From assembly GCA_017437745.1 (NCBI GenBank), contig JAFRYI010000006.1, forward strand, positions 1,964 to 65,963: a stretch of 64,000 nt of DNA. The letters run 5' to 3'. Source of the stretch: Bacillota bacterium. Lineage in GTDB: Bacteria; Bacillota; Clostridia; Peptostreptococcales; Anaerovoracaceae. Below are positions 1-64,000 of this stretch, in pieces. Made by a program: the position numbers and the translations under genes. The notes under the pieces are model-generated. The model searched no databases. It saw only the letters and a program-made list of their open reading frames with translations, and was not told where the DNA came from. How positions within the stretch are numbered: position 1 is the stretch's first letter; each line of letters begins with the position of its first letter.

Positions 1-898
<898 letters not shown>

Positions 899-964
899 CT
901 AACGTTTGTCTGCAAAGTCCCTCGAGCCTTTGTTTGCAAGGCTTTCCGGTCCTCCGGGTCTGCC

Positions 965-3580
965 CTACAGCAGGCTCAGCTGGTCGCCGTCGTCGATCAG
1001 TCCGCTGTCGTCCGCCGGCTCTTCGGCATTGGCGCCCTTCTCGGCTTTGGCGTTCTTAGCGCCCTTTTCCGCCTTGGAGTCCTTGGTCTCTGCCTTAGCG
1101 GGCTTCGCCGCGCCCTTGGCCGCAGGCTGCTCCGGCTCCTCGTCCAGCGCGTCGTCCCTGGGGGCCCTGGCAAGCGTTACGATCTCCGTGTCGCCTTCGA
1201 CCTTCATTATGCGTACGCCCTGCGTGGACCTGCCCAGTTCGGATACTTCGCCGGCGCTGATCCTTATTATGATGCCGTCCGTGTTGATAAGGAAGACCTC
1301 GTCGTCCGGAACGACGGAGATGGCTCCGATCAGAACGCCCGTCTTGTCGAACTTGGTCTTGTCGTAGGTAAGCAGGCCCTTGCCGCCCCTGGACTGCATC
1401 TTGTATTCCTTTACCGGAGTGCGCTTTCCGTAGCCGTTCTTGGAGACTACCAGCAGGCTCTCGCCCTTTACGGCAAGCTCCATGGACACTACTTCGTCGC
1501 CCTTGGACAGCGCTATGGCTCTTACGCCGCTCGCGTTGCGGCCCATGGGCCTTACTTCTTCCTCGTTGAAGCTTATGCACTTTCCGAGCTTGGTGATGAT
1601 TATTATGTTGCTGTTTCCGGTGGTCTCCGCTATGCCTACCAGCTCGTCGCCCTCCTTAAGCTTGATGGCTATGAGGCCGGTCTTGCGGTTGGTGATGTAC
1701 TCGGACACCGGCGTCTTCTTGATGGTTCCGTTCTTGGTGACGGCTATCAGGTAGCGGTTCTCGTCCACTTCGCCCACGGACATGATCGCGGCTATGCGCT
1801 CGTGCTGCATGGTGTTCAGGAAGTTGACGATGGGTATGCCCTTGCCTGTCCTTGCGCCCTCCGGGATCTCGTATGCCTTTATCATGAAGGCTCTGCCCAG
1901 CGAGGTGAAGAATACCAGCTGGTCGTGCGTGGAGCAGCTTACCAGGTGACGTACGAAGTCGTTCTCCCTTGTGGACAGACCCGTTACGCCCTTGCCGCCG
2001 CGCTTCTGCGTGCGGTAGGTGTCCGCGGTGACCCTCTTTATGTAGCCCAGGTGGGTTACCGTTACGACTATGTTCTCTTCCTGGATGAGTTCGGATTCGT
2101 CTATCTCATCCTCGTCGGCTATTATCTCCGTGCGGCGTGCGTCGCCCCACTTGTTCTTGATCTCGGTAAGCTCGTCCTTTACCACGCCCATCAGCAGGTG
2201 CTCGTCGGCAAGAAGGCTCTTGTAGTAGGCGATCTTTTTCTTAAGCTCCGCGTACTCGGCCTCTATCTTGTCGCGCTCCAGACCCTGCAGCCTCTTTAAC
2301 TGCATGTCCAGTATGGCCTGCGCCTGCTTTTCGGACAGGCCGAACTTGCGCATCAGCTGTTCCTTGGCGTCGTCGTAGGCTTCGCGTATGGTCTTGATTA
2401 TAGCGTCGATGTTGTCCAGCGCGATTATGTAACCTTCCAGGATGTGCGCCCTGGCTTCGGCCTTGGCAAGGTCGAACTTAGTGCGCCTGGTAAGGACTTC
2501 CTTCTGGTGCTTAATGTACTCCTCCAGGATCTCCTTAAGGTTAAGGAGACGCGGACGGCCGTCTACCAGAGCTATCATTATGATGCTGAAATTGCTCTCC
2601 AGCTCCGTGTGCTTGTAGAGGCGGTTGAGCATTACCTTGGGGTTGACGTCCTTCTTAAGGTCTATTACTATGCGGACCTCGCCCTTGGAGGACTCGTCGC
2701 GGATGTCCCTTATGCCTTCCAGCTTCTTGTCGCGGACAAGCTCGGCGATCTTGCTGATCATGGCCGCTTTGTTTACTCCGTAAGGCACTTCGGTAACTAT
2801 AATGGACACTGTGCCCCTTGCGCCTTCCTCTATGGTGGCCTTGGAGCGTACTCTTACCTTGCCCTGGCCTGTCCTGTAGGCTTCCTTAATGGCTGTTTTG
2901 CCTACGATTATTGCTCCGGTCGGGAAGTCCGGTCCCTTTATTGTCCTTATAAGCTTTTCTATGTCCGTGTCCGGATCGTCGATAAGCTGGCAGGTGGCGT
3001 CTATTACCTCCTTAAGATTGTGAGGCGGTATGGACGTAGCCATTCCTACGGCTATACCGTTGGATCCGTTGACCAGCAGGTTGGGGAACCTTGCCGGAAG
3101 GACCACCGGCTCTACTTCTTCGCCGTCGTAGTTGGGTATGAAGTCTACGGTATCCTTGTCTATGTCCCTTACCATCTCCAGCGCGAACGGAGCCATGCGG
3201 GCCTCGGTGTAACGCGAAGCGGCCGCGCCGTCGCCGTCCATGGATCCGAAGTTTCCGTGGCCGTCGACCAGCGGATTCCTCATGCTCCAGGGCTGGGCAA
3301 GCCTTACCATGGCGTCGTATATGGAAGCGTCGCCGTGGGGGTGGTACTTACCCATTACTTCGCCGACTATTCTTGCGGACTTCTTGTGGGGCTTGTCCGG
3401 GGTTATGCCCAGGGCGTCCATTCCGTAGAGTATCCTTCTGTGAACGGGCTTAAGACCGTCGCGGACGTCCGGAAGGGCGCGGGCAACTATTACCGACATC
3501 GAGTAGTCGATGTAGGATTTTTTCATTTCGTCGTATATCTCGTGCTGTACGAGCTTGGTATCGTGAAGCAGATCTGCCAT
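965..3580 (-). CDS. gyrA: DNA gyrase subunit A
   Basis: 871-aa ORF. N-terminal [27 protein letters not shown] and HPHGD motifs, C-terminal beta-pinwheel repeats, and a long Lys/Ala/Glu-rich then acidic tail. Lies directly downstream of gyrB. Confidence 0.97.
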
Positions 3581-3592
3581 CTCAACACCTCC

Positions 3593-5656
<2,064 letters not shown>

Positions 5657-5724
5657 TTATGCCCTGAAATCGGCTGTTTTTTTAAAAACACAACATGTAT
5701 TGCATGTGCAAAAAGTGGAATACT

Positions 5725-5799
5725 TTATCCACAACCTGTGGATAAGTTGTGGAAACGCTAATAATTTCGCTTTTCCACAGGGGATATTCCTGTGGAAAA
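5725..5799. promoter_or_regulatory. DnaA-box cluster (oriC part 1 / dnaA promoter region)
   Basis: Five close matches to TTATCCACA: TTATCCACA 5725-5733, TGTGGATAA 5737-5745, TGTGGAAAC 5748-5756, TTTTCCACA 5771-5779, TGTGGAAAA 5791-5799. AT-rich runs lie at about 5644-5692. Confidence 0.85.
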
Positions 5800-5806
5800 C
5801 TTTTTT

Positions 5807-5815
5807 TGCTATAAT
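5807..5815 (+). promoter_or_regulatory. extended -10 element (TGCTATAAT), putative dnaA promoter
   Basis: TGnTATAAT match immediately after the DnaA-box cluster and about 135 nt upstream of the dnaA ATG. Confidence 0.5.
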
Positions 5816-5949
5816 GCACTTGAACACAAGATGTGCTGTTTCAAGGGGGTCAGGCATTCTTACTTTTTAAGGATAGTCCTGTCCTTTTTATACGGCGATT
5901 TGATATAATTACTAGACTGAAAAGATCGCATTTTTTAACCGTTACAGTA

Positions 5950-7287
5950 ATGACTAAAACAGAACTTAAAGCATCCTGGGAAAACATACTGGCGCTGATG
6001 GAAAAGAAGACCGACAGACTTGTCGCGGACACCTTTTTCAGGCCCCTTACGCCGTCCAAACTCAGCGAAAAAGAGCAGAAGCTGTTTTTGCTTGCGCCCA
6101 AAGGATCCGAATCTGCCTTCTACCAGAACATGGTCAACAACCACCAGGAAAATCTGATGGAATGCATATCCGCAGTCCTTGGAAAACCTTATTTCGCAGA
6201 GGTCGTGGAGTCCGAGATCCCGGAGGATCAGGAGGACCCTTATATTGCGGAAGATACCCTGAATCCCAGATATACGTTCGAGAGCTTCGTAGCCGGTCCC
6301 AACAACAGGATGGCCTACGCGGCATCCGTTTCCGTTGCGGAAAGCTACTCCAGAAAGTACAATCCCCTGTTCATATACAGCGGCAGCGGCCTGGGCAAGA
6401 CGCACCTGATGCACGCCATAGGTCACTATGTGCGCCAGAAGAGGCCCCGCAAGAAGGTCCTCTACGTTTCCGCAGAGACTTTTACCGCGGAACTGATAGA
6501 AGCGATACGCACAAAGCAGCAGCAGGCGTTCAAGGATAAATACCGCAAGGTGGATTATCTTTTGTTCGACGACGTGCAGTTCATAGCCGCCGGCAACAAA
6601 GCCGTGGAGGACGAACTTTTCAATACTTTCGAGGCTCTTTACAATTCCAACAGCCAGCTGGTATTCACTTCCGACAGACCGCCGAAGGAACTGAACGGTC
6701 TTCCGGAAAGGCTGATCAGCCGTTTCAGCTGGGGACTTTCAGTGGATATTCAGCCGCCTTCGTTCGAGACGCGTCTTGCCATACTTCAGAACAAAGCCAT
6801 TCTGGAGGGCCTGGACATTAAGGACCCGGATCTTAACGCCGTTATGGAAGTAATAGCCCACGGTGTGGAGAGCAACATCCGCGAACTGGAGGGTTCCTTC
6901 AACAGAGTTCTGGCTCATTCCGTACTCGTAGGAGAAAAGATTAACCTTCCGCTCGCGAAGAAAGTTCTTACAGACGTTCTTAATACTAAAGAATCGGAAA
7001 TAACTCCGGCGGATATTAAAAAGGCAGTCTCCAACTACTTTAAGATAAAGGTCTCCGAAATGGAATCTCCGAAGCGCGCCAGGAGCGTGGCTTATCCCAG
7101 ACAGATCGCTATCTATCTTATAAGGGAGATGTGCCCTAATTATTCCTTCCCGAAGATAGGCGAGATATTCGGGGGAAGAGATCATACGACCATTCTTCAC
7201 AGCTACGAAAAGATCTGCGACGAGATGGACATGTCTCAGGACGTAAGAAACGTTGTGGAGAACATCAGATCGAATATAACGCTGTAG
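5950..7287 (+). CDS. dnaA: chromosomal replication initiator protein DnaA
   Basis: ORF track gives 5833..7287. I trimmed it to ATG 5950 (MTKTELKASWENILALMEKK). Walker A GSGLGKTHL and a C-terminal DnaA-box-binding domain (RDHTTILHSYEKI) are present. No clear SD, so the start is uncertain. Confidence 0.95.
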   Translation: MTKTELKASWENILALMEKKTDRLVADTFFRPLTPSKLSEKEQKLFLLAPKGSESAFYQNMVNNHQENLMECISAVLGKPYFAEVVESEIPEDQEDPYIAEDTLNPRYTFESFVAGPNNRMAYAASVSVAESYSRKYNPLFIYSGSGLGKTHLMHAIGHYVRQKRPRKKVLYVSAETFTAELIEAIRTKQQQAFKDKYRKVDYLLFDDVQFIAAGNKAVEDELFNTFEALYNSNSQLVFTSDRPPKELNGLPERLISRFSWGLSVDIQPPSFETRLAILQNKAILEGLDIKDPDLNAVMEVIAHGVESNIRELEGSFNRVLAHSVLVGEKINLPLAKKVLTDVLNTKESEITPADIKKAVSNYFKIKVSEMESPKRARSVAYPRQIAIYLIREMCPNYSFPKIGEIFGGRDHTTILHSYEKICDEMDMSQDVRNVVENIRSNITL

Positions 7288-7440
7288 TTTTACACAGCCT
7301 GTGGAAAAGATGTTTTTTGTTTTCCACAAGTTATTAAATAAAGTTTTCGTTGAGATTTAAAAGTTTTTGAGGGTTTTCAACTTTTCAACAGACCAACAAC
7401 ATCAGCAACAGCAAAAATAATTATAAAGAAAGGGACGACC
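7288..7440. promoter_or_regulatory. dnaA-dnaN intergenic DnaA boxes plus AT-rich stretch (oriC part 2, candidate unwinding region)
   Basis: TTTTACACA 7288-7296 (degenerate), TGTGGAAAA 7300-7308 and TTTTCCACA 7320-7328, followed by AT-rich sequence at 7329-7390. Matches the bipartite oriC layout known from Firmicutes. Confidence 0.7.
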
Positions 7441-8544
7441 ATGAGATTCACATGCACTCAGCTTGCGCTTGTTAAAGCGATCAATACTGTTTCGAAAGCA
7501 GTTTCATCCAGAACTACCATTCCTATTCTTAAAGGAATACTTATGGAAGTAAAGGACGGCAGACTTACCCTTTCCGCTTCCGATCTTGATCTTAGCATTC
7601 AGACCAGCATAGACGTTCAGTCTTCTGAAGAAGGAAAAGCTGTTGTTTTATCCAGACTTTTCGGAGAGATAGTAAGAAAGCTTCCTAATTCTTTAATTAC
7701 CGTAAAGACAGAAGATGAAAAACTGAACATACAGTGCCTCGGATCTGATTTCAACATCATTACTCTGGCAGCCGACGAGTTCCCGGTAATAGGCGGAGTA
7801 GAAACAAAGGACTTCATAGAGATAAATAAAGAAGATCTTTGCGGTCTCATCAAGAAGACTGTCTTTGCAGCAAGCATAGATGAGAAAAAAGGAATACTTA
7901 CAGGAACTTTATTAAATTTTGAGAATAGCAACTTAGAATTAGTTGCATTAGACGGATTCAGAATGGCAGTGGCTAAAAACACTGTGGATTCAACGCTTAA
8001 CAGAAGAATAATAGTACCGGCAAGAATACTTTCCGAGATAAATAAGATACTCGGAGAGGATGAAGGCAGCGATCAGGTATCGATGGCCATAGAAGATAAG
8101 AAGATAGAAATATTAACGGAAGATACCAGGGTAATAGCCAGGCTTCTCGAAGGAGATTTTATTAAATACAGAGAGATAATACCTTCCAGCTGCAACACTA
8201 CGGTAATAGTAGGAAGAGAAGAGATACTGAACAGCATAGAAAGAGCTTCGCTGCTTGCAAAGGAAGGAAAGAATAATCTTGTAAAGTTCGACATCAAGGC
8301 CGGAAGTCTGGATATAAGCTCCAGATCCGAAGAAGGTATGGTAAACGAGCATGTAGGAGCTGAAGTTACAGGAAAGGATCTTGTAATAGGATTCAACTCC
8401 AAATACATACTGGACGTTCTTAAATCCATAACCGACGAAGAAATAAAGTTCGAGATGGGAAGCAGCGTAAGTTCCTGCCTGATAAAACAGGTTGATGGAG
8501 ACGATTATACATATCTGGTGCTTCCGGTAAGGATCGCAGTTTGA
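7441..8544 (+). CDS. dnaN: DNA polymerase III subunit beta (sliding clamp)
   Basis: 367 aa. N-terminus MRFTCTQLALVKAINTVSKAVSSRTTIPILKGILMEV is typical of the beta clamp. Follows dnaA. Confidence 0.95.
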   Translation: MRFTCTQLALVKAINTVSKAVSSRTTIPILKGILMEVKDGRLTLSASDLDLSIQTSIDVQSSEEGKAVVLSRLFGEIVRKLPNSLITVKTEDEKLNIQCLGSDFNIITLAADEFPVIGGVETKDFIEINKEDLCGLIKKTVFAASIDEKKGILTGTLLNFENSNLELVALDGFRMAVAKNTVDSTLNRRIIVPARILSEINKILGEDEGSDQVSMAIEDKKIEILTEDTRVIARLLEGDFIKYREIIPSSCNTTVIVGREEILNSIERASLLAKEGKNNLVKFDIKAGSLDISSRSEEGMVNEHVGAEVTGKDLVIGFNSKYILDVLKSITDEEIKFEMGSSVSSCLIKQVDGDDYTYLVLPVRIAV

Positions 8545-8547
8545 TAG

Positions 8548-9639
8548 ATGTATTTTAAAAGCGTAGAACTTAACAACTTCAGAAATTATAAAGATCAGAA
8601 AGTAGAATTCGATCCGGATCTCAACATAATATTAGGAGATAACGCCCAGGGAAAGACGAACCTTCTTGAAAGTTTGTTCATAATGGGTCTGGGCAGATCG
8701 TTCAAGACTACCAATGATAAAGAGATGATAGCCTTTGGGGAGGATTTCTCAAGGGCTTCTTCTGTTGTTATAGGCGATGATAAAGAGACTCAGATAGACA
8801 TTGTCTACAATCAGGAAGGAAAGATAATAAAGGTCGACGGAATAAAACTGCAAAGAAGTGTCGATCTTTTAGAGAATGTATATGTAGTCGTTTTCTCGCC
8901 GGAAGATCTGAGGATAGTAAAGGATGGTCCGGAGCACAGAAGAAGGTTTTTAGATAGAGAACTTTGTCAGATAAAACCCATGTACTACAGTGACCTGGGC
9001 AATTATAAAAAAATACTTAAACAGCGCAATTCTTACTTAAAAGAAGACGCTATAGACAGAGAATTGTTCGAAGTATTTGACGAAAGTTTAATAAACTACG
9101 GAATACGCATAGTAGAAGAGCGTAAAAGATTCACGGAAAGACTGTACGGGATCTGCGGAAAGATACACAGCGACATATCCAACGGACGCGAAAAACTGGC
9201 TATCAGATACGAAACTGAGATAAAGGATAAGGACAGTTTCAGGCAGCTTTTAAAAGGATCTTTCGAAACAGACAGAATTAAAGGATATACGAGCTGCGGA
9301 CCGCATAAGGATTACCTGGGAATATTCATAAACGGCAAGGATATAAGGATATACGGATCGCAGGGACAGCAGAGGACGGCGTCGCTTTCCATGAAGCTTG
9401 CGGAAGTGGAGCTTATAAAGAACGAGACCGGCCAGAATCCGGTGCTTCTTCTGGACGATGTGTTCTCCGAGCTGGACGCCGGCAGGCAGAAATACCTGAT
9501 AGAGTCCATGAAAGGCGTTCAGATATTCGTAACGGCCACCGGAATAGAGGAAGGTCTTATGGATATAATGCCGGACGGAAACGTTTATTATGTTGACAAT
9601 GGAAAAATCAACTTATATAATAAGCAAGTTAATGCTTAA
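8548..9639 (+). CDS. recF: DNA replication/repair protein RecF
   Basis: 363 aa. Walker A GDNAQGKTNLLES, a GSQGQQRT signature and LLLDDV (Walker B). Starts 3 nt after dnaN. Confidence 0.93.
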   Translation: MYFKSVELNNFRNYKDQKVEFDPDLNIILGDNAQGKTNLLESLFIMGLGRSFKTTNDKEMIAFGEDFSRASSVVIGDDKETQIDIVYNQEGKIIKVDGIKLQRSVDLLENVYVVVFSPEDLRIVKDGPEHRRRFLDRELCQIKPMYYSDLGNYKKILKQRNSYLKEDAIDRELFEVFDESLINYGIRIVEERKRFTERLYGICGKIHSDISNGREKLAIRYETEIKDKDSFRQLLKGSFETDRIKGYTSCGPHKDYLGIFINGKDIRIYGSQGQQRTASLSMKLAEVELIKNETGQNPVLLLDDVFSELDAGRQKYLIESMKGVQIFVTATGIEEGLMDIMPDGNVYYVDNGKINLYNKQVNA

Positions 9640-9675
9640 AGTGGAAAAGTATCATCAGGGAAAGGAGGAAACATC

Positions 9676-9819
9676 ATGGCAAAGGGAAAAATGACACTGC
9701 AGCCCAAGACCCGTCAGAGAGCCAAGGAGCACGGCTTCCGCAAGAGAATGGCTACCAAGAACGGCAGAAACGTCATCAAGAGAAGAAGACTCAGGGGCAG
9801 AAAGCGTCTCAGCGCGTAA
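9676..9819 (+). CDS. rpmH: 50S ribosomal protein L34
   Basis: Below the ORF-track size cutoff. My translation is [55 protein letters not shown] at 9663-9668. Stop overlaps the rnpA start (TAATG). Confidence 0.9.
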
Positions 9820-10157
9820 TGAAAGACCCTAAAGTTCTAAGGAACAAGGAAGATTTCAACAGACTTTTCAAGAAGGGAAAGTCTGCTCCGTCAAAATATG
9901 TGGTAATGCTCCACACGGAGAACGGTCTTCCTTACAGCAGGCGGGCCTTTTTGGCAAGCAAGAAGGTCGGCAACAGCGTACAAAGACATAGGGCAGTACG
10001 CTTAATGAGAGAATCCTTCCGCCAGATCAGCAGAGAATACTCTGTGAAGGAAGGAAAAGATTTTTTATTTATAGCCAGAAGTACCATTTTAGATCTGAAA
10101 TGCGCGGATGTGAAAAAATCTATCGAGGCCGCGATGAAAAGGGAAGGCTGTATCTGA
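9819..10157 (+). CDS. rnpA: ribonuclease P protein component
   Basis: 112-aa basic protein with a [21 protein letters not shown] motif. Canonical position after rpmH. Confidence 0.9.
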
Positions 10158-10161
10158 CACC

Positions 10162-10371
10162 ATGAAGCATATTCTTTTATTCTTGATAGGAATATATCGT
10201 GGTTACATATCGCCCAGGTTTCCGGGAGTGTGCAGGTTTACGCCCACATGCTCGGAATATGCCATGCAGGCGATAGAGAAATACGGCGCCCTTAAGGGTA
10301 CATGGCTGGCGATCAAAAGAATTTTAAGGTGCCACCCGGGAAATCCCGGAGGATACGATCCGGTACCTTAA
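10162..10371 (+). CDS. yidD: membrane protein insertion efficiency factor YidD
   Basis: 69 aa with the conserved [11 protein letters not shown] motif, located between rnpA and yidC. Confidence 0.92.
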
Positions 10372-10383
10372 GCTGGAGGAAAA

Positions 10384-11106
10384 ATGGCAGCAATTACAGG
10401 ATTTTTCGCAACAGTGATCGGTTATCCGATGCAGTGGATATACTCCGTGGTTCACAACTACGGTGTTTCGATCATTATTCTTACCCTTCTGGTAAGACTC
10501 TGTCTTCTTCCGCTCTACTCAAAGCAGATAAAAAACAGCGCTAAGATGGCCGAGCTCCAGCCGAAACTTAAGGAGATCCAGACCAGATACGCAAATAACA
10601 GGGAAAAGATGAACGAGGAAGTATCCAAGCTCTACGAGCAGGCGGGTACGAAGCCCACCGCGGGATGCCTTCCCCTGCTTATCCAGCTCCCTATAATCTA
10701 CGGATTGTTCGCGCTTCTCAGAAACCCGCTCGTATACATGAAGATGACCAACATGATCGCCGCGGTACACGAGTCGTTCTTCTGGGTGACGGACCTGAGC
10801 CAGCCTGATTCCTGGTTCCTCCCGATCCTTGCAGGAATAACGACCTACTTTACCTCCGCGGTAAGCATGGCGGGAGCGGAAGGCGCCGGCGGCGGAATGA
10901 TGAGCGGCATGAAATATTTCATGCCCATACTGATATTCCTTATGGGAAGATCCTTCCCCGCGGGACTTGCCCTCTACTGGACGATAGGTAACGTTGTTAT
11001 GATCGCTCAGTCCTTCTATTTCAACAAGAAGAAGGCTAAAGAGAAGGCCAGGGAAGAAGCGGAAGCCGAAGTTCTCAAGAGGATGAGAAAAGAAGGCGTA
11101 AAATAG
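10384..11106 (+). CDS. yidC: membrane protein insertase YidC/Oxa1 family (short Gram-positive form)
   Basis: 240 aa, multi-TM, with a basic C-terminal tail (KKKAKEKAREEAEAE). GGAGGA SD. Synteny rnpA-yidD-yidC-jag. Confidence 0.9.
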   Translation: MAAITGFFATVIGYPMQWIYSVVHNYGVSIIILTLLVRLCLLPLYSKQIKNSAKMAELQPKLKEIQTRYANNREKMNEEVSKLYEQAGTKPTAGCLPLLIQLPIIYGLFALLRNPLVYMKMTNMIAAVHESFFWVTDLSQPDSWFLPILAGITTYFTSAVSMAGAEGAGGGMMSGMKYFMPILIFLMGRSFPAGLALYWTIGNVVMIAQSFYFNKKKAKEKAREEAEAEVLKRMRKEGVK

Positions 11107-11121
11107 CATAGTGGAGGACTA

Positions 11122-11967
11122 ATGAGATATTCAGAAAAGTGGGGCGACAGCATAGATTCTGCTGTGGCGCTTGCGCTTCAGGATCTTAAGCTTACCAGGG
11201 AGCAGGTGACAGTCACCGTTCTTGAGGAGCCGTCCAAGGGATTCTTCGGGATCGGTTCCAAGCTCGCCAAGGTAAGGGTCGAGGAGATAGCCCCCGAGAA
11301 GCCGGCCGTAGAGGAAAAGCCCGCTAAGCCGGAAAAGAAAGATAAAGAAGAAAGAAAGGCCGAGGCGCCCAAAGCCCAGGCAAAGGAAGAGACCAGAGAA
11401 AAGCGCGCTTCCGAAAAGCCCGCAAAGAAGAAGGACAAGAAGCCGCGCGGCAAAAGAGAATTTAAGATAGAAGGCGAAGCCCAGTCCGTATCCGCAAAGC
11501 CGGCGGATCTGGTGGACATGCCTGAGCATCCCGCAAAGGCCTTCCTTACGGATCTTATAAGGGAGATGGGCCTGGAGGCGAGCGTTAAGGTAGCCGCCAA
11601 CGCGGACAGCGTGTACGCTGACATAGAAGGCGCGGACACCGGAACGATAATAGGAAAGCGCGGACAGACGCTGGATTCCATCCAGTATCTTACCAGCCTG
11701 GTAGTGAACAAGGGCGAAGACGAGTACATCCGTGTGGTCGTGGACGCCGAGGGCTACAGGGCAAAGCGCGAAGCAACGCTGGAGAAGCTTGCATACAAGC
11801 TTGCGGAGAAGTCCGTAAGGACGGGCCGCAGCGTAAAGCTGGAACCGATGAACCCCTACGAGAGAAAGGTCATACATACCACTCTGCAGACGGTCCCCGC
11901 GGTGGTGACCAGGAGCGAAGGCAGCGAGCCGCACAGAAGGGTCGTAATCGAGCCCGCAAAGAAATAA
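11122..11967 (+). CDS. jag: RNA-binding protein Jag/KhpB (Jag_N, KH, R3H)
   Basis: 281 aa. Lys/Glu-rich linker, KH-like IGKRGQTLDSIQYL and C-terminal R3H-like ERKVIHTTLQ. Follows yidC. Confidence 0.88.
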   Translation: MRYSEKWGDSIDSAVALALQDLKLTREQVTVTVLEEPSKGFFGIGSKLAKVRVEEIAPEKPAVEEKPAKPEKKDKEERKAEAPKAQAKEETREKRASEKPAKKKDKKPRGKREFKIEGEAQSVSAKPADLVDMPEHPAKAFLTDLIREMGLEASVKVAANADSVYADIEGADTGTIIGKRGQTLDSIQYLTSLVVNKGEDEYIRVVVDAEGYRAKREATLEKLAYKLAEKSVRTGRSVKLEPMNPYERKVIHTTLQTVPAVVTRSEGSEPHRRVVIEPAKK

Positions 11968-11973
11968 ACGTTA

Positions 11974-12006
11974 AAGGCGGGGCATATGCTCCGCCTTGAT
12001 TTTTAT
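11974..12006 (+). terminator. intrinsic terminator after jag
   Basis: Stem AAGGCGGGGCA/TGCTCCGCCTT followed by GATTTTTAT. Confidence 0.7.
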
Positions 12007-12190
12007 CCGGCTTCGGTCCGGACTTCAGATGTTCTCTCAGCGCACTCCGCGGCTACACGCAGAGCCTTTTCGAGGCTTTTATCCGTTCGGCTCGTACCTA
12101 ACGGCCTTACGGAAAAGCCTTAACGAAAAGTCTCTTCTACCGCTCCGAAGCGCTTCGAGCCACCTGCAGTCCGGACCGGACAGATAAAAG
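12000..12190. repeat. ~190-bp long imperfect palindrome (rod-like hairpin element) between jag and mnmE
   Basis: Left end TTTTTATCCGGCTTCGGTCCGGACTTCAG pairs with right end CTGCAGTCCGGACCGGACAGATAAAAG. Inner segments also pair (CTTTTCG/CGAAAAG, AGGCTTTT/AAAAGCCT, CCGT/ACGG). No credible CDS. Confidence 0.6.
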
Positions 12191-12230
12191 TCACGGATAG
12201 CAATTTGTCAGTTAACCAATACAGCCGAAA

Positions 12231-13727
12231 ATGAGCGAAACGACGATAGCCGCGATCTCAACTGCATACGGTGAAGCCGGTATAGGCATAGTCCGGACGA
12301 GCGGTCCTGATAGTCTTAGCGTGCTGCGAAAGGTGTTTGTGCCGAACAGAGCCGGGGCGACTGCCGGACAGTTGCAGACTGGCGCCGGATCGGCTGGGGA
12401 CGCCGGGGTGTGGACTCCGCAGCCCAGGCATATGTATTACGGACGTATAGTGGACCCGAAAGACGGCAGCGTGGCGGACGAATGCCTGGCAGTTTTCATG
12501 CCCGGACCGCAGAGCTACACCGGCGAGGACGTTGCGGAAGTGCAGTGCCACGGAAGCGTCATCTCGTATAAAAAGATACTGGCGCTGATGCTGGAAAACG
12601 GCGCGCAGCCGGCTGAGCCGGGCGAGTTCACCAAGAGGGCTTTCATTAACGGACGCATGGATCTGGCTCAGGCGGAGGCCGTTATCGACCTGATCAAGGC
12701 CAGGAGCGCGCGGAGCTTCGACTGCGCCGTAGGGCAGCTTGAAGGCAGCCTGTCGCAGAAGATAAGATCGGTGCGCGCGGAGCTTCTGGACCTGCTTACG
12801 GAACTTGCCGTAAACATGGATTATCCGGACGAGGACATAGAAGAACTGACGTACAACCGTTTAGGAAATCGTATATCGCTTATAAACGATGAACTTATAA
12901 AGCTAAAAGATTCGTCAGCGGAAGGACGCATACTAAGAGAGGGTCTTCTGGCCGCCATCGTGGGCAAGCCCAACGTCGGAAAGTCTTCCCTGATGAACGT
13001 GCTTCTAAGGGAGGACCGCAGCATCGTAACGGACGTTCCGGGCACTACCAGAGACACCATCGAGGAGCAGATATCGCTGCGCGGGATCACCATACGTTTC
13101 GTGGATACGGCCGGGATACGCAGTTCCGCGGACAAAGTGGAGAGCATAGGAATAGAGCGCAGCAAGGACGCTTTCAACCGGGCCGAGCTGCTGCTTTTGG
13201 TGCTGGACAGCAGCGAGGCGATATCGGCGGAGGACCTGGAGCTTATGGAAATGGCCAAGGATCGTCCGGTGATAGTCATACTTAATAAGGACGATCTTCC
13301 GGCGGCAGGATCGCATGGAAAAACGATCGAAGCTTCCGGAGGATCAGACGGCGGAAACGGGCTTTCCGAAGGGATGATCGAGGATGAGATCCGCAGGATC
13401 CTTCCCGGCGCCCGCATGGTAAGACTCTCCGCGAAGACAGGCGAAGGCCTTCTGCAACTGGAAGATAGTATCGAAGAGTACGTAACCGGCGGCAGAGTGC
13501 GCCGCGAGGAAGACGTGCTGGTCACCAACGTGCGTCACATCGCGCTGATAGAAAAGGCAATAGAGGAGCTTTCGGAGGCCGGCCGCATGACCAGGGCAGC
13601 CGAAGCAATGGATTTCATAGAAGTTAACGTCCGGGCCGCGTTCGACGCGCTGGGGGAGATAACCGGCGAGACCGCGTCCGGCGAAGTGATAGAGGAAGTT
13701 TTCAGGAGATTCTGCCTGGGCAAGTAG
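12231..13727 (+). CDS. mnmE: tRNA modification GTPase MnmE
   Basis: 498 aa. G domain [12 protein letters not shown] and DTAGIR, C-terminal FCLGK. Longer than typical because of Gly/Ala-rich inserts. Confidence 0.93.
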
Positions 13728-13815
13728 GCCGCATAGCAACGCGTTTGCCGGTCGTAAGGATCCGGTTGCACGGGTAGCGGAGTTTTCACAGACGCCGCAG
13801 GGCAAACACATACAG

Positions 13816-15696
13816 ATGGAAAAGTACACGCTCGGAAAATATGACGTGGTAGTAATAGGCGCGGGTCACGCTGGCTGCGAGGCAGCTTTGGCGTGCGCAC
13901 GCATGGGCAAGGAAACACTGCTACTCTCCATAAATCTGGAGGCCGTGGCCAACATGTTCTGCAATCCGGCGGTCGGAGGCACGGGCAAGGGCCATCTGGT
14001 CCGCGAGATCGACGCGCTGGGCGGCGAGATGGGCCTTAACATAGACAAGACCTTCATACAGTCCAGGATGCTGAACGTTTCCAAGGGCCCGGCGGTCCAT
14101 TCCCTGAGGGCTCAGGCGGACAAGCGCAGGTATCACGAGGAGATGAAGAAGGTCCTGGAAAATCAGGAGCACCTTCTTCTAAAGCAGGGCGAGGCCGTGG
14201 ACATCGATTTTGCCGGAGACGGCAGCGTCCGCGGAGTATTGCTGCGCACCGGAGCGTACTACGAATGCCGCGCCGCGGTGATCGCCACAGGTACTTTCCT
14301 TGGCGGAAAGATATTCATCGGCGAGAGCGTCGTTGAAAGCGGACCCAACGGACTGTCTCCGTCTACGATACTGGCGGAAGCCTTGAAAAATAAAGGTTTT
14401 AACATGCGCCGCTTCAAGACCGGAACACCCGCAAGGTGTCTGGCAAGCTCGCTGGATTTCAGCAAGATGCAGGTCCAGGAGGGCGATCCGCACCCGGTCC
14501 CGTTCTCTTTCCTCAACGACAATATAGATAAAGAGCAGGCCAAGTGCTGGCTTACATATACCAACGAGGAGACTCATAAGATAATCCGCGCGAATTTCGG
14601 GCGTTCGGCGCTGTTCGGCGGCCAGATCGAGGGTGTAGGTCCCAGATACTGCCCGTCCATCGAATCCAAGCTGGACCGTTTCCCGGACAAGGAGCGCCAC
14701 CAGCTGTTCGTGGAGCCGGAGGGGCTGTCTACACAGGAGATGTACCTGCAGGGCATGAGCACTTCGTTGCCCGAAGACGTTCAGCAGCAGTTCTACGAGA
14801 CCATCCCGGGCCTTGAAAACATTAGGCTTGTGCGCGCCGCGTACGCCATAGAGTACGACTGCATAGACCCCATGGATCTTAAGCTTTCGCTGGAACACCG
14901 GGAGCACCCCGGATTCTTCTGCGCGGGCCAGTTCAACGGGTCTTCCGGATACGAGGAGGCAGCCGCGCAGGGATTGATCGCAGGTATAAACGCCGCGCTG
15001 TATCTGGACGGAAAGGAGCCTTTCGTTCTGGACCGTTCGGAGGCGTACATAGGTGTGTTGATAGATGACCTTGTTACCAAGGGCACAAACGAGCCGTACA
15101 GGATGATGACCTCCCGCGCCGAGTACCGTCTTATCCTAAGGCAGGACAACGCGGATCTGCGCCTGACCGAGAAGGGCCGGGCAGTAGGGCTTGTGTCCGA
15201 CGAGCGCTGGGAGAGGTTCCTGGCGGATAAGAAAGCAATGGAGGAAGAGGTCCAAAGGCTTGAAAACACAACGGTTACGCCGTCCGAGGCAAATCCTTTG
15301 ATAGAGAGCCTGGGCGGAACTCCGCTGGACAACCGCGTAAGTTTGTCAGAGCTTCTGAGGCGTCCGGAGATAACCTACGACGCGCTTGCGGCGGTGGACC
15401 CGGAGCGTCCGGCGTTGTCCTACCACGTGCGGACCAAGGTGGAAGTAAGCCTTAAATACCGCGGTTACATAGACAAGCAGCTGGCGCAGATAGAAAAGTT
15501 CAAGAAGCTGGAGGGACAGACGATCCCGGAGGGCATAGATTACATGTCCATGGAGGGCCTTCGCAACGAGGCACGTGAAAAGCTTACGGACATAAGACCT
15601 GTGTCTGTGGGCCAGGCGTCCAGAATATCCGGCGTGTCACCTGCGGACATAAACGTTCTGCTGGTGCAGCTGGAGAGGATGAGAAGGAAGCATTGA
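13816..15696 (+). CDS. mnmG: tRNA uridine 5-carboxymethylaminomethyl modification enzyme MnmG
   Basis: 626 aa. FAD-binding [12 protein letters not shown], with GidA-family sequence throughout. Confidence 0.95.
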
Positions 15697-15712
15697 TAAA
15701 ACGCAGATGTGA

Positions 15713-15849
15713 GTTGCTGCTGCAACGCAAAAGCGTTAAATGCCGGCATTTGCGTTGCGACCGCAACAGATAGAAGCCGGAACTTAGTATCGGTGTTGCG
15801 ACTGCAACATGTCGAGTCTGACTGTTGGCTTTAATGTTGCGGCAGTGTC
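15713..15849. repeat. phased array of GTTGC-N4-GCAAC palindromes (41-bp period)
   Basis: GTTGCtgctGCAAC 15713-15726, GTTGCgaccGCAAC 15754-15767, GTTGCgactGCAAC 15795-15808 and a degenerate GTTGCggcaGTGTC 15836-15849. Starts are exactly 41 bp apart. Confidence 0.8.
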
Positions 15850-16543
15850 ATTGTTCAGGCTTGAAGAATGGTTTAAACGAATGGAAAACGAATACCAGGA
15901 TAAACTGAATAAGCTTGCGGACATAATCCTGGAGTGGAACGAGAAGATAAACGTTACCGCCATCAGGGACCGCGCGGAATTCATGAAGAAGAACGTGGAG
16001 GACTCCCTGGAGATCCTGAGTCTGCCGGAGTTTAAGGATGCCCGCAGGATAATGGATCTGGGGACCGGGGGCGGTTTCCCGGGTCTGCCTCTGGCTATAG
16101 CTTGTCCGGACAAGGAATTCTACCTGCTGGACAGCGTAGCGAAAAAGCTGAAAGTCGTTGCGATCGCTGCGGATGAGCTGGGGCTGGAGAATGTGGAAGT
16201 TCTTAACATGCGCGCCGAGGATCTGGCAAAATGGCCCGCTTACCGCGAAAGCTTTGATATCGTGGCTTCCAGGGCCGTCGCTAACATGAGCACGCTCGCC
16301 GAATACTGCCTTCCTTTTGTAAAGGTCGGCGGGTATTTCGTTGCTTATAAGACTGCTTCCGCCGCGGAAGAGATAGCCGCAGCGCAGAACGCGGTGAAAA
16401 CGCTCGGCGGAGGAGAGCAGCGGATCGTAAAATACGGCGAGGAAGACAACGACCATTTATTTGTTGTAATCAAGAAGATCGCTCCCTGCTCTAAGAAGTA
16501 TCCAAGGAAAGCCGGCCTTCCCGCAAAGCAGCCGCTGAAGTGA
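15809..16543 (+). CDS. rsmG: 16S rRNA (guanine527-N7)-methyltransferase RsmG
   Basis: 244 aa. EWNEKINVTAI and SAM motif DLGTGGGFPGLPLAI. Start uncertain, with alternative in-frame starts up to ATG 15881. Confidence 0.88.
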   Translation: MSSLTVGFNVAAVSLFRLEEWFKRMENEYQDKLNKLADIILEWNEKINVTAIRDRAEFMKKNVEDSLEILSLPEFKDARRIMDLGTGGGFPGLPLAIACPDKEFYLLDSVAKKLKVVAIAADELGLENVEVLNMRAEDLAKWPAYRESFDIVASRAVANMSTLAEYCLPFVKVGGYFVAYKTASAAEEIAAAQNAVKTLGGGEQRIVKYGEEDNDHLFVVIKKIAPCSKKYPRKAGLPAKQPLK

Positions 16544-16591
16544 TCCGGATCGACTGATGCGTCAGCCGGACACAGTCTTATGATCGATATT

Positions 16592-16625
16592 AAAAATGGC
16601 GCGGAAACGCGTCATTTTGTATTTC
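16592..16625 (+). terminator. intrinsic terminator after rsmG
   Basis: ATGGCGCG-gaaa-CGCGTCAT followed by TTTTGTATTT. Confidence 0.75.
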
Positions 16626-16661
16626 GGTTATTCTCGTGTACCATATGTTGTTGTTTTTCGA

Positions 16662-16677
16662 TGTTTCACGTGAAACA
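16662..16677. promoter_or_regulatory. parS site 1
   Basis: TGTTTCACGTGAAACA is a perfect match to the Firmicute parS consensus TGTTNCACGTGAAACA. Confidence 0.9.
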
Positions 16678-16706
16678 TCGGTAGCCCGGCTCCTGCTGTC
16701 GGCAAA

Positions 16707-16722
16707 TATTTCACGTGAAACA
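16707..16722. promoter_or_regulatory. parS site 2
   Basis: TATTTCACGTGAAACA has one mismatch to the parS consensus. Confidence 0.85.
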
Positions 16723-16750
16723 CCCATCTTCCGGTCCCGGCGAACGCAAA

Positions 16751-16766
16751 TGTTTCACGTGAAACA
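16751..16766. promoter_or_regulatory. parS site 3 (adjacent to putative parA -10 TATAAT at 16774-16779)
   Basis: TGTTTCACGTGAAACA is a perfect parS. TATAAT lies 8 bp downstream. Confidence 0.9.
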
Positions 16767-16869
16767 ATGTGCATATAATTGTACCGTAATTACCAAAACA
16801 AATATAGAAGACAAAACGCAATAGTGGTATAATTAAAGCACAAAAGAGACTTCATCTAAGGGAGAAAAA

Positions 16870-17649
16870 ATGGGAAAAGCAATCGCTATTTTTAATCAGA
16901 AGGGCGGCGTGGGAAAGACCACGACGAACATCAATCTGGCAGCGTGCCTGGCCCTTAAGGGTAAAAAGGTCCTTGTTCTGGACATAGACCCGCAGGGCAA
17001 TACCACCAGCGGCCTCGGTATCTCCAAAAGATCTCTGGAGGCCACCAGCTACGACCTTCTCGTTGTGGACGGAATAGATCCGTACACCACCATTTACAAT
17101 ACAAAGGTCCAGAACATGGACATAATCCCCGCAAGCGTTGATCTTTCAGGCGCGGAGATAGAGCTTGTCCAACTGGAAGGAAGAGAGAAGAGGCTTAAGA
17201 GAGCTCTGGACATAGTCCGCGACGGCTATGATTATATTTTCGTGGATTGCCCTCCCAGCCTCAGCCTTCTTACCATAAACGCTCTTACAGCAGTCGATTC
17301 AGTGCTTATCCCCATACAGTGCGAATTCTACGCGCTGGAAGGCGTAAGCCAGCTCGTCAGCACCATAGATCTTGTCAGAAGAAGCTTCAATCCGAGGCTC
17401 GGCATCCAGGGTGTCATCCTTTCCATGTTCGACGGAAGGGCCAACCTCTCCATACAGGTCGCGGATGAAGTTAAGCGCTTCTTCGGAAACAAGATGTATT
17501 CTACCGTCATCCCCAGAAACGTTAGGCTCGCGGAGGCTCCCGGCTACGGAATGCCCATTACGAGCTACGACCCCAAGTCCAAGGGCGCCAGGGCTTACAT
17601 GGCGTTCGCCGACGAATTCCTGAGAACGGAGGAAGAAAATGGCAGATAA
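16870..17649 (+). CDS. parA: chromosome partitioning ATPase ParA/Soj
   Basis: 259 aa with deviant Walker A NQKGGVGKTTT. GGGAGA SD. Confidence 0.93.
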   Translation: MGKAIAIFNQKGGVGKTTTNINLAACLALKGKKVLVLDIDPQGNTTSGLGISKRSLEATSYDLLVVDGIDPYTTIYNTKVQNMDIIPASVDLSGAEIELVQLEGREKRLKRALDIVRDGYDYIFVDCPPSLSLLTINALTAVDSVLIPIQCEFYALEGVSQLVSTIDLVRRSFNPRLGIQGVILSMFDGRANLSIQVADEVKRFFGNKMYSTVIPRNVRLAEAPGYGMPITSYDPKSKGARAYMAFADEFLRTEEENGR

Positions 17650-18586
17650 AAGGCGGGGAGGATTGGGCAGAGGATTAGATTATCTCTTTGCCGAATCCCC
17701 ACTTACCGAACCGGCGTCCGTGCTGGACCCAGCAAAATCGCCAATAAACGATGAAGCAAGTAAAAGCAACGCTAAAAGGCATACGACTAAGGGCGCGGAT
17801 CCCGTGGAATCGGTGGTATACATCGGTCTGAACGACATCAAGCCCAACGCTGCGCAGCCCAGAAAGAACTTCGACCAGGAGGCACTTCAGGAGCTTGCGG
17901 ACTCCATCAAAGAGCACGGGATGATACAGCCGGTGCTGCTGCGCCCCGCCGCGAAAGGTTACGAACTTGTCGCCGGCGAACGCAGATGGAGAGCTGCAAG
18001 GCTCGCCGGCCTCAAGAGCATTCCCGCGATCGTAAGAGAGCTGACCGAAAGGCAGAACGCGTTCTACGCGCTGATCGAAAACATGCAGCGCGAGGACCTG
18101 GACCCCATAGAGGAAGCCGACGGCATAATAGAGATAATCGGAAACTACGGACTTACGCAGGAGGAAGCGGCCAAAGCGATAGGAAAATCCAGATCCTACG
18201 TTACGAACTCGATCAGAATAGCCAAGCTTCCGGAAGAGATACGCAGGATGGTGTCCGGAAAGGCGCTTTCCGCCGGTCACGCCAGGGCCATCGCAGGACT
18301 TTCCTCTGAGGCGCTCCAGCTCGAAGCCGCAGCCAAAGCGGTAAAAGAGGGATGGTCGGTGCGTCAGATCGAAAGCTACACCGGTACCAAGACCCGCGGC
18401 CGCAGAAAAGCCGCCAAAGGAAAGACCAGAAACGAGGAGATCCGCTCGGTAGAGCAGTCGCTGACGGAGAGCCTCGGCGCCAAGGTCCGCATCAACGGCA
18501 CGGAAAAACAGGGCAAACTGGAGATCGAGTACTACTCCAAGGACGAGCTCGACAGGCTGGTGGAACTGCTTATGGACCTGAAATAG
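17639..18586 (+). CDS. parB: chromosome partitioning protein ParB/Spo0J
   Basis: 315 aa. ParB-box LVAGERRWRAARLAG and an HTH region. Overlaps the parA end by 11 nt. Confidence 0.93.
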   Translation: MADKRRGGLGRGLDYLFAESPLTEPASVLDPAKSPINDEASKSNAKRHTTKGADPVESVVYIGLNDIKPNAAQPRKNFDQEALQELADSIKEHGMIQPVLLRPAAKGYELVAGERRWRAARLAGLKSIPAIVRELTERQNAFYALIENMQREDLDPIEEADGIIEIIGNYGLTQEEAAKAIGKSRSYVTNSIRIAKLPEEIRRMVSGKALSAGHARAIAGLSSEALQLEAAAKAVKEGWSVRQIESYTGTKTRGRRKAAKGKTRNEEIRSVEQSLTESLGAKVRINGTEKQGKLEIEYYSKDELDRLVELLMDLK

Positions 18587-18680
18587 GAGAGGGCTGCCGG
18601 AAAGCTCTAAGACCATTAAACGGCAGCGAACGATCCAATAACATATAAACGATCTAAAATCAAACAATCAAATATATAGA

Positions 18681-18710
18681 AAAGACCGCTCGGAAAAGAG
18701 CGGTCTTTTT
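18681..18710. terminator. bidirectional intrinsic terminator between parB and tcdA
   Basis: AAAGACCGCTC-ggaaaa-GAGCGGTCTTTTT, with A-run and T-run on both sides. Confidence 0.85.
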
Positions 18711-18788
18711 AATGATTTACAGCTTTTCCCTGATAAACAGCGCGACCTCTCCGCACATACAGCGCGACGCTTCCGAAATGCCGCCGGC

Positions 18789-19592
18789 TCAGATGCCGGT
18801 CAGTTTCCTGCAGACATGTCCCGCCATCATCAATCCGGCGCACGCAGGCACAAATATCATGGATGCCGGAGCGGTCTTGCCGGCAGGAGCATTGTCGGCA
18901 GGAGCATTGTCAGCAGAGGCATCGTCGGCAGTAGTATAGTCAGCAGCGGCATCTGCGGATGTTTCCGGTCCGCCGTTCACATCTTTGCGGCTTCCCTGCT
19001 TTACCAGCGGCAGCTCCGTGGAGAACACCACGTCCAGCTTTTTAATCCCCAGGTCCTTCAGTTTGCGCCGTACGACCTTGGCCAGAGGATCGTTGAATGT
19101 CTTGTTGATGTCGCAGATCTGCAGCTTCGACGGGTCAAGACGGTTGCCGCATCCCATGGCGGAGATCACCGGGACCCCTGCCTGTGTTGCGCTTGCTATG
19201 ATGTCCAGCTTTGCAGCCACGGTGTCCACGGCGTCCACGATGTAATCGAAATTCGTAAAGTCTATGTCCCCGCGCTGGTCCGGCAGATAAAAGATCTTAT
19301 GGACGGTAACGCGAACAGAAGGATCTATGTCGTGTATCCTTGCCGCGGCGGTCTCCGCCTTGCCTTTTCCAAGCGTGCTTGTAAGTGCAACTATCTGGCG
19401 GTTCAGGTTGGACTCCGCTATGTCGTCCGCGTCTATAAGGTCGATCGCGCCTACTCCGCTTCGGGCCAGTGCTTCGGCCGCAAAGCCGCCTACTCCGCCC
19501 ACCCCGAACACAGCAACACGGGAACTGCGCAGTATTTCCAATGCTTCATCGCCTATTAACATTTTAGTGCGCGCGTGCCGTTCGTCCATCAT
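18789..19592 (-). CDS. tcdA: tRNA threonylcarbamoyladenosine dehydratase (ThiF/E1-like, TcdA family)
   Basis: 267 aa. Rossmann FGVGGVGGFAAEALARSG and NLNRQ. Low-complexity (A-D-N-A-P)-type repeat near the C-terminus. Confidence 0.8.
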   Translation of the reverse strand: MMDERHARTKMLIGDEALEILRSSRVAVFGVGGVGGFAAEALARSGVGAIDLIDADDIAESNLNRQIVALTSTLGKGKAETAAARIHDIDPSVRVTVHKIFYLPDQRGDIDFTNFDYIVDAVDTVAAKLDIIASATQAGVPVISAMGCGNRLDPSKLQICDINKTFNDPLAKVVRRKLKDLGIKKLDVVFSTELPLVKQGSRKDVNGGPETSADAAADYTTADDASADNAPADNAPAGKTAPASMIFVPACAGLMMAGHVCRKLTGI

Positions 19593-20002
19593 TCCGCCTC
19601 TTTCGTGGGCTTGTTCTGCGCGCTACCCACAGCGCTGCCTGGCGCCATGTTCGCGTCATTCGACGCAGCGCTGCCCGGAGCCTTCTTTTTTCGTATCCAC
19701 AGCGCGATCGCTGGTATGGCCAGGCCGACCAGCATGCAGATCAGGATAGCGTAAGCGTAAATAACATATTGGTTGCCGGGCAGTATCCTGCCGTACTGCG
19801 TAAACTCGCAGATCAGCATCAGGACCACTACGATCAGCGCAAGCAGATAGCGGCCGCTCAGTTTCGCGGGCTTTTTATTCATGAAGATCTGAACGACCAG
19901 ACCGACCGCGAATCCGGCCCACATCAGGATGCTTACCGCCGGGACGGAAAAATCGAACAGACGGGAAAACACGCCTGTGCTGATCAGTTTTATCAATCCC
20001 AT
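19589..20002 (-). CDS. hypothetical integral membrane protein
   Basis: 137 aa with about 4 hydrophobic helices. Overlaps the tcdA start (ATGA) and the rnhA stop, so it is probably in an operon. No family recognised. Confidence 0.6.
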   Translation of the reverse strand: MGLIKLISTGVFSRLFDFSVPAVSILMWAGFAVGLVVQIFMNKKPAKLSGRYLLALIVVVLMLICEFTQYGRILPGNQYVIYAYAILICMLVGLAIPAIALWIRKKKAPGSAASNDANMAPGSAVGSAQNKPTKEAE

Positions 20003-20553
20003 GGCAGCTCCTTTTGCTCGCTGATGAACACATTTGCCAGAGCGTCGCAGCGGTTGTTGTATTCCACGATCTTCTCGAACTCGTCGTAACTGAATCCCGG
20101 CCCGTTGTTCTCCGTAAATCGCCGATAGGCGATGGAGTTAGACTCCTCCCCGTCTTTCAGCAGTTTCTGGTGGCCTTTTACCAGGTAGAATTCCGCCCTA
20201 TTGCCTTCCAGCAGATCAAGCAGTTTTTCCCAGAGCTCGCGGTTCTCGACCGGCTGTTTCTTAGAATTCCTCCAGCCGTTCTTCTGCCAGGAAACGTACC
20301 AATTCCTGCGGAAGCAGTTGACCAGATAAGAACTGTCGGAGAAGATGCGCAGTCTTAGCCCGTCCTCCCTAAGGACCGACAGAGCCTCTATAAGCGCGGT
20401 CAGTTCCATGCGGTTGTTGGTGGTGTCGATCTCGCCGCCGTGAAGTTCCTTTTCGCGGCCGCGGTATTCCAGCACGCTGCCCCATCCGCCGATGTTGCGC
20501 TCTTCCTGATTTCCGGCGCACGCGCCGTCTGTGTAGATGTTTACTGTCTTCAT
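19993..20553 (-). CDS. rnhA: ribonuclease HI (with an internal/C-terminal insertion)
   Basis: 186 aa. IYTDGAC, TNNRMELTA, IFSDSSY, KGH...NNRCDALA catalytic pattern. About 35 extra residues lie between KGH and the last Asp motif. Confidence 0.85.
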   Translation of the reverse strand: MKTVNIYTDGACAGNQEERNIGGWGSVLEYRGREKELHGGEIDTTNNRMELTALIEALSVLREDGLRLRIFSDSSYLVNCFRRNWYVSWQKNGWRNSKKQPVENRELWEKLLDLLEGNRAEFYLVKGHQKLLKDGEESNSIAYRRFTENNGPGFSYDEFEKIVEYNNRCDALANVFISEQKELPWD

Positions 20554-20705
20554 AACACTTAATTATACCTTAAACGCTGAGCGCGGCGCAAGAAATAAGG
20601 GCTTACACAAAAGCCCCTTGCATTTTCCGTGTAAAATAATGATAATTTATACCGAGCGTTGATATTAAAAACACGCATTCTTCACAACCAAAAGGGATAA
20701 TTAAC

Positions 20706-21521
20706 GTGCAGCAGATGAATTTGGCGATATGCTCGCTCGCGAGCGGCAGCAGCGGAAACTGCTTTCTTATAAGAAACGAAGACTCCGTACTGCTGGTGGA
20801 CGCGGGAATAAGCGCGAAGCAGACGGCCCGGGACCTTTCGGCTCTGGGGCTTTCGCTTGGGGACGTGGACGCGGTGCTGGTAACTCACGAGCACACGGAC
20901 CACATAAAAGGCCTTAAGGCGGTCTGCGGAGCATCCGGCGCGGCGGTCTACGCAAGCCGGGGCACGCTTCTGGGCATACCGTTCTCGCAGGAGCTGGAGA
21001 ACGTCCGGGCATTCGCGCCCGGGGACACTTTCCGGATCGGCAGCATCGAAGTAGGCACGTTCCCCACGTCGCACGACGCGGCGGACTCCACGGGATTCTG
21101 TTTCTCGGCCGGCGGAAGAAAGATAGTGCTGGTAACGGACACCGGGTACGTCACTAAGGAAGCTTTTCAGGGCATGAAGGGCAGCGACGTGCTGGTGCTG
21201 GAATCCAACCACGACGAAAGCGTCCTTAGGATGGGCCGCTACCCGTGGTTCCTGAAGCAGAGGATCCTGAGCGACCGCGGCCACCTGTCCAACGAAGCTG
21301 CTGCGAACGCAGTGCTGGAGCTGCTCAAACTGGAGCGGCTGGAAGGCGCTGAAAAGAGCAGACTTGTGCTGCTGGCGCACTTAAGCAAGGAGAACAACTT
21401 CCCGCAGATGGCGCTGGCAACGATGAGCAATATCCTTGCAGCGGAAGGCTTCGCGCCCGGCGGCGATCTCCGGATAGAGGTGCTTTCCAGAACGGAGCGC
21501 AGCCCGCTGTACATACTATGA
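20706..21521 (+). CDS. MBL-fold metallo-hydrolase (YycJ/WalJ-like)
   Basis: 271 aa. ASGSSGNCFLI and THEHTDHIKGL motifs. Synteny with the HtrA-like gene and rlmH matches the B. subtilis ori region. GTG start at 20706 or ATG at 20715. Confidence 0.85.
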   Translation: MQQMNLAICSLASGSSGNCFLIRNEDSVLLVDAGISAKQTARDLSALGLSLGDVDAVLVTHEHTDHIKGLKAVCGASGAAVYASRGTLLGIPFSQELENVRAFAPGDTFRIGSIEVGTFPTSHDAADSTGFCFSAGGRKIVLVTDTGYVTKEAFQGMKGSDVLVLESNHDESVLRMGRYPWFLKQRILSDRGHLSNEAAANAVLELLKLERLEGAEKSRLVLLAHLSKENNFPQMALATMSNILAAEGFAPGGDLRIEVLSRTERSPLYIL

Positions 21522-21536
21522 TTCGAGGCGGTAAAC

Positions 21537-22748
21537 ATGGATAACAGAAGAAGAGTGCTTATACTGATACTTGTGGCGGTGCTTGCCCTGGGCTGCGGAT
21601 TCACAGGCGGCCTTCTGGCGTCGCGCGTAGACACGGACAAACTGCAGACGTCGCTGTTCGGGCCCAGGCCCACGGAGCAGACCCCCGTGGAAACGACCGA
21701 AGATGTGCAGACGGGAACGGTCCCGGCGTCCCAGCAGACGACCGTGGTCCACACACAGGATCCCAACATCGGCGAAGCCATAGCCGATAAGGTCCTTCCG
21801 TCCGTGGTCGGCATAGAGACTTCTTACGAAACGTCCATGGGCGGCTATTCCTACTTCTTCGGCGGAGGCGGCGGCAAATCGCTGGCTACCGCTCAGGGAA
21901 CGGGCTTCGTGGTCGACGAGGCAGGCTACATCCTGACCAACTCCCACGTAATAAACGACGGCAACTACAGAACAGTTACGATATATCTTTACGACGGCAG
22001 AGAGTTCGACGGCAAGGTCCTGTGGAACGACGCAACGCTGGATCTGGCTATAGTCAAGATAGACGCCTCTGACCTTGTCGCGGCCGAGCTTGGCGATTCC
22101 GACACAGTCAGGGTCGGCTCCTACGCGGCGGCCGTAGGCAACCCGCTGGGACTGCAGTTCAAGTTCTCCATGAGCCAGGGAATAATCTCCGGTCTGGAAA
22201 GGACCATAGAAGTTTCTTCCGGCAGCGGCTATAACACCACTACCATGGAAGGCCTTCTTCAGACAGACGCTACCATCAACTCCGGCAACTCCGGCGGACC
22301 GCTCGTAAACAGCGCGGGACAGGTCGTGGGCATCAACTCCGCCAAGGCTACGTCCGGCGAGGGCATGGGATTCGCCATTCCGGTCAACACCGCAAAGCCG
22401 ATAGTGGAGCAGATAAAGGCTACCGGCAGGTTCGAGAGGGCTTATCTGGGCATAACCGGAATCGGGCTCGAGGAGAGCAACGGATACGACGCTAACGAAT
22501 ACAAGACCCGCTACGGAACTTCCAGAGGCATCTACGTCTACAGCATCTCCGAGAACGGCGGCGCCGCGGCGGCAGGCATCCAGAAGGGCGACATAATCAT
22601 CAATGTTGCCGGCACGGAAGTCGGAACGATGAACAGGATCAACACGGTCCTCGTGTCTTACAAGGACGGCGATACCGTCAGCGTCACATACCTCAGGGCC
22701 GGCGTGGAATACAGCACGGAAGTAGTGCTTTCCAGCGGAGTCAATTAA
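21537..22748 (+). CDS. S1C trypsin-like serine protease with PDZ domain (HtrA/YyxA-like)
   Basis: 403 aa. N-terminal TM, TNSHV (His), GNSGGPL (Ser) and a C-terminal PDZ-like region. Confidence 0.87.
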   Translation: MDNRRRVLILILVAVLALGCGFTGGLLASRVDTDKLQTSLFGPRPTEQTPVETTEDVQTGTVPASQQTTVVHTQDPNIGEAIADKVLPSVVGIETSYETSMGGYSYFFGGGGGKSLATAQGTGFVVDEAGYILTNSHVINDGNYRTVTIYLYDGREFDGKVLWNDATLDLAIVKIDASDLVAAELGDSDTVRVGSYAAAVGNPLGLQFKFSMSQGIISGLERTIEVSSGSGYNTTTMEGLLQTDATINSGNSGGPLVNSAGQVVGINSAKATSGEGMGFAIPVNTAKPIVEQIKATGRFERAYLGITGIGLEESNGYDANEYKTRYGTSRGIYVYSISENGGAAAAGIQKGDIIINVAGTEVGTMNRINTVLVSYKDGDTVSVTYLRAGVEYSTEVVLSSGVN

Positions 22749-22761
22749 TATCAGCATGCAG

Positions 22762-22800
22762 GACGGCCGGCGCCGCTTGGCGTCAGCCGTCTTCTTTATT
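22762..22800 (+). terminator. probable intrinsic terminator after the HtrA-like gene
   Basis: GACGGC...CGCC-gctt-GGCG...GCCGTC followed by TTCTTTATT. Confidence 0.5.
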
Positions 22801-22844
22801 ACCGGAACTTTTTTAGAACGGCGGCCGGGCGGCGGCATCACTTA

Positions 22845-23327
22845 ATGAACATAGAAATAATCTGCGTAGGCAAGCTTAAAGAAAAATACTGGCAGGACGC
22901 GGCGGACGAGTACATCAAAAGGCTCGGCCGCTTTGCCAGGCTTACGGTAACCGAGCTTCCGGAGGAGAGGCTGCGCGGCAGCTCCCCGGCGGACGAGGCG
23001 GCTGTCATAAAGGCGGAGGGCGAGTCCATACTCGCAAAGCTCCAGCCAGGGCCGCAGAGCTTCATAATCGCTCTTGCCGTAAACGGAAAGCGCCTTACAT
23101 CGGAGGGACTGGCGGAAAAGATATCCGGTCTTGGCCTGGAAGGCAAGAGCCGCGTGGTCTTCGTTATAGGAGGTTCGCTCGGGCTTTCGGAAGACGTGCT
23201 GGCCGCCGCGGATCTAAAGCTTTCGTTCTCCGACTTCACCTTCCCGCACCAGCTTATGAGGGTGATACTTCTGGAACAGATATACCGGGCATTCAAGATA
23301 AACGCCGGCGAGACCTACCACAAATGA
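22845..23327 (+). CDS. rlmH: 23S rRNA (pseudouridine1915-N3)-methyltransferase RlmH
   Basis: 160-aa SPOUT-type protein (MNIEIICVGKLKEKYW...IGGSLGL...QLMRVILLEQIYRA). Confidence 0.9.
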   Translation: MNIEIICVGKLKEKYWQDAADEYIKRLGRFARLTVTELPEERLRGSSPADEAAVIKAEGESILAKLQPGPQSFIIALAVNGKRLTSEGLAEKISGLGLEGKSRVVFVIGGSLGLSEDVLAAADLKLSFSDFTFPHQLMRVILLEQIYRAFKINAGETYHK

Positions 23328-23330
23328 AAA

Positions 23331-23365
23331 AACGCTCCGCGGAAAGCGGAGCATTTGGTTTTTTG
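23331..23365. terminator. bidirectional terminator between rlmH and the ArsR-family gene
   Basis: GCTCCGC-ggaaa-GCGGAGC flanked by an A-run and TTTGGTTTTTT. Confidence 0.8.
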
Positions 23366-23373
23366 AAAGATGC

Positions 23374-23703
23374 TTAGGGCAGCGGAGTGTTCAGCTTTCT
23401 GACGCTGTCCAGGTACTTGCCCAGGACGCCCAGATTCACGAAATAGTAGGCGTAGGTCTCCTTGTTGCGGGCCTCCACAAGGCCGGACACCAGCAGCTTG
23501 CGCATGTGCTGCGAGATCGTGGACTGTGAATAGCCGAATTCCGCCACAAGATCCTTGTTGCATACGGATCTGCGCGCCAGATTCTCCGTGTAGATGTAAC
23601 GGAAAAGTTCCACCCTCAGCGGGTGGGCCAGCGCGTCGGAAGCCCCGGTTATAAGTTGTATCTCCTCCGCGGGAAGAGAGCTTGGATTTTTTCTGATCCT
23701 CAT
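23374..23703 (-). CDS. ArsR/SmtB-family transcriptional regulator
   Basis: ORF track gives 23374..23727 with a GTG start. I prefer ATG 23703 (MRIRKNPSS...). HTH region is NKDLVAEFGYSQSTISQHMRKLLVSGLV. A TGGTATAAT -10 ends 7 nt before this ATG, so the mRNA may be leaderless. Confidence 0.8.
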   Translation of the reverse strand: MRIRKNPSSLPAEEIQLITGASDALAHPLRVELFRYIYTENLARRSVCNKDLVAEFGYSQSTISQHMRKLLVSGLVEARNKETYAYYFVNLGVLGKYLDSVRKLNTPLP

Positions 23704-23795
23704 GTCGGTTATTATACCATAATTCACCCAAAATTGCGCCGTTTGTGATATAATATGATGTCATTTTGTCTGATGCGCACAGTTAGGGAAGACAT

Positions 23796-25754
23796 ATGAA
23801 TAAAAAACTGGCAAAAGAATTATCTCAGCCGTTCATGATAATAGGGCTGATCGTGATGCTCGTGATGGGCGCCGTTATAATGTGGTTCAACATGTACGTT
23901 GGGCTTGCGGCGCTGTTCGTCGCGGCGGCGGTCTATTTCTTCCATCTCCGCTACACCCAGAACTTCGTGGAGAGAACGCTGGAGAAGAACGAGAAGACCG
24001 TCATCAAGGAGCACGAAGGCTATGTGGAGGCTTTCAGCAACGGCGCTCCGCTGCTGGTCTGCGTGGTCTCCAGAAACGGCGACGTAATATGGTCCAACCC
24101 CTCGTTCGAGACTTTCTTCGAGGACCAGAACCTTCTGCACACCACCATAAACACCGGATCGGTAAAGCCGTTCTTCGATTCCGCCGACACACAGATTGAA
24201 GCAACCATAAGCGGCAGGTGCTTTAAGGTTACGGGCGCGGACGCGGACTTCCGCGGCCACGAAAGAAGGATGCTCTTCTTCGCGGACACCACGGAGCTGG
24301 AAGACACCAAGGCATACATGGCGGACACCCGCCCCTGCGCCGCTTACATAAACGTGGATAACTACGACGACATGCTGGAGGCAAGCCCCGTTGAGGAGCA
24401 GTCCAGCATAGCCGCGGCCATAGACAAGACGGTCCACAACTGGGCCATAGGTCTGGACGCAGTGCTTCTGCGCGCCAGGATGGACAGATACCTTATGGTG
24501 TTCGAGCACAAGTACCTGGAGCCTCTGCGCACCATGCGCTTCCCCATCCTCAACGCCATGCACGACATAGAGACCAACGCGGACTTCCCGGCGTCTCTGT
24601 CCATAGGCGTCTGCGAAGGCGACGGAACGCTGGAGGAGCTTCAGGAAGGAGCATCCGCGGCGCTGGATCTGGCTCTTGGCAGAGGCGGCGACCAGGCGGT
24701 AGTCAGGAACCTGGAAGGCGATACCGAGTATTACGGCGGAGCTCTTCCGGCGGTAGAAAAACGCAACAAGGGCAAGAGCCGCGTAATGGCTCACATACTT
24801 TCGCAGCTTATAGAAGGCTCGGACAACGTGGTGATAATGGGCCACACGCGTCCGGATCTGGACTGCTTCGGCGCCGCTCTGGGCATCTACGCCCTGGTAA
24901 GCAACAGCGGAAAGCAGGCCGCCATAGTTCTGGAAGACCCCGGCGAAGGCGTAGACCTTATCTACAACGCGGCAAGAAACCTGGATAAATATACTTTCGT
25001 AGGACACGCGCAGGCTCTGGAACTTCTGGGCGACAACAGTCTGCTGGTGATGGTGGATCACCACCGCCCGGCAATCTCTGAGTTCCCCGGCCTTATCCAG
25101 TCTGCCAAGAAGATAGCGGTTATAGATCATCACAGAAAAGCCGGAGACGCGGTGGAGAACGCTCTCCTGGCATACATGGAAACTTACGCAAGCTCCACGT
25201 CGGAGCTTGTCTCCGAGCTTCTGCAGTACTCCGGAGACCGCGGAGAGATAACGCGTTTCGAGGCAGAGGCGCTGCTTTCCGGCATAGCTCTGGACACCAA
25301 GAGCTTCACCGTAAACGCGGGCGTAAGGACCTTCGAAGCGGCTTCGTGGCTCAGGCGCAGCGGCGCCGACATGGCCAACGTAAAGGAATACTTCAAGATA
25401 GGCCTGGATTTCTACCAGAAGAAGGCCAGGATAGTATCCAGCGTGGAGGTGCTGAACCACGGCATAGCGGTAGCTTACACAAGGGAGAGCGACCCTTCCA
25501 TGCAGGTGCTTGTATCGCAGGTGGCGGACGAGCTGCTGGAGATGCGCGACGTGGAAGCGGCGTTCGTAGCCGGACGCGGAGGCGCCAGGACCATGATCTC
25601 CGCAAGGTCCGCGGGAAAGATAAACGTACAGACGATAATGGAAAGACTGGGCGGAGGCGGTCATCAGACGGTGGCGGCGGCCCAGACGGACGTAGGCCCG
25701 GAAGAAGCGATCGCTCTGGTCGTGGCCATACTCAGAGACGAAAAACTGCTTTAG
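23796..25754 (+). CDS. gdpP: cyclic-di-AMP phosphodiesterase GdpP-like (TM-PAS-degenerate GGDEF-DHH/DHHA1)
   Basis: 652 aa. Two N-terminal TM helices, DHH motifs (VDHHRP, IDHHRK) and DHHA1 GGGGH. Conserved gdpP-rplI-dnaB synteny. Confidence 0.88.
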   Translation: MNKKLAKELSQPFMIIGLIVMLVMGAVIMWFNMYVGLAALFVAAAVYFFHLRYTQNFVERTLEKNEKTVIKEHEGYVEAFSNGAPLLVCVVSRNGDVIWSNPSFETFFEDQNLLHTTINTGSVKPFFDSADTQIEATISGRCFKVTGADADFRGHERRMLFFADTTELEDTKAYMADTRPCAAYINVDNYDDMLEASPVEEQSSIAAAIDKTVHNWAIGLDAVLLRARMDRYLMVFEHKYLEPLRTMRFPILNAMHDIETNADFPASLSIGVCEGDGTLEELQEGASAALDLALGRGGDQAVVRNLEGDTEYYGGALPAVEKRNKGKSRVMAHILSQLIEGSDNVVIMGHTRPDLDCFGAALGIYALVSNSGKQAAIVLEDPGEGVDLIYNAARNLDKYTFVGHAQALELLGDNSLLVMVDHHRPAISEFPGLIQSAKKIAVIDHHRKAGDAVENALLAYMETYASSTSELVSELLQYSGDRGEITRFEAEALLSGIALDTKSFTVNAGVRTFEAASWLRRSGADMANVKEYFKIGLDFYQKKARIVSSVEVLNHGIAVAYTRESDPSMQVLVSQVADELLEMRDVEAAFVAGRGGARTMISARSAGKINVQTIMERLGGGGHQTVAAAQTDVGPEEAIALVVAILRDEKLL

Positions 25755-25766
25755 GAGGATATAAAC

Positions 25767-26219
25767 ATGAAGGTCATACTGCTTAAGGACGTTAAAGGAC
25801 TGGGCAAAGCCGGCGAGGTGGCTAACGCTTCCGACGGCTACGCAAGGAACTTCCTGATCCCCAAGGGCCTTGTGATGGAGGCCACCGAAGGCAATCTTAA
25901 GGTGCTGGAGAAGCGCCGCGCGGAGATAGAAGCACAGCGCGCCATGGACAAGGCCGTAGCCGAGGATCTTAAGAAGAAGATCGAAGCCGCGGCTCCGGTG
26001 GACATCTACTCCAAGGCCGGAGAAGGCGGAAGGCTTTTCGGAGCGGTAACCGCCAAGGACATAGCGGACGCGTTCTTCAAAGAGTACAAGATAGAGCTGG
26101 ACAAGAAAAAGATCGCGATGGACAACCCCATTAAGCAGGAAGGCCCGGCGACGGTGCAGCTAAAGCTCTATCAGGGAATAACCGCGGCCCTGAAACTGAA
26201 CGTTATAGCGAAGCAGTAA
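25767..26219 (+). CDS. rplI: 50S ribosomal protein L9
   Basis: 150 aa, [34 protein letters not shown]. Confidence 0.94.
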
Positions 26220-26264
26220 CTGAATTTCAGTTCAACCATTAACGGAGCGGAACAGGAGTACGAA

Positions 26265-27632
26265 ATGCCTCAGATAGAAAGGATACCCCCTCATTCGGAG
26301 CCCGCGGAGCGGAGCGTCCTGGGGTCCATACTGATAGACAGGGATTGCTATTACAAGGTCTCGGACTACATCAAGCCCGAAGACTTCTATTCCCCCGCGC
26401 ACAAAGAGATCTATTCCGCGATGTACGAGCTTGCGAAAGAGAGCAAGCCGATCGACATAGTTACCGTAGCGGAGGCGCTCAAGAGCCGCAAGGCCCTGGA
26501 CGCGGCGGGCGGAAGATCCTACATATCCGGTCTGGCCGACGAAGTCCCGACCACGGCTAACGCGGTGCAGTACGCCAAGATAGTCGCGGAGAAGGCCGTT
26601 CTGCGGAACCTTATCAGCGCTTCTTCGGACATTGTGGAGAAGAGCTACGCGGAGAACATCGACAGCCAGCTGGTCCTGGACCACGCGGAGACCGTCATCT
26701 TCGACATAGCCGGAAGCAGGCAGCATAACCAGTTCACGACCTTAAAGGATGTGCTGGAGCAGAACATAAAGACCATCCACGAGGTGGAGGCCAACGGCGG
26801 AAGGCTCCCCGGAATACCCTCCGGTTTCAACGACCTGGACAAGAAGACCTCCGGTTTCCAGAATTCGGATCTCATAATCCTGGCGGCCCGTCCGTCCATG
26901 GGCAAGTCCGCCTTCGCGCTCAACGTTGCGCAGTACGCGGCTCTTAAGCAGGGCAAGCGCGTGGTCATCTTCTCGCTGGAGATGAGCAAGGAGCAGCTGG
27001 GCATGAGGCTTCTGGCCATGGAGGCCAGGGTGGACAGCAACAAGCTGCGCACCGGAAACCTTTCGGCGGAGGACTGGGAGAGCATAAGCGACGCGGCCCT
27101 GCGCTTCGCGGACGCGGACATAATAATAGACGATACCCCCGGCATCGGCGTCATGGAGATACGCAACAAATGCCGCAGGATAGGTCAGGAAAAGCCCATA
27201 GACCTGGTGATCGTGGACTATCTGCAGATGATGTCCGCGGACAAGGCGGCCGGCGGCGAGAACCGTCAGCAGGAAGTCTCGCAGATATCCAGATACCTTA
27301 AGCAGCTGGCCAGAGAGCTCCGCTGCCCGGTTATAGTGCTTTCGCAGCTGTCGAGAGCTGTGGAGCAGCGCCAGGGCGACAAGAGGCCCATACTCTCCGA
27401 CCTGCGCGAATCCGGCGCCATAGAGCAGGACGCGGACGTGGTAATGTTCCTGTTCAACGAGGACTACTACAACCGCAACAAGGACGGCTACGAGCCAAAG
27501 AATCTCTGCGAGGTCATCCTGGCAAAGCAGAGGATGGGCGAGACCGGAAAGGTAACTCTGGGCTGGCAGCCGAGGTTTACCAAGTTTGTAAACATAGCCA
27601 GGGACGAAGCGGCGCAGCCGCCCCAGGAATGA
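26265..27632 (+). CDS. dnaB: replicative DNA helicase (DnaB family; DnaC in B. subtilis nomenclature)
   Basis: 455 aa. PHSEPAERSVLGSIL N-terminal domain, Walker A ARPSMGKSAFAL and a RecA-like C-terminal domain. Confidence 0.95.
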   Translation: MPQIERIPPHSEPAERSVLGSILIDRDCYYKVSDYIKPEDFYSPAHKEIYSAMYELAKESKPIDIVTVAEALKSRKALDAAGGRSYISGLADEVPTTANAVQYAKIVAEKAVLRNLISASSDIVEKSYAENIDSQLVLDHAETVIFDIAGSRQHNQFTTLKDVLEQNIKTIHEVEANGGRLPGIPSGFNDLDKKTSGFQNSDLIILAARPSMGKSAFALNVAQYAALKQGKRVVIFSLEMSKEQLGMRLLAMEARVDSNKLRTGNLSAEDWESISDAALRFADADIIIDDTPGIGVMEIRNKCRRIGQEKPIDLVIVDYLQMMSADKAAGGENRQQEVSQISRYLKQLARELRCPVIVLSQLSRAVEQRQGDKRPILSDLRESGAIEQDADVVMFLFNEDYYNRNKDGYEPKNLCEVILAKQRMGETGKVTLGWQPRFTKFVNIARDEAAQPPQE

Positions 27633-27683
27633 TACTAAGACGGAACAGGACATCGGAACGCTGCAAAAAAGCAGCCGACAGAC

Positions 27684-28931
27684 ATGGACTTTAAGAAGCA
27701 GAACATACAAAACTACTTTCTGTACGATACAAAGGTGGACAACCTGTTCATCTCCGAGTACATGCCCGGAGCGCCTTCGAATGCCGTAAAAGCGTATCTT
27801 CTGGCATCCATGAACGCGGAGGCGGGCATTCCGTCGGACGCGGACTCCATGGCCAGAAAGCTGCGCATAAGCCTTGCGGAATTGGAAGAAGCCTGGGATT
27901 ACTGGGTCAAGCAGGGCATAGTCAGAAAGACCGCGGACCCCAGGGCCCCCGGAAAGTACGGCATAGAGCTGCTGAACATACGCGAGATCGTCTTCGGCAG
28001 AAGGCCGCAGGGCTCTCAGCCCGCGCAGGAAGGGCCCTTCGCTCTGGACGACGCGGATTACTCCGAGCTCTTAAGAAACATAGAAACTGCGACCGGCAGG
28101 CTGCTGGAATCCGGCGAGCCCCAGGAGATCGCTCTTTGGGTGAGCCAGTACGGAATGTCGCCGGAAGTGATACTTCTCGGATACAAATACTGCACGGAAA
28201 GAGGCAAGAGCAACCGCTACCGCTACGTGGGCGCCATCCTTAAGGACTGGAGGGCGAAAGGCTACACCACAGCCGCCCAGGTGGAGGACGCTCTGGGCGC
28301 GGAGGACAGGCACTACAATTATTACAGAGCAGTAATGAAGGAGCTTGGCTTCCACAGAAGCGCCACGGAGCCCGAAAAACGCATAATAGACAGCTGGTTC
28401 GACAAGCTGGGATTCTCGCTGGACGAGGTAAAGGACGCCTGCAAGAAGACCACCGGGATCAGCAATCCTAACATAAACTATCTGAACACCATACTGGTGG
28501 GCCGTTGGAACGAAAAGAACCAGAGTCCGGAGACCGTAAGCCGCGAGGATATCTTCGCCAGGGTGGAGGCTCTGTACGAAAAGACCCGCCGCGAGAACGA
28601 GGCCAGGACCGCCCGCGTCCGCGAAGAAGTATACGCAAGGATCCCCCGCGTAAAGGAGATAGTCGCGGAGATAAGGGACTGCGGATTCGCGGTATCGAGA
28701 GCCATGCTCAACAAAGCAGGCGCGGAGGAGGTCGAAAGGCAGAAGAAGCGCATGGAAGCGCTGAACATTGAAAAGACAAGGCTCCTTGCGGAGAACGGCT
28801 ATGCCGCCAACGCGCTCGAGGCTGTCTACGACTGCCCCAGATGCAGGGACACCGGCATACTGGACGACGGCAGCAGATGCTCGTGCTACAAGGAGAAAGC
28901 GGAAAGATTACTGAAGGAAAATGGCAAATAA
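27684..28931 (+). CDS. DnaD-domain replication protein with C-terminal Cys-rich DnaI/DnaC-N-terminal-like segment
   Basis: 415 aa. The middle region (WVSQYGMSPEVILLGYKYCTERGKSNRYRYVGAILKDWRAKGYTT) resembles the DnaD/DnaB_2 domain. The C-terminus has CPRCRDTGILDDGSRCSCYKEK. No AAA+ motifs. Located next to dnaB. Confidence 0.6.
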   Translation: MDFKKQNIQNYFLYDTKVDNLFISEYMPGAPSNAVKAYLLASMNAEAGIPSDADSMARKLRISLAELEEAWDYWVKQGIVRKTADPRAPGKYGIELLNIREIVFGRRPQGSQPAQEGPFALDDADYSELLRNIETATGRLLESGEPQEIALWVSQYGMSPEVILLGYKYCTERGKSNRYRYVGAILKDWRAKGYTTAAQVEDALGAEDRHYNYYRAVMKELGFHRSATEPEKRIIDSWFDKLGFSLDEVKDACKKTTGISNPNINYLNTILVGRWNEKNQSPETVSREDIFARVEALYEKTRRENEARTARVREEVYARIPRVKEIVAEIRDCGFAVSRAMLNKAGAEEVERQKKRMEALNIEKTRLLAENGYAANALEAVYDCPRCRDTGILDDGSRCSCYKEKAERLLKENGK

Positions 28932-30579
28932 CGAAAACCTACAATTCGATACGGCAGGCGAAACTCTGGTCATATACAAGTCCAAACGCGCCGCGCTGAC
29001 GCAGGCTCCGGTAAAGAGGGGCGAGGGCGTCTTCCGCAGGACCGCAAGGCTTGTAAAGGGTCTTAAAGAGGCTCGCGTAAAGGTGAAGAACCTCGCTTAC
29101 TGCAGCGCCGAGAACAAGGCCGAGATCTACGGCGAAGTGCTGCACGACGCGTACGAGCCTGTGTTTACGGCGGCCCACAAAGCCGCGGATACGCTCTGGA
29201 ACTTCCTGTACAAGCTTCTGTACGACTTCCTGGGCATCTTCGTGTTCATAGTAAATCTGTTCATTAAGATCTTCTATTATCTGGGGGCGGGGCTTCGCTA
29301 CCTGTGGGAAAAGCTCTGGGACCTGCGCGTGTGGGTCGACGCTCACAAGAGGGCGATCTTCCAGATATTCGCCGCGGTAGTGGTGACGGTCTCGCTGGGA
29401 CTGATACTTGTAACGTCCATGTCGGCCTACCAGTACAGCTACTTCGGAAGACCGCTGGGCACGGCAAAGACCAAGCGCGACGTCTACCAGACCATAGAGC
29501 TGCTGGGCGACAGGCTGGCCCAGAACGCAGGAGCAAACATAAGCTTCAACGCTGAACGAGACATAGAGTTCAAGAGGGTGTTCGGACTGGGCATCGATAC
29601 GGACAGTCAGGACGACATACTCAATACGCTCACTTACATGAGCGACATACATGTGACCGGCTACGCCATCGCCATAAACGGCAAGCAGGTGGCGGTAATG
29701 GACAAACCGGAGACCGCGGACGCCATCATTGCCGCGGTTAAGGAATACTTCGCGCCTAAGCAGGAAGGCTGGGATTACACGTCCGTATCCTTCGACGAGG
29801 AGATATCCATCGAGGAGGTAAACGTCAACCTGTCCGAGCTGTGGAACCCGGACGACGCGGCCCGCTACATAGAGACCGGATCCGTAAAGGATCTGCGCGA
29901 CGACGAAGCTCCGAATCCGCTGGTAACGGTATATGCCGCGGCAAACGTAACTTACGACGAAGAGACTTCGTACGGCGTCAAATACGTAAGGGATTCCAGC
30001 ATGTACCAGGACGAGGTGATACTGCAGAAAGAGGGCAAGCCGGGCATCCAGCGCATAGTGGCGGTGGTTCAGACCATAAACGGCAAGGAGATATCCAGGT
30101 TCGAGCAGTCGAACACAACGATCTCCGAGCCTGTGGACGCGGTCTACAAGCAGGGCACCAAGGAGATCCCGCAGAGGAGCGGCTCCGGTACCTGGCTGTT
30201 CCCGATAAAGGCCAGATATATCATTTCCGACTATTTCGGCTACCGTGTGGCTCCGACCGCCGGCGCGTCCACCAACCATAAGGGAATAGACGTTGCCTGC
30301 GCATACGGGACGCCTATATACGCTGCGGACGGCGGAACGGTAACGTTTGCCGGAAGGCGCGGCGCGTATGGACTGCTGATAATAATAAGCCACGGCGGCG
30401 GATACGAATCCTGGTACGGCCACGAGAGCGAGATAGACGTCAAGGTGGGCGAGGAAGTCTACCAGGGCAAGGTAATAGGCAAGGTGGGCTCCACAGGCGT
30501 ATCCACAGGTCCGCACGTCCACTTCGAGATCCACTATCAGGGCACGCCGCTCAACCCGCTCCTGTTCTACGACAGGTAG
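28921..30579 (+). CDS. membrane-anchored M23 family metallopeptidase (G5-like + LytM domain)
   Basis: 552 aa. TM segments near residues 95-160, a G5-like KEGKPGIQRIVAVVQTINGKE segment and M23 motifs HKGIDV...GSTGVSTGPHVHFEI. Confidence 0.85.
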   Translation: MANNENLQFDTAGETLVIYKSKRAALTQAPVKRGEGVFRRTARLVKGLKEARVKVKNLAYCSAENKAEIYGEVLHDAYEPVFTAAHKAADTLWNFLYKLLYDFLGIFVFIVNLFIKIFYYLGAGLRYLWEKLWDLRVWVDAHKRAIFQIFAAVVVTVSLGLILVTSMSAYQYSYFGRPLGTAKTKRDVYQTIELLGDRLAQNAGANISFNAERDIEFKRVFGLGIDTDSQDDILNTLTYMSDIHVTGYAIAINGKQVAVMDKPETADAIIAAVKEYFAPKQEGWDYTSVSFDEEISIEEVNVNLSELWNPDDAARYIETGSVKDLRDDEAPNPLVTVYAAANVTYDEETSYGVKYVRDSSMYQDEVILQKEGKPGIQRIVAVVQTINGKEISRFEQSNTTISEPVDAVYKQGTKEIPQRSGSGTWLFPIKARYIISDYFGYRVAPTAGASTNHKGIDVACAYGTPIYAADGGTVTFAGRRGAYGLLIIISHGGGYESWYGHESEIDVKVGEEVYQGKVIGKVGSTGVSTGPHVHFEIHYQGTPLNPLLFYDR

Positions 30580-30696
30580 AGCGGACCGCCGCGGACGAAC
30601 GACCGCGCGGCAGACAGCGCTTAGGGCATACAGCCCGGCGGATCAACTTTGTTTTAAAAATCATTCATATACGGTCTTTTCAAGGAGGACATCACA

Positions 30697-31887
30697 ATGG
30701 AAAGATGCATAGGAGCAGTATCCAGGGGCGTCAGAGCACCCATCATCAGGGAAGGTGACGACATCGTAAAGATCGTTGCCGACAGCGTGCTTAAGGCCAG
30801 CGAGGAACACGGCATAGAATTCTGCGACCGCGACGTAGTTGCAGTCACGGAGTCCGTCGTCGCAAGGGCTCAGGGCAATTACGCTACCACCCAGGATATT
30901 GCGGACGACATTAAGGCAAAGATACCGAGCGGCGAATTCGGCGTGGTTTTCCCGATCCTTTCCAGGAACCGTTTCGCGATCTGCCTGCGCGGCATGGCCA
31001 AGGCAGCAAAGAAGATCTATCTTATGCTCAGCTACCCCTCCGATGAGGTGGGCAACCACCTTATCTCCGTGGACAAGGTCGACGAGGCCGGCGTAGACCC
31101 GTTCCGCGACGTACTCAGCGAGCCTCAGTGGAGATCGTACTTCGGCTTCGAGAAGCATAGATTCACCGGCGTGGACTACATCGAGTATTACAAGAAACTG
31201 ATCCAGGAAGAGGGCGCCAACGTGGAGATAATCTTCGCAAACGACGTGCGCGCAATCCTTAACTACACCAAGAACGTCATCACCTGCGACATCCACACCA
31301 GAGAGCGCAGCAAGAGGCTCCTTAAGGCCGCCGGCGCGGAGATCGTCCTGGGCATGGACGACATACTCACCGCTCCCGTAAACGGCTCCGGCTGCAACGA
31401 GAAGTTCGGTCTGCTGGGCAGCAACAAGGCTACGGAAGACAAGGTAAAGCTCTTCCCCAGAGACTGCCAGCCCGTAGTGGACGGAATAGCGGAGCGCCTC
31501 AGGGCAGCCACCGGCAAGCACATAGAAGTAATGATCTACGGTGACGGAGCGTTCAAGGACCCCGTAGGCAAGATCTGGGAGCTTGCGGACCCGGTAGTAA
31601 GCCCGGCTCACACCGCGGGTCTTGTGGGACAGCCCAACGAGCTTAAGCTTAAGTATCTGGCGGACAACGATTTTGCGGATCTTTCCGGCGAGGCTCTTAA
31701 GGACGCCATCTCCGACGCGATAAAAGCCAAGGAGTCCGACCTTGTTGGCAACATGGCTTCCGAGGGCACCACGCCCAGACAGCTGACCGACCTTCTGGGT
31801 TCCCTGTGCGACCTTACCTCCGGCTCCGGAGACAAGGGAACTCCGATAATCTGGATCCAGGGCTACTTCGACAACTTTACGATGTAA
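30697..31887 (+). CDS. CofE-like protein (F420-0:gamma-glutamyl ligase family fold), function unknown
   Basis: 396 aa. N-terminal VVAVTESVVARAQG and C-terminal LGSLCDLTSGSGDKGTPIIWIQG resemble conserved CofE-family blocks. Called from memory of the family, without an HMM. Confidence 0.5.
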   Translation: MERCIGAVSRGVRAPIIREGDDIVKIVADSVLKASEEHGIEFCDRDVVAVTESVVARAQGNYATTQDIADDIKAKIPSGEFGVVFPILSRNRFAICLRGMAKAAKKIYLMLSYPSDEVGNHLISVDKVDEAGVDPFRDVLSEPQWRSYFGFEKHRFTGVDYIEYYKKLIQEEGANVEIIFANDVRAILNYTKNVITCDIHTRERSKRLLKAAGAEIVLGMDDILTAPVNGSGCNEKFGLLGSNKATEDKVKLFPRDCQPVVDGIAERLRAATGKHIEVMIYGDGAFKDPVGKIWELADPVVSPAHTAGLVGQPNELKLKYLADNDFADLSGEALKDAISDAIKAKESDLVGNMASEGTTPRQLTDLLGSLCDLTSGSGDKGTPIIWIQGYFDNFTM

Positions 31888-31955
31888 AGCAGGGGACGGT
31901 CCAAGGCGCGATCAAGGCCTTACGGCCATGCGCGCATACAAATAATCAGACTTGT

Positions 31956-31994
31956 AAAGAACGCTTGAATTTTCAGGCGTTCTTTTGTTATAAT
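31956..31994 (+). terminator. terminator after the CofE-like gene overlapping an extended -10 (TGTTATAAT 31986-31994) for proB
   Basis: AAAGAACGC-ttgaattttcag-GCGTTCTTT followed by TGTTATAAT. Confidence 0.6.
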
Positions 31995-32056
31995 GCAACA
32001 AAGCAATTATTAGTTTTTTTGTGTATAAAACCGGCGGCATATCATCGGAGAGAAAT

Positions 32057-32827
32057 ATGAGAGCAGTAGTCAAGATAGGCACATCGAACATCACTTATTC
32101 CACGGGGCGGCTGAACATACGCCACATGGAGGCGCTGTGCAAGGTCCTGAGCGACATAAAGAACAGCGGATGCGAGCTTATAGTGGTGTCCTCGGGCGCT
32201 ACGGCAATGGGCGTAGGCAAACTTAAACTTTCCGAAAAGCCTAAGGACATGCCGGGCAAGCAGGCCTGCGCGGCCGTGGGACAGTGCGAGCTGATGTACA
32301 CTTACGACAAGATGTTTACGGAGCACGGTCACACCGTGGCGCAGATCCTGATAACCGGGGACGACCTGAGCGACGCCTCGCGTTACAGCAATTTCGCCAA
32401 CACCGTGGAAAGACTGCTGGAACTTAAGGCGCTGCCGATAATAAACGAGAACGACACGGTCTCCACCGTGGAGTACGGTGTGGGAGACAACGACACTCTG
32501 GGCGCTCTGGTCGCCGCGGGAGTAAAGGCGGACCTACTGGTGCTGCTTTCGGACATCGACGGGCTGTATACCGCGGATCCCAGGAAGGACCCGGACGCCA
32601 AGCTTATCCCGGTCGTGGAGGAGCTTACGGACGAAATAATGGCTCTTGGCGGCGAAAAGGGCAGCGCTCTCGGAACGGGCGGCATGGCGACCAAGCTCGG
32701 CGCGGCAAAGATCTGCATGAAGAACGGCATAGACATGGCGATAATCAACGGCGCTAACGAGCAGAGCCTGTACGACATAATGGAAGGCAAAGCCACAGGG
32801 ACGCTGTTCGTAGGCAAGAAAGCATAG
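32057..32827 (+). CDS. proB: glutamate 5-kinase (short form without PUA domain)
   Basis: ORF track gives 32021. I trimmed it to ATG 32057 (MRAVVKIGTSNITY...), which has GGAG 6 nt upstream. VSSGA and INENDTV motifs are present. Confidence 0.9.
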   Translation: MRAVVKIGTSNITYSTGRLNIRHMEALCKVLSDIKNSGCELIVVSSGATAMGVGKLKLSEKPKDMPGKQACAAVGQCELMYTYDKMFTEHGHTVAQILITGDDLSDASRYSNFANTVERLLELKALPIINENDTVSTVEYGVGDNDTLGALVAAGVKADLLVLLSDIDGLYTADPRKDPDAKLIPVVEELTDEIMALGGEKGSALGTGGMATKLGAAKICMKNGIDMAIINGANEQSLYDIMEGKATGTLFVGKKA

Positions 32828-32892
32828 CGGTCGCCGGCGTGCGGGAGTACATCTAGCAACCATCGGTGTAGACGCAGTTTACGGGTAATATC

Positions 32893-34152
32893 ATGAAGAC
32901 TACATTTGAGATAATTAAAAACGCAAGGCAGGCGGCGCCGGTACTGGCGGCGTCGGACACAGGCACAAGAAACAAGGCGCTTCTGGCCATGGCGGACCGT
33001 CTGGAAGAGGCGACCGGGGACATCCTTAAGGCCAACGCGGAGGACGTGGAAGCGTCCAGGGAAAAATACGGCGCTGTAATGATAGACCGGCTGATGCTCT
33101 CTGAGGAGCGCATTAAGGGCATGGCGGACGGAATAAGGGACGTCGTGGCTCTTCCGGATCCTGTAGGGAAGGTGCTTGCGGAGGTCGTAAGGCCCAACGG
33201 ACTTGTAATAAAGAAGACCGCGGTGCCGTTGGGCGTCATCTCCATAATATACGAGAGCAGGCCGAACGTTACGTCGGATGCGGCATCTCTGGCGATAAAG
33301 TCCGCCAACGCGGCGGTGCTGAGGGGCGGCAAGGAGTCGTTCAGATCCAATTACGCTATAACCGTTGCGCTTAAAAAGGGCCTTGCGGACGCGGGGCTTC
33401 CCGAGGACCTCGTGGGTCTTGTGGAGGATACGACCAGGGCCAGCGCGCTGGAGATAATGCAGGCCGAGGGGCTTATAGACCTTCTAATACCCAGGGGCGG
33501 CGCGGGGCTTATCAAAAGCTGCATGCAGAACGCCAAGGTGCCCTGCATAGAGACCGGCACGGGCATATGCCACATTTATGTGGACGCGTCCGCGGACCTG
33601 GACAAGGCGGTAAGGATAATAGAGAACGCCAAGACCAGCAGGCCGTCCGTTTGCAACGCGGAGGAAGTGCTGCTGGTGCACAGGGACATAGCCGGAAAGT
33701 TCCTGCCAATGGTATCCGCAAGGCTGAGGGACGACAGAAAGGCCAGGGGATTGGTGCCCGTTGAGCTTCGCCTGGACGCGGAGGCTGCCGCAATAATAGA
33801 CGGCACGCTCGCCGGGGCGCAGGACTTCGACACGGAGTTCCTGGACTACATTCTGGCCGTTGGGGTCGTAGGCAGCGTGGAAGAGGCTGTGGCGCACGTT
33901 CAGAAGCATTCCACGCATCACAGCGACGCTATAATAACTGAGGACAGGGCGGCCGCGGACTTCTTTGTTAAGACCGTGGATTCGGCGGCGGTGTACGTTA
34001 ACGCGTCCACTCGCTTTACGGACGGAGGAGAGTTCGGTCTGGGCTGCGAGATGGGAATATCCACGCAGAAGCTCCACGCGAGGGGCCCCATGGGGCTTGC
34101 GGAGCTCTGCACGTATAAATACATAATCGAAGGCAGCGGTCAGATCCGCTGA
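32893..34152 (+). CDS. proA: glutamate-5-semialdehyde dehydrogenase
   Basis: 419 aa, aldehyde dehydrogenase-like, with a [10 protein letters not shown] active-site Cys region. Sits in the proB-proA-proC order. Confidence 0.93.
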
Positions 34153-34211
34153 GCAGGCATTTCGGGCCGCAAACAGGCTTTAACAGCGGACCGGGCGGCC
34201 GGGAGGACAAG

Positions 34212-35021
34212 ATGGCAAAGAAAACAACAGCAGGCTTCATAGGATGCGGCAACATGGGCGGAGTGCTCGCCGCAGTGGCCGCGAAAGCGCTGGGCGGAGA
34301 CAACATATATGTGTTCGACAAACATCCGGAAAAGACCGGAAAACTGTCACTGAATTACGGTTGCAAAATCGCCGAGCTGCCGGAAATACTTGAAAAATGC
34401 GGAATCATCGTGCTTGGAGTAAAGCCGCAGGCGCTCCCCGGACTGGTGGGATCGATAAAGGAGCCGCTGTCGAAGAGGGCGGATCGCTATGCTGTGGTAA
34501 GCATGGCGGCGGGGGTAAAGACCTCCGCGATAGAGGCCGCGTTGGGAGAAGTTCCGGTGGTGCGCATAATGCCCAACACACCCTGCGCAAGCGGCGAGGG
34601 CGTAATACTGTGCTCCAAAGGCAGTTTCGCGAGCGAAAAGGACATGGAGGCGGTGCTTAAGATGTTCGAGCCGGCCGGCAAGCTGCTTACCATGCCGGAG
34701 AGCAAGATCGACGCCGGATGCGCTGTGTCCGGCTGCGGACCCGCGTTCGTGTTCATGTTCATAGACTCGCTGATCGACGGAGGCGTGCGCGCGGGGCTTA
34801 CCAGAGCAGAAGCGAAGCTTCTTGCCGAGCAGACCGTGCTGGGTTCCGCGAAATACGCTCTGGAAACAGGCGCCGAGCCTGCGAAGCTTAAGGCGGACGT
34901 CTGCTCGCCCAAGGGCAGCACGATAGAGGGCGTGGCGGTGCTGGAGGAGTACTCGCTTCGTTCGGCCGTCATGGAGGCTGTAAAAGCTTCGTACGAGCGT
35001 ACCGTGGAGCTGGGGAAGTAG
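34212..35021 (+). CDS. proC: pyrroline-5-carboxylate reductase
   Basis: 269 aa. N-terminal GFIGCGNMGG Rossmann motif and C-terminal SPKGSTIEG motif. Confidence 0.9.
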   Translation: MAKKTTAGFIGCGNMGGVLAAVAAKALGGDNIYVFDKHPEKTGKLSLNYGCKIAELPEILEKCGIIVLGVKPQALPGLVGSIKEPLSKRADRYAVVSMAAGVKTSAIEAALGEVPVVRIMPNTPCASGEGVILCSKGSFASEKDMEAVLKMFEPAGKLLTMPESKIDAGCAVSGCGPAFVFMFIDSLIDGGVRAGLTRAEAKLLAEQTVLGSAKYALETGAEPAKLKADVCSPKGSTIEGVAVLEEYSLRSAVMEAVKASYERTVELGK

Positions 35022-35101
35022 GATCGGAGCGATAGGCGCCGGCTGACGGATCAGCATCGAGCGGAGCGGGCGACGGAAAGCAATAATCATGACAGTTAAT
35101 A

Positions 35102-35133
35102 CCCGGGCAGAGCGCTGTCCGGGTTTGTCTTTG
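35102..35133 (+). terminator. intrinsic terminator after proC
   Basis: CCCGGGCAG-agcg-CTGTCCGGG followed by TTTGTCTTTG. Confidence 0.7.
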
Positions 35134-35171
35134 CCAATATATGCAGAACGCTGTCCGGGTTTGTCTTTGCC
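35107..35171 (+). repeat. 36-bp tandem duplication (2 copies)
   Basis: GCAGAGCGCTGTCCGGGTTTGTCTTTGCC (35107-35135) is repeated as GCAGAACGCTGTCCGGGTTTGTCTTTGCC (35143-35171). Confidence 0.85.
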
Positions 35172-35244
35172 TATATAATATGGTAAAATGTCTTGGTCTG
35201 CGGCCGGGGCTTAGGCCCGAATTATCAAACAGACCGACTTCTGA

Positions 35245-37500
35245 ATGGAAAACATACAAACAAATCAGATAAACGTTAGATATATTAGACTTGATATTCT
35301 CAGGGTCATCTGCTGCGCGGCGGTCCTGCTCTATCACACGGGCATCCTGCGCGGCGGTTTCTTTGCCGTCTGCACATTCTTCGTCCTGACCGGCTACCTG
35401 AGCGTAAAGTCCGCTTTCCGTCAGGAGCGTTTCAACATCCTTAAGCACTATCTAAAGAGGCTGCTGCACATCTACCTGCCGCTCCTGGTCGTAGTGCTGA
35501 TCACTGTAGGCGTGATTTCGCTGCTTCCGCAGATAAGATGGCTGAATCTTAAGCCGGAGACCACGTCCGTGCTGCTGGGATACAACAATTTCTGGCAGAT
35601 CGCGGCCAGCCAGGACTACTTCGCAAGGCATACGGATTCTCCGTTCATCCATTTCTGGTACATCGGGATACTTCTGCAGTTCGAGCTGATATTCCCGATT
35701 GTTTTCGTAGTCCTGAAGTTCATAGGAAAGAAGATAAGCAGGGCGCTTGCTTGTCTGATCCCGCTGGCGGTGTGCGCGGCCAGCTTCGTGTTCTTCAGCC
35801 GGCTTATCGCGGAGGGGCGAATAACGGAGGCCTACTACCACAGCATGGCCAGGGCATTCGCACCTTTCCTGGGTGTTGTCCTGGGGCTCGCGGAGGAGTA
35901 TTGGGGACCGATGGTCCCGAAAGCTCTGCGCGGCAGTTCGGCGTCCGCGTGGGTGTTCGGGGTCTATCTGGTGATCTTCGCCGCGATCAACTGCGCGCTG
36001 GACAGCAGCTTTAAATACCTTGCTCTGCTGTTCCTTGTTGTGACGCTTATAAGCGCAAGGCTGGTAAGCTATGCCGGAGTTTCCGTGTCAAGGCATGAAA
36101 AGGCCGGGGGCTTTAAGGTGCTCAGCCTTCTTGCCAACGTGTCCTACGAGATCTACCTGGTCCAGTACCCCATCATATTCCTCTGCGCGGAACTGTTTTC
36201 GCAGACGCTCAGCGAGGGGGCGCGCTGCGCCGCTATCATAATATCGACCATACTTATCGCGCTGCTGATGCATTACGGTCTTTATTTCCGCAAGGGTCAG
36301 AAGCCCGCAGGTCTTAAAATTGCAACGCTTATCGTACTTTTGCTTGCGACTGCGGGCGGTGGTTACTATTTTTCAGTTGCAGAAGATCACACGCAGGAGC
36401 TCGCTGAGCTTGAGCAAAGACTGGAGGAGAATGCTCGCGAGATGGAGGCCCGCCAGCAGGCCATCGCGGAGCAGAGCAGAAACGACGAGGACAAGTGGAC
36501 AGAGCTCCTTCAGAGCTTCGACGGCGGCGAGGAAAAAGTGCTGGAGGCGGTCAGACAGATGCGCGTCGTGTGCATCGGGGATTCGGTAATGCTGGGAGCC
36601 CTGGACGAACTTATGAAGACCTTCCCCAACGGCTGGTTCGACGCGAAGAAATCCCGCACGGCGTGGGTCCTTCCGGACATTCTCGGCCGCCTTAACAACG
36701 ACGACCTGATGGGTGACATCATAGTCGTAAACTTCGGGGCCAACGGCGACAGCCCTTACAGGGTAAAAGAGACGGCCATGGACATGCTGGCCGGGAAAAA
36801 GGTCTACTGGCTGACCAACACCAACCCCAAGACGGACAATTCCAACACGGCCATCTACCAGCTCGCCGAACAGTACGACAACCTTACCATAGTGGACTGG
36901 CTGAGCATAAGCAGCGGCCATCCGGACTGGTTCTTCGCGGACGGCATGCACCTGACGGAAGAGGGCCGCAAAGCGTTCGCGAAAACCATAGTTGACGCGA
37001 TCAGCGATCCTTACATAAACGAATGGCGTCAGAAAAAGGCGCAGGCCGAGGCCGAATACGAAACGTACAGGAGCCAGATGGTGTCCTTCTTCGGCAACGA
37101 TCTGCTTACCAACGTCTACCCGCTGATACAGGAGGATTACGCGCACGCTTCGTTCAGGACCTACGAACAGTTCGACACGGACGCGCTGCTGGCGGACATG
37201 AAGACCGCTTCCGGCAGCATGACCCTGGCCGACAAAGTGCTGCTGTTGCTTGACGCGACCGTGGAGATAACGCAGGACGAGCTCAGGAGGATAAAGGACT
37301 TCTGCGGAGAACGCACTCTGTGGCTGGTCACCCCCGGCAGAACAGCCGTCGTAGCAGCGGACGGCAGCCTTACAAATGTTAAGACCTGGAAGCCGCAGGG
37401 CGGAAAGATGTTCATGGCGGACGACGTGCACCTTACTCCGCAGGGTAACGAGGCACTTCGCAAAGCGCTGCTGGATCTGGGGCTCGTGGTCGCGCCGTAG
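35245..37500 (+). CDS. acyltransferase-3 family membrane protein fused to SGNH-type domain (OatA-like O-acetyltransferase)
   Basis: 751 aa. N-terminal RLDILRVICCAAVLLYH multi-TM acyltransferase_3 pattern. C-terminal VVCIGDSVMLGA...NFGANGD SGNH-like blocks plus an extra tail domain. Confidence 0.75.
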   Translation: MENIQTNQINVRYIRLDILRVICCAAVLLYHTGILRGGFFAVCTFFVLTGYLSVKSAFRQERFNILKHYLKRLLHIYLPLLVVVLITVGVISLLPQIRWLNLKPETTSVLLGYNNFWQIAASQDYFARHTDSPFIHFWYIGILLQFELIFPIVFVVLKFIGKKISRALACLIPLAVCAASFVFFSRLIAEGRITEAYYHSMARAFAPFLGVVLGLAEEYWGPMVPKALRGSSASAWVFGVYLVIFAAINCALDSSFKYLALLFLVVTLISARLVSYAGVSVSRHEKAGGFKVLSLLANVSYEIYLVQYPIIFLCAELFSQTLSEGARCAAIIISTILIALLMHYGLYFRKGQKPAGLKIATLIVLLLATAGGGYYFSVAEDHTQELAELEQRLEENAREMEARQQAIAEQSRNDEDKWTELLQSFDGGEEKVLEAVRQMRVVCIGDSVMLGALDELMKTFPNGWFDAKKSRTAWVLPDILGRLNNDDLMGDIIVVNFGANGDSPYRVKETAMDMLAGKKVYWLTNTNPKTDNSNTAIYQLAEQYDNLTIVDWLSISSGHPDWFFADGMHLTEEGRKAFAKTIVDAISDPYINEWRQKKAQAEAEYETYRSQMVSFFGNDLLTNVYPLIQEDYAHASFRTYEQFDTDALLADMKTASGSMTLADKVLLLLDATVEITQDELRRIKDFCGERTLWLVTPGRTAVVAADGSLTNVKTWKPQGGKMFMADDVHLTPQGNEALRKALLDLGLVVAP

Positions 37501-37530
37501 CACGCCTGAAGCAGAACAGGGGCCGGACAG

Positions 37531-37572
37531 CCGGGCCGCAGTTGTAAGATCAGCGCCCCGGCGGCCTTTTTT
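37531..37572 (+). terminator. probable terminator after the acyltransferase gene
   Basis: GC-rich hairpin (GGGCCGC...GCGGCC) followed by TTTTTT. Confidence 0.55.
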
Positions 37573-37676
37573 CGGGTCAAACTATTAACGATAATGCAAT
37601 TTTTCTCTCATATGTAGTATAATCAAATGGATGGTCAGGAAACATTTCCCGGCCCGCAGTCGATCCGGAGGACGAT

Positions 37677-37904
37677 ATGAAGAACTATGAATTAACGATC
37701 GAAAGACGTCAGCCTACCTGCGGAGGGCAGTCGCCGTTCAAATGCGAGATCCGCAGCGTGTCGACCGACGATCCGGTCGCTTACGTCAGGACACTGGAGC
37801 CGAACGGCGAGCTTAACGTAAGCACGGACGCTAACGGAGATCTGTGCGTAGAGCACACGGATCCCAGAGGATTCAACGTCAAATACATCTTCACAGAAGA
37901 GTAA
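37677..37904 (+). CDS. hypothetical small protein (75 aa)
   Basis: Strong SD (GGAGGA, 5 nt spacing). Coding-like composition. A TAGTATAAT -10 lies about 55 nt upstream. No family recognised. Confidence 0.5.
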   Translation: MKNYELTIERRQPTCGGQSPFKCEIRSVSTDDPVAYVRTLEPNGELNVSTDANGDLCVEHTDPRGFNVKYIFTEE

Positions 37905-37945
37905 TGATATAATTGCGCAGCTGCGCGGGAAGGAAAGGAACAATA

Positions 37946-39559
37946 ATGGCAAAGATCGATCTCAGCAAGTACGGAATCACCGGCGCGACCGAAATCATCC
38001 ACAATCCGTCGTACGAACTCCTCTTCGAGGAAGAAATGAAGGAAGGCCTTACCGGATTCGACGTAGGTACACTTACGGAGCTGGATACCGTAAACGTAAT
38101 GACAGGCGTCTACACCGGACGTTCGCCCAAGGACAAGTACATCGTAATGGATGCCAACTCCAAGGACACCGTTTGGTGGACCACTCCGGAATATCCCAAC
38201 GACAACCACCCCATGGACGAAAAGACCTGGGCCATCGTTAAAGATCTTGCCCAGAAGCAGCTCTCCGGCAAGAGGCTCTTCGTAATGGACGCTTTCTGCG
38301 GCGCCAACAAGGACACCCGCATGGCAGTGCGCTTCGTAATGGAAGTCGCCTGGCAGGCTCACTTCGTAAAGAACATGTTCATCCAGCCTACCGCTGAAGA
38401 GCTGGAGACATTCGAGCCGAACTTCGTGGTATACACCGCCTCCAAGGCAAAGGTGACCAACTACAAGGAACTGGGCCTCAACTCCGAGACCTGCGTAGCC
38501 TTCAACGTAAGCTCCAGAGAACAGGTAATACTCAACACCTGGTACGGCGGCGAGATGAAGAAGGGTATGTTCTCCATGATGAACTACTACCTGCCGCTCA
38601 AGGGCATCGCATCCATGCACTGCTCCGCCAACACCGACATGGAAGGCAAGAACACAGCCATCTTCTTCGGTCTGTCCGGAACAGGCAAGACCACCCTTTC
38701 CACCGACCCCAAGCGTCTGCTGATCGGCGACGACGAGCACGGCTGGGACGACAACGGAGTATTCAACTTCGAGGGCGGCTGCTACGCTAAGGTAATCAAT
38801 CTGGACAAGGAATCCGAGCCCGACATCTACAACGCGATCAAGAGGAACGCTCTTCTTGAGAACGTTACCGTAGACAAGGACGGAAAGATAGACTTCGCGG
38901 ACAAGAGCGTCACCGAGAACACTCGTGTAAGCTATCCTATCGAGCACATAGAAAAGATCGTAAAGAAGGTAAGACCCACCTCCGCAGGCCCGGCCGCAGA
39001 GAACGTCATCTTCCTTTCCGCCGACGCTTTCGGCGTTCTGCCTCCGGTCTCTATCCTGGATCCCGAGCAGACCCAGTACTACTTCCTCTCCGGATTCACC
39101 GCCAAACTGGCAGGTACCGAGCGCGGCATAACCGAGCCCACACCCACCTTCTCCGCATGCTTCGGCCAGGCATTCCTGGAGCTGCCGCCCACAAAGTACG
39201 GCGAAGAGCTCGTTAAGAGGATGCAGAAGAGCGGCGCCAAGGCTTACCTTGTAAACACCGGATGGAACGGCACCGGCAAGCGCATCTCCATAAAGGATAC
39301 CCGCGGAATAATCGACGCCATCCTTAACGGAAACATCAACAAGGCGCCCACCAAGAAGCTGCCGTATTTCAACTTCGAGATACCCACACAGCTGGACGGC
39401 GTGGCATGGGGCATCCTGGATCCTCGCGACACCTATCAGAACCGCAACGAGTGGGAAGAGAAGGCTAAGGATCTTGCCGGAAGGTTCATCAAGAACTTCA
39501 AGAAGTACGAGACCACCGAGAAGGGCAAGAGCCTTGTAAAGGCAGGCCCGCAGCTGTAA
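37946..39559 (+). CDS. pckA: phosphoenolpyruvate carboxykinase (ATP)
   Basis: ORF track gives 37913. I trimmed it to ATG 37946 ([30 protein letters not shown]). Kinase-1a motif [13 protein letters not shown] is present. Confidence 0.93.
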
Positions 39560-39595
39560 CAGCATATTTAAGGAACAGTCGAAATAATTTAAAAG

Positions 39596-39740
39596 AGCGC
39601 CGCGCATGCTGTGCTCAAGGACACGCTCCCGCTTGGCCGGGAGCCCACCAGCGGTACTAAGCTCTGGCTTCGCCTTCCGGCTTGCCAGTCGCTAAGGACC
39701 GGGTCCCAAACAGTCCTTGGATCACAGCATGCGCGGCGCA
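39596..39740. repeat. ~145-bp imperfect-palindrome intergenic repeat, copy A
   Basis: Ends GCGCCGCGCATGCTGTG (39597-39613) and CACAGCATGCGCGGCGC (39723-39739) are perfect reverse complements. The interior closely matches the reverse complement of 54790-54935. Confidence 0.85.
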
Positions 39741-39764
39741 TTATATATGACAGACTGTTTCAGA

Positions 39765-39797
39765 ATTGAAAAGGACCGGGAAGCGTCCCCGGTCCTT
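39765..39797 (-). terminator. intrinsic terminator of the minus-strand small-protein operon
   Basis: On the minus strand, AAGGACCGGGG-acgctt-CCCGGTCCTT followed by TTCAATT. Confidence 0.7.
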
Positions 39798-39819
39798 AAA
39801 AGAACTAACGTATAATGCT

Positions 39820-39993
39820 TTATTTCTTGAACCTGTCGGCCAGGTTCTGGTTTTCCGTCTGCTTGTAGGCTCCGGCAGCCCTGTCCCTGTCGTTCTTCAT
39901 CTTTTCGGCGGTCTTGTCAACTCCGTTGGAGATGGCCTTGATCACAATCATAAGGACCAGGACGATGACGAAGAGTATAAGAAAATACTTCAT
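39820..39993 (-). CDS. hypothetical small membrane protein (57 aa)
   Basis: Below the ORF-track cutoff. My translation is MKYFLILFVIVLVLMIVIKAISNGVDKTAEKMKNDRDRAAGAYKQTENQNLADRFKK. GGAGG SD. Starts 12 nt after the upstream stop. Confidence 0.55.
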   Translation of the reverse strand: MKYFLILFVIVLVLMIVIKAISNGVDKTAEKMKNDRDRAAGAYKQTENQNLADRFKK

Positions 39994-40005
39994 TCAGGGC
40001 CTCCT

Positions 40006-40485
40006 TCAGATAAGGCTGCGCTTGGTCTTGATCTCGTTCTTGACGGTGGATACCTGCGCGTTGGGGTCCAGATCCAGGAAGATCTTTTCAACTCTGGTCT
40101 CTACGGCGTTCATCTCTATGTCGTGCTCCGGCGTGCCGTGCTTGGAGCTCCAGCTGATGAACTCGAAGCGGTAGACGCTGTGCTCGTCCGTCTGCTCCTT
40201 GTGGGAGATCTTCGCCTTAAAGTACGATCCCACTTCCAGGTACATGGTTCCGGTGTTGCCGGAGATCTTCATTCCGGGGTAGATGGATTTGATCCCGGAT
40301 CTGTTTACCGCGTCGAAGAATTCCTGATCGGTAACGGGTCTGATGGTAAAGATCTCCGCGTATTCCGCGAAATCCCTGGGACGGTCTATGATGTTGCCCT
40401 TGCTCTTCTGGCTGGATTTGTACCAGGCGCTGATGGCTATCGCGGCTATTATGAAGACGACCGCTATGATAACTTCCTTGACCAT
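40006..40485 (-). CDS. hypothetical membrane-anchored protein (159 aa)
   Basis: N-terminal TM helix followed by a soluble domain. Its ATG abuts the stop of the upstream 82-aa ORF. GAGGA SD. No family recognised. Confidence 0.65.
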   Translation of the reverse strand: MVKEVIIAVVFIIAAIAISAWYKSSQKSKGNIIDRPRDFAEYAEIFTIRPVTDQEFFDAVNRSGIKSIYPGMKISGNTGTMYLEVGSYFKAKISHKEQTDEHSVYRFEFISWSSKHGTPEHDIEMNAVETRVEKIFLDLDPNAQVSTVKNEIKTKRSLI

Positions 40486-40734
40486 TTACTTGCCGTCCTC
40501 CTCTGCTATTTCCACTACTTCTGTTTTTTCTGCTTTGTCCGCCTTGTCCTTTGCCTTGGAGATAGCGTCCGCAGCGGCGTCCACGCCTCTGCTCAGACCA
40601 CCGTGGAGGAGCTTCAGCAGGATGTAGACGATGGCGCCAACGACGATCCATGTGATGACTGCAAGCACTATGCTGTTGGTCTTAAGGCCGACCAGAATGG
40701 CGACTAACATTCCTATTACTATTGCTGATGTCAT
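40486..40734 (-). CDS. hypothetical small membrane protein (82 aa)
   Basis: Two hydrophobic helices plus a Lys/Asp/Glu-rich tail. AAAGGAAG SD. Confidence 0.6.
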   Translation of the reverse strand: MTSAIVIGMLVAILVGLKTNSIVLAVITWIVVGAIVYILLKLLHGGLSRGVDAAADAISKAKDKADKAEKTEVVEIAEEDGK

Positions 40735-40863
40735 GATGCTTACTTCCTTTCCGATAAATATAATAGCATAAAACCGAGACTTTTTCCCTACGGTCGAGGC
40801 AAAAACCGCTCTTTTTTATTTATAACTAATATGATAGAATAAGCTGGATAAAGGGGAATTGAT

Positions 40864-41301
40864 TTGGCTCAGGATCTTTTCAAAGAAGACATTCTGGAGA
40901 ACGCAATAACGCAGAAGCAGCTGGAGCGGAAAGAGCGCCGGGAGTCTTTGCGTATCAAGAAAGAGGAGCAGGAGAGGAAGCAGGCCGAAGCGGCGGCAAA
41001 GGCAAAGAAGCGCAGAAAGATAATGCTTATCGCCATCGCCGTTCTGCTGGTCGCCGGCTTCGTTTTCGGCCGCGCCGTTTACAGGATCTCCGAGCTGAAG
41101 AAGGAAAAGGCGCAGGCGGAGGCAAAGCTGGAGGCGCTTCAGGAGAAGCTGGACCAGCTGGAGGACGAGCTTACGCGCGTTACCAGCGACGAATACATAG
41201 AGCAGCAGGCCAGAACACACCTGCGCATGATATACCCGGGCGAGACGGTCTACATAGTGGTGCCGCCGGAAGAGACTTCGGGCAATAAAGCGGCAAATTA
41301 A
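40864..41301 (+). CDS. septum formation initiator family protein (FtsB/DivIC-like)
   Basis: 145 aa. One TM helix followed by a coiled coil (KKEKAQAEAKLEALQEKLDQLEDEL) and YIEQQARTHLRMIYPGE. TTG start in the track, so the start is uncertain. Confidence 0.72.
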   Translation: MAQDLFKEDILENAITQKQLERKERRESLRIKKEEQERKQAEAAAKAKKRRKIMLIAIAVLLVAGFVFGRAVYRISELKKEKAQAEAKLEALQEKLDQLEDELTRVTSDEYIEQQARTHLRMIYPGETVYIVVPPEETSGNKAAN

Positions 41302-41306
41302 AGCGG

Positions 41307-41344
41307 GACGATCCTCTGATTCTGATGCGGAGGACCGTCTTTTA
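41307..41344 (+). terminator. probable terminator after the divIC-like gene
   Basis: GACGATCCTC...GAGGACCGTC followed by TTTT. Confidence 0.55.
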
Positions 41345-41370
41345 AAATATTTGAGGAAGGGCCTGGAACT

Positions 41371-41446
41371 GATATTTCAGGAAAGGACCCAAGGACTGAT
41401 ATTCGGGGCAGGACCAAGGACAAACATTCGGGGCAGGACCAAGGAC
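41371..41446 (+). repeat. three tandem ~26-bp direct repeats abutting the rsmA start
   Basis: GATATTTCAGGAAAGGACCCAAGGAC, GATATTCGGGGCAGGACCAAGGAC and ACATTCGGGGCAGGACCAAGGAC. Confidence 0.8.
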
Positions 41447-41449
41447 AAA

Positions 41450-42361
41450 ATGGGAGATTTCAGGGCAAAGAAGGCTCTAGGACAGAATTTCATAAACGAC
41501 CCGCAGATAATAGAGGCGATAGTTGACGCCTGCAGCGCGGGTCCGGACGATACCGTGGTGGAGATAGGTCCCGGTAAGGGGGCTTTAACGTGCACGCTGG
41601 CGGAACGGGCCAAGCGAGTGATAGCCGTGGAGCTGGACAGTTCTGTCATCCCGCTGCTTAAGGGCAACCTTGCGGGAGCGCCTAACGTGGAGGTCGTAAA
41701 CGAAGACATCCTTAAGTTCGACTGGAGCAGGGTCTCGGTGCCTTTAAAGAATGCAGATTCAGCAACTGAAAAACAGTGCAGCGACCCGCATGCCGCCGCC
41801 AGAATGGAGCAAAAGCCCGAAAAGCCTTGCGATTCCGGAGACCTTCGAATAGTCGGAAATCTGCCGTACTATATAACAACGCCCATACTGCTTGGGATCC
41901 TGGAAAAGAACGTTCCGGCAAAGAGTATCACCGTAATGGTCCAGAAGGAGGTGGCGGAGCGCATCTGCGCAGGCCCCGGCGGCAAGGACTATGGCGTTTT
42001 GTCCATAAGTCTTCAGTACTATGCGGACTGCAGCTACGTTCTGGACGTTCCCGCGGAGTATTTTACCCCGCGTCCCAAGGTGGATTCCGCAGTGGTCCAC
42101 ATGACCCTTAAAAAAGAAAGGCTGCTGGCCCCGGAAGAGGAGCCGCAGTTCTTCGCCGTAGTAAAAAAGGCCTTCTCCCAGAGGAGAAAGACCCTTCTTA
42201 ATTCTCTCGTCGGCTATCGTACCGCGCCAGGCGCTGCCCCTCTGCAGAAGGAGGACATCCTTAAAGCGCTGGCAGCCTGCGGCGTCGACGAAAAGCGCCG
42301 CCCGGAGACTCTGTCCATAGAGGAGTTCGCTGCACTCAGCAGGGCGTTCCAGTATTCATAG
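41450..42361 (+). CDS. rsmA: 16S rRNA (adenine1518/1519-N6)-dimethyltransferase RsmA/KsgA
   Basis: ORF track gives 41351. I trimmed it to ATG 41450 (MGDFRAKKALGQNFINDPQII). EIGPGKGALT SAM motif. An internal ~35-aa insertion precedes GNLPYYITTP. Confidence 0.88.
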   Translation: MGDFRAKKALGQNFINDPQIIEAIVDACSAGPDDTVVEIGPGKGALTCTLAERAKRVIAVELDSSVIPLLKGNLAGAPNVEVVNEDILKFDWSRVSVPLKNADSATEKQCSDPHAAARMEQKPEKPCDSGDLRIVGNLPYYITTPILLGILEKNVPAKSITVMVQKEVAERICAGPGGKDYGVLSISLQYYADCSYVLDVPAEYFTPRPKVDSAVVHMTLKKERLLAPEEEPQFFAVVKKAFSQRRKTLLNSLVGYRTAPGAAPLQKEDILKALAACGVDEKRRPETLSIEEFAALSRAFQYS

Positions 42362-42391
42362 GACAGCCTGTAAGGTCCGGCAGGGCGCGCT

Positions 42392-42889
42392 TCATGGCGT
42401 CGTATAAAAGTAGTAGTAGCAGTTCCCCTTTTCATACTTCGCGTACACTTCCACGATATACACATCGTCTTCCGGAATGGTGAATCTCCAGCCGGTCCGG
42501 CTGGTCGTCACATCGCGTTGGATCGCGGAACTGTAGTCCTCCGTTGCAGCTGCGCTCTTCGGGTAGATGACTACGGAAACGGAGTCCGGATCTTTTCCGA
42601 ATTCAAGCATCAGGCTGTAGTCATCGTTCTCCGAGGCCTCTGTTCCCTGCAGTTCGCCCAGGTTATACAGTCTCAAAGGCCCCGCGCTGTCCGCGTTTAC
42701 ATCGGAGGTGCGGCTTGTTTGCCAGCTGTAGGTGCCCCGTTGGGCGCTTATTTTAATGCCGTACTCATTGGACACTTTAAGACCGGGCGGCTCGCTCAGA
42801 CTGCCGCCTTTGATCAGCAGCACTGCTGCCAGTATTATCACCGCGAAACAGCAGATCGTGAAGACAACTTTTTTCTTTTCCGGGTCCAC
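42392..42889 (-). CDS. hypothetical membrane-anchored protein (165 aa)
   Basis: N-terminal TM helix followed by a beta-rich extracytoplasmic-looking domain. No family recognised. Confidence 0.55.
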   Translation of the reverse strand: MDPEKKKVVFTICCFAVIILAAVLLIKGGSLSEPPGLKVSNEYGIKISAQRGTYSWQTSRTSDVNADSAGPLRLYNLGELQGTEASENDDYSLMLEFGKDPDSVSVVIYPKSAAATEDYSSAIQRDVTTSRTGWRFTIPEDDVYIVEVYAKYEKGNCYYYFYTTP

Positions 42890-43071
42890 GCGCAGCCTCC
42901 TTTCCGGACGATCCGTCCTTCACCATTATATCATACCCCCGTCGGCAATACAGGCAATTGCCCTAAATCGCTTCAAAACGCTTCAAAAATAAGCGTTTGT
43001 GTGATAAAATACATTAATTAGCGAACATGGCACAGCGCCGGAAAACGCGGCGCGGCCCTTAAGGAGATAAA

Positions 43072-44361
43072 ATGTTAGACATCAAGTTTGTAAGAAGCAA
43101 TCCGGAGCTCGTAAAGGAGAACATCCGCAAGAAGTTCCAGGACGAAAAACTGCCTCTGGTGGACGAGGTCATAGCGCTGGACGAGCAGCTGCGCGCGGCC
43201 AAGACCCGCGGCGACGAGCTTAGGGCTCTGCGCAACACCGTAAGCCGCGAGATCGGCGGTTTCATGAAGCAGGGTCTTAAGGACAAGGCGGAGGAAGCCA
43301 AGCAGAAGGTGGCCGAGATAGCGGACGAGCTGGCGGCTCTGGAAAAGCAGGAAGAGGAATCCCAGGCGGAGCTTACCAAGCGTATGATGGTCATCCCGAA
43401 CATCATAGATCCCTCCGTACCAATCGGCCCGGACGACACTCACAACGTGGAGCTGGAGAAGTTCGGCGAGCCTGTGGTCCCGGATTTCGAAGTACCCTAC
43501 CACGTGGACATTATGGAGAGCCTGGCCGGCATAGACATAGACGCCGCCCGCAGGACCTCCGGCAACGGATTCTACTATCTTAAGGGAGACATCGCCCGCC
43601 TGCACAGCAGCATACTGTCCTACGCGCGCGATTTCATGATAAACAAGGGCTTCGAGTATTTCATCCCGCCGTTCATGATCCACGGCGATGTGGTGAAGGG
43701 CGTAATGAGCTTTGCCGAGATGGAGAATATGATGTACAAGATAGAGGGCGAGGATCTGTATCTTATCGGTACGTCGGAGCACTCCATGGTTGGACGTTTT
43801 ATCGGACAAATGTTAAATAAAGAAGACCTTCCGCAGACTCTTACCAGCTACAGCCCCTGCTTCCGCAAGGAAGTGGGCGCCCACGGCATAGAGGAGCGCG
43901 GCGTCTACCGCATACACCAGTTCGAAAAGCAGGAGATGGTAGTCATCTGCGAGCCGGAGGATTCCCCGATGTGGTTCGACAAGCTCTGGAACAACACCGT
44001 AGAGTTCTTCCGCACCCTGGACATTCCGGTACGCACACTCGAGTGCTGCTCCGGAGACCTTGCGGATCTTAAGGTAAGGTCCCTGGATGTAGAGGCATGG
44101 AGCCCGCGCCAGAAGAAGTACTTCGAGGTAGGTTCCTGCTCCAACCTGGGCGACGCTCAGGCACGCAGGCTGGGCATCCGCGTGCGCGACAAGGAAAAGG
44201 GCAACTACCTGCCGCACACTCTCAACAACACCGTGGTGGCTCCGCCCCGCATGCTGATCGCGTTCCTGGAGAACAATCTGCAGGCTGACGGCAGCGTTCG
44301 CATCCCCAAGGCCCTGCAGCCTTACATGGGCGGCACGGAGAAACTGGTCCCCAAGAAGTAA
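43072..44361 (+). CDS. serS: serine--tRNA ligase
   Basis: 429 aa. N-terminal coiled-coil arm and class II core (FRKEVGAHG..., GSCSNLGDAQARR). AAGGAG SD. Confidence 0.95.
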   Translation: MLDIKFVRSNPELVKENIRKKFQDEKLPLVDEVIALDEQLRAAKTRGDELRALRNTVSREIGGFMKQGLKDKAEEAKQKVAEIADELAALEKQEEESQAELTKRMMVIPNIIDPSVPIGPDDTHNVELEKFGEPVVPDFEVPYHVDIMESLAGIDIDAARRTSGNGFYYLKGDIARLHSSILSYARDFMINKGFEYFIPPFMIHGDVVKGVMSFAEMENMMYKIEGEDLYLIGTSEHSMVGRFIGQMLNKEDLPQTLTSYSPCFRKEVGAHGIEERGVYRIHQFEKQEMVVICEPEDSPMWFDKLWNNTVEFFRTLDIPVRTLECCSGDLADLKVRSLDVEAWSPRQKKYFEVGSCSNLGDAQARRLGIRVRDKEKGNYLPHTLNNTVVAPPRMLIAFLENNLQADGSVRIPKALQPYMGGTEKLVPKK

Positions 44362-44377
44362 TTACAGAAACAGCAAA

Positions 44378-44412
44378 AGAAGAGCAACTAGCTTTTAGTT
44401 GCTCTTTGTTGT
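44378..44412 (+). terminator. intrinsic terminator after serS
   Basis: AAGAGCAACTA-gctt-TTAGTTGCTCTT followed by TGTTGTG. Confidence 0.7.
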
Positions 44413-44442
44413 GCGTAAAACAGTAAAGGAAGCAAAACACTC

Positions 44443-44865
44443 ATGATCCGCAGAATTATAGGCAGATTCGGCACTCCGTTATTCTTTCTGATAGTCCTTA
44501 TCGCATTCGTTGTAGTCCTGTCCGTGTTAAGTTCCGGTCATCCCAAGGACTGGAACGAGACCACCGGCGTCATCCGCAAGATCGAGACCGAAGTGGAATA
44601 CGGCCCCGGCAACGAGCGGAACGAGACCAATCACGTTTACGTGGAATACACCGTCGACGGCAAAAAATACGACCGGGAACTTGGCGTCTACATGCCGAGC
44701 TACAAGGAAGGCATGGAGCTTAAGATACTCGTGGATCCGGCCGACCCCCGCAGCATCACCGCGGCGGACATAGGGCCCATCCTGCGCTACTTTAAGATAG
44801 GCATTCCAATCACGGCCGTATTGTTCGTGCTAACGCTGGTCCTGGCTATAATAAGGAAGCGCTGA
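44443..44865 (+). CDS. DUF3592-like membrane protein
   Basis: 140 aa. TM helix, beta domain (GVIRKIETEV...YVEYTVDGKKY) and a C-terminal TM helix. This architecture is typical of DUF3592. Confidence 0.6.
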   Translation: MIRRIIGRFGTPLFFLIVLIAFVVVLSVLSSGHPKDWNETTGVIRKIETEVEYGPGNERNETNHVYVEYTVDGKKYDRELGVYMPSYKEGMELKILVDPADPRSITAADIGPILRYFKIGIPITAVLFVLTLVLAIIRKR

Positions 44866-44919
44866 TCAGAAGGGGCATTTTAGTCCGGACCCACGACCAT
44901 TCAGCCGCAAAGCAAACAA

Positions 44920-45411
44920 ATGCAGCACATAGTCCACCCAATTCCGCCGTTCTATGACGGAACATCCAGAATATTGATACTTGGAAGCTTTCCTTCGGTA
45001 AAGTCCAGGGAGAGCGGGTTTTTCTACGGCCATCCGCAGAACCGCTTCTGGAAGCTGCTGGCGGAGATGTTCGGCGAACCGATCCCGAAGACCGTTCCGG
45101 AGAAAGCGGACATGCTGCGGCGGCATCACATTGCGGCCTGGGACTCCATCCATTCCTGCGACATAGAGGGTTCAAGCGACAGCTCCATAACTAACGTGGT
45201 ACCTAACGACTTTACGGAGCTGCTTGCGGCGGCCGACATCCGCGCGGTCTTTACCAACGGAAAGAAGTCGCACGAGATCTACACTAAGTACTGCCTGCCT
45301 CAGACCGGACGCCCGGCCATATGCCTTCCGTCCACTTCGCCGGCCAACGCCGCATGGAACATGGAGCGCCTGCTCGAGGCTTGGAGACAGATCCTGGAAT
45401 ACCTGGACTGA
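44920..45411 (+). CDS. DNA-deoxyinosine/uracil-DNA glycosylase superfamily protein
   Basis: 163 aa. ILILGSFPS...GFFYGHPQNRFW and PSTSPAN motifs resemble UDG-superfamily hypoxanthine/mismatch glycosylases. Confidence 0.7.
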   Translation: MQHIVHPIPPFYDGTSRILILGSFPSVKSRESGFFYGHPQNRFWKLLAEMFGEPIPKTVPEKADMLRRHHIAAWDSIHSCDIEGSSDSSITNVVPNDFTELLAAADIRAVFTNGKKSHEIYTKYCLPQTGRPAICLPSTSPANAAWNMERLLEAWRQILEYLD

Positions 45412-45514
45412 CGAAAAGCAAGTAATTGCTCTTGAACCATCCGGATCGATACGATCATGGTGGCTTTGATGCCCTGCCCCAGATATCTCTGTACCGTTTT
45501 TGCCAATAATAAAA

Positions 45515-45543
45515 TTGAGCGCCCGGGGCGCTCTTTTTATAAT
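45515..45543 (+). promoter_or_regulatory. terminator hairpin (GAGCGCC-cgg-GGCGCTC + T5) overlapped by a sigma-A-like promoter TTGAGC-17-TATAAT
   Basis: -35 TTGAGC at 45515-20, a 17-nt spacer and -10 TATAAT at 45538-43. The hairpin at 45517-33 can terminate on either strand. Confidence 0.55.
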
Positions 45544-45549
45544 GTTATT

Positions 45550-45777
45550 GTGCTGCCGGAAGACGGTCAGCCCTTCCGCTTGGAGGGGTATCCTCCGGGC
45601 GAGAATTCGCAAAGGGGGTGATCCTATGACTGTAATGGATATGATCACGCGGATCTGCTTTGCAGTGACGCTTTTTATAGCCGGTTACACCATCGGAAAA
45701 AAGAAATGATCGCCAAATAGTTTCGAGGCATTGACGATCATTGTCAATAATCCAGGCTGACCGTCTTCCGGCAGCAC
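45550..45777. repeat. perfect 23-nt long-range inverted repeat flanking the small ORF
   Basis: GTGCTGCCGGAAGACGGTCAGCC at 45550-45572 has its exact reverse complement at 45755-45777. Confidence 0.95.
45626..45709 (+). CDS. 27-aa hydrophobic peptide, candidate type I toxin
   Basis: MTVMDMITRICFAVTLFIAGYTIGKKK. Strong SD AAGGGGGTG 5 nt upstream. The 69-aa track ORF (45500..45709) shares the frame, but its upstream part crosses the promoter/terminator. Confidence 0.45.
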   Translation: MTVMDMITRICFAVTLFIAGYTIGKKK

Positions 45778-45831
45778 CTTTGTATCAATAGTTTATCAGC
45801 GGGGCGCAGACGCGTCAAGCGCATTGCGGCC

Positions 45832-45870
45832 CTGAAAAGAAAAAAGCCCCGCATGGACGCGGGGCTGCTT
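45832..45870 (-). terminator. intrinsic terminator of serA (usable on both strands)
   Basis: AGCCCCGC-atggac-GCGGGGCT. On the minus strand it is followed by TTTTTTCTTTT. Confidence 0.85.
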
Positions 45871-45901
45871 TTATTGACACCGTCTGATCTCTGTAAGATC
45901 C

Positions 45902-47074
45902 TTACTTAATGATACGTACGCGTATAACTCCGTCTATGGCCTCCAGTGCGTCGGCAAGCTTCTGCGGTACCTGGGTGTTGAAGTCCAGGATGGTGTAGGC
46001 TATGCCTTCGCGGGCCTTGTTCACCAGATTCTCTATGTTGAGGCCCATGCCTGCGATCTTCTCGGTCATGAGGCCCAGCATGCCGACCTTGTTCTCGTGG
46101 ATGACGGTTATGCGGTCGCCTTCCGCGCGGGCGAAGCTGACGTCCGGCAGGTTTACGGAGTTGAGCACGTTGCCGTTCTCTAAGTAGTCGATGGTCTGGC
46201 GGGCCGCCATGATCGCGCAGTTGATCTCCGCCTCCGGGGTGCCGCTTGCCAGGTGAGGCGTGCAGAACACCTTGTCCATCTTCTTCATGCGGGGGGTGGG
46301 GAAGTCCGTTGCATAGCCGGCTATCTTGCCGCTTTCGAGAGCGTCGCAGATTACGTCGCCGTCGACTATGCCGCCGCGCGCGAAGTTCGCAAGGTAGACT
46401 CCGTCCTTCATAAGAGCGACGGCCTTTGCGTCTACCATTCCCTTGGTCTCATCGTTGAGCGGGGGATGCACGGTAACTACGTCCGCGTCCTTTATCGCTT
46501 CCTCGAAGCTGGGGGCGAAGTCCAGATATGCGCCAAGCTCCAGATATCTGCTGTGCGACAGGTAGGGATCGTAGCCTACGACCTTCATTCCAAGGTCGTG
46601 GCAGGCCTTGGCCACGCGCGAACCTACGTTGCCCACGCCGATCACCGCTATCTTCTTGCCCATTATCTCCGGGCCGCGGAACTTTTCCTTGCCGGACTCC
46701 ACAACGTTCTTGCCGTAGGCGGAGTCTTCGTCGGAGAGATTGCGGACCCAGGTCATGGCCTGGTAGCCGTTGCGCATGCTCATGATTATCGCCGCGATGG
46801 TCATTTCCTTTACCGCGTTGGCGTTGCCTCCGGGGCAGTTGACCACGCATATGCCCTGCTGAGTGCAGCGCTCGATTGGGATGTTGTTTACGCCTGCGCC
46901 GCAGCGCGCGATTATCTTCAGCTCCGGGCCGAATTCCATGTCGTGGATGGGCATGGAGCGTACCAGTATGGCGTCCGGTTTTTTAACGTCCTTGCTCAGC
47001 GTGTATTTGTTCGTGTCGAACGCGTCTATGCCTTCCTTGGCGACGTTGTTAAGAACCAGAATGTTGTTCATCAT
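45902..47074 (-). CDS. serA: D-3-phosphoglycerate dehydrogenase with C-terminal ACT domain
   Basis: 390 aa. NAD-binding IGVGNVGSRVA, 2-hydroxyacid dehydrogenase core and an ACT-like tail. Lies downstream of serC. Confidence 0.88.
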   Translation of the reverse strand: MMNNILVLNNVAKEGIDAFDTNKYTLSKDVKKPDAILVRSMPIHDMEFGPELKIIARCGAGVNNIPIERCTQQGICVVNCPGGNANAVKEMTIAAIIMSMRNGYQAMTWVRNLSDEDSAYGKNVVESGKEKFRGPEIMGKKIAVIGVGNVGSRVAKACHDLGMKVVGYDPYLSHSRYLELGAYLDFAPSFEEAIKDADVVTVHPPLNDETKGMVDAKAVALMKDGVYLANFARGGIVDGDVICDALESGKIAGYATDFPTPRMKKMDKVFCTPHLASGTPEAEINCAIMAARQTIDYLENGNVLNSVNLPDVSFARAEGDRITVIHENKVGMLGLMTEKIAGMGLNIENLVNKAREGIAYTILDFNTQVPQKLADALEAIDGVIRVRIIK

Positions 47075-47139
47075 ATCCTCCTTGACGGCCTGCGCCGTGT
47101 GTCTGCCTTTTTTCCGGGGCGTCAGCCCTGACGTCCGAA

Positions 47140-48252
47140 CTATCTGTTGGCCAGCTCGAACTCTTTCATTACTTCTATAAGCTTTTTGACGCCCTCGAGC
47201 GGCATTCCGTTGTATATGCTTGCTCTGCAGCCGCCTGCCGCGCGGTGTCCCTTAAGGTTTATCAGGCCTTTGGACGCTGCCGCCGCCACGAAGTCCGCGG
47301 TCAGCTGGTCGTCCGGGAGCCGGAACACCACGTTCATGATAGATCGGTCGCCCGGCCGTACCGGGTTGGTGTAGAGCCCGGAGTTGTCGATGAAGTCGTA
47401 CAGCAGGCCTGCTTTTTCGCGGTTCCTGCGCTCCATCTCAGCCACGCCGCCCTGTTCCTGCACCCATTTGAACATCAGTCCGGATACGTATATGGAGAAG
47501 CACGGCGGGGTGTTGTACATGGATCTGGCCTTGACCATGGGCGCGTAGCGAAGCATTATGGGGACCACGGGGTCGATCTCGCGCTCCAGGATGTCCTTTT
47601 TAAGGATGACCACGGTGACGCCCGCGGGGCCTATGTTCTTCTGCGCTCCGGCGTAGATCAGGTCGTAGTCCTTAACGTTTATGTTTACGCCCAGGATGGC
47701 CGACGACCAGTCGCCGACAAGCCTTGCGTCCTTAGCGAAAGCGGGTATCTGCGGGATGTCCCAGAAAGTCGTTCCGAATACGGTGTTGTTTCCGGTAAAG
47801 TGCAGGAGCTTCGCGTCCGCAGGGAAGGGCCGAGCCTCGGAGCCTTCGCCTATCTCAGGTATGAAGGTGTACTTTTCGTCCGCGGAGCTTGCCACGCATA
47901 CGGCGTTTCCCCAGCGGGCGCCTTCGTCCATGGCTTTGCCGGAGAACTGGCCGGACTTGATGAAAGCCATGGTATCGCCCTGATGGGCAAGGTTCATGCA
48001 GACCTCGGAGAACTGCGTGGTGGCGCCCCCCTGGAGGAACAGCACCGCGTAATCGTCCGGAATGTCCATAAGCTTGCGCAGGTCCGCCTCGGCCGTGTCG
48101 ATTATGGCGTCGAAGGACTTGCTGCGGTGGCTCATCTCCAGCACCGAAGCGCCTGCGCCCGGGTAGCAGAGCAGGTCTTTCTGCGCCTGCTGAAGAACTT
48201 CCATGGGCATCTGGCTTGGGCCGGCCGAGAAATTGTAGACTCTTTCTTCCAT
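47140..48252 (-). CDS. serC: 3-phosphoserine aminotransferase
   Basis: 370 aa. YNFSAGPSQMP N-terminus and GAQKNIGPAGVT PLP-Lys region. Confidence 0.92.
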   Translation of the reverse strand: MEERVYNFSAGPSQMPMEVLQQAQKDLLCYPGAGASVLEMSHRSKSFDAIIDTAEADLRKLMDIPDDYAVLFLQGGATTQFSEVCMNLAHQGDTMAFIKSGQFSGKAMDEGARWGNAVCVASSADEKYTFIPEIGEGSEARPFPADAKLLHFTGNNTVFGTTFWDIPQIPAFAKDARLVGDWSSAILGVNINVKDYDLIYAGAQKNIGPAGVTVVILKKDILEREIDPVVPIMLRYAPMVKARSMYNTPPCFSIYVSGLMFKWVQEQGGVAEMERRNREKAGLLYDFIDNSGLYTNPVRPGDRSIMNVVFRLPDDQLTADFVAAAASKGLINLKGHRAAGGCRASIYNGMPLEGVKKLIEVMKEFELANR

Positions 48253-48358
48253 TTTGACGGATCCTTCTATGTTCCGGGCCTGACGCTTCAGTATCCTGCC
48301 CGCGATCTGCAGAACTATGTCTGCGATCGGCGCAGCGGTTCGCCGCCCGTACTCTACT

Positions 48359-48386
48359 AAAAAACCGGAAGTGCAAGCTTCCGGCT
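48359..48386 (-). terminator. leader terminator (attenuator) upstream of serC
   Basis: Minus-strand RNA is AGCCGGAAG-cuugca-CUUCCGG followed by UUUUUU, about 105 nt before the serC ATG. Confidence 0.7.
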
Positions 48387-48420
48387 GATCATCGTGTTAT
48401 CGTACCAGGAAAGCTCGCAT

Positions 48421-48489
48421 TCAAAACTTCAGCACCCAGGAGGAGCCGGAGCAGGAAGACGATGAAGACGAGGATTTTGTGATTCTCAT
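48421..48489 (-). CDS. 22-codon Ser-rich leader peptide (candidate serCA attenuator peptide)
   Basis: My translation is MRITKSSSSSSSCSGSSWVLKF. It has seven consecutive Ser codons (TCC TCG TCT TCA TCG TCT TCC) and 10 Ser in total. SD AAAGGAAAG. Confidence 0.55.
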   Translation of the reverse strand: MRITKSSSSSSSCSGSSWVLKF

Positions 48490-48517
48490 ACAACTTTCCT
48501 TTCGAAATATTGTGTTA

Positions 48518-48546
48518 ATAATACGCTTATGCGCGGGAAATGTCAA
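48518..48546 (-). promoter_or_regulatory. sigma-A-like promoter for the serCA leader
   Basis: On the minus strand, TTGACA (48546-48541), a 17-nt spacer and TATTAT (48523-48518). Confidence 0.6.
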
Positions 48547-48573
48547 TAAGGGATTTGCTCCGCCTGGAGTAAT

Positions 48574-48603
48574 AAAAAACCGGACCGGCTGTGCGGTCCG
48601 GGT
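48574..48603 (-). terminator. intrinsic terminator after the bactofilin gene
   Basis: On the minus strand, CCGGACCG-cacagc-CGGTCCGG followed by TTTTTTATT. Confidence 0.8.
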
Positions 48604-48623
48604 GTGTTCAGGTATTGCGGGAA

Positions 48624-49100
48624 TTACTGCTCTATGGGCTGCGCGTCGGCTACGGGCTGAACGTCCTCCGCGGGTTCCGGTGTCTTTACTACCGGCGGCT
48701 TGGGTACCATGTTCAGCTTGCCCTCGAAAGCGGAACCGTCGTCCGTGCGAAGACTGGCTGTGGATAGGTTGCCCTTAAGAGCTCCGGTGGAGCGTATGAC
48801 GGTCTCGTCCGAGCAGAGCACGGTGCCTTCCACGCGGCCTTCAAGATCCAGCGACTTGAGCGCGGCTTCGCCTACGAGCGATCCGTTCTCCTTTATGCTT
48901 ACGCTGCTGGTGGAGCGGATGTTTCCGCGGATGGTTCCGAGGACCTCTATGGGCTCCTTGGAATCGAAATTGCCTACTACGATAACGCCTTTGCCTATGA
49001 CGGTGGAGGGCGCGACGGGCTTAGGTTCGGGCTTTGCTATTTCCTGTACGGGCTCCTCATATACGGGGGCCTGGTATTCTTCCTTTTTTCTTCCAAACAT
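48624..49100 (-). CDS. bactofilin-family polymer-forming protein
   Basis: 158 aa. Repetitive beta-helical pattern (IGKGVIVVGNFDS...IRGNIRSTSSVSI...VGEAALKSLDLEGRVEG...) with disordered Pro-rich tails. Confidence 0.75.
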   Translation of the reverse strand: MFGRKKEEYQAPVYEEPVQEIAKPEPKPVAPSTVIGKGVIVVGNFDSKEPIEVLGTIRGNIRSTSSVSIKENGSLVGEAALKSLDLEGRVEGTVLCSDETVIRSTGALKGNLSTASLRTDDGSAFEGKLNMVPKPPVVKTPEPAEDVQPVADAQPIEQ

Positions 49101-49179
49101 AATGTCTCCTTTATCTGCTGCGGCGGCCTGCGCGCCGCGTTCTTACTTAAGCGTACATTAATAATACACTAAAAGAAAA

Positions 49180-49208
49180 TTGCGGGCAAGTGCATTTGGT
49201 GCTATAAT
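49180..49208 (+). promoter_or_regulatory. sigma-A-like promoter for the DMT transporter gene
   Basis: TTGCGG (49180-85), a 17-nt spacer and TATAAT (49203-08) with TG at -15/-14. Predicts a ~150-nt 5' UTR. Confidence 0.55.
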
Positions 49209-49364
49209 CGCAACATAATGCTTTAAATCGCGGGCCGGAAGGCCTTGAAACGCAAGAGCGCAGGTAATTCGCACTGAAATTCAGTTGCAGATGCGGGCAG
49301 GTCCTGTCGGGCCGAACAGGCAAGGACGGAACGCAGACCGGTCAGGAAAAACACAGGCAGGTAC

Positions 49365-50372
49365 ATGGCAAAGGAAAGGAACAACAATCTGGCAGGAAGT
49401 TTCATGCTGCTCGGCGCCGCTTTCGTGTGGGGCGTCGCTTTTGTGTTCCAGGTTGAAGGCATGGACCACGTTACGCCGGTCACCTTCATGGCGTCCAGGT
49501 GCCTTCTGGCCACTGTCTTCCTTGCGGTGCTCGTGATCGCGGTGCGCGGCCCAAAGGACGCGTTCAGGTTCGACATCAATACCATTAAAGGCGGCATAGG
49601 CTGCGGCATAGCCATAACCATTGCCAACAACCTTCAGCAGATAGGCGTGCAGTACACCACGGCGGGCAAGGCCGGGTTCATAACGGCGATGTACATGCTG
49701 CTGGTGCCGATCTACGGCGCGGTGATATTCCGCCGCCGCGTAAGCGCCAGGACCTGGCTGGCGGTGCTGATAGGCGCGGCCGGAATGTATCTTCTGTGCA
49801 TAAAAGAGGGCTTTTCCATAGGGCAGGGCGACGCGTACGTAATAGGATGCGCGTTCGTGTTCGCGGGGCACATAGTCTGCGCGGACCACTTCGCGCCGAA
49901 GGCGGACGCCGTGAAGATGAGTTTTCTGCAGTTCTTCGTGTCGTTCGTGCTGTCTACGATATGGGCATTCATCGCGGAGAAGCCCACGTTTACGCAGATA
50001 TGGGACGCCAGAGTGTCCATCGCGTACTGCGGTTTCGTGTCCGCGGGCATAGGCTACACGCTTCAGCTTATGGGCCAGCAGAGGACCAGGCCGGAGGCGG
50101 CGTCGCTGATAATGAGCCTGGAATCCGTGTTCGCGGCTCTGGCGGGATGGGCAATGCTGCGCGAAGCGATGACTGCCCGCGAACTTTTAGGATGCGCGCT
50201 GCTGTTCGGTGCTATAATATTAGTGCAGACCAAGGCAGCTGAAAAAAACCGGACGGCGGAGCTGCCGGGCGGTCAAACAGTTTCAGAGCCGGCGGCAGAA
50301 CAGTTGGGCGAGATGACAGACTTGAAGACGGCAGCGGAGCTGCCGGAAACGATAACGGATACGGAGCAGTAG
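49365..50372 (+). CDS. DMT-superfamily (EamA-like) transporter
   Basis: 335 aa, about 10 TM helices in two EamA-like halves, with a hydrophilic C-terminal tail. Confidence 0.85.
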   Translation: MAKERNNNLAGSFMLLGAAFVWGVAFVFQVEGMDHVTPVTFMASRCLLATVFLAVLVIAVRGPKDAFRFDINTIKGGIGCGIAITIANNLQQIGVQYTTAGKAGFITAMYMLLVPIYGAVIFRRRVSARTWLAVLIGAAGMYLLCIKEGFSIGQGDAYVIGCAFVFAGHIVCADHFAPKADAVKMSFLQFFVSFVLSTIWAFIAEKPTFTQIWDARVSIAYCGFVSAGIGYTLQLMGQQRTRPEAASLIMSLESVFAALAGWAMLREAMTARELLGCALLFGAIILVQTKAAEKNRTAELPGGQTVSEPAAEQLGEMTDLKTAAELPETITDTEQ

Positions 50373-50873
50373 ATGGCAGGAAACGGAGAACTTTGGGATT
50401 CGTACAATAAGGATTTCGTAAAGACCGGAAGCGCCACCCTTACAAGGGGCGAGGCGATCCCTGCCGGCCAGTTCCACCTTGTGGGCAACGTGCTTGTAAG
50501 GCACGCGGACGGGACCTACCTTCTTATGCTGCGCGACCGCATGAAGAAACACGGCGGAATGTGGGAAGCCTCCGCGGGCGGCTCGGCTCTGGCGGGCGAG
50601 ACGGCGATCCAGTGCGCAGTGCGCGAACTGGAGGAGGAATCCGGCATAGCCTGCAGGGATCTGAAAGAGCTGGGCGTTACCGTCAGCGAAAAGAACCGCA
50701 CCATCTACGCCGAGTATCTCTGTGTGTACGGCGGCCCCAAGGACGCGATCAGGCTGCAGAAAGGCGAGACCACCGCTTACAAATGGGTAAGCAGGGACGA
50801 ACTGCTGGCGATGAGCCTGTCCGAGCTGCTTTCCGGACGCGCTCAGGACAGGGTAAGGCGCGGGGTCGCGTAG
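50373..50873 (+). CDS. NUDIX hydrolase
   Basis: 166 aa. Nudix box GGSALAGETAIQCAVRELEEESGI. The start abuts the DMT stop. Confidence 0.85.
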   Translation: MAGNGELWDSYNKDFVKTGSATLTRGEAIPAGQFHLVGNVLVRHADGTYLLMLRDRMKKHGGMWEASAGGSALAGETAIQCAVRELEEESGIACRDLKELGVTVSEKNRTIYAEYLCVYGGPKDAIRLQKGETTAYKWVSRDELLAMSLSELLSGRAQDRVRRGVA

Positions 50874-50955
50874 ATCTCAGGACAGAGCAAGGCGCGGACT
50901 TGCGTAGAGCGTTGCGCCAAACGATCCGGCTGCCTGGCCGGATGTTCATAAAGCC

Positions 50956-50984
50956 TTGACATTTAAAGGTTTTTAAGCAATAAT
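50956..50984 (+). promoter_or_regulatory. sigma-A-like promoter for the metG leader
   Basis: TTGACA (50956-61), a 17-nt spacer and AATAAT (50979-84). The leader ATG lies only 8 nt downstream. Confidence 0.55.
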
Positions 50985-50992
50985 AATTCATC

Positions 50993-51061
50993 ATGAAAAA
51001 CACTTTCTTCAACAGATCGATGATGGGCATGCGCAAGCGCGGGGGAGCCGCGCCGCTTTAG
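50993..51061 (+). CDS. 22-codon leader peptide with Met-Met-Gly-Met cluster (candidate metG attenuator peptide)
   Basis: My translation is MKNTFFNRSMMGMRKRGGAAPL. There is no SD, and the distance from the -10 suggests a leaderless or near-leaderless mRNA. Confidence 0.4.
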   Translation: MKNTFFNRSMMGMRKRGGAAPL

Positions 51062-51100
51062 GATGCCCGGACAAGAAGTGTTTTACTTTAGTTAAGTATC

Positions 51101-51129
51101 GACCGGAGGGCATCTTCCGGTCATTTTTA
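51101..51129 (+). terminator. leader terminator (attenuator) upstream of metG
   Basis: GACCGGA-gggcatct-TCCGGTC followed by ATTTTTAT, 48 nt before the metG ATG. Confidence 0.7.
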
Positions 51130-51176
51130 TAGCTTAAGGGCCGCCGGAGCGCCCCGAGAGTTCAAAGGAGAATCAA

Positions 51177-53111
51177 ATGTCAGAGAAAAAGAGCTACTAC
51201 ATCACTACGCCGATCTACTACCCGAGCGGAAACCTCCACATCGGGCACACCTACTGCACCGTAATGGCGGACGCCGTTGCGCGTTTCAAAAGGCTGCAGG
51301 GTTACGACGTAATGTTCCTGACCGGCACGGACGAGCACGGCCAGAAGATAGAGAAGAAGGCCGCGGAGGCAGGGGTCACGCCGCAGCAGTACGTGGACCA
51401 CATAGTCGACGGCATCCAGGAACTGTGGAAGACCATGGAGATCAGCTACGACGACTTCATCCGCACCACCCAGCCGCGCCACATCAAGCGCGTACAGGAG
51501 ATCTTCATGAAGATGTACGAAAAGGGCGACATCTACAAGGGCGAGTACGAGGGTTGGTACTGCACACCGTGCGAATCCTTCTGGACCGAGAGCCAGCTTA
51601 AGGACGGCAAGTGCCCGGACTGCGGCAGACCCGTCGAAAAGGCCAGGGAGACCGCGTACTTCTTCCGTCTGTCCAAATACGCCGACAGGCTGGTGGAGCT
51701 GCTTAAGGGCGGCGAGTTCCTGCAGCCGCAGACCCGCGTAAACGAGATGCTCGGATTCATAGACCAGGGCCTGGAGGACCTCTGCATAAGCCGCGAGAGC
51801 GTAAAGTGGGGCATTCCGGTCCCGATCGACGAGACCAACACCATCTACGTGTGGCTGGACGCGCTCTCCAACTACGTTACCGCTCTGGGCTATCCCAGTG
51901 TGGACGGCGAGAGCGACGAAAAGTATAAGAAATACTGGCCCGCGGACATCCATCTTGTGGGCAAGGAAATAGTACGTTTCCATTCCATAATCTGGCCGGC
52001 CATGCTGATGAGTCTGGAACAGCCGCTTCCCAAGCACGTTTTGGGCCACGGCTGGCTGCTGATCGACGGCGGCAAGATGGGCAAGAGCTTCGGCAACGTC
52101 GTGGACCCGGTGGTCCTGATAGACCGCTACGGCGTGGACGCGCTGAAGTACTTCCTGCTGCGCGAGTACACCTTCGGGCAGGACGGCAACTTTACCAACG
52201 AAGTAATGATAAACCGCATGAACTTCGACCTTGCCAACGACCTGGGCAACCTTGTGTCGCGCACGGTAACGATGATAGAGAAGTACTGCGGCGGAATAAT
52301 ACCGAATCACAACGAGGCGGCCGCGGAGGATCCGGACGGCGAGCTGAGGGATACGGTCCTGGCGTCCTGGAAGGGCGTGGAGACCCACATGGACAAGTTC
52401 GAGTTCAACTACGCGCTGGAGTCCATATGGACAGGCATACGCCGCACCAACAAGTACATAGACGAGACGGCGCCCTGGGTGCTGGCCAAGGATCCGGAAA
52501 AGAAGGCAAGGCTGGACGAAGTAATGCACAACCTTGCGGAGTCCCTGCGCATAGCGTCCGTGCTGATCCATCCGTTCATGCACACAACTGCAACTAAGAT
52601 TCGGTCGCAGCTCGGAATAACGGCAGAGCCTGCATGGGAAGACGCCAAGGTCTTCGACTGTCTGGGCGGCGAAAAAGTGGAGCGCGGCGAGGTGCTCTTC
52701 CCCAGACTGGACGTCGCCAAGGAACTGGAGGCGCTCGAGGAGCTGAAGAAGGCTGCCGCTGGCCCGCAGATAAACTACGAACCGTTCAAGGAAGACATAG
52801 AGTTCGACACCTTCGAGAAGATAGACCTGCGTGTCGGAACGATACTTTCCGCCGAGAAGCATCCCAAGGCGGACAAACTGCTGGTGTTCCAGGTGGATCT
52901 GGGCAGCGAGAAGCGCCAGATCATTTCCGGCGTGGCGGCTCACTACAAGCCGGAGGAGTGCGTAGGCAAGAAGGTAATGGCCGTAGTCAACCTTAAGCCC
53001 AGGAAGCTTCGCGGTCTGGACAGCTGCGGAATGCTGCTGTTCTCCGAGGACCCGGAGGGCCATCTGCATTTCGTTTCGCCGGACGACGTTCCGGGAATGA
53101 CCATAAACTAG
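51177..53111 (+). CDS. metG: methionine--tRNA ligase with C-terminal tRNA-binding (Trbp111-like) domain
   Basis: 644 aa. HIGH region (PSGNLHIGHTY), Zn knuckles (CTPCESF...CPDCGRP) and KMSKS variant (KMGKSFGN). AAGGAG SD. Confidence 0.96.
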   Translation: MSEKKSYYITTPIYYPSGNLHIGHTYCTVMADAVARFKRLQGYDVMFLTGTDEHGQKIEKKAAEAGVTPQQYVDHIVDGIQELWKTMEISYDDFIRTTQPRHIKRVQEIFMKMYEKGDIYKGEYEGWYCTPCESFWTESQLKDGKCPDCGRPVEKARETAYFFRLSKYADRLVELLKGGEFLQPQTRVNEMLGFIDQGLEDLCISRESVKWGIPVPIDETNTIYVWLDALSNYVTALGYPSVDGESDEKYKKYWPADIHLVGKEIVRFHSIIWPAMLMSLEQPLPKHVLGHGWLLIDGGKMGKSFGNVVDPVVLIDRYGVDALKYFLLREYTFGQDGNFTNEVMINRMNFDLANDLGNLVSRTVTMIEKYCGGIIPNHNEAAAEDPDGELRDTVLASWKGVETHMDKFEFNYALESIWTGIRRTNKYIDETAPWVLAKDPEKKARLDEVMHNLAESLRIASVLIHPFMHTTATKIRSQLGITAEPAWEDAKVFDCLGGEKVERGEVLFPRLDVAKELEALEELKKAAAGPQINYEPFKEDIEFDTFEKIDLRVGTILSAEKHPKADKLLVFQVDLGSEKRQIISGVAAHYKPEECVGKKVMAVVNLKPRKLRGLDSCGMLLFSEDPEGHLHFVSPDDVPGMTIN

Positions 53112-53124
53112 CGGAGGGACCGGC

Positions 53125-53286
53125 ATGAACCTTGTTTATTTGGCATATTTGGGCATTATAATATTCGTTCTGAACATTATATTGAACAGAGTGTTCCATC
53201 TGATGCCGCAGAAGACCATGATGGCCATATACATCGTGGCTGTGGCGCTGATATTCATAGGGATCGTGGGCTCGGTGCTGGTGTAA
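53125..53286 (+). CDS. hypothetical small two-TM membrane protein (53 aa)
   Basis: Below the track cutoff. My translation is MNLVYLAYLGIIIFVLNIILNRVFHLMPQKTMMAIYIVAVALIFIGIVGSVLV. GGAGGG SD. Stop overlaps the next ATG (TAATG). Confidence 0.5.
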   Translation: MNLVYLAYLGIIIFVLNIILNRVFHLMPQKTMMAIYIVAVALIFIGIVGSVLV

Positions 53287-54773
53287 TGCATACAGGACAG
53301 CTGCCGAAAGGCCAGGCGCTTGTGCAGCTTATACAGGAAAAGCAGACGGATCCGATAAGAAGGCACACGGAGGGTACAATGGACAGACTTACAGATTACA
53401 TAGCGTGGCTGGGAGACGTGGATTTCGACGCCAGACCTCTGGGGGAAGTCGACGCCCTGATAATGTGCGTCATCTCCTATTTCGACCTGAGCCCGGCGAT
53501 GGATTCGAACGGCGGCACCTTCTACCTTAAGGACTGCGCGCAGACGGAGTTCTCCGGTAAGCTCGGCCTTAAGATAACCGGGGGAGACCTGGGCAATTCG
53601 GACATATTCCTTGCGGCGGCAAAGTCCAAGCGATTCGGCGAGCTGGTGATAACGCGTTACGTGGATCAGCTCGACCCGGATCAGGATCTGCAGTTCTCCG
53701 CCGTGGTGCTTAGCTGGAAGGACAAGTTTTCCTTCATCGCGTACCGCGGAACGGACGACACGCTTGTAGGCTGGAAGGAAGACTTCATGATCGCCTACAC
53801 GCAGACCAAGGCGCAGAAGATGGCGGTGGAGTACGCTAAGGCCGCGATCAACTTCAAACCTCCGAAAAAAAGCGGCAGAACGCCTGCCGGTATTATAGGA
53901 TCCAAGAGCAACGCGAAGGACAGAGTCTGGTACATAGGCGGACATTCCAAGGGCGCCAACCTTGCGATGTATACTGCCTGCATGCTTCCGGCCAAAGACA
54001 TGGCCAAGGTGGAAAGGGTGTTCGTGCTGGACGGTCCGGGATTTGCGCCGGAGGTGGTGGACACGGAGCTGCTTAAGCGCATAGACGCGAAGACCACCAG
54101 GATAATCCCGGAATACAGCGTTATAGGGCGGCTTATGGAGCCGCAGCTTTCCGACACACGCATAGTGCAGTCCGCGTTCGACGGTTTCATGCAGCATTCG
54201 CTGGCGTCGTGGGGCGTGTATCACGGAGGGTTGGCACTGTCCGAGATGACGGAGCCCAAAGACCGCTGGATAAACGAGACTCTGAAGACGTGGATAGAGG
54301 GCATGCCGGTGGAGGCCAGGGAGACTTTCGTAAACGAACTGTTCGAAGGTCTTATGTCCGGCGGCGCCCAGACCGTTCCGGAGCTTACGAGCGGAGGTCT
54401 GGCGGGGCTGGAGTCCGTGCTTAAGAGCTTTTCCGGATTCAGCGATTCCACCAAGGAGGTACTGTCACAGCTTAAGAACGCGGCGATAGCGGAGATAAAG
54501 GATTCCACGCTGTCCGGTATCAAGGAGGCGGCGAAGGATACGGCAAGCGCGGCGCTAACTGGTATAAAGGAAGTGGCCAAAGGCGGAGCAAACGCCGCGA
54601 AGAGCGGAGCCGGCGTGGTCCTGGACGCTGCGGGAGCGGCGATATCCGGTATCAAGGAAGTTGCCGCGGACGGAGCAAGCGCAGCTTTCGACAGCGCGAA
54701 GAAGGCCATCGAGAACATCCTGAACATAGAGAAGAAACTGGACGAGACGATCGCCGGAGAAGAGAAGGAATAA
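53286..54773 (+). CDS. DUF2974/Mbeg1-like alpha/beta-hydrolase-fold protein with repetitive C-terminal tail
   Basis: 495 aa. YRGTDDTLVGWKEDF and GGHSKGANLAMY (GxSxG). C-terminal SGIKE(A/V)A repeats. Confidence 0.6.
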   Translation: MHTGQLPKGQALVQLIQEKQTDPIRRHTEGTMDRLTDYIAWLGDVDFDARPLGEVDALIMCVISYFDLSPAMDSNGGTFYLKDCAQTEFSGKLGLKITGGDLGNSDIFLAAAKSKRFGELVITRYVDQLDPDQDLQFSAVVLSWKDKFSFIAYRGTDDTLVGWKEDFMIAYTQTKAQKMAVEYAKAAINFKPPKKSGRTPAGIIGSKSNAKDRVWYIGGHSKGANLAMYTACMLPAKDMAKVERVFVLDGPGFAPEVVDTELLKRIDAKTTRIIPEYSVIGRLMEPQLSDTRIVQSAFDGFMQHSLASWGVYHGGLALSEMTEPKDRWINETLKTWIEGMPVEARETFVNELFEGLMSGGAQTVPELTSGGLAGLESVLKSFSGFSDSTKEVLSQLKNAAIAEIKDSTLSGIKEAAKDTASAALTGIKEVAKGGANAAKSGAGVVLDAAGAAISGIKEVAADGASAAFDSAKKAIENILNIEKKLDETIAGEEKE

Positions 54774-54789
54774 CGATTATAAAAAAAAG

Positions 54790-54935
54790 AGCGGCGCATG
54801 CGCTGTGATCAAAGGACTGTTTGGGATCCCGGTTCTTAGCGACCGGCAAGCCTTAGGGCGAAGCCGGAGTTTAGAACCGCTGGTGGGCTCCCAACCAAGC
54901 GGGAGCGTGTCCTTGAGCACAGCGTATGCGCCGCT
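54790..54935. repeat. ~145-bp imperfect-palindrome intergenic repeat, copy B (interior inverted relative to copy A)
   Basis: Ends AGCGGCGCATGCGCTGTG and CACAGCGTATGCGCCGCT pair. The reverse complement aligns along its length with 39596-39740. Confidence 0.85.
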
Positions 54936-54958
54936 TTATTAATTCTGCGATTGCTATT

Positions 54959-56197
54959 CTACCTCAGCGTCAGGGTGCCTCCCCTCAGCGTTGCCGTATG
55001 GCCGCCGGGGAATTCCGTCACTTTGCCACCGATGTTCTTCTGCACGGCGCCATAGAGCGCGTTCAGGTGGACGGCGGATATGCCTTCGCTCAGTCCCAGG
55101 CGGGCGAATTCGCTTACTATTATGCGTTTAAAGACCGCCGGCTCCAGTTTCCGCAGCACGGAAGCGCTTAGTTCGATTGAGCTCAGGAGCGGCTTGGGGT
55201 CCAGGCTGGCGGGGAAGACGCTGTCTTCCGGCCGGGGCATTCTGGCCTCCAGGACATTCTCGGAATCTATCATGGCTTTGGCGGCGATGCCGCTCAGAGC
55301 GTCGTCATCCTCGGAAGCGTTGGCCGCTAGGCGCACCAGCGCTTCTTTTATGTTGGGGTTGAAGTCCTTTTCGATGGCAGGGATCAGCTCCAGGCGTATC
55401 TTGTTGCGGGTGTAATCCGTTTCCGCGTTGGTGTGATCCATGCGAGGCTGCAACTGATTTTCGGTGCAAAATGCTTCTATCTCGCTGCGGGGAACGTCCA
55501 TAAGAGGTCTGATCACTGAAATATCAAGCTCTTTGGCTTTGCTGCGGAGCTCCTCGTCGTTGGTCCCGGCGGCTACGCGGAGCAGCGCGTCGTCGATCCG
55601 GCTCCTGTACTGAATGCCGGAAAGCCCGTGGACACCCGTACCGCGGAGCACCCTCATAAGTACGGTCTCAGCCTGATCGTCCATATTGTGGGCAAGCGCT
55701 ATCCGCACTCCGCCCTTGGGGACGGGAATGGCGGGTCTGTCCTGCGCGGAGCTCTTTGCTTTGCCGCTCGCGCCGAGGTTGGGCTCGTCCGGTCGTTTGT
55801 CATCCGGCCTGGTCCCGATCTGCTTGCCTGTCGCTATGCCGTACGCGATGTACGCGAAGACTTCGCGGCGAACGCTCCGGCCCGCTTCTTCCTCCGTCAT
55901 GTGACGCTTCTTCGCGTAGGCAGGTACGTTGGCGACCGCGCCTATGCACGACACTCCGTGACTTCTGGCGTAGTTCACTGCCCAGGCGGCGTCCTCGTCG
56001 GCGGCCTCACCCCGGATCCCGTGGTTGATGTGCACCGCCGCGAAATCGAAGCCCATCTGAGCCCTGAGCTCCAGTAGCGCGTGGAACAGGCACAGCGAAT
56101 CCGGGCCGCCGGAGAATCCCAGCAGCACAAAGTCGCCGGGCTTTACCAGCTTGTGTTCCTTTATGGTGTTTTGAACGGTCTTTACAAGATCTGTCAT
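54959..56197 (-). CDS. tilS: tRNA(Ile)-lysidine synthase
   Basis: 412 aa. PP-loop LGFSGGPDSLCL. A low-complexity insert is present (RPDDKRPDEPNLGASGKAKSSAQDRP). Confidence 0.87.
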   Translation of the reverse strand: MTDLVKTVQNTIKEHKLVKPGDFVLLGFSGGPDSLCLFHALLELRAQMGFDFAAVHINHGIRGEAADEDAAWAVNYARSHGVSCIGAVANVPAYAKKRHMTEEEAGRSVRREVFAYIAYGIATGKQIGTRPDDKRPDEPNLGASGKAKSSAQDRPAIPVPKGGVRIALAHNMDDQAETVLMRVLRGTGVHGLSGIQYRSRIDDALLRVAAGTNDEELRSKAKELDISVIRPLMDVPRSEIEAFCTENQLQPRMDHTNAETDYTRNKIRLELIPAIEKDFNPNIKEALVRLAANASEDDDALSGIAAKAMIDSENVLEARMPRPEDSVFPASLDPKPLLSSIELSASVLRKLEPAVFKRIIVSEFARLGLSEGISAVHLNALYGAVQKNIGGKVTEFPGGHTATLRGGTLTLR

Positions 56198-56200
56198 GTG

Positions 56201-57436
56201 CTATTTATATATCCTGTCCACCCTGCGGCCTATGGTCGAGAGAACTTCGTGCATGCAGGAGCCCTGGATCTCCGCAACGTCATCCGCGGTGATCACCAGA
56301 TCGCCGGAGCGTCCGATTATGATCGCTTCGTCTCCGACCTTTACCGGCCTAATGGCTCCGGAGCACCCGCACTCATTGGAATTCAGGGATTTTCCGGCAT
56401 CTGCCCGCGCGGCCTCCTCTGCCTGCAACTGAATTTCAGTTATATCTACCATCATCTGGTCCATGCAGATGTTGCCTACCATGGGAGCCTTGCAGCCGTT
56501 TATCAGCACATATCCCTTGTTGGAAAGGGCGCGGCTCAGTCCGTCCGCGTAGCCTATGCCAAGCGTTGCTATCACTCTGGGGCCGTCCGCGACGAACTTC
56601 CTGGAGTAGGAGACAGCGTCGCCCTTGTCAATGGTGCGGATGACGGTAACGGAAGTCTTCCATTCCATGGCCGGTTCCACGGGCAGTTTTGCGTCCATCG
56701 CCGTGTTGTAGCCGTAGATGAGCGCGCCGCAGCGTACCGCGTCGAAACGTGTCTGCGGGTACTTGCCTATGCCGCCGGAGTTGCTGATGTGGCGCAGTCC
56801 GGGGTCTATTCCAAGCTTATCGAGATGTGCCAGAACGGCTTCGTAGCGCGAAAGCTGCAGCTTCGTGTAGGGGTCGGCGCCTTCGGAGGTGTCGTCCGCG
56901 CTGGAGAAGTGCGAGAAGATGCCGGTAACGCGTACCGGGGAATCCGGATCGCCGTTCGCGGCCCTGTATGCTGCGGCTATACGGTCCATCTGCTCCTCTG
57001 TCTTGCAGTCGAAGCCTATGCGGTTCATTCCGGTGTTTATCGCGACGTGTATGTTCAGCGGCCTTGCGCCTTCTTTACGTTCTTTTTTATATGCATCGGC
57101 AGCCTTGCGGAGCGCTTCGAAATGATCCGCGCCTACGCAGGCCAGGGTTATGTCGTTCTCCGCCGCCCTCGCAGCGTCCGCTGGTTCCGTGCTTCCGAGC
57201 ACCAGAACGCTTCCGGGCACTTTGGCCTCCCTAAGCTCCATGGCCTCGGAAATGCATGCCACCGCGAAGCGCTTGACGCCGAACTCCGCAAGCTTTTCAG
57301 CCGTCTTTACGAATCCGTGGCCGTACGCGTTGGCCTTTACGACCGCTATAAGTTCGCAGCCTTCGGGCAGCACGCCCTTGACTACGTCCAGGTTCTTTTT
57401 CATCTTAGAGAAGTCTATCTCCAGCCAGGTCCTCAT
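56201..57436 (-). CDS. alr: alanine racemase
   Basis: 411 aa. PLP-Lys motif AVVKANAYGHG. A ~25-aa insert (QLQAEEAARADAGKSLNSNECGCSGAIRP) lies in the C-terminal beta domain. Confidence 0.9.
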   Translation of the reverse strand: MRTWLEIDFSKMKKNLDVVKGVLPEGCELIAVVKANAYGHGFVKTAEKLAEFGVKRFAVACISEAMELREAKVPGSVLVLGSTEPADAARAAENDITLACVGADHFEALRKAADAYKKERKEGARPLNIHVAINTGMNRIGFDCKTEEQMDRIAAAYRAANGDPDSPVRVTGIFSHFSSADDTSEGADPYTKLQLSRYEAVLAHLDKLGIDPGLRHISNSGGIGKYPQTRFDAVRCGALIYGYNTAMDAKLPVEPAMEWKTSVTVIRTIDKGDAVSYSRKFVADGPRVIATLGIGYADGLSRALSNKGYVLINGCKAPMVGNICMDQMMVDITEIQLQAEEAARADAGKSLNSNECGCSGAIRPVKVGDEAIIIGRSGDLVITADDVAEIQGSCMHEVLSTIGRRVDRIYK

Positions 57437-57487
57437 GTTTTCCTCCGTCTGCCGCGGCCCGCGGGCCGCGATCGTCAGTCTTACGCT

Positions 57488-58384
57488 CTAATCGCGCGGC
57501 TGCTCCGCCGCAATTCCGTAGAAACTGCAGGCGTTCCGGTAAGTAGCGTCCGCGGCCTCTTTGTAAGTGATTCCTTTAATTTCCGCTATCCTTTTCGCCA
57601 CATACTGCACGTATGTCGGCTTGTTCTGCTTGCCGCGCATGGGCACGGGCGCCATGTAGGGCGAATCGGTCTCGATCAGAAGATCGCCTATGTCCAGCGC
57701 CTCCGCCACATTTACGCTGTGGCGCGCGTTCTTGTACGTTACCGGGCCGCCCAGGCTTATCTTTGCCCCCAGTTTGACGTACTGGCGGGCAAGTTCGGCC
57801 GAGCCGGAGAAGCAGTGCATCAGGACCTTGGTGCGGTCCGACGCCTTAACGGTCCTTTCCGGGGAACCGGGGCCAACGGAGCCTTGTGCGCTGTCCGGAT
57901 CGGGAACGCGCTTAAGAAAGACCTCTTCCTTAAGTATCTGAAAGGTGTCTCCGTCGGCGTCGCGCGAGTGTATGCAGACCGGCATGCCCAGCCGCACGGC
58001 CTCCTGCAGCTGGCGGCGGAACCAGTGCTGCTGGATCTCTCTGGGCGGGTTTTCCTCCCAGTGATAGTCCAGGCCGATCTCGCCTACGGCGACGACCTTC
58101 GGCTCTTTGCAAAGCTCCAGCGTCCGCGCCAGAAGTTCCTCGGTCAGCCTGCCGACCTCGGAGGGGTGCCATCCGACGACGGCGTAGCAGAAATCCCACT
58201 GCTTCGCGGCGCGCAGGGCGGCGAGGGACGTATCCAGGTCCGTTCCTATGTCCGCTATCGTAAGTCCCAGGTCGCGTATCTGCTCCGCAAGCTGGTCGCG
58301 GCAGTCGTCGAATCCCGGGTCCGTAAAGTGGCAGTGAGAGTCAAATAGCATGTTTTGAGCCGTTTCGTTAAATATGTTATGCAA
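57488..58384 (-). CDS. tatD: TatD-family metal-dependent hydrolase
   Basis: 298 aa. FDSHCH motif, with IHSRDA and HCFSG blocks split by a ~25-aa insert. The start may instead be ATG 58351 (MLFDSHCH). Confidence 0.88.
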   Translation of the reverse strand: MHNIFNETAQNMLFDSHCHFTDPGFDDCRDQLAEQIRDLGLTIADIGTDLDTSLAALRAAKQWDFCYAVVGWHPSEVGRLTEELLARTLELCKEPKVVAVGEIGLDYHWEENPPREIQQHWFRRQLQEAVRLGMPVCIHSRDADGDTFQILKEEVFLKRVPDPDSAQGSVGPGSPERTVKASDRTKVLMHCFSGSAELARQYVKLGAKISLGGPVTYKNARHSVNVAEALDIGDLLIETDSPYMAPVPMRGKQNKPTYVQYVAKRIAEIKGITYKEAADATYRNACSFYGIAAEQPRD

Positions 58385-58659
58385 AAAGTCTGTTTTACTG
58401 TACAGAGCCGTTTTCCGGCATCGATCCGGTCACGTCCAAGTTTGTCTAATAGATTATTATACCATAAAACGCAGGCCCGGGGGCATATTCTTCCTTCGGT
58501 GTTTTTAGGTAAACAGCTGTTGAAAAACGCTCAAATTTTGTTGCCGATACACAAAAACTACATTGAATCTTTCTATATTATGTGATAGAATGTTTTACCT
58601 GACACGAAAAATGTTAATCCAACACAAAGTTTATATACGAAAGTAGAGGAAAATTGTAA

Positions 58660-60810
58660 TTGAACAACAACAATAACAACGGCAAGAAGCCGAGTCTGCT
58701 GAAAGCTCTGCTTATCTATGTCCTGATCTTCATCGTCGTCGCCGGAATTATAACCATAATCGGCGGCGGATCGCTGTTCGGCGGCGGTGACGCCAGAAGC
58801 ATAGAGTTCTCCGAACTCGTGGACTATCTGGAAAAAGGACAGGTAACGGAGATCCTGATCAACGAGAACAACAGGGGCTACACCGCCAAGCTCAAGAGCG
58901 GCGAGACTGTAATAGCCTACGCTCCGACCGTGTTCGAGATGCAGACGATAAGCGAAAAGTACATCGTTCCGCAGTCCACGTCCGGCAGCCTGGTAGTTAA
59001 GAGCGTCAAGCCCTCCAACTACTCCAGCTTCATTTCCTGGATACCTACCCTGATCATGATCATCTTCATGGTGATACTCCTGCGCAACATGATGGGCGGA
59101 GGCGGCAACGCCGGAGTGATGAACTTCGGCAAGTCCAAGGCCCGCATGGTGAAAGGCGACGACAAGAAGCGCATAACCTTCAAGGATGTTGCCGGTCTGG
59201 AAGAGGAAAAGCAGGAGCTCGCGGAGATCGTGGACTTTCTCAAGAACCCCAGGAAGTACCTGGAGCTGGGCGCACGCATTCCCAAGGGCGTTCTGCTCGT
59301 AGGCCCTCCGGGAACAGGTAAGACTTACATTTCCAAGGCCGTAGCCGGCGAGGCAGGCGTGCCTTTCTTCAGCATATCCGGTTCCGACTTCGTAGAGATG
59401 TTCGTAGGCGTAGGCGCAAGCCGCGTCCGCGACCTGTTCAACGACGCCAAGAAGAACGCTCCGTGCATAGTCTTCATCGACGAGATCGACGCCGTGGGAC
59501 GCAGAAGAGGCGCAGGCATAGGCGGCGGCAACGACGAGCGCGAGCAGACTCTCAACCAACTGCTCGTGGAGATGGACGGATTCGACGCCAACGAGGGAAT
59601 AATCGTAATGGCGGCCACCAACCGTCCGGACGTACTGGACCCCGCAATCCTGAGGCCCGGCCGTTTCGACCGTCAGGTAACCATTTCCACTCCGGACGTT
59701 AAGGGCCGCGAGGAAGTGTTCAAGCTGTACGCAAAGAACAAGCCGCTCGACGAGAACGTGGATCTTAAGGTGCTGGCTAAGCGCACCCCGGGCTTCACCC
59801 CCGCTGACATAGAGAACATGATGAACGAGGCGGCACTGCTTACCGCGCGCCGCAACGGCACCATAATACACATGGAAGACCTGGAAGAGGCCATCACCCG
59901 CGTCATTGCCGGCCCGCAGAAGCGCAGCCGCGTAATGAGCGAGAAGGAGCGCAAGCTCACCGCCTACCACGAAGCCGGACACGCCGTCGTAATGAGGGCA
60001 ACGCCGGGCTCCGACCCCGTACACCAGGTGACCATAATGCCGCGCGGATCCGCCGGCGGATTCACCATGCAGCTCCCGGACGAGGATCACTACTACATCA
60101 CCCGCACGGAGATGGAGCAGGACATAATGCACCTGCTGGGCGGCCGCATAGCCGAGTCCCTGGTCCTGGGCGACATATCCACCGGAGCTTCCAGCGACCT
60201 GGAGCGCGCCACCAAGACCGCTCACGACATGGTCACCAAGTACGGCATGAGCAAGGCCATAGGCCCCGTAAACTACTCCGACGCGGACGAAGTGTTCCTG
60301 GGCCGCGACTTCACCTCCAAGCAGAACTACTCGGAGGAGTTGGCGTCCAAGATAGACCAGGAAGTCCGCAGCATAATCGACAAAGCGTACGCTGACGCCG
60401 AGAAGATGCTTAAGGATCACAGAGACGAGCTCGACCGCGTAGCAGGCGCCCTTCTGGAGATGGAGACTCTGGACGCTGATCAGTTCGAGGCCATCTACAG
60501 CGGCACCAGGACCGTGGCGGAGCTTCAGGAAGAAGACAACGCAAGGAGCAAGGCCCGCAAGAAGGTGGAAGACGCCGAGGCCGAGGCCAGAGCAAAGAAG
60601 GAAGCCGAGGAAGCAGCCATCATTAAGGAGATGGAAGGAGTCCTTCCGGGCGGAAACCAGATGAAGAAGCCTCCCATGCACACACGCGTGGCCAGGATAG
60701 ATAAGGACGGCAACATTTCCCTGGTGGGAGAAAAGCCGGAAAACAAGGAAACCAAGGAAAACGAAGAAAAACAGGAAGACAAGCAGGGAGAGGAAGGCGG
60801 TAACAAATGA
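58660..60810 (+). CDS. ftsH: ATP-dependent zinc metalloprotease FtsH
   Basis: 716 aa. Two TM helices, Walker [12 protein letters not shown] region, HEAGH zinc site and a long charged C-terminal tail. TTG start. Confidence 0.96.
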
Positions 60811-61979
60811 GCGAGACTTTCAGCAACAACCTGCTGAACGGAACTATCTACCATCTGCTGAACTTCGAGAAGTACTCCAACTTCCAGCAGGCGGCAAAGC
60901 AGGCAGCCATCAACAACAACTTCCAGATAGTACTGTTCTCGGCTGACTTCAACGTGGTGTTCTCCGTCGAGACGCGCCACACGGTAAGCATAGAGGACGC
61001 GGTAAGGACCCGTCTGGACAGGCTGGATTTCGACAAGGAGCGCAGAGGCATACGCCTGGACGTCCGCGGCCTGGAGACTTACTGGGGCCCGCTGGACATC
61101 GCCGGCATCCGCTACTACCTGATGCTGGCCGACAACGACAACTACTACACTCAGGACGAGATGACCAAGCTGGCGGAGATAATGGAGCTGGCCATGGGAA
61201 TGTGGAACTACGTTCCCGACCGCGACCCCGCCGCCGAGATGCTGCGCGCGTTAAGACGCGGCAACCGCGGACTTGCCCATACTCTGATGGAAGAGCAGGG
61301 GCTTAAGGAAGCCGACATCCAGGGCGTGTTCCTGATAGCCGGAGCCAGAAAGGACGAGGCTCTTCCGGCGATCTCCGGATTCGAGGCCGAGAAGGGTCTA
61401 AGGACCATAAAGATAGCCGAGCCGGACGAGATAGTCGGTCTGGTGCTGAGCTCCCCCAACGCGGAGACTCCTACTTCGGACGACTGGAAGAAGCTTGCCA
61501 ACCTGCTTACACAGTACGGCGCCAAGAAGACCTTCAGCGTAATGACGGCGGCCGGAATAGAGGGCGCCTGCAACGCGTTCCAGCTGATAAACGAGACGGA
61601 AGCCTTCGTGCAGTTCATATTCCCGCAGAAGCGTTCCTTCACCAAGTTCGAGCTGGCGCTGGCCGCTAACTGCGTAAACATCTGCATGAACGGCGGAAGC
61701 GTAAAGCGCAACTATCTGGATCTGATCCGCCCGTTCAGGGACGCCACGGACAACAAGTCCAGGCAGCTGATGGAGACTCTGGAAGTATTCGTTCTGGACG
61801 CGGGCCTTTCCTCGTCCAAGGCGTCCAGGCTGATGGACGTGCACGTAAACACCGTGCAGTACAGGCTCAAGCGCATACGCGAGATGCTCGGAACGGACAT
61901 CACCGCAAACACCATAGTGCCCGGACTAATGGTAGCCCTGGCCGTACAGAGGATAGAGAAGGAGGCCGGACCGTTTTAA
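60807..61979 (+). CDS. PucR/CdaR-family transcriptional regulator
   Basis: 390 aa. C-terminal PucR-type HTH ([29 protein letters not shown]). Overlaps the ftsH stop by 4 nt. Confidence 0.7.
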
Positions 61980-61994
61980 GGCCGGTACGATAGA

Positions 61995-62804
61995 ATGCTT
62001 TTAGCTTTAGACGTAGGCAATACCAACATAGTAATGGGTCTGTACAACGGCAAGGAGCTTAAGGGTTCCTGGCGTATGGAGACCAACCAGAAGAAGAGCG
62101 CCGACGAGTACGCGGTATTCATCCGCCAGCTCTTCGACACCCACGGATTTACGTTCAAGGATGTGGACGACGTGATAATCTCCACGGTAGTTCCGTCCAT
62201 GACGTATACCCTGCAGCACATGTGCCGCTACTACTTCGACTGCGAGCCCATGATCGTGGGTCCCGGAATAAAGACCGGACTCATAATCAAGTACGACAAC
62301 CCCAAGATGCTGGGCGCGGACCGTATCGTAAACAGCGTCGCGGCTGTGGCCAAGTACCCGGCTCCGCTGATCATAATCGACTGCGGCACGGCAACCACGT
62401 TCTGCGCGGTATCGGACAAGAACGAGTACCTGGGCGGCGCGATAGCCCCCGGACTTAAGATCAGCTCCGAAGCGCTGTTCGAAAAGACGGCCAAGCTGCC
62501 GCGAGTAGAGATCGAGACCCCCCGCAAGGCCATATGCCACAACACCACGGAAGGCATGCAGGCCGGTCTGGTGTTCGGTCACATAGGAATGGCTGAATAC
62601 ATTGTCAAGCGCATGAAGGAAGAGATCCGCGCGGCTTACGGCAGCGACAAGCAGATAACCGTAATCGGCACCGGCGGAATGGCGTACATCATAAAGGACA
62701 ACTCGGACTGCATAGACGTCCTGGACAAGATGCTTACGCTCGAGGGACTGCAGCTGATCTACGAAAAGAACAAGTCGGAAGAAAGGGTAAAGCCGGAAGA
62801 GTAA
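61995..62804 (+). CDS. coaX: type III pantothenate kinase
   Basis: 269 aa. MLLALDVGNTNIVMGLY, GADR and IDCGTATT motifs. Confidence 0.9.
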   Translation: MLLALDVGNTNIVMGLYNGKELKGSWRMETNQKKSADEYAVFIRQLFDTHGFTFKDVDDVIISTVVPSMTYTLQHMCRYYFDCEPMIVGPGIKTGLIIKYDNPKMLGADRIVNSVAAVAKYPAPLIIIDCGTATTFCAVSDKNEYLGGAIAPGLKISSEALFEKTAKLPRVEIETPRKAICHNTTEGMQAGLVFGHIGMAEYIVKRMKEEIRAAYGSDKQITVIGTGGMAYIIKDNSDCIDVLDKMLTLEGLQLIYEKNKSEERVKPEE

Positions 62805-62830
62805 ACGGCATATAGTATCAGGATATAAAG

Positions 62831-63853
62831 ATGACGGAGTTTTTAGGGCTGAGACCGGAAAGTCCGATGGCTCTGGCGCCTCTCGCAGGCATATCCGACA
62901 GCGCTTTCAGAAGGCTTGCCCGGGAGCAGGGCGCCGCGCTCTCCTGCACGGAGATGGTCTCCGCAAAGGGCCTGTATTATAAGAGCCCCGGGACGGAGGA
63001 ACTGCTGCGGATCGACCCGTCGGAAGGTCCGGTGGGCATACAGATATTCGGCAGCGAGCCGGACATGATAGCCTTCGCAGCGGACAAGCTTAAGGACCGT
63101 CCCAACGCTTTTCTGGACATAAACATGGGCTGCCCGGTGCCGAAGGTCGTTAAGAACGGCGAAGGCTCAGCCATGCTTCTGGATCCGGACAACGCGGCCA
63201 GATGCGTGGAGGCAGCCGTAAAGCACGGTGGCGGAAAGCCCGTTACCGTAAAGATGCGCGTAGGGTTTTACGGAAAGCCCGGCGCGTACGGAAATGCAGC
63301 GGCAGGACCGCAGACATCGGAGCGGAACACGTACGACTACGTAGGCTTCGCTAAGCTGATGGAAAGGGCAGGAGCTTCGGCCGTGGCGGTCCACGGACGC
63401 ACCCGCGAGCAGTACTACAGCGGAAAGGCCGACTGGAACGCCATAGCGGAGATAGCGAGCGCGCTTAAGATACCGGTCGTCGGAAACGGCGACGTTCAGT
63501 CGGCGGATGACGCCCGCAGGATGATGGAGCAGACAGGCTGCGGAATGGTCCTGATAGGACGCGCGGCTCTCGGGAACCCCTGGATCTTCGCGGAATGGAA
63601 GGACGGCGGCGCAGGAAAGAAGCACCGGACCGCGGCGGAGATATCAGCGATGATGCTTCGGCACTTCCAGCTGCTCCGGCAGATAAAGGGCGACCGCACT
63701 GCGGTAATGGAAATGCGCAAGCACTTCGGCTGGTACACCAAGGGAGTGCGCGGAGCGGCGGAGCTTCGCAGGCAGGTAAACACGGCGTCGGACGCCGTAG
63801 AGATGATGAGGTTCATAAACGACGCGGCGCTTCTTGATGCCGCGCATCGATAA
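62831..63853 (+). CDS. dusB: tRNA-dihydrouridine synthase
   Basis: 340 aa. LAPLAGISDSAFR, DINMGCPVPKV and VHGRTREQ motifs. Confidence 0.9.
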   Translation: MTEFLGLRPESPMALAPLAGISDSAFRRLAREQGAALSCTEMVSAKGLYYKSPGTEELLRIDPSEGPVGIQIFGSEPDMIAFAADKLKDRPNAFLDINMGCPVPKVVKNGEGSAMLLDPDNAARCVEAAVKHGGGKPVTVKMRVGFYGKPGAYGNAAAGPQTSERNTYDYVGFAKLMERAGASAVAVHGRTREQYYSGKADWNAIAEIASALKIPVVGNGDVQSADDARRMMEQTGCGMVLIGRAALGNPWIFAEWKDGGAGKKHRTAAEISAMMLRHFQLLRQIKGDRTAVMEMRKHFGWYTKGVRGAAELRRQVNTASDAVEMMRFINDAALLDAAHR

Positions 63854-63868
63854 AAAAAGGAGAAAATC

Positions 63869-64000
63869 ATGGCAGAAGAAATTCTTTTCACTCAAGAAGG
63901 TTACGACAAGATCGTAGAAGAGCACGATTATCTGGTAGCCGTAAGGCGCCCGGAAGTCACCGAGCATCTTAAGGTCGCAAGGTCCTTCGGAGACCTTTCC
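63869..64000 (+). CDS. greA: transcription elongation factor GreA (N-terminal part, continues beyond window)
   Basis: My translation from ATG 63869 is [52 protein letters not shown]. Confidence 0.85.

What the first reader, a model, noticed from the sequence alone, without database searches (positions are those of the whole stretch)
45515..45872. Type I toxin-antitoxin-like locus: 27-aa hydrophobic peptide framed by a perfect 23-nt 5'/3' inverted repeat
The gap between the DNA glycosylase gene and serA has a TTGAGC-17-TATAAT promoter (45515-45543). The predicted transcript begins at about 45550 with GTGCTGCCGGAAGACGGTCAGCC. The exact reverse complement of this segment lies at 45755-45777, just downstream of a 27-codon ORF (45626-45709, MTVMDMITRICFAVTLFIAGYTIGKKK). 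The peptide is one TM helix with a Lys tail and has a strong SD. CCUCC (45592-45596) can pair with GGAGG (45582-45586) or with the G-rich SD, which could occlude the SD. On the opposite strand TTGACG (45818-45813)-17-TAAACT (45795-45790) could drive an antisense RNA across the 3' arm and the ORF, ending at the bidirectional hairpin 45517-45533. Long-range 5'-3' fold-back, a tiny hydrophobic peptide and an overlapping antisense promoter are hallmarks of hok/Fst/TxpA-type type I TA modules.
Basis: partly seen in the sequence, partly recalled or inferred. Interest (0 to 1): 0.6.

Follow-up and report, generated by a model that had tools for sequence, protein, structure and literature searches.

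The report
Antisense-controlled toxin-like peptide cassette
The gap between a DNA-glycosylase gene and serA holds a compact gene pair, a 27-residue membrane peptide and a small RNA made from the opposite strand, that belongs to a large and apparently undescribed family of toxin-antitoxin-like cassettes in gut and rumen bacteria; whether the peptide is toxic is untested.

Summary
An independent metagenome assembly has the identical sequence.

The type I toxin-antitoxin-like reading holds up on comparative evidence. It is not a MITE.
- The 5'/3' pairing of the peptide mRNA is kept through compensatory and G.U changes in over 40 related cassettes.
- On the opposite strand, a promoter, a 5' stem-loop and a dedicated terminator define an RNA of about 87 nt (45783 to 45697). 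This layout recurs in about 100 loci, and the terminator stem covaries.

Two details need correcting.
- The antisense RNA stops at its own terminator. It covers only the last 13 nt of the ORF.
- The sense RNA probably ends just after the 3' arm, giving about 235 nt rather than about 320 nt.

New points:
- This 1.63-Mb genome carries 11 such loci, 7 complete and 4 decayed.
- At the same serA locus, sister species have lost or frameshifted the peptide gene but keep the small-RNA promoter and stem at 100% identity.
- The shared RNA box occurs across Clostridia, Negativicutes and Erysipelotrichia, while the peptides differ.

No match passes a curated threshold in Rfam, Pfam or NCBIfam, and I found no paper describing the family. 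Earlier notes of this scan describe similar cassettes on other DNA.

The parts
45515..45543 (+). Promoter of the peptide mRNA: -35 TTGAGC, 17-nt spacer, -10 TATAAT
   Evidence: 10 of 12 matches. The same promoter is kept in the orthologous locus of G008. In relatives a -10 box sits 7-14 nt before the 5' arm.
45517..45533 (.). GC-rich hairpin with T-runs on both sides (bidirectional terminator-like), lying inside the promoter spacer. It probably ends the upstream UDG-family gene.
   Evidence: Also present in G008 with a changed loop.
45550..45572 (+). 5' arm at the predicted 5' end of the peptide mRNA. It is identical in sequence to the 5' stem-loop region of the antisense RNA.
   Evidence: It is the homologue of helices H1+H2 of the family.
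45582..45596 (+). GGAGG / CCUCC hairpin. The CCUCC can pair instead with the G-rich SD.
   Evidence: GGAGG:CCUCC forms in the closed fold. CCUCC:GGGGG (the SD) forms when the 3' arm is blocked or not yet made.
45614..45621 (+). Shine-Dalgarno sequence GGGGGTGA, 4 nt before the ATG
   Evidence: Predicted to be mostly paired in every modelled state.
45626..45709 (+). 27-codon ORF MTVMDMITRICFAVTLFIAGYTIGKKK: a hydrophobic core ICFAVTLFIAGYTIG followed by a KKK tail
   Evidence: It aligns with the '(L/A)GY..G' peptide subfamily, where codon differences run 3rd > 1st > 2nd position. Kyte-Doolittle mean hydropathy is 1.98 for residues 10-24.
45697..45742 (-). Terminator of the antisense RNA. The stem is AAUGAUCGUCAA / UUGGCGAUCAUU and the tail is UCUUUUUU. 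The toxin's stop codon lies in the stem, and its Lys codons encode the U-tract.
   Evidence: (I4). The same hairpin position covaries across 34 relatives, with 10 compensatory pairs.
45755..45777 (+). 3' arm of the peptide mRNA. On the minus strand the same bases form stem-loop SL1 of the antisense RNA.
   Evidence: This is the most conserved box of the family.
45779..45786 (+). U-rich tail (TTTGTATC) directly after the 3' arm. It is the probable 3' end of the peptide mRNA.
   Evidence: 70 of 87 related loci have at least 5 T in the 8 nt after the arm, against a background T fraction of 0.30. Inference only.
45697..45783 (-). Predicted antisense small RNA of about 87 nt: a short A-rich leader, SL1, a single-stranded spacer and the terminator SL2
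   Evidence: No transcript data were available.
45790..45818 (-). Promoter of the antisense RNA: -35 TTGACG, 17-nt spacer, TGa-TAAACT
   Evidence: A promoter scoring at least 9 of 12 sits at the same place in 79 of 101 loci, against 2.8% of shuffles. This block is 100% identical in G002 and G005.
45845..45866 (-). serA terminator (context). It separates serA from the cassette here and in G002, and is absent in G005 and G008.

Best explanation
The 45515-45818 region is one complete copy of a compact cassette with the layout of a type I toxin-antitoxin system.

**The sense RNA.** A plus-strand mRNA of about 235 nt (about 45550 to 45785) encodes a 27-residue single-helix membrane peptide with a Lys tail. 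Its first 23 nt pair with the 23 nt just before its 3' end. The molecule is therefore closed, its ends are buried, and the Shine-Dalgarno sequence stays paired.

**The antisense RNA.** A convergent promoter makes an RNA of about 87 nt (45783 to 45697). It is fully complementary to the mRNA's 3'-terminal part: the 3' arm, a spacer, a hairpin and the last four codons plus the stop.

**The proposed mechanism.** The 5' stem-loop of the small RNA has the same sequence as the mRNA's own 5' arm. The two therefore compete for one 3' box. When the small RNA pairs, it should displace the 5' arm and create a long perfect duplex. That duplex would be an RNase III substrate, so the mRNA would be destroyed and kept untranslated. 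The closest known parallels are txpA/RatA and bsrG/SR4.

**What is shown by sequence comparison:** the coding ORF, the covarying 5'-3' helix, and the conserved antisense promoter, stem-loop and terminator.

**What is inferred:** that both RNAs are made, that they pair, that RNase III acts on the duplex, and that the peptide is toxic when over-made.
For: **Observation.** All features confirmed.

**The 5'-3' helix.**
- In 37 cassettes, 96.8% of cells form a standard pair and 8 pairs change on both sides, against 2.9 +/- 1.1 in shuffles (0 of 500 as high). Structures slid by 1-3 columns pair in at most 50% of cells.
- In 13 cassettes not found through the box pattern, 88.6% of cells pair and 10 pairs change on both sides, 3 of them in the outer helix.
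- Frequent G.U pairs show that selection acts on the plus-strand RNA, not on the DNA.
- Duplex energy is -32 to -58 kcal/mol, against -20 to -30 for shuffled 5' UTRs.
- 35 of 36 minimum-energy folds are closed by this helix.

**The antisense unit.**
- The RNAalifold consensus is SL1 plus a terminator. Ten of its 20 pairs have compensatory changes.
- A promoter scoring at least 9 of 12 sits at a fixed distance in 79 of 101 loci, against 2.8% of shuffles. Of the 101 loci, 52 have TTGACA and 45 have a TG extension.

**Coding evidence.** The window peptide aligns with 17 homologues. Codon-position differences are 2991 (3rd), 2162 (1st) and 1524 (2nd).

**Family size.**
- At least 120 stretches in named Bacillota genomes match the box.
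- The window's own genome has 11 loci.

**Selection on the small RNA.** The promoter+SL1 block is 100% identical in two species that have lost the toxin, where the flanking genes are 86-92% identical.

**RNase III.** An ORF with the RNase III signature motif is present on C7.

**Mechanism precedent.** SR4 acts at the 3' end of bsrG mRNA, triggers RNase III decay and tightens SD sequestration (PMC8309996).
Against:
- Toxicity is untested. At least one candidate of this kind, YhzE-2, proved non-toxic (PMC2887945).
- The window peptide matches no Pfam or NCBIfam family.
- Folding models show the SD about equally occluded with and without the small RNA: 0.36 against 0.35 unpaired in the window copy, and 0.25 against 0.18 on average in the family. 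No translational switch is therefore demonstrated.
- The window copy is atypical. Its arms are a perfect 23-bp duplex without the family's 5-nt bulge and G.U pairs, and the peptide has Arg9 at the start of the helix. It could be a silenced or derived allele.
- Loci for one search were selected for duplex energy of -38 or lower and retrieved by a fixed 3'-box pattern. This inflates the percentage paired.
Confidence: 0.7

Rival explanations
1. The cassette is real, but the peptide is an ordinary, non-toxic small membrane protein whose level is set by an antisense RNA. It would then be a regulatory pair and not a toxin-antitoxin pair.
For: - Nothing here tests toxicity.
- Similar candidates have failed toxicity tests (YhzE-2, PMC2887945).
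- The cassette lies in a core-genome gap (UDG / serA), not in a prophage or plasmid.
- Only 2 of 2.9 million viral contigs carry the box.
Against: - The genome holds 11 copies, and 4 of them have lost exactly the peptide part while keeping the small RNA.
- Sister species also lost or frameshifted the peptide gene and kept the RNA.
- About a third of loci elsewhere carry the small RNA only.
- Cassettes occur in tandem arrays.
- The translation start is tightly sequestered.
- All of this is the usual picture for a harmful gene and its antidote.
Confidence: 0.2
2. The 23-nt arms are DNA-level repeats: termini of a MITE-like mobile element, or recombination sites of an invertible segment.
For: - In this window the repeat is perfect at the DNA level.
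- The family is multi-copy in the genome.
- A 9-bp direct repeat, ATCTCTGTA, flanks the cassette at 45485 and 45887 (D7).
Against: - The exact arms occur only at this locus.
- The paralogues are divergent and each has its own peptide.
- Both promoters lie outside the arms.
- In relatives the arms are not DNA repeats. They carry a 5-nt bulge and many G.U pairs that make sense only in plus-strand RNA.
- By my estimate, about 0.6 nine-bp direct repeats are expected by chance in 551 nt.
- An independent assembly shows the same orientation.
- No recombinase or transposase gene is adjacent.
Confidence: 0.03
3. The plus-strand transcript is a structured non-coding RNA and the 27-codon frame is not translated.
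For: - The RNA box is more conserved than the peptide.
- The SD is predicted to be mostly paired.
Against: - An ORF of 22-46 codons with an SD and ATG, and mostly a basic tail, sits at the same place in about 50 loci.
- Codon-position differences run 3rd > 1st > 2nd, with 1026 synonymous codon differences.
- Six of 37 peptides weakly match the Hol_Tox model.
Confidence: 0.05

Closest known systems
txpA/RatA and bsrG/SR4 (also bsrE/SR5, yonT/SR6) of Bacillus subtilis
   Same: - A small hydrophobic peptide with a basic C-terminal tail.
- A convergent cis-antisense RNA that overlaps the 3' end of the toxin mRNA, including the last codons.
- Expected RNase III cleavage of the duplex.
- SR4 binding at the 3' end also changes pairing around the SD (PMC8309996).
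- Some family peptides weakly match Pfam Hol_Tox, the TxpA-type model (best E = 6.6e-5).
   Different: - The window peptide has no Pfam hit, and no family member reaches the gathering score.
- No Rfam antitoxin family matches.
- Here the mRNA's 5' end pairs with the very box the antisense RNA targets, and the antisense 5' stem-loop copies the mRNA 5' arm.
- The cassette is chromosomal and multi-copy, and rarely on phage.
hok/Sok of plasmid R1 (fbi/tac fold-back) and aapA1/IsoA1 of Helicobacter pylori
   Same: A long-range 5'-3' interaction closes the full-length toxin mRNA and keeps it translationally silent and stable. This rests on established knowledge of these systems and on PMC6733600 as listed.
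   Different: - Sok and IsoA1 act at the 5' part of the mRNA, whereas here the antisense RNA acts at the 3' end.
- The peptides are unrelated.
- Those hosts are Gram-negative.
- No processing step is known here.
par of pAD1 (fst RNA I / RNA II) and Fst-like loci
   Same: Convergent toxin and antitoxin RNAs, a peptide of about 30 residues, and Gram-positive hosts.
   Different: - In par, the RNA II 5' repeats are complementary to the RNA I 5' region and block its ribosome site. Here the two 5' regions have the same sense and compete for a third site.
- No Fst-model match was found.
Clostridioides difficile CD2517.1/RCd8, CD2907.1/RCd9 and CD0956.2/RCd10
   Same: Clostridial, with convergent overlapping genes, a hydrophobic N-terminal part, a Lys-rich C-terminus and many paralogues (PMC6563280).
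   Different: - Those toxins are 34-53 residues long.
- They lie in prophages or next to CRISPR arrays.
- That review reports no sequence homology between those toxins and known type I toxins of other bacteria. I did not compare them with this family.

Membership tests
Type I toxin-antitoxin system (generic class) | Small (under 60 aa) hydrophobic peptide gene | tested here: met
   The 27-aa ORF has a 15-residue hydrophobic core and a KKK tail. The frame is conserved and has a coding-type substitution pattern.
Type I toxin-antitoxin system (generic class) | An antisense RNA that pairs with the toxin mRNA | tested here: inconclusive
   A conserved promoter, stem-loop and covarying terminator define the unit.
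Type I toxin-antitoxin system (generic class) | Peptide toxic on over-expression and neutralised by the RNA | not testable with these tools
   Needs expression in a laboratory host.
TxpA / Hol_Tox (Pfam PF16935) | Peptide matches the family model at its curated cut-off (23.3 bits) | tested here: not met
   The window peptide has no hit. Six of 37 family peptides match at E <= 1, and all six score below the cut-off.
RatA, SR4 and other Rfam antitoxin RNA families | RNA matches the covariance model | tested here: not met
   No relevant match at E <= 10 on 45350-45950. No match at gathering score on 12 typical loci.
hok/Sok | Hok-family peptide, with the antisense RNA acting on the 5' leader or mok | tested here: not met
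   No Pfam hit. The antisense unit lies at the 3' end.
hok/Sok | 5'-3' fold-back of the full-length mRNA | tested here: met
   The 23-bp helix closes the fold, and the helix covaries in the family. This is a resemblance in design, not membership.
MITE / mobile inverted-repeat element | Many near-identical copies bounded by the inverted repeats, with target duplications | tested here: not met
   The exact arms occur at one locus only. The paralogues are divergent. In relatives the arms carry G.U pairs and a bulge.
The cassette family defined here (24-nt box GGCUrACCGUCUAUCGGCAGCACC with a 5' clamp) | Peptide ORF, 5' arm, 3' box, and a convergent small RNA with SL1 and a terminator whose U-tract is encoded by the ORF's Lys codons | tested here: met
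   All parts are present in the window. The window differs in having a perfect, unbulged clamp.

The most novel reading that the evidence does not exclude
This is one member of an RNA-defined superfamily spread across several classes of Bacillota. In it, the conserved unit is a three-way RNA device and the peptide varies. The antitoxin RNA's 5' stem-loop is a near copy of the toxin mRNA's own 5' end, and both compete for a single 24-nt box at the mRNA's 3' end. The antitoxin would therefore work by un-clamping a circularised mRNA, not by covering its ribosome site. The many small-RNA-only loci, kept at 100% identity after the toxin was lost, would form a trans-acting immunity network against paralogous or incoming cassettes.
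Probability: 0.3. Interest if true: 0.72.

Novelty: new variant of a known kind. Interest (0 to 1): 0.58.

Why it matters
[quoted passage not shown] They are almost unmapped in the dominant anaerobes of gut and rumen.

If the reading holds, this family would fill that gap:
- It has hundreds of copies across Lachnospiraceae, Oscillospiraceae, Selenomonadaceae and others.
- It reaches 11 copies in a 1.6-Mb genome.
- It offers a design in which the antisense RNA and the mRNA's own 5' end compete for one site. That would be a new variant of RNA control.

It also gives practical leads:
- unannotated genes to add to genome annotation;
- a candidate Rfam family;
- cultured carriers in which it can be tested: Agathobaculum butyriciproducens DSM 100391, Roseburia inulinivorans DSM 16841, Selenomonas infelix ATCC 43532 and Anaerovibrio lipolyticus.

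Tried and rejected
- **Rfam.** The permissive scan of the region gave only terminator-driven noise. The scan of 12 typical loci found only tRNA and 5S rRNA.
- **Protein families.** Pfam and NCBIfam gave nothing significant on the window peptide.
- **Phages and plasmids.** tblastn of a family peptide against phages and blastn of the locus against plasmids found no match.
- **Exact peptide look-up.** The window and C2 peptides are not in the 15-billion-protein collection. Relatives that are present are unnamed or 'hypothetical'.
- **Genome searches.** Paralogues in sister genomes and prevalence within the family could not be counted.
- **SD-accessibility modelling.** With and without the small RNA it gave no clear switch. 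I do not claim one.
- **MITE and invertible-segment readings.** Rejected.
- **A chance 9-bp flanking direct repeat.** Not significant.
- **Literature.** Searches for a description of this family found none. [quoted passage not shown] Some of these may be members, but the supplementary tables are not held.
- **Taxon.** The genome's taxon name could not be recovered.

Full report
**1. The observation**

- The promoter TTGAGC-17-TATAAT lies at 45515-45543.
- The perfect 23-nt inverted repeat is 45550-45572 / 45755-45777.
- The 27-codon ORF is 45626-45709, with GGGGGTGA 4 nt upstream of the ATG.
- GGAGG is at 45582-45586 and CCTCC at 45592-45596.
- The minus-strand promoter is TTGACG-17-(TGa)TAAACT at 45818-45790.

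The sense RNA folds at -146 kcal/mol, against -103 +/- 5.5 for shuffles (z = -7.8). The 23-bp helix closes the molecule. A contig assembled independently from another metagenome (L161) is identical over all 501 bases compared. The flanking genes are a UDG-family gene (44920-45411, Pfam UDG) and serA (45902-47074, minus strand).

**2. What else is in the locus**

On the minus strand, the hairpin 45742-45731 / 45716-45705 is followed by UCUUUUUU at 45704-45697. This is an intrinsic terminator that works only in that direction. Its stem contains the ORF's stop codon, and its U-tract is the complement of the Lys codons (direct reading).

With a start about 7 nt after the -10 box, near 45783, the antisense RNA is about 87 nt long. 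It consists of a short A-rich leader, stem-loop SL1 (the complement of the 3' arm), a single-stranded spacer and the terminator SL2. It therefore overlaps only the last 13 nt of the ORF.

Directly after the 3' arm the plus strand reads TTTGTATC. Of 87 related loci, 70 have at least 5 T in these 8 nt, against a background T fraction of 0.30. The sense RNA therefore probably ends there, at about 235 nt, and not at the serA terminator.

**3. Relatives**

*The same locus in sister species*.
- G008 has the same promoter and a canonical clamp with different arm sequences: GGCCGCCCUC / GAGGGCGGCC.
- The G008 ORF carries a 1-nt deletion relative to the C2 paralogue, so it is frameshifted.
- G002 and G005 lack the promoter, the 5' arm and most of the ORF. 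They keep the ORF tail, SL2, SL1 and the antisense promoter.
- That promoter+SL1 block (45755-45820) is 100% identical to the window in both species. The flanking UDG and serA ends are 86-92% identical.

*Other genomes.*
- The hits lie in Lachnospiraceae, Oscillospiraceae, Ruminococcaceae, Selenomonadaceae and other Negativicutes, Mogibacterium and Bulleidia. Cultured carriers include Roseburia inulinivorans DSM 16841, Agathobaculum butyriciproducens DSM 100391, Anaerotruncus sp. G3, Selenomonas infelix ATCC 43532 and Anaerovibrio lipolyticus.
- Some loci are tandem arrays, for example three copies about 465 bp apart in L109.
- A few hits in non-Bacillota genomes lack every other feature and are chance matches.
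- Only 2 of 2.9 million viral contigs carry the box.
- Of 80 matches with full upstream sequence, 48 have a 5' arm. Most of the other 32 keep the terminator and a relic of the ORF tail, so they are small-RNA-only loci.

*The window's own genome.*
- A profile of the small RNA finds 11 loci in 1.63 Mb.
- Seven are complete, with peptides of 27-35 residues such as MNVESMIAILSLCITCFMAGYTLGSRNSDKKQK on C2.
- Four are decayed by 5' truncation or internal deletion of the peptide part. All four keep the small-RNA unit.

**4. Tests of the RNA model**

*The 5'-3' clamp.* In the family the clamp has three elements:
- an outer helix, GGUGCUGCC / GGCAGCACC;
- a bulge of about 5 nt on the 5' side;
- an inner helix of 15-16 bp, GGUAGGCGGUUAGCC / GGCUAACCGUCUAUC, containing G.U pairs.

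On 37 cassettes, 96.8% of cells pair and 8 pairs change on both sides, against 2.9 +/- 1.1 in shuffles (0 of 500 as high). Structures slid by 1-3 columns pair in at most 50% of cells.

Those loci were retrieved by a fixed 3'-box pattern and filtered for duplex energy. I therefore repeated the count on 13 cassettes found by BLAST or by the profile instead. There, 88.6% of cells pair and 10 pairs change on both sides, against 5.3 +/- 1.5 (0 of 500). Three of the 10 are in the outer helix, for example GGCACUGCC / GGCGGUGCC.

The abundant G.U pairs would be C.A on the other strand. They place the selection on the plus-strand RNA and argue against a DNA-level repeat.

*The antisense RNA.* RNAalifold on 34 sequences returns SL1 plus the terminator. 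Ten of the 20 pairs have compensatory changes, all in the terminator. SL1 could not vary in this set because of how the loci were found.

*Promoters.*
- A promoter scoring at least 9 of 12 lies at a fixed distance before SL1 in 79 of 101 loci, against 2.8% of shuffles. Of the 101 loci, 52 have a perfect TTGACA and 45 a TG extension.
- The sense promoter is weaker on average: at least 9 of 12 in 11 of 21 loci.

*The ORF.* The window peptide aligns with the '(L/A)GY..G' subfamily. Differences by codon position are 2991 (3rd), 2162 (1st) and 1524 (2nd), with 1026 synonymous codon differences.

**5. How it most likely works**

The comparative evidence establishes three things:
- a translated small ORF;
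- an mRNA whose ends pair;
- a convergent small-RNA gene whose product is perfectly complementary to the mRNA's last ~87 nt.

The rest is inference. The closed mRNA is likely a stable, poorly translated store. The SD is mostly paired in every model: mean unpaired probability is 0.25 in the family and 0.36 in the window copy.

The small RNA has the same 5' sequence as the mRNA's 5' arm, but it pairs without a bulge or wobbles. It should therefore win the 3' box, starting from the single-stranded spacer. It would then release the 5' arm and form a long duplex that RNase III can cut. An ORF with the RNase III signature motif is present on C7.

In the closed state, CCUCC pairs with GGAGG, and the SD pairs with codons 5-8. 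The models do not predict a clear change in SD exposure, so I do not claim a translational switch.

The precedent is bsrG/SR4. There, an antisense RNA that binds the 3' end triggers RNase III decay and tightens SD pairing (PMC8309996).

The window copy is unusual within the family. Its clamp is a perfect 23-bp duplex of -53 kcal/mol, the strongest of the 43 cassettes in that comparison. It lacks the bulge, and its 5' arm is letter-for-letter the small RNA's 5' region. Such a helix might itself be an RNase III substrate, so this allele may be more tightly silenced. This is speculation.

**6. Comparison with known systems**

In layout it is closest to txpA/RatA and bsrG/SR4. The fold-back resembles hok and aapA1.

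It is not a sequence member of any of them.
- The window peptide hits no Pfam or NCBIfam model.
- Hol_Tox (PF16935) is the best family for 6 of 37 relatives. All six score below its cut-off, with a best E of 6.6e-5.
- No Rfam family matches.
- Where gene callers predicted the peptides, they are unnamed or 'hypothetical', for example in Acetatifactor muris.
[quoted passage not shown] Some of those may belong to this family. I could not check, because the supplementary tables are not held.
- I found no paper that describes the clamp or the box.

**7. Earlier notes of this scan**

A word search returned seven follow-up notes on other genomes. They describe 'new gut-Clostridia type I toxin-antitoxin' cassettes with a convergent antisense RNA. 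At least two of them also note an mRNA that pairs its own two ends. They agree with my reading, which I had formed and stated before seeing them. They carry no sequences, so I cannot confirm that all concern the same family. My conclusions rest on the tests above.

**8. Limits**

- Toxicity is untested.
- The genome's taxon name could not be recovered.

**9. Verdict**

The locus is one of 11 copies of a widespread, apparently undescribed family of type I toxin-antitoxin-like cassettes with a distinctive RNA design.

Noticed in passing
window 45489-45505; also G000 C8:9859, C22:101478/101500, C7:86759/86790, C21:11355, C6:25437 and others: A repeated motif, (a)agtcTGT(A/G)CCGTTTT(t)gccaa, has 27 exact sites in the genome against about 3 expected by my estimate. 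Ten of the 11 cassettes have one 60-150 nt upstream of the peptide promoter, in either orientation. Other sites lie just before terminator-like hairpins or at the -35 position of TGnTATAAT promoters. The motif is present in sister species G008 but in none of 87 cassettes of other genera. Its function is unknown.
   Followed up: partly
G000 contigs C2:~11929-12205, C19:~415-690, C19:~16500-16830, C19:~37860-38130, C20:~1090-1360, C6:~25160-25400; decayed: C7:80085-80169, C22:81262-81350, C22:130404-130483, C10:20001-20094: There are ten further cassettes of the same family in this 1.63-Mb genome. Four of them have lost the peptide start or its first half but keep the small-RNA unit.
   Followed up: partly
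L006 (G008) ~960-1240; L004 (G002) ~1480-1640; L005 (G005) ~1500-1660: At the orthologous UDG/serA gap, one sister species has a frameshifted peptide gene. Two others share the same deletion junction right after the UDG stop codon (tgatcccgcagcaacggcaaaaaa). All three keep the antisense unit. In G005 and G008 there is no separate serA terminator, so the small-RNA region may also serve as the serA 3' UTR.
   Followed up: partly
window 45515-45543: A GC-rich terminator-like hairpin (45517-45533) forms the spacer between the -35 and -10 boxes of the peptide promoter. One stretch of DNA thus appears to end the upstream gene and start the cassette. The arrangement is conserved in G008.
   Followed up: no
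L109 209-1162; L074 5852-6498; L073 6002-6482: Other genomes carry tandem arrays of two or three cassettes with near-identical peptides. Examples are three copies about 465 bp apart in a Lachnospiraceae MAG and two copies in Agathobaculum.
   Followed up: no
window 45697-45709 and the same place in relatives: The peptide's Lys-rich tail and stop codon (AAAAAGAAATGA) are also the U-tract and stem base of the antisense terminator on the other strand. This double use may help explain why the basic tail is so constant across otherwise different peptides.
   Followed up: partly

Follow-up and report, generated by a model that had tools for sequence, protein, structure and literature searches.

A serine biosynthesis unit was found on the minus strand of the window, that is, the whole 64-kb stretch of DNA that was analysed, and all of the features described here are to be read on that strand. 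The first gene of the unit, serC (47140-48252), encodes a phosphoserine aminotransferase that scored 458.5 bits against TIGR01364 (cut-off 443.6) and 474.9 bits against NF003764 (cut-off 253). The second (45902-47074) is a candidate serA-like gene for a D-3-phosphoglycerate dehydrogenase; its product contained 2-Hacid_dh and 2-Hacid_dh_C domains and a weakly ACT-like C-terminus, and PGDH models were its best matches, yet with scores under the curated cut-offs. These are the first and second of the genes proposed to be regulated, and the unit that they form is closed by a terminator (45835-45866) with a 9-bp stem, AGCCCCGCG/CGCGGGGCT, followed by TTTTTCTTTT. On the other side of the serC leader lies a bactofilin gene (PF04519), which has its own terminator (48601-48580) ahead of the leader promoter.

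The original prediction had described a complete attenuator layout upstream of serC, and its promoter, Shine-Dalgarno sequence, serine-run ORF and hairpin with six U residues were all recovered where it had placed them when the minus strand was read and subjected to a pattern scan. The promoter consists of a TTGACA -35 hexamer (48541-48546) and a TATTAT -10 hexamer (48518-48523) separated by a 17-nt spacer; it gave 11/12 matches, was the top promoter-like site within 45500-49500 in the pattern scan, and would place the transcription start near 48511. A Shine-Dalgarno sequence, AAAGGAAAG (48494-48502), could be read ahead of a leader ORF (48421-48489) that has its ATG at 48489, runs for 22 codons plus a TGA stop codon (48423-48421) and specifies the peptide MRITKSSSSSSSCSGSSWVLKF. 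Codons 6-12 (48454-48474) are seven consecutive TCN serine codons, the proposed sensing codons, and all ten serine codons of the ORF are of the TCN type. There follows an intrinsic terminator (48359-48386) made up of CCGGAAG (48384-48378), a loop, CUUCCGG (48371-48365) and U6 (48364-48359); written out as AGCCGGAAGC/uugca/CUUCCGGUU then U6, it has a predicted energy of -12.8 kcal/mol. The distance from its U-run to the serC ATG (48252) was measured as 106 nt, in agreement with the approximately 105 nt predicted, and the leader as a whole is about 150 nt long. When all 64 kb of the window were scanned for leader-plus-terminator arrangements in general, only the serC leader and one weak other match were returned, and no further convincing leader-peptide attenuator. 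By its minimum free energy (MFE), the whole leader was not unusually stable (z = -0.04), as is expected of an RNA with competing folds; whole-leader stability was discarded as uninformative and was counted for neither side.

Of the serC loci in GTDB species representatives, the 13 closest to that of the window (serC identity 94-59%) all had a Ser-rich mini-ORF plus terminator directly upstream of serC, so that conservation in relatives, which the original prediction had named as a check, was borne out. Among 67 more distant serC loci (L014-L080), no Ser-rich leader was found upstream of serC. Metagenomes were scanned for four TCN codons together with a CCGGAAG/CTTCCGG-type hairpin, the downstream gene being left unconditioned, which yielded 15 contigs in which a short ORF starts with ATG and has at least six serine codons; all 15 ORFs were upstream of serC(-serA). 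The serC of contigs L083, L117 and L130 has 98% identity to that of the window. The resulting set comprised 23 distinct leaders, which include groups A and B, and three divergent ones (L011, L012 and L013), every one with an equivalent mini-ORF. In groups A and B a -35/-10 pair with a 17-nt spacer was read from the sequences in an identical placement, and the serA-like gene adjoined serC in every carrier. The carriers are uncultured, Clostridia-like Bacillota from the rumen and gut, and since all of them fall in one clade the copies are not independent origins.

These counts bear on whether the layout could be due to chance, as a low-complexity, TC-rich open stretch beside the ordinary terminator of an upstream gene. 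Off-frame serine runs are not rare at this G+C content: 49 background runs of at least five serine codons in any frame were counted in 580 kb of sequence, or approximately 4e-5 per nt per strand. Even so, only about 0.01 such runs are expected per 250-nt upstream region, compared to the 13/13 and 0/67 observed, and the upstream bactofilin gene already has a terminator before the leader promoter. In addition, the leader is conserved across differing upstream contexts, the upstream neighbour being bactofilin in group A and unrelated genes in group B, with the leader remaining beside serC. A chance origin therefore retains next to no probability.

Several pattern matches were rejected as leaders. 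The L098 match, 'MRSSSSSSLSSSSSSMSSSSSSSSLGL', was the C-terminus of a 203-aa protein, and the human-gut matches of the type 'MILSIFSSSSVF...' (L081, L085, L086, L092, L099, L118 and L121) were judged to be chance pattern matches on the grounds that the L121 match, the only one checked, sits in an opposite-strand 565-aa ORF. The frames of the other pattern matches without serC were long or non-ATG.

Within the leader set, the mini-ORFs varied in the manner of a coding sequence, with the serine codons persisting. The peptides differed, as in MRITKSSSSSSSCSGSSWVLKF, MYRNFSSSSSSSSRSSKGACFAAA and MFKRLSSSSSSSSRSYMVRVLL, and the ORFs ranged from 19 to 30 codons, with 7-11 serine codons retained among 19-27 codons; for comparison, serine makes up about 5% of the codons in the long ORFs of the window. 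In the Ser run of alignment A1, codon positions 1 and 2 were invariant and position 3 varied (entropy 0.35, 0.49 and 1.00), TCN codons were exchanged with AGC, and an indel near the leader start was of 3 nt and in frame. In 21 of the 22 leaders that cover this region, 4-7 nt separate the Shine-Dalgarno sequence AAAGGA(A/G) from the ATG. TCN codons accounted for 93% of the serine codons in the leaders versus 70% in the adjoining serC genes. Of the peptide, the Ser run alone was kept, the flanking residues and the length not being conserved. Cysteine codons occurred in 21/23 leaders, glycine codons in 18/23 and tryptophan codons in 12/12 group A leaders, all around the Ser run.

Some modified-peptide precursors are typically short and rich in serine and cysteine, and the conservation of this ORF with its Shine-Dalgarno sequence would also be compatible with a peptide of this composition that has a function of its own, as a small protein or RiPP precursor, and adjoins serC through operon organisation. 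Against this, neither the flanking residues nor the length (19-30 codons) are conserved, and the ORF has no leader/core organisation. Gene context gave this reading no support, since no modification or export genes are adjacent and the neighbours are serC-serA and unrelated upstream genes. Furthermore, the mini-ORF always precedes a terminator, and the region around its stop codon can pair with the 5' arm of that terminator. A peptide function of this kind was considered very improbable.

Every leader carried a G+C-rich terminator stem of 7-10 bp followed by U5-U8, and the terminator core CCGGA[AG][AG]...TCCGG with its T-run was kept in 23/23 leaders. RNAalifold analysis of these 23 leaders gave the terminator as the sole common structure, with compensatory changes at two pairs.

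Folding of the window leader predicted an antiterminator that is mutually exclusive with this terminator, as the original prediction had anticipated. Its 5' strand (segment 2; UGCGAGCUUUCCUGGU, 48404-48419) begins 4 nt past the first base of the stop codon, and its 3' strand (segment 3; 48372-48389) comprises the flank, the entire loop and five of the seven bases that form the 5' arm of the terminator. Positions 48419-48409 pair with 48372-48382 and positions 48408-48404 with 48385-48389, which excludes the terminator. The pairing of 48419-48404 with 48389-48372 was contained in the MFE structure of the leader, the fold energy of the pairing was -18.7 kcal/mol, and the duplex had a predicted energy of -18.9 kcal/mol versus -10.5 +/- 2.4 in shuffles. 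When ribosome occupancy was simulated by masking the window leader, a ribosome placed in the Ser run allowed the antiterminator to form, and masking up to 48409, which corresponds to a ribosome at the stop codon, left the terminator as the sole structure.

This is not the antiterminator of the attenuator as first drawn, in which codons 13-16 (GCUCCGGCU, 48452-48444) were to antiterminate by pairing with AGCCGGAAGC (48386-48377). The pairing itself exists: in the window it has 9 bp, one bulge and an energy of -14.6 kcal/mol, it is strong only in the window leader, L130 and L123 (-14.6 to -16.1 kcal/mol), and the strand would be free when a ribosome stalls at the first serine codons. However, it was intermediate in L004, L097 and L005 (about -10.6 kcal/mol), weak in L001, L002, L088, L003, L082 and L091 (-5.7 to -8.8 kcal/mol) and absent from group B (-3 to -8 kcal/mol in every leader), and the ORF-internal CCGG varied among leaders (CCGG, GCGG, GCAG, CCAG and CCTG). 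The geometry was also wrong, in that a ribosome at the stop codon would already have passed codons 13-16 and would not cover them; since they are no more than about 12 nt from the last serine codons, a ribosome stalled there would cover the strand. The window MFE structure employs the post-stop strand rather than codons 13-16. The conserved strand is thus 48419-48404, and an antiterminator role for codons 13-16 was judged quite improbable. The associated logic, in which a stalled ribosome frees the antiterminator and a ribosome at the stop codon masks it, is predicted to hold for the post-stop strand but not for codons 13-16.

A mutually exclusive antiterminator was predicted in 23/23 leaders and in L011-L013. 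Relative to the stop codon, the strand competing for the loop and 5' arm of the terminator was positioned from -17 to +22 nt in each of the 23 leaders, with the last codon of the Ser/Cys block 15-42 nt before the stop. The geometry was equivalent in L011, L012 and L013 with different sequences, so that one layout is reached by five or more solutions that differ in sequence (A, B, L011, L012 and L013). Pairing of each strand with its own terminator gave a mean z of -2.7 relative to dinucleotide shuffles, with p ≤ 0.05 in 17/23 leaders; when group B strands were mismatched with group A terminators the energy was -9.1 against -18.3 kcal/mol. The group B helix was 95.5% paired, compared to at most 56% in slid controls.

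Covariation of the antiterminator within the groups was weak. Group B showed one compensatory change, C-G to U-A, which was indistinguishable from column shuffles, and group A showed no double change, 87% of cells pairing in a single fixed register. A single column-wise antiterminator for all leaders was rejected, as RNAalifold gave the terminator alone; such a common structure is impossible because groups A and B differ in strands and registers. Four leaders with an earlier TAA stop codon (L003, L082, L004 and L097) were borderline in geometry, the antiterminator strand beginning at +15 nt, beyond the footprint of a terminating ribosome, and their antiterminators (-10 to -11 kcal/mol) were weaker than their terminators (-12.6 to -16.1 kcal/mol). 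In group A, the Shine-Dalgarno/start region and first serine codons paired with segment 2 (-13.5 to -16.7 kcal/mol; z of -1.4 to -3.2, most ≤ -2.1); no pairing of the Shine-Dalgarno/start region with segment 2 was found in group B leaders. A pause hairpin directly 3' of the Ser run was not supported statistically, being no better than shuffles (mean z = -0.8).

Searches for known RNA families were carried out with Rfam 15. When both strands of 47900-48900 were searched with cmscan at E ≤ 10, there were two chance matches, inside serC only, and no match to the T-box (RF00230). At gathering scores no family matched anywhere in the window, including the T-box and the curated leaders (His_leader, Leu_leader, Thr_leader and Trp_leader), and the glycine riboswitch (RF00504) was absent from the window.

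The terminator and the competing helix could both be real and yet answer to a protein, a small molecule or a tRNA, with the serine ORF incidental or modulating. The conservation of the terminator core exceeds the need of a terminator alone, and the pyrimidine-rich run could in principle bind a protein. Variation with codon periodicity and the retention of serine across TCN and AGC codons are nevertheless unexpected for an RNA-binding motif, and the start codon and Shine-Dalgarno sequence are conserved at a workable distance. The stop codon tracks the antiterminator strand despite the range in ORF length, little conservation between groups is seen in the short interval that separates the Ser run from the terminator, and the searches returned no T-box, riboswitch or other Rfam match at E ≤ 10 for a sensor of another kind. 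Sensing by such a factor was therefore considered improbable.

The comparative evidence strongly supported the central claim of the original prediction, a serine-codon leader-peptide attenuator of serC-serA. The leader is conserved and is probably a serine-sensing, ribosome-mediated attenuator, and we consider it likely that it ties the expression of serC-serA to how much charged tRNA-Ser is available. According to this model, transcription would begin near 48511 and a ribosome would load onto the leader ORF. With ample serine the ribosome would pass the seven-codon Ser run and reach the TGA, where its footprint would cover 48419-48409; the terminator (48384-48365 plus U6) could then form and transcription would stop approximately 106 nt before serC. 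With scarce seryl-tRNA the ribosome would halt in the Ser run, at least 30 nt upstream of the post-stop strand, which would be free to pair with 48389-48372, so that no terminator would form and RNA polymerase would continue into serC-serA. In group A, including the window, segment 2 of an untranslated leader would pair with the Shine-Dalgarno sequence and first serine codons (1:2 pairing), giving default termination. Ribosomes have been reported to slow at TCN codons in B. subtilis under serine starvation (PMC3862929), and theory ties attenuator sensitivity to many regulatory codons and to starvation-sensitive synonymous codons (PMC1183508). Translation of the leader, stalling of the ribosome and serine-dependent read-through are inferred here from the sequences.

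Cysteine, glycine and tryptophan all draw on serine, and in the thr leader Thr and Ile codons act together. Since they draw on serine, a shortage of any of the three could de-repress serC-serA, which raises the possibility, rated unlikely, that the leader is a multivalent sensor of the serine family rather than of serine only. In group A, the predicted 1:2 pairing suggests a putative role for the leader's own ribosome-binding site as segment 1; in that case queued or initiating ribosomes, besides the stalled lead ribosome, would decide the fold.

Attenuation by a leader peptide is a textbook mechanism for Trp, His, Phe, Leu, Thr and Ile/Val. No earlier description of a serine leader-peptide attenuator was found in Rfam 15 or in full-text literature searches, consistent with the view in the original prediction that none had been described. 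The accompanying view that Firmicutes use T-boxes was broadly right for serA/serC (PMC8002221), but leader-peptide attenuators had already been predicted in the phylum: His attenuators are predicted in three Firmicutes lineages, the B. cereus group, Peptostreptococcaceae and Erysipelotrichales (PMC9413887), so that the mechanism class is not new to Firmicutes. In this phylum, Ser T-boxes, glycine riboswitches and CodY are the known regulators of serine biosynthesis (PMC8002221, PMC9481103). For Paenibacillus serA a Ser T-box has been demonstrated, and others have been predicted for serA and serC of several clostridia and bacilli (PMC8002221). To the Ser T-box and the glycine riboswitch the leader would add a third solution at the RNA level, independent of both, in the serC slot, and hence provide a compact case of regulatory turnover between leader peptide, riboswitch and T-box among related bacteria. 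With it, classical attenuation would reach an uncultured, Clostridia-like clade from the rumen and gut, and its near-exclusive TCN usage would make the leader a natural test bed for how serine-codon choice tunes starvation sensing. The leader family could enter RNA-family databases, and the annotation of MAGs, in which the mini-ORF and leader are otherwise unannotated, would improve.

Among the closest known systems is hisL of E. coli and Salmonella (RF00514), in which a leader ORF has seven consecutive His codons and ribosome position sets the terminator or antiterminator. The mechanism of the his leader has been summarised (PMC9413887). The serC leader resembles it in having an uninterrupted run of seven end-product codons, an intrinsic terminator, an overlapping predicted antiterminator and, as proposed, charged-tRNA sensing. 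It differs from hisL in the amino acid (serine), in the genes (serC-serA), in its uncultured Clostridia-like Bacillota hosts and in the lack of similarity by sequence or covariance model, with no Rfam match at E ≤ 10; in addition, the 5' strand of the group B antiterminator lies inside the last codons, and 1:2 pairing is not clear there. As in trpL, segment 2 of group A is predicted to have two alternative partners, segment 1 (GGAAAGUUGU) and segment 3 (GGAAGCUUGC), which resemble each other, and a ribosome that has reached the stop codon would cover segment 2. Unlike in trpL, segment 1 contains the leader's own ribosome-binding site, beyond regulatory codons alone; there are seven to eleven regulatory codons rather than two, and a pause hairpin is unsupported.

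The predicted Firmicutes His attenuators are likewise of the classical type, rest on equivalent comparative evidence and occur in lineages without the usual T-box or repressor control (PMC9413887). In contrast to the serC leader, they concern another amino acid, other genes and other lineages, and carry three to five His codons. The Ser T-box shares with the serC leader the signal (tRNA-Ser charging), the terminator/antiterminator output and the target genes serA/serC (PMC8002221); however, a T-box binds uncharged tRNA directly in a leader of approximately 200-300 nt, whereas the serC leader would be read by the ribosome in about 150 nt. The glycine riboswitch, an OFF switch described earlier for serC (PMC9481103), occupies the same slot; in L017 and L023, relatives that lack the serC leader described here, it was found directly upstream of serC. 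Its aptamer senses glycine, it has no ORF, and it is unrelated to the serC leader in sequence or structure.

Two further systems share the use of codons as sensors. As proposed for the serC leader, sinR of B. subtilis exploits slowing at TCN serine codons when serine is depleted (PMC3862929), but these codons are within a structural gene and lower the synthesis of its own protein, with no leader, terminator or alternative folds. The leader ORFs of Actinobacteria cys genes are also short, contain runs of serine-family codons and precede biosynthetic genes; they are without a conserved terminator/antiterminator and a Rho-dependent mode has been proposed for them (PMC1262725), whereas the serC leader has both a terminator and a predicted antiterminator.

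On the minus strand of the window, a promoter-like sequence (-35 TTGACA at 48546-48541 and, after a 17-nt spacer, -10 TATTAT at 48523-48518) was located by pattern scan; it matched at 11 of 12 positions and was the top promoter-like site in a 4-kb scan. Transcription from this promoter would yield an RNA carrying the SD sequence AAAGGAAAG (48502-48494), read from the sequence, and a leader ORF extending from the ATG at 48489 to the TGA at 48423-48421 (product MRITKSSSSSSSCSGSSWVLKF). All ten Ser codons of this ORF were TCN, and seven of them were consecutive (48474-48454). The ORF was followed by a terminator, a CCGGAAG/CUUCCGG hairpin plus U6 (48386-48359, -12.8 kcal/mol). The promoter, SD, Ser-run ORF and terminator were therefore all found as described in the original prediction. 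The next gene, serC (48252-47140), scored above two curated NCBIfam cut-offs; it was followed by a serA-like 2-hydroxyacid dehydrogenase gene (47074-45902), which had a weak ACT-like tail and scored below the curated PGDH cut-offs. Since the gene 5' of the leader, encoding a bactofilin, had its own terminator before the leader promoter, and since a strong terminator lay 3' of the serA-like gene, leader-serC-serA begins a separate transcription unit.

The comparison set consisted of the best 80 serC loci, with one genome per GTDB species. At all ten of the nearest loci (serC 94-63% identical) a short ATG-initiated ORF lay immediately 5' of serC and encoded either 6-8 consecutive Ser residues or two Ser runs parted by one Cys. 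The divergent leaders of L011, L012 and L013 (serC 59-61%) were Ser-rich, less contiguous, and shared the terminator core with the others. Conservation of the Ser mini-ORF and terminator upstream of serC, which had been proposed as a check on the original prediction, was thus seen at 13 of the 13 nearest loci; a comparable leader was found at none of the 67 more distant serC loci. Metagenomes were scanned once for four TCN codons, a 60-90-nt gap, a CCGGARR...YYTCCGG hairpin and a T-run, with the downstream gene unconstrained, and 51 stretches were returned. The 15 contigs with a short ATG-initiated ORF containing at least six Ser codons all carried it 5' of serC, with serA where the contig reached that far. 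The other matches were rejected as leaders, being long frames or non-ATG frames; the match in contig L098 was the tail of a 203-aa protein, and matches of the L121 type lay inside a gene on the opposite strand.

In total, 23 distinct leaders in two groups were obtained, together with the three divergent ones. Group A (n = 12, including the window) followed the pattern M[RK].T..SSSSSS(S)C.G.SW... and group B (n = 11) the pattern MF..[FLI]SSSS[SC]SSS.S..G.CFAAA. (the final point being part of the pattern). The gene 5' of the leader encoded a bactofilin in group A, whereas unrelated genes occupied this position in group B; the leader therefore moves together with serC. Within the GTDB species representatives, its occurrence was limited to one clade, comprising 13 loci of uncultured rumen/gut Bacillota; related metagenome contigs also carry it. 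Two of these loci, L002 and L006, came from the same MAG, RGIG6121; their serC genes were 92% and 74% identical to that of the window and their leader subtypes differed. This MAG either contains two serC-serA copies or is a mixed bin.

In 580 kb of sequence, the frequency of runs of at least five Ser codons, in any frame, was one in about 24 kb of single strand, or about 0.01 per upstream region. When the whole 64-kb window was scanned generically for short ORFs that had an SD, contained amino-acid runs and preceded a terminator, the Ser element and one other, weak match were obtained. The latter was a 16-codon ORF, MFHVKHRKTTTYGTRE (16628-16678, minus strand), with three Thr, an SD, and a hairpin and T-run nearby.

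When all 23 leaders were aligned, the Ser codons were invariant at their first two positions and variable at the third (mean column entropy of 0.35, 0.49 and 1.00 bits from first to third position). Ser was preserved across codon families; one column, for example, was TCG in group A and AGC in group B. The indel that separated the two groups near the ORF start was 3 nt, and in 21 of 22 leaders an SD preceded the ATG by 4-7 nt. Outside the Ser run there was little peptide similarity, and the peptides were 19-27 residues long, with 30 residues in L012. Judging from the alignment, this variation is the pattern that would be expected of regulatory codons, unlike that of a functional peptide or an RNA-binding motif. 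The TCN share of Ser codons was 93% in the leaders, 70% in the serC genes next to them and 64% in the long ORFs of the window. In attenuation theory, regulatory codons are expected to be numerous and to be chosen from the starvation-sensitive synonymous codons (PMC1183508), and B. subtilis ribosomes slow at TCN codons upon serine depletion (PMC3862929). Flanking the Ser run, 21 of the 23 leaders had Cys codons and 18 had Gly codons; Trp codons were present in every group A leader (n = 12). Cysteine, glycine and tryptophan are all made from or with serine, and TGC is a single mutation from TCC or AGC; these codons could reflect selection for multivalent sensing or mutational neighbourhood only.

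In the MFE fold of the window's leader the terminator was absent. Segment 2, UGCGAGCUUUCCUGGU (48419-48404), which begins 4 nt past the first base of the stop codon, was paired with segment 3 (48389-48372), which comprises a flank, the terminator 5' arm except for two of its seven bases, and the entire loop. Ribosome positions on the window's leader were then simulated by removing the covered RNA and folding the remainder. A ribosome in the Ser run gave the antiterminator (-18.7 kcal/mol, free segment) and a ribosome at the stop codon gave the terminator alone, so that, in agreement with the original prediction, the two structures were predicted to be mutually exclusive. In all 23 leaders a strand competing for the terminator 5' arm and loop was located -17 to +22 nt from the stop, and the Ser/Cys block had its last codon 15-42 nt 5' of the stop codon. 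The group A antiterminator strand was GAGCUUUCC(G), past the stop, opposite CCGGAAG(G)C; that of group B was (UU)GCUGCAGC(UU), in the final codons, opposite the GGCUGCAGC upper stem and loop, which was present only in group B terminators. The divergent leaders, pairing GCUUUUCGGA with UCCGGAAAGC (L011), GUCUG.GUUCCGG with CCGGAA..CAGAC (L012) and CUUUUCGGAU with AUCCGGAGAG (L013), provide three further solutions. Pairing of each strand with its own terminator had a mean z of -2.7 against dinucleotide shuffles (p ≤ 0.05 in 17 of 23), and group B strands misfitted group A terminators (-9.1 vs -18.3 kcal/mol).

The antiterminator had originally been assigned to codons 13-16 of the leader ORF. The logic of that attenuator was borne out, but the strand was not the right one. 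In the window, GCUCCGGCU (48452-48444) and AGCCGGAAGC did pair (-14.6 kcal/mol); this pairing was strong only there and in L130 and L123, was -3 to -8 kcal/mol across group B, and the CCGG inside the leader ORF was not conserved. Furthermore, a ribosome stalled at the final Ser codons would cover this strand, and one at the stop would already have passed it, the reverse of what the model needs.

Within each group, formal pair counting revealed little covariation. In group B the antiterminator was 95.5% paired (slid controls ≤56%), and double changes in its helix were limited to one (C-G to U-A, in L010), which was indistinguishable from column shuffles. The group A helix was near-invariant in sequence, and one fixed register fitted only 87% of cells. 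RNAalifold analysis of all 23 sequences gave the terminator as the only structure, with compensatory changes at two pairs. The structural case rests on repeated, sequence-distinct instances of one predicted layout and on energies relative to shuffles, not on covariation statistics. Four leaders, L003 (2831-2893), L082 (5355-5417), L004 (2795-2857) and L097 (5420-5482), had an earlier TAA stop (TAA GTT TGA), 6 nt 5' of the ancestral TGA; their antiterminator strand was 15 nt beyond the stop, outside the footprint of a terminating ribosome, and their antiterminator was weaker than the terminator. The terminator core CCGGA[AG][AG]...TCCGG (48365-48384 in the window) was invariant in all leaders, at serC identities of 59-98%. 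An intrinsic terminator needs less conservation than this; the probable reason is that the core has a dual role, taking part in two or three alternative pairings.

Only group A leaders had an SD/start region, GGAAAGUUGU, that showed complementarity to the 5' strand of the antiterminator (-13.5 to -16.7 kcal/mol; z -1.4 to -3.2, most ≤ -2.1) and resembled the 5' arm of the terminator, GGAAGCUUGC. The SD and this antiterminator strand lie at 48494-48502 and 48404-48419 in the window, and likewise in L001-L005, L082, L088, L091, L097, L123 and L130. When the nascent window transcript was folded to just before segment 3 (48511-48388), 48500-48494 paired with 48407-48413, and Ser codons at 48472-48463 paired with 48414-48423. 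The modelled pairing is a putative 1:2-type anti-antiterminator, and the group A leader's own ribosome-binding site may be 'segment 1'. Without translation, this pairing would lead to default termination in group A; it would be lost once a ribosome occupied the Ser run. Pairing energies and nascent folds gave no consistent equivalent in group B, and a separate pause hairpin 3' of the Ser run was unsupported (mean z = -0.8 vs shuffles).

Conservation, coding constraint and mutually exclusive predicted folds support a Ser-codon ribosome-mediated attenuator of serC-serA, and the element probably senses seryl-tRNA. When serine is ample, we infer that the ribosome would reach the stop codon and cover segment 2, the terminator would form, and transcription would end about 106 nt 5' of serC. 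When seryl-tRNA is scarce, the ribosome would stall within the Ser run, segment 2 would pair with segment 3, and the polymerase would continue into serC-serA.

In Firmicutes, serA and serC are controlled by T-box and glycine riboswitch RNAs and also by CodY (PMC8002221; PMC9481103). The leader belongs to no curated RNA family and is neither a T-box nor a glycine riboswitch; it had no match in Rfam 15 (cmscan, E ≤ 10), and in the 64-kb window no Rfam family reached its gathering score and no tRNAs, riboswitches or T-boxes were found. A glycine riboswitch was present immediately 5' of serC in two of the 67 more distant loci, which lack the leader: L017 (single, 2836-2927) and L023 (tandem, 2706-2807 and 2811-2887), where a different RNA sensor fills the same regulatory slot; glycine OFF switches on serC have already been described (PMC9481103). 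Two distant serC loci were flanked by other RNAs, one by an RT-5 RNA (L014, 1298-1398) and one by an FMN riboswitch (L021, 340-457), both unrelated to the Ser leader.

Leader-peptide attenuators have precedent in Firmicutes: ones for His have been predicted in the B. cereus group, Peptostreptococcaceae and Erysipelotrichales (PMC9413887). Consistent with the claim that one for serine was undescribed, none was found in Rfam 15 or in the full-text literature searched, in which coverage of most subscription journals was wanting, and an earlier description is possible. The mechanism would be like that of the his leader, with its run of seven regulatory codons, and, for group A leaders, like that of the four-segment trp leader. 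As predicted from sequence, the element is a clean and conserved case of a textbook mechanism with a previously unlisted amino-acid specificity, mechanistically unsurprising; for these genes and this phylum, other RNA sensors had been the expectation.

Follow-up and report, generated by a model that had tools for sequence, protein, structure and literature searches.

Here we have analysed a 64 kb stretch of DNA (hereafter, the window) from an Anaerovoracaceae genome and propose that its methionyl-tRNA synthetase gene, metG, is very likely preceded by a ribosome-mediated leader-peptide transcription attenuator that would tune metG to the supply of charged elongator Met-tRNA. The putative attenuator is well supported by its sequence elements, their conservation, covariation and thermodynamic feasibility, from which we infer the mechanism outlined below. 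An original prediction, made from the letters of the window, had envisaged a Met-codon leader peptide of the pheM-pheST kind standing in the place of a T-box, and all of the in-silico predictions that follow from it speak in its favour. The arrangement is compact: promoter, mini-ORF, three overlapping complementary segments and terminator all lie inside the 220 nt 5' of metG.

The metG locus and its promoter

The leader is flanked by a NUDIX gene (50373-50873) and by metG (51177-53111, forward strand). The latter, the regulated gene, encodes a methionyl-tRNA synthetase (MetRS) of 644 aa with a C-terminal tRNA_bind domain (Pfam matches to tRNA-synt_1g at 4.6e-115, Anticodon_3 and tRNA_bind). 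A sigma-70-type promoter runs from 50956 to 50984 on the forward strand, with TTGACA at 50956-61, a 17-nt spacer and AATAAT at 50979-84, precisely as had been proposed; it matches the consensus at 11 of 12 positions and is the sole promoter-like site in 50400-51600. Furthermore, the -35 box, the -10 box and the T-rich spacer are kept across all orthologous leaders described below. At the other end of the interval, the metG Shine-Dalgarno (SD) sequence AGGAG (51166-51170, forward strand) lies 6 nt before the ATG and is likewise kept in orthologs. Between the terminator and this SD a small hairpin, GGGC(C)GC-CGGA-GCGCCC, can be read from the sequence at 51138-51155 (forward strand); the same site in leaders L082 and L087 reads GGAC...GUCC, a compensatory change.

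A leader ORF with clustered Met codons

Downstream of the promoter, a leader ORF of 22 codons plus TAG (MKNTFFNRSMMGMRKRGGAAPL) extends from 50993 to 51061 on the forward strand, stop included. It is leaderless in the window, its ATG falling 8 nt past the -10 box with no SD before it, as the original prediction had also noted. The candidate regulatory codons AUG AUG GGC AUG (Met10, Met11, Gly12 and Met13; ATGATGGGCATG) sit at 51020-51031 on the forward strand, so that both the ORF and its Met cluster were found where they had been placed. ATGATGGGCATG has a single occurrence in the 64 kb window, and the leader ORF stands alone among the 284 ATG-started mini-ORFs of 10-45 aa in these 64 kb in having three Met in four codons. 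Conservation of the cluster had been put forward as a check on the idea, and the check turned out well: Met10-Met11-Gly-Met13 is invariant in 19/19 distinct orthologous leaders, some lineages having up to five Met. The codon cluster is cognate to the gene it would regulate (Met codons ahead of MetRS), and the short ORF that carries it has credible start signals at what is predicted to be the 5' end of the transcript.

Predicted mutually exclusive RNA structures

The same codons take part in RNA structure. Region 1 (UGGGCAU, 51024-51030, forward strand), which lies inside the Met and Gly codons, is the 5' strand of an anti-antiterminator and pairs with 51063-69 in both the minimum free energy (MFE) fold and the RNAalifold consensus (97% of cells paired); the GGGCAU/AUGCCC helix (51025-51030 with 51063-51068) that had been picked out by hand is part of this MFE fold. 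Helix 1:2 encloses a central GC hairpin, GCGCGG-GGGAG-CCGCGC (51037-51053, forward strand), which is 100% paired in the 19 sequences. In L092 this hairpin contains one compensatory change from G-C to A-U, and there the peptide encoded over it is wholly changed, from RGGAAPL to RRMTART. Region 2 (GGAUGCCCG, 51061-51069, forward strand) takes in the final base of the stop codon and can pair either with region 1 or with region 3 (GGGCAUCUU, 51108-51116, forward strand), the latter being both the 3' strand of the antiterminator and the top of the terminator hairpin.

The stretch from the leader ORF to metG contains an intrinsic terminator, GACCGGAGG-GCAU-CUUCCGGUC followed by A UUUUU A, at 51101-51129 on the forward strand (stem 51101-51122, T5 at 51124-28). 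RNAfold and a terminator scan agree on a stem of 9 bp, six of them G-C, and a loop of 4 nt; the terminator and its U-run, claimed for this position from the outset, are present in all orthologs (97.7% of cells paired). A GGGACGGTTC/GAACCGTCCC motif adjoins the terminator of relatives; it was set aside, since the window shows no enrichment of it.

The alternative pairing, 2:3, joins GGAUGCCC (51061-68) to GGGCAUCU (51108-15). As originally conceived, this pairing took up the terminator loop as a whole; the pairing itself holds, at -12.2 kcal/mol, but region 3 is not the loop alone, comprising in the window the loop plus the two top pairs of the stem and in several relatives lying entirely within the stem. 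Pairing 2:3 overlaps the top of the terminator in the window, or its 5' arm in L002, L003, L065, L088 and L091. The putative antiterminator is 7-9 bp long, would be mutually exclusive with the terminator and has evolutionary support; in the window, the case for its being incompatible with the 7-bp outer terminator stem is a steric one. An outer helix had also been predicted, between codons 2-6 (50997-51009) and a 3' strand at 51073-51084 (forward strand). It is indeed part of the window's MFE fold, but it proved lineage-specific and not conserved, being weaker in L082 and giving way to local hairpins in L003 and L065.

Folding energies and ribosome masks

The leader folds with an MFE of -50.1 kcal/mol (z-score -2.9), a value that 1 of 200 shuffles equals, and the MFE fold consists of the outer helix, the UGGGCAU/AUGCCCG helix (51024-30/51063-69), the nested GC hairpin at 51037-53 and the terminator. 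Helix 1:2 is worth about -9 kcal/mol, its addition to the central hairpin taking the energy from -12.4 to -21.7 kcal/mol; 2:3 follows at the value given above and 3:4, the terminator, at -16.1 kcal/mol. This ordering of stabilities, 1:2 < 2:3 < 3:4, is the same as that of E. coli trpL.

When the full-length leader is folded at equilibrium, the terminator dominates under every constraint, ribosome mask included, which means that the switch, like that of trp, has to operate kinetically. Because equilibrium folding of the full leader cannot discriminate between the states, we folded transcripts cut off immediately ahead of the terminator's 3' arm, with ribosome masks, in seven lineages. With the mask on Met10, Met11 or Met13, the probability of 2:3 in these truncated transcripts is 0.94-1.0; with the mask on the stop codon it is 0. 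Left unmasked, the truncated transcripts of the window, L002 and L081 form 1:2, and in L003 and L065, and partly in L005, 2:3 already competes with or beats 1:2, so that the 'off' state of these relatives would depend mainly on a ribosome at the stop codon. The geometry agrees with these models: the 5' strand of 1:2 would be under the stalled ribosome, and region 2 (51061-69) shares a base with the stop codon (51059-61), an overlap that the attenuator model requires and that would let a terminating ribosome mask region 2.

Proposed mechanism

In our proposal the transcript begins with the AUG at 50993 or no more than about 3 nt away from it, and a ribosome would translate the 22-codon leader as RNA polymerase makes the ~135-nt leader RNA. 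With Met-tRNA(Met) plentiful, the ribosome would reach the UAG at 51059-61, where its footprint would cover region 2 (51061-69); after its release there, region 1 would re-pair with region 2. Region 3 would be left for the terminator (51101-22 plus U-run), and most transcripts would end before metG. With Met-tRNA(Met) scarce, because methionine or MetRS activity is low, the ribosome would stall on AUG-AUG-GGC-AUG at 51020-31, that is, on region 1. The stalled ribosome would leave region 2 free, GGAUGCCC would pair with GGGCAUCU immediately upon the emergence of region 3, ahead of the synthesis of the terminator's 3' arm, and with 2:3 formed the polymerase would read through into metG. It is possible that the GC hairpin and the CUUU that follows it serve as a pause site, synchronising ribosome and polymerase.

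Two aspects of bacterial physiology bear on this scheme. MetRS charges the initiator tRNA too, and a severe shortage of MetRS should lower initiation on the leader, on leaderless leaders especially, and favour termination, which is in tension with the design. Tight coupling of transcription and translation is also not the rule in Firmicutes, 'runaway transcription' being the pattern in B. subtilis. B. subtilis nevertheless has documented cases of ribosome-mediated transcription attenuation, bmrCD among them (PMC4191407, PMC6851288).

The ribosome-mediated attenuators known from Firmicutes mostly answer translation inhibitors (PMC4191407, PMC6851288, PMC9226507), and 2:3 would gain from whatever slows the ribosome over region 1. 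Perhaps, then, the mini-ORF is translated but reports general translation capacity or antibiotic-type stalling, as in bmrCD and vmlR, and not the charging of Met-tRNA. We consider this very improbable, however, given that the regulated gene is MetRS itself, that the stall window coincides exactly with a cluster of three to five Met codons, and that the Met cluster sits precisely on region 1 and does not vary, unlike the remainder of the peptide.

Orthologous leaders and covariation

Orthologous leaders were drawn from three sources: a MetG-based scan with one genome per species (79 loci), a DNA-pattern scan of metagenomes, and contigs encoding MetG 84-87% identical to that of the window. The pattern scan returned seven true matches, close relatives only, and one chance match, L080, which sits within a coding region and was rejected. 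Together the sources hold 19 distinct orthologous leaders from ~11 lineages, all of them from rumen or gut MAGs of Anaerovoracaceae type with MetG at least 84% identical. The element is present with every MetG of at least 84% identity that has enough upstream DNA, and is absent from every MetG of at most 76% identity examined, the 73-76% group included. Upstream of ~60 more distant metG genes we found neither the M-M-x-M mini-ORF nor the terminator, nor any credible Met-rich mini-ORF, the two weak cases there being chance occurrences of a single MM pair. Within the clade, by comparison, the anticipated co-occurrence of M-M-x-M mini-ORF and terminator holds in every ortholog. The upstream neighbour varies (NUDIX/EamA, Fic, rpsR), but in each case the element directly precedes metG. 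As all of these leaders come from one narrow clade, much of their conservation could reflect shared ancestry.

Plain MAFFT placed region 2 off by 1 nt in L003 and L065, and the pair counts given here use anchored alignments with N as a gap placeholder. From the anchored alignment RNAalifold independently recovers 1:2, the central hairpin and the terminator, with 98% of cells paired. The 7-bp core of the 2:3 antiterminator is paired in all 19 sequences and includes double-sided changes from G-C to A-U (L003, L098 and L092) and from A-U to G-C (L003 and L098); its covariation score was reached by none of 500 shuffles, and slid controls fall to 37-51% paired. The covariation analysis suggested at the start supports exactly the proposed 2:3 antiterminator, with two pairs compensated, and we regard it as supportive, not overwhelming, since the changes come from two lineages only (L003/L098 and L092). 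Region 1 never varies because it is made of AUG and GGC codons. The region-2 change in L003 gives a U.G wobble in 1:2 and is fully Watson-Crick in 2:3, an asymmetry in the aligned sequences that matches the prediction of the attenuator model.

Signs that the leader ORF is translated

Strong indirect evidence from sequence comparison suggests that the leader ORF is under selection to be translated. In every one of the 19 leaders an ATG stands exactly 27 nt (9 codons) before the Met cluster ATGATGGGCATG, and codons 2-6 in between are nearly saturated with substitutions between lineages, the peptide beginning as MKNTF, MAVRF, MRTYR, MATCI, MANYI, MAFYV, MVFCR, MSNYR and others. Indels are many in the flanking non-coding spacers and absent from the ORF. 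Its length is 22 codons in 18 of the 19 leaders, with the stop at one position as TAG, TAA or TGA; in the exception, L091, TAG has become CAG and the frame continues for three codons, ending at a TGA that directly follows region 2, giving 25 codons. At the synonymous level, Ser9 uses all four codons TCG, TCC, TCA and TCT, and near-identical sequences differ in their Thr4 codon (ACT, ACA or ACG). The C-terminal part of the peptide is not conserved (RGGAAPL, RGRAALV, RRMTART); to judge from these sequences, constraint in this segment is on the RNA hairpin and not on the peptide.

The start signals point in the same direction. About half of the leaders (those of the window group, the L002 group and L092) are leaderless, their ATG following the -10 box by 8-9 nt, and in L001, L003/L098, L065/L083, L088-90, L091, L099 and L100 15-45 nt intervene. 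The leaders with a 5' UTR, eight distinct ones from ~six lineages, each have a GGAG or GGGAG whose distance from the ATG, 6-8 nt, is that of the metG SD. Because the relatives with a distant promoter have all acquired or kept a GGAG SD at the correct spacing, translation of the ORF is strongly, if indirectly, supported. For the leaderless form, a parallel drawn earlier to the ArsR-family gene at 23703 (minus strand) is sound: that gene shows TATAAT-7 nt-ATG without an SD, which makes leaderless expression plausible for this organism.

Known RNA families and the ribosome-independent alternative

A search of the whole window against Rfam 15 gave no match at the gathering threshold. At E<=10 in 50850-51200 there was no T-box, the matches being snoRNA-type noise only, and none to the Rfam amino-acid leaders (His, Leu, Thr, Trp, Phe, and the Lactococcus leu/phe leader). 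The negative result at the window's metG is meaningful since the same search, as a positive control, recovers T-boxes of 110-114 bits upstream of metG in L029, L031 and L038, three other Clostridia in which they lie 200-600 nt upstream of the gene. The T-box core (GGUGGUACCGCG-like), with up to two mismatches, has four matches in the window, none near metG, against 5.4 expected by chance. The claim that no T-box precedes metG was well founded, both the Rfam family and the nearby core motif being absent. A general switch of the genome's aminoacyl-tRNA synthetase (aaRS) genes to attenuation was considered and rejected: serS at 43072 has a short leader and a hairpin, with no Ser-codon ORF and no terminator.

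These searches also bear on whether the element might be an RNA switch that works independently of the ribosome, the 'ORF' being accidental and the ligand a protein (e.g., MetRS via the CAU hairpin top), uncharged tRNA(Met), Met or SAM. Such a switch would sit well with the central hairpin of L092, kept as RNA and not as peptide, with the presence of CAU, the Met anticodon, in the terminator top of most lineages, and with the CAU-loop hairpin that distant relatives have by the metG SD, which resembles a protein operator. We nonetheless judge it very improbable. No Rfam family (T-box, SAM or others) matches at E<=10 and no T-box core lies nearby, and L003 and L098 have CAC, not CAU, with a compensating change in region 2, which fits a pairing partner and led us to reject the terminator loop as a CAU anticodon mimic. 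Furthermore, an accidental ORF leaves unexplained its fixed ATG position, the SD in every UTR-bearing lineage, the frame and length kept across the saturated codons 2-6, and the stop kept as three different triplets. That promoter and terminator delimit an RNA of ~135 nt would also suit an independent small transcript (an sRNA or small-protein gene), in which case metG would have a promoter of its own or depend on constitutive read-through, but this is exceedingly improbable, as the 48-nt gap from terminator to metG ATG holds no promoter-like site that we could find, the unit is always directly 5' of metG despite differing upstream genes, and the covariation of the 2:3 antiterminator would be given no role.

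Comparison with known attenuators

Leader-peptide attenuation is textbook knowledge for Trp, His, Leu, Thr, Phe and Ile/Val. The proposed Met attenuator of metG resembles E. coli pheM-pheST, the type case of aaRS attenuation (PMC1262725), in which a synthetase operon also lies behind a short ORF rich in cognate codons, the position of the ribosome selects terminator or antiterminator, and low charged tRNA leads to more synthetase. It differs in being specific for Met and not Phe, in belonging to Clostridia, that is, to a Firmicute and not a gamma-proteobacterium, in having no sequence relationship to pheM, in being leaderless in about half of the lineages, and in that its regulatory codons are themselves pairing strand 1. 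With E. coli trpL (Rfam Trp_leader) it shares the four segments forming 1:2, 2:3 and 3:4, the regulatory codons in region 1 and a stop codon just before region 2; unlike trpL, it would control a synthetase and not a biosynthetic operon, and it has an extra GC hairpin inside 1:2. The T-box (RF00230) is the rule for aaRS genes in Firmicutes (PMC1262725), serves metG/metS too in some Clostridia, and has in common with the metG element its place in an aaRS 5' leader, a terminator/antiterminator output and tRNA charging as the signal, but it senses uncharged tRNA directly and without translation, whereas the metG leader measures only ~135 nt and lacks a T-box core.

Beyond these, classical attenuators of trpS and leuS have been predicted in Streptomyces, and in 2005 no Firmicute aaRS gene was known to use classical attenuation (PMC1262725). 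His-leader attenuators have been predicted in a few Firmicutes, Peptostreptococcaceae among them (PMC9413887). Both sets are, like ours, computational and outside Proteobacteria, and concern other amino acids and genes. In mycobacteria, leaderless polycysteine short ORFs are Cys-responsive attenuators (bioRxiv 10.1101/834739); as proposed for metG, a leaderless mini-ORF with a run of cognate codons controls the downstream gene, but that system belongs to an Actinobacterium, reads Cys codons and serves operons of Cys metabolism, and the metG clade differs further in that leaderless and SD-led versions of one ORF coexist. Our literature search found no Met-codon leader peptide and no metG attenuator. 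By the literature searched, what would be new is the Met specificity, metG as target, aaRS attenuation in a Firmicute, and the coexistence of leaderless and SD-led forms.

Several consequences would follow from a Met attenuator of this kind. Met has AUG as its single codon, which makes the regulatory codons double as an immutable pairing strand; with region 1 locked in this way, compensatory evolution falls to strands 2 and 3. The occurrence of leaderless and SD-led leaders in sister lineages amounts to a natural experiment on translation of the ORF, and the element argues for ribosome-polymerase coupling, probably aided by pausing, in a clostridial lineage. On the practical side, it offers annotators of rumen and gut MAGs a new cis-regulatory model and is a candidate compact Met/MetRS-responsive switch, a possible reporter for MetRS inhibitors.

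A CAU-loop hairpin in related metG leaders

Most other Anaerovoracaceae metG leaders have instead a hairpin 5-25 nt upstream of the SD, whose stem varies freely yet stays complementary and whose nearly invariant loop, C-[YCAUUC]-G, holds CAU. It has no match in Rfam. As a matter of speculation, and by analogy with E. coli thrS, this hairpin may be an operator bound by MetRS. It is conceivable, though on balance doubtful, that the attenuator recently replaced such CAU-loop control of metG (with the loop as a possible MetRS-binding anticodon mimic) and that its leaderless form integrates both products of MetRS; 70S initiation on the 5'-AUG would call for fMet-tRNA(fMet), and decoding of the MMGM cluster for Met-tRNA(Met). 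If so, one family would exhibit T-box, operator-hairpin and leader-peptide control of metG, and the switch to the last of these would be datable.

Diversity of metG control within Clostridia

Canonical T-boxes were found upstream of metG, the methionyl-tRNA synthetase (MetRS) gene, in Clostridiaceae bacterium 35-E11, Clostridiales DTU074 and Alkaliphilus peptidifermentans (loci L029, 2418-2663; L031, 2570-2809; and L038, 2513-2761; 110-114 bits), while the same search returned no T-box at several Bacillaceae metG loci. With T-box leaders present at some clostridial metG genes, there are therefore three types of control for one gene within Clostridia.

At other metG loci that lack the Met leader (the short ORF and terminator that precede metG in the window), a hairpin lies directly 5' of the Shine-Dalgarno sequence (SD), which often reads AGAAAGGAAUGA. 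This hairpin was seen at L007, L010, L011, L013-L015, L017-L021, L026, L032, L043, L078 and L095, some 20-50 nt before the metG start (in L013, for example, around 2950-2985). Its stem of 5-8 bp varies in sequence by species with complementarity kept; the loop, C-[YCAUUC]-G, is almost invariant and includes CAU, the Met anticodon. An Rfam search at the gathering threshold gave no match to the element. It is possibly, if speculatively, a MetRS-binding operator that mimics the anticodon in the manner of thrS. Short metG leaders with a small GC hairpin are also seen in the group whose MetG is 75% identical to that of the window (L094, ~395-410; L096, ~1050-1070); in L094 the hairpin is GCGGGG-CAU-CCCCGC, its loop again CAU, and it may be a degenerate form of the CAU-loop hairpin.

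Variation within and beyond the Met leader

Set against L082/L087, its closest relative, the window carries two substitutions: ACA has become ACT in leader codon 4, and GTG replaces GAG at 51079. At both sites an A-U pair of the outer helix (50997-51009 with 51073-51084) takes the place of a mismatch. The outer helix has thus been strengthened in the window lineage, and it is absent from other lineages.

Past the terminator of the attenuator and ahead of the metG SD, the window also holds a small hairpin, GGGC(C)GC-CGGA-GCGCCC (51138-51155), for which L082 and L087 have GGAC...GUCC at the matching site, a compensatory change; this hairpin may act as an mRNA stabiliser or as a second layer of control. 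In relatives, the same interval recurrently contains palindromic inserts or hairpins with GGGACGGTTC/GAACCGTCCC (L002, L003, L065; L004, 1-144; L098, ~850-990; and downstream of the terminator in L086), the inserts of L004 and L098 being ~130 bp and REP/MITE-like. In the window itself this motif shows no enrichment: four matches with one mismatch were observed against 4.8 expected.

Other leaders in the window

In the short leader (42890-43071) of serS (43072-44361), an extended -10 (TGTGATAAAAT) is present, and a hairpin rich in GC (GCGCCG...CGGCGC) overlaps an 11-codon ORF (MAQRRKTRRGP). Neither a T-box nor a terminator was found in it and the ORF has no Ser codons, so an attenuator of the metG type was rejected here.

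In the ArsR-family regulator gene starting at 23703 (23377-23703, minus strand; HTH_5, 2.5e-09), to which the original prediction pointed, the ATG lies 7 nt past a TATAAT (promoter around 23711-23716), with no Shine-Dalgarno sequence. Judging by this arrangement, its mRNA is a candidate for a second leaderless case in the window.
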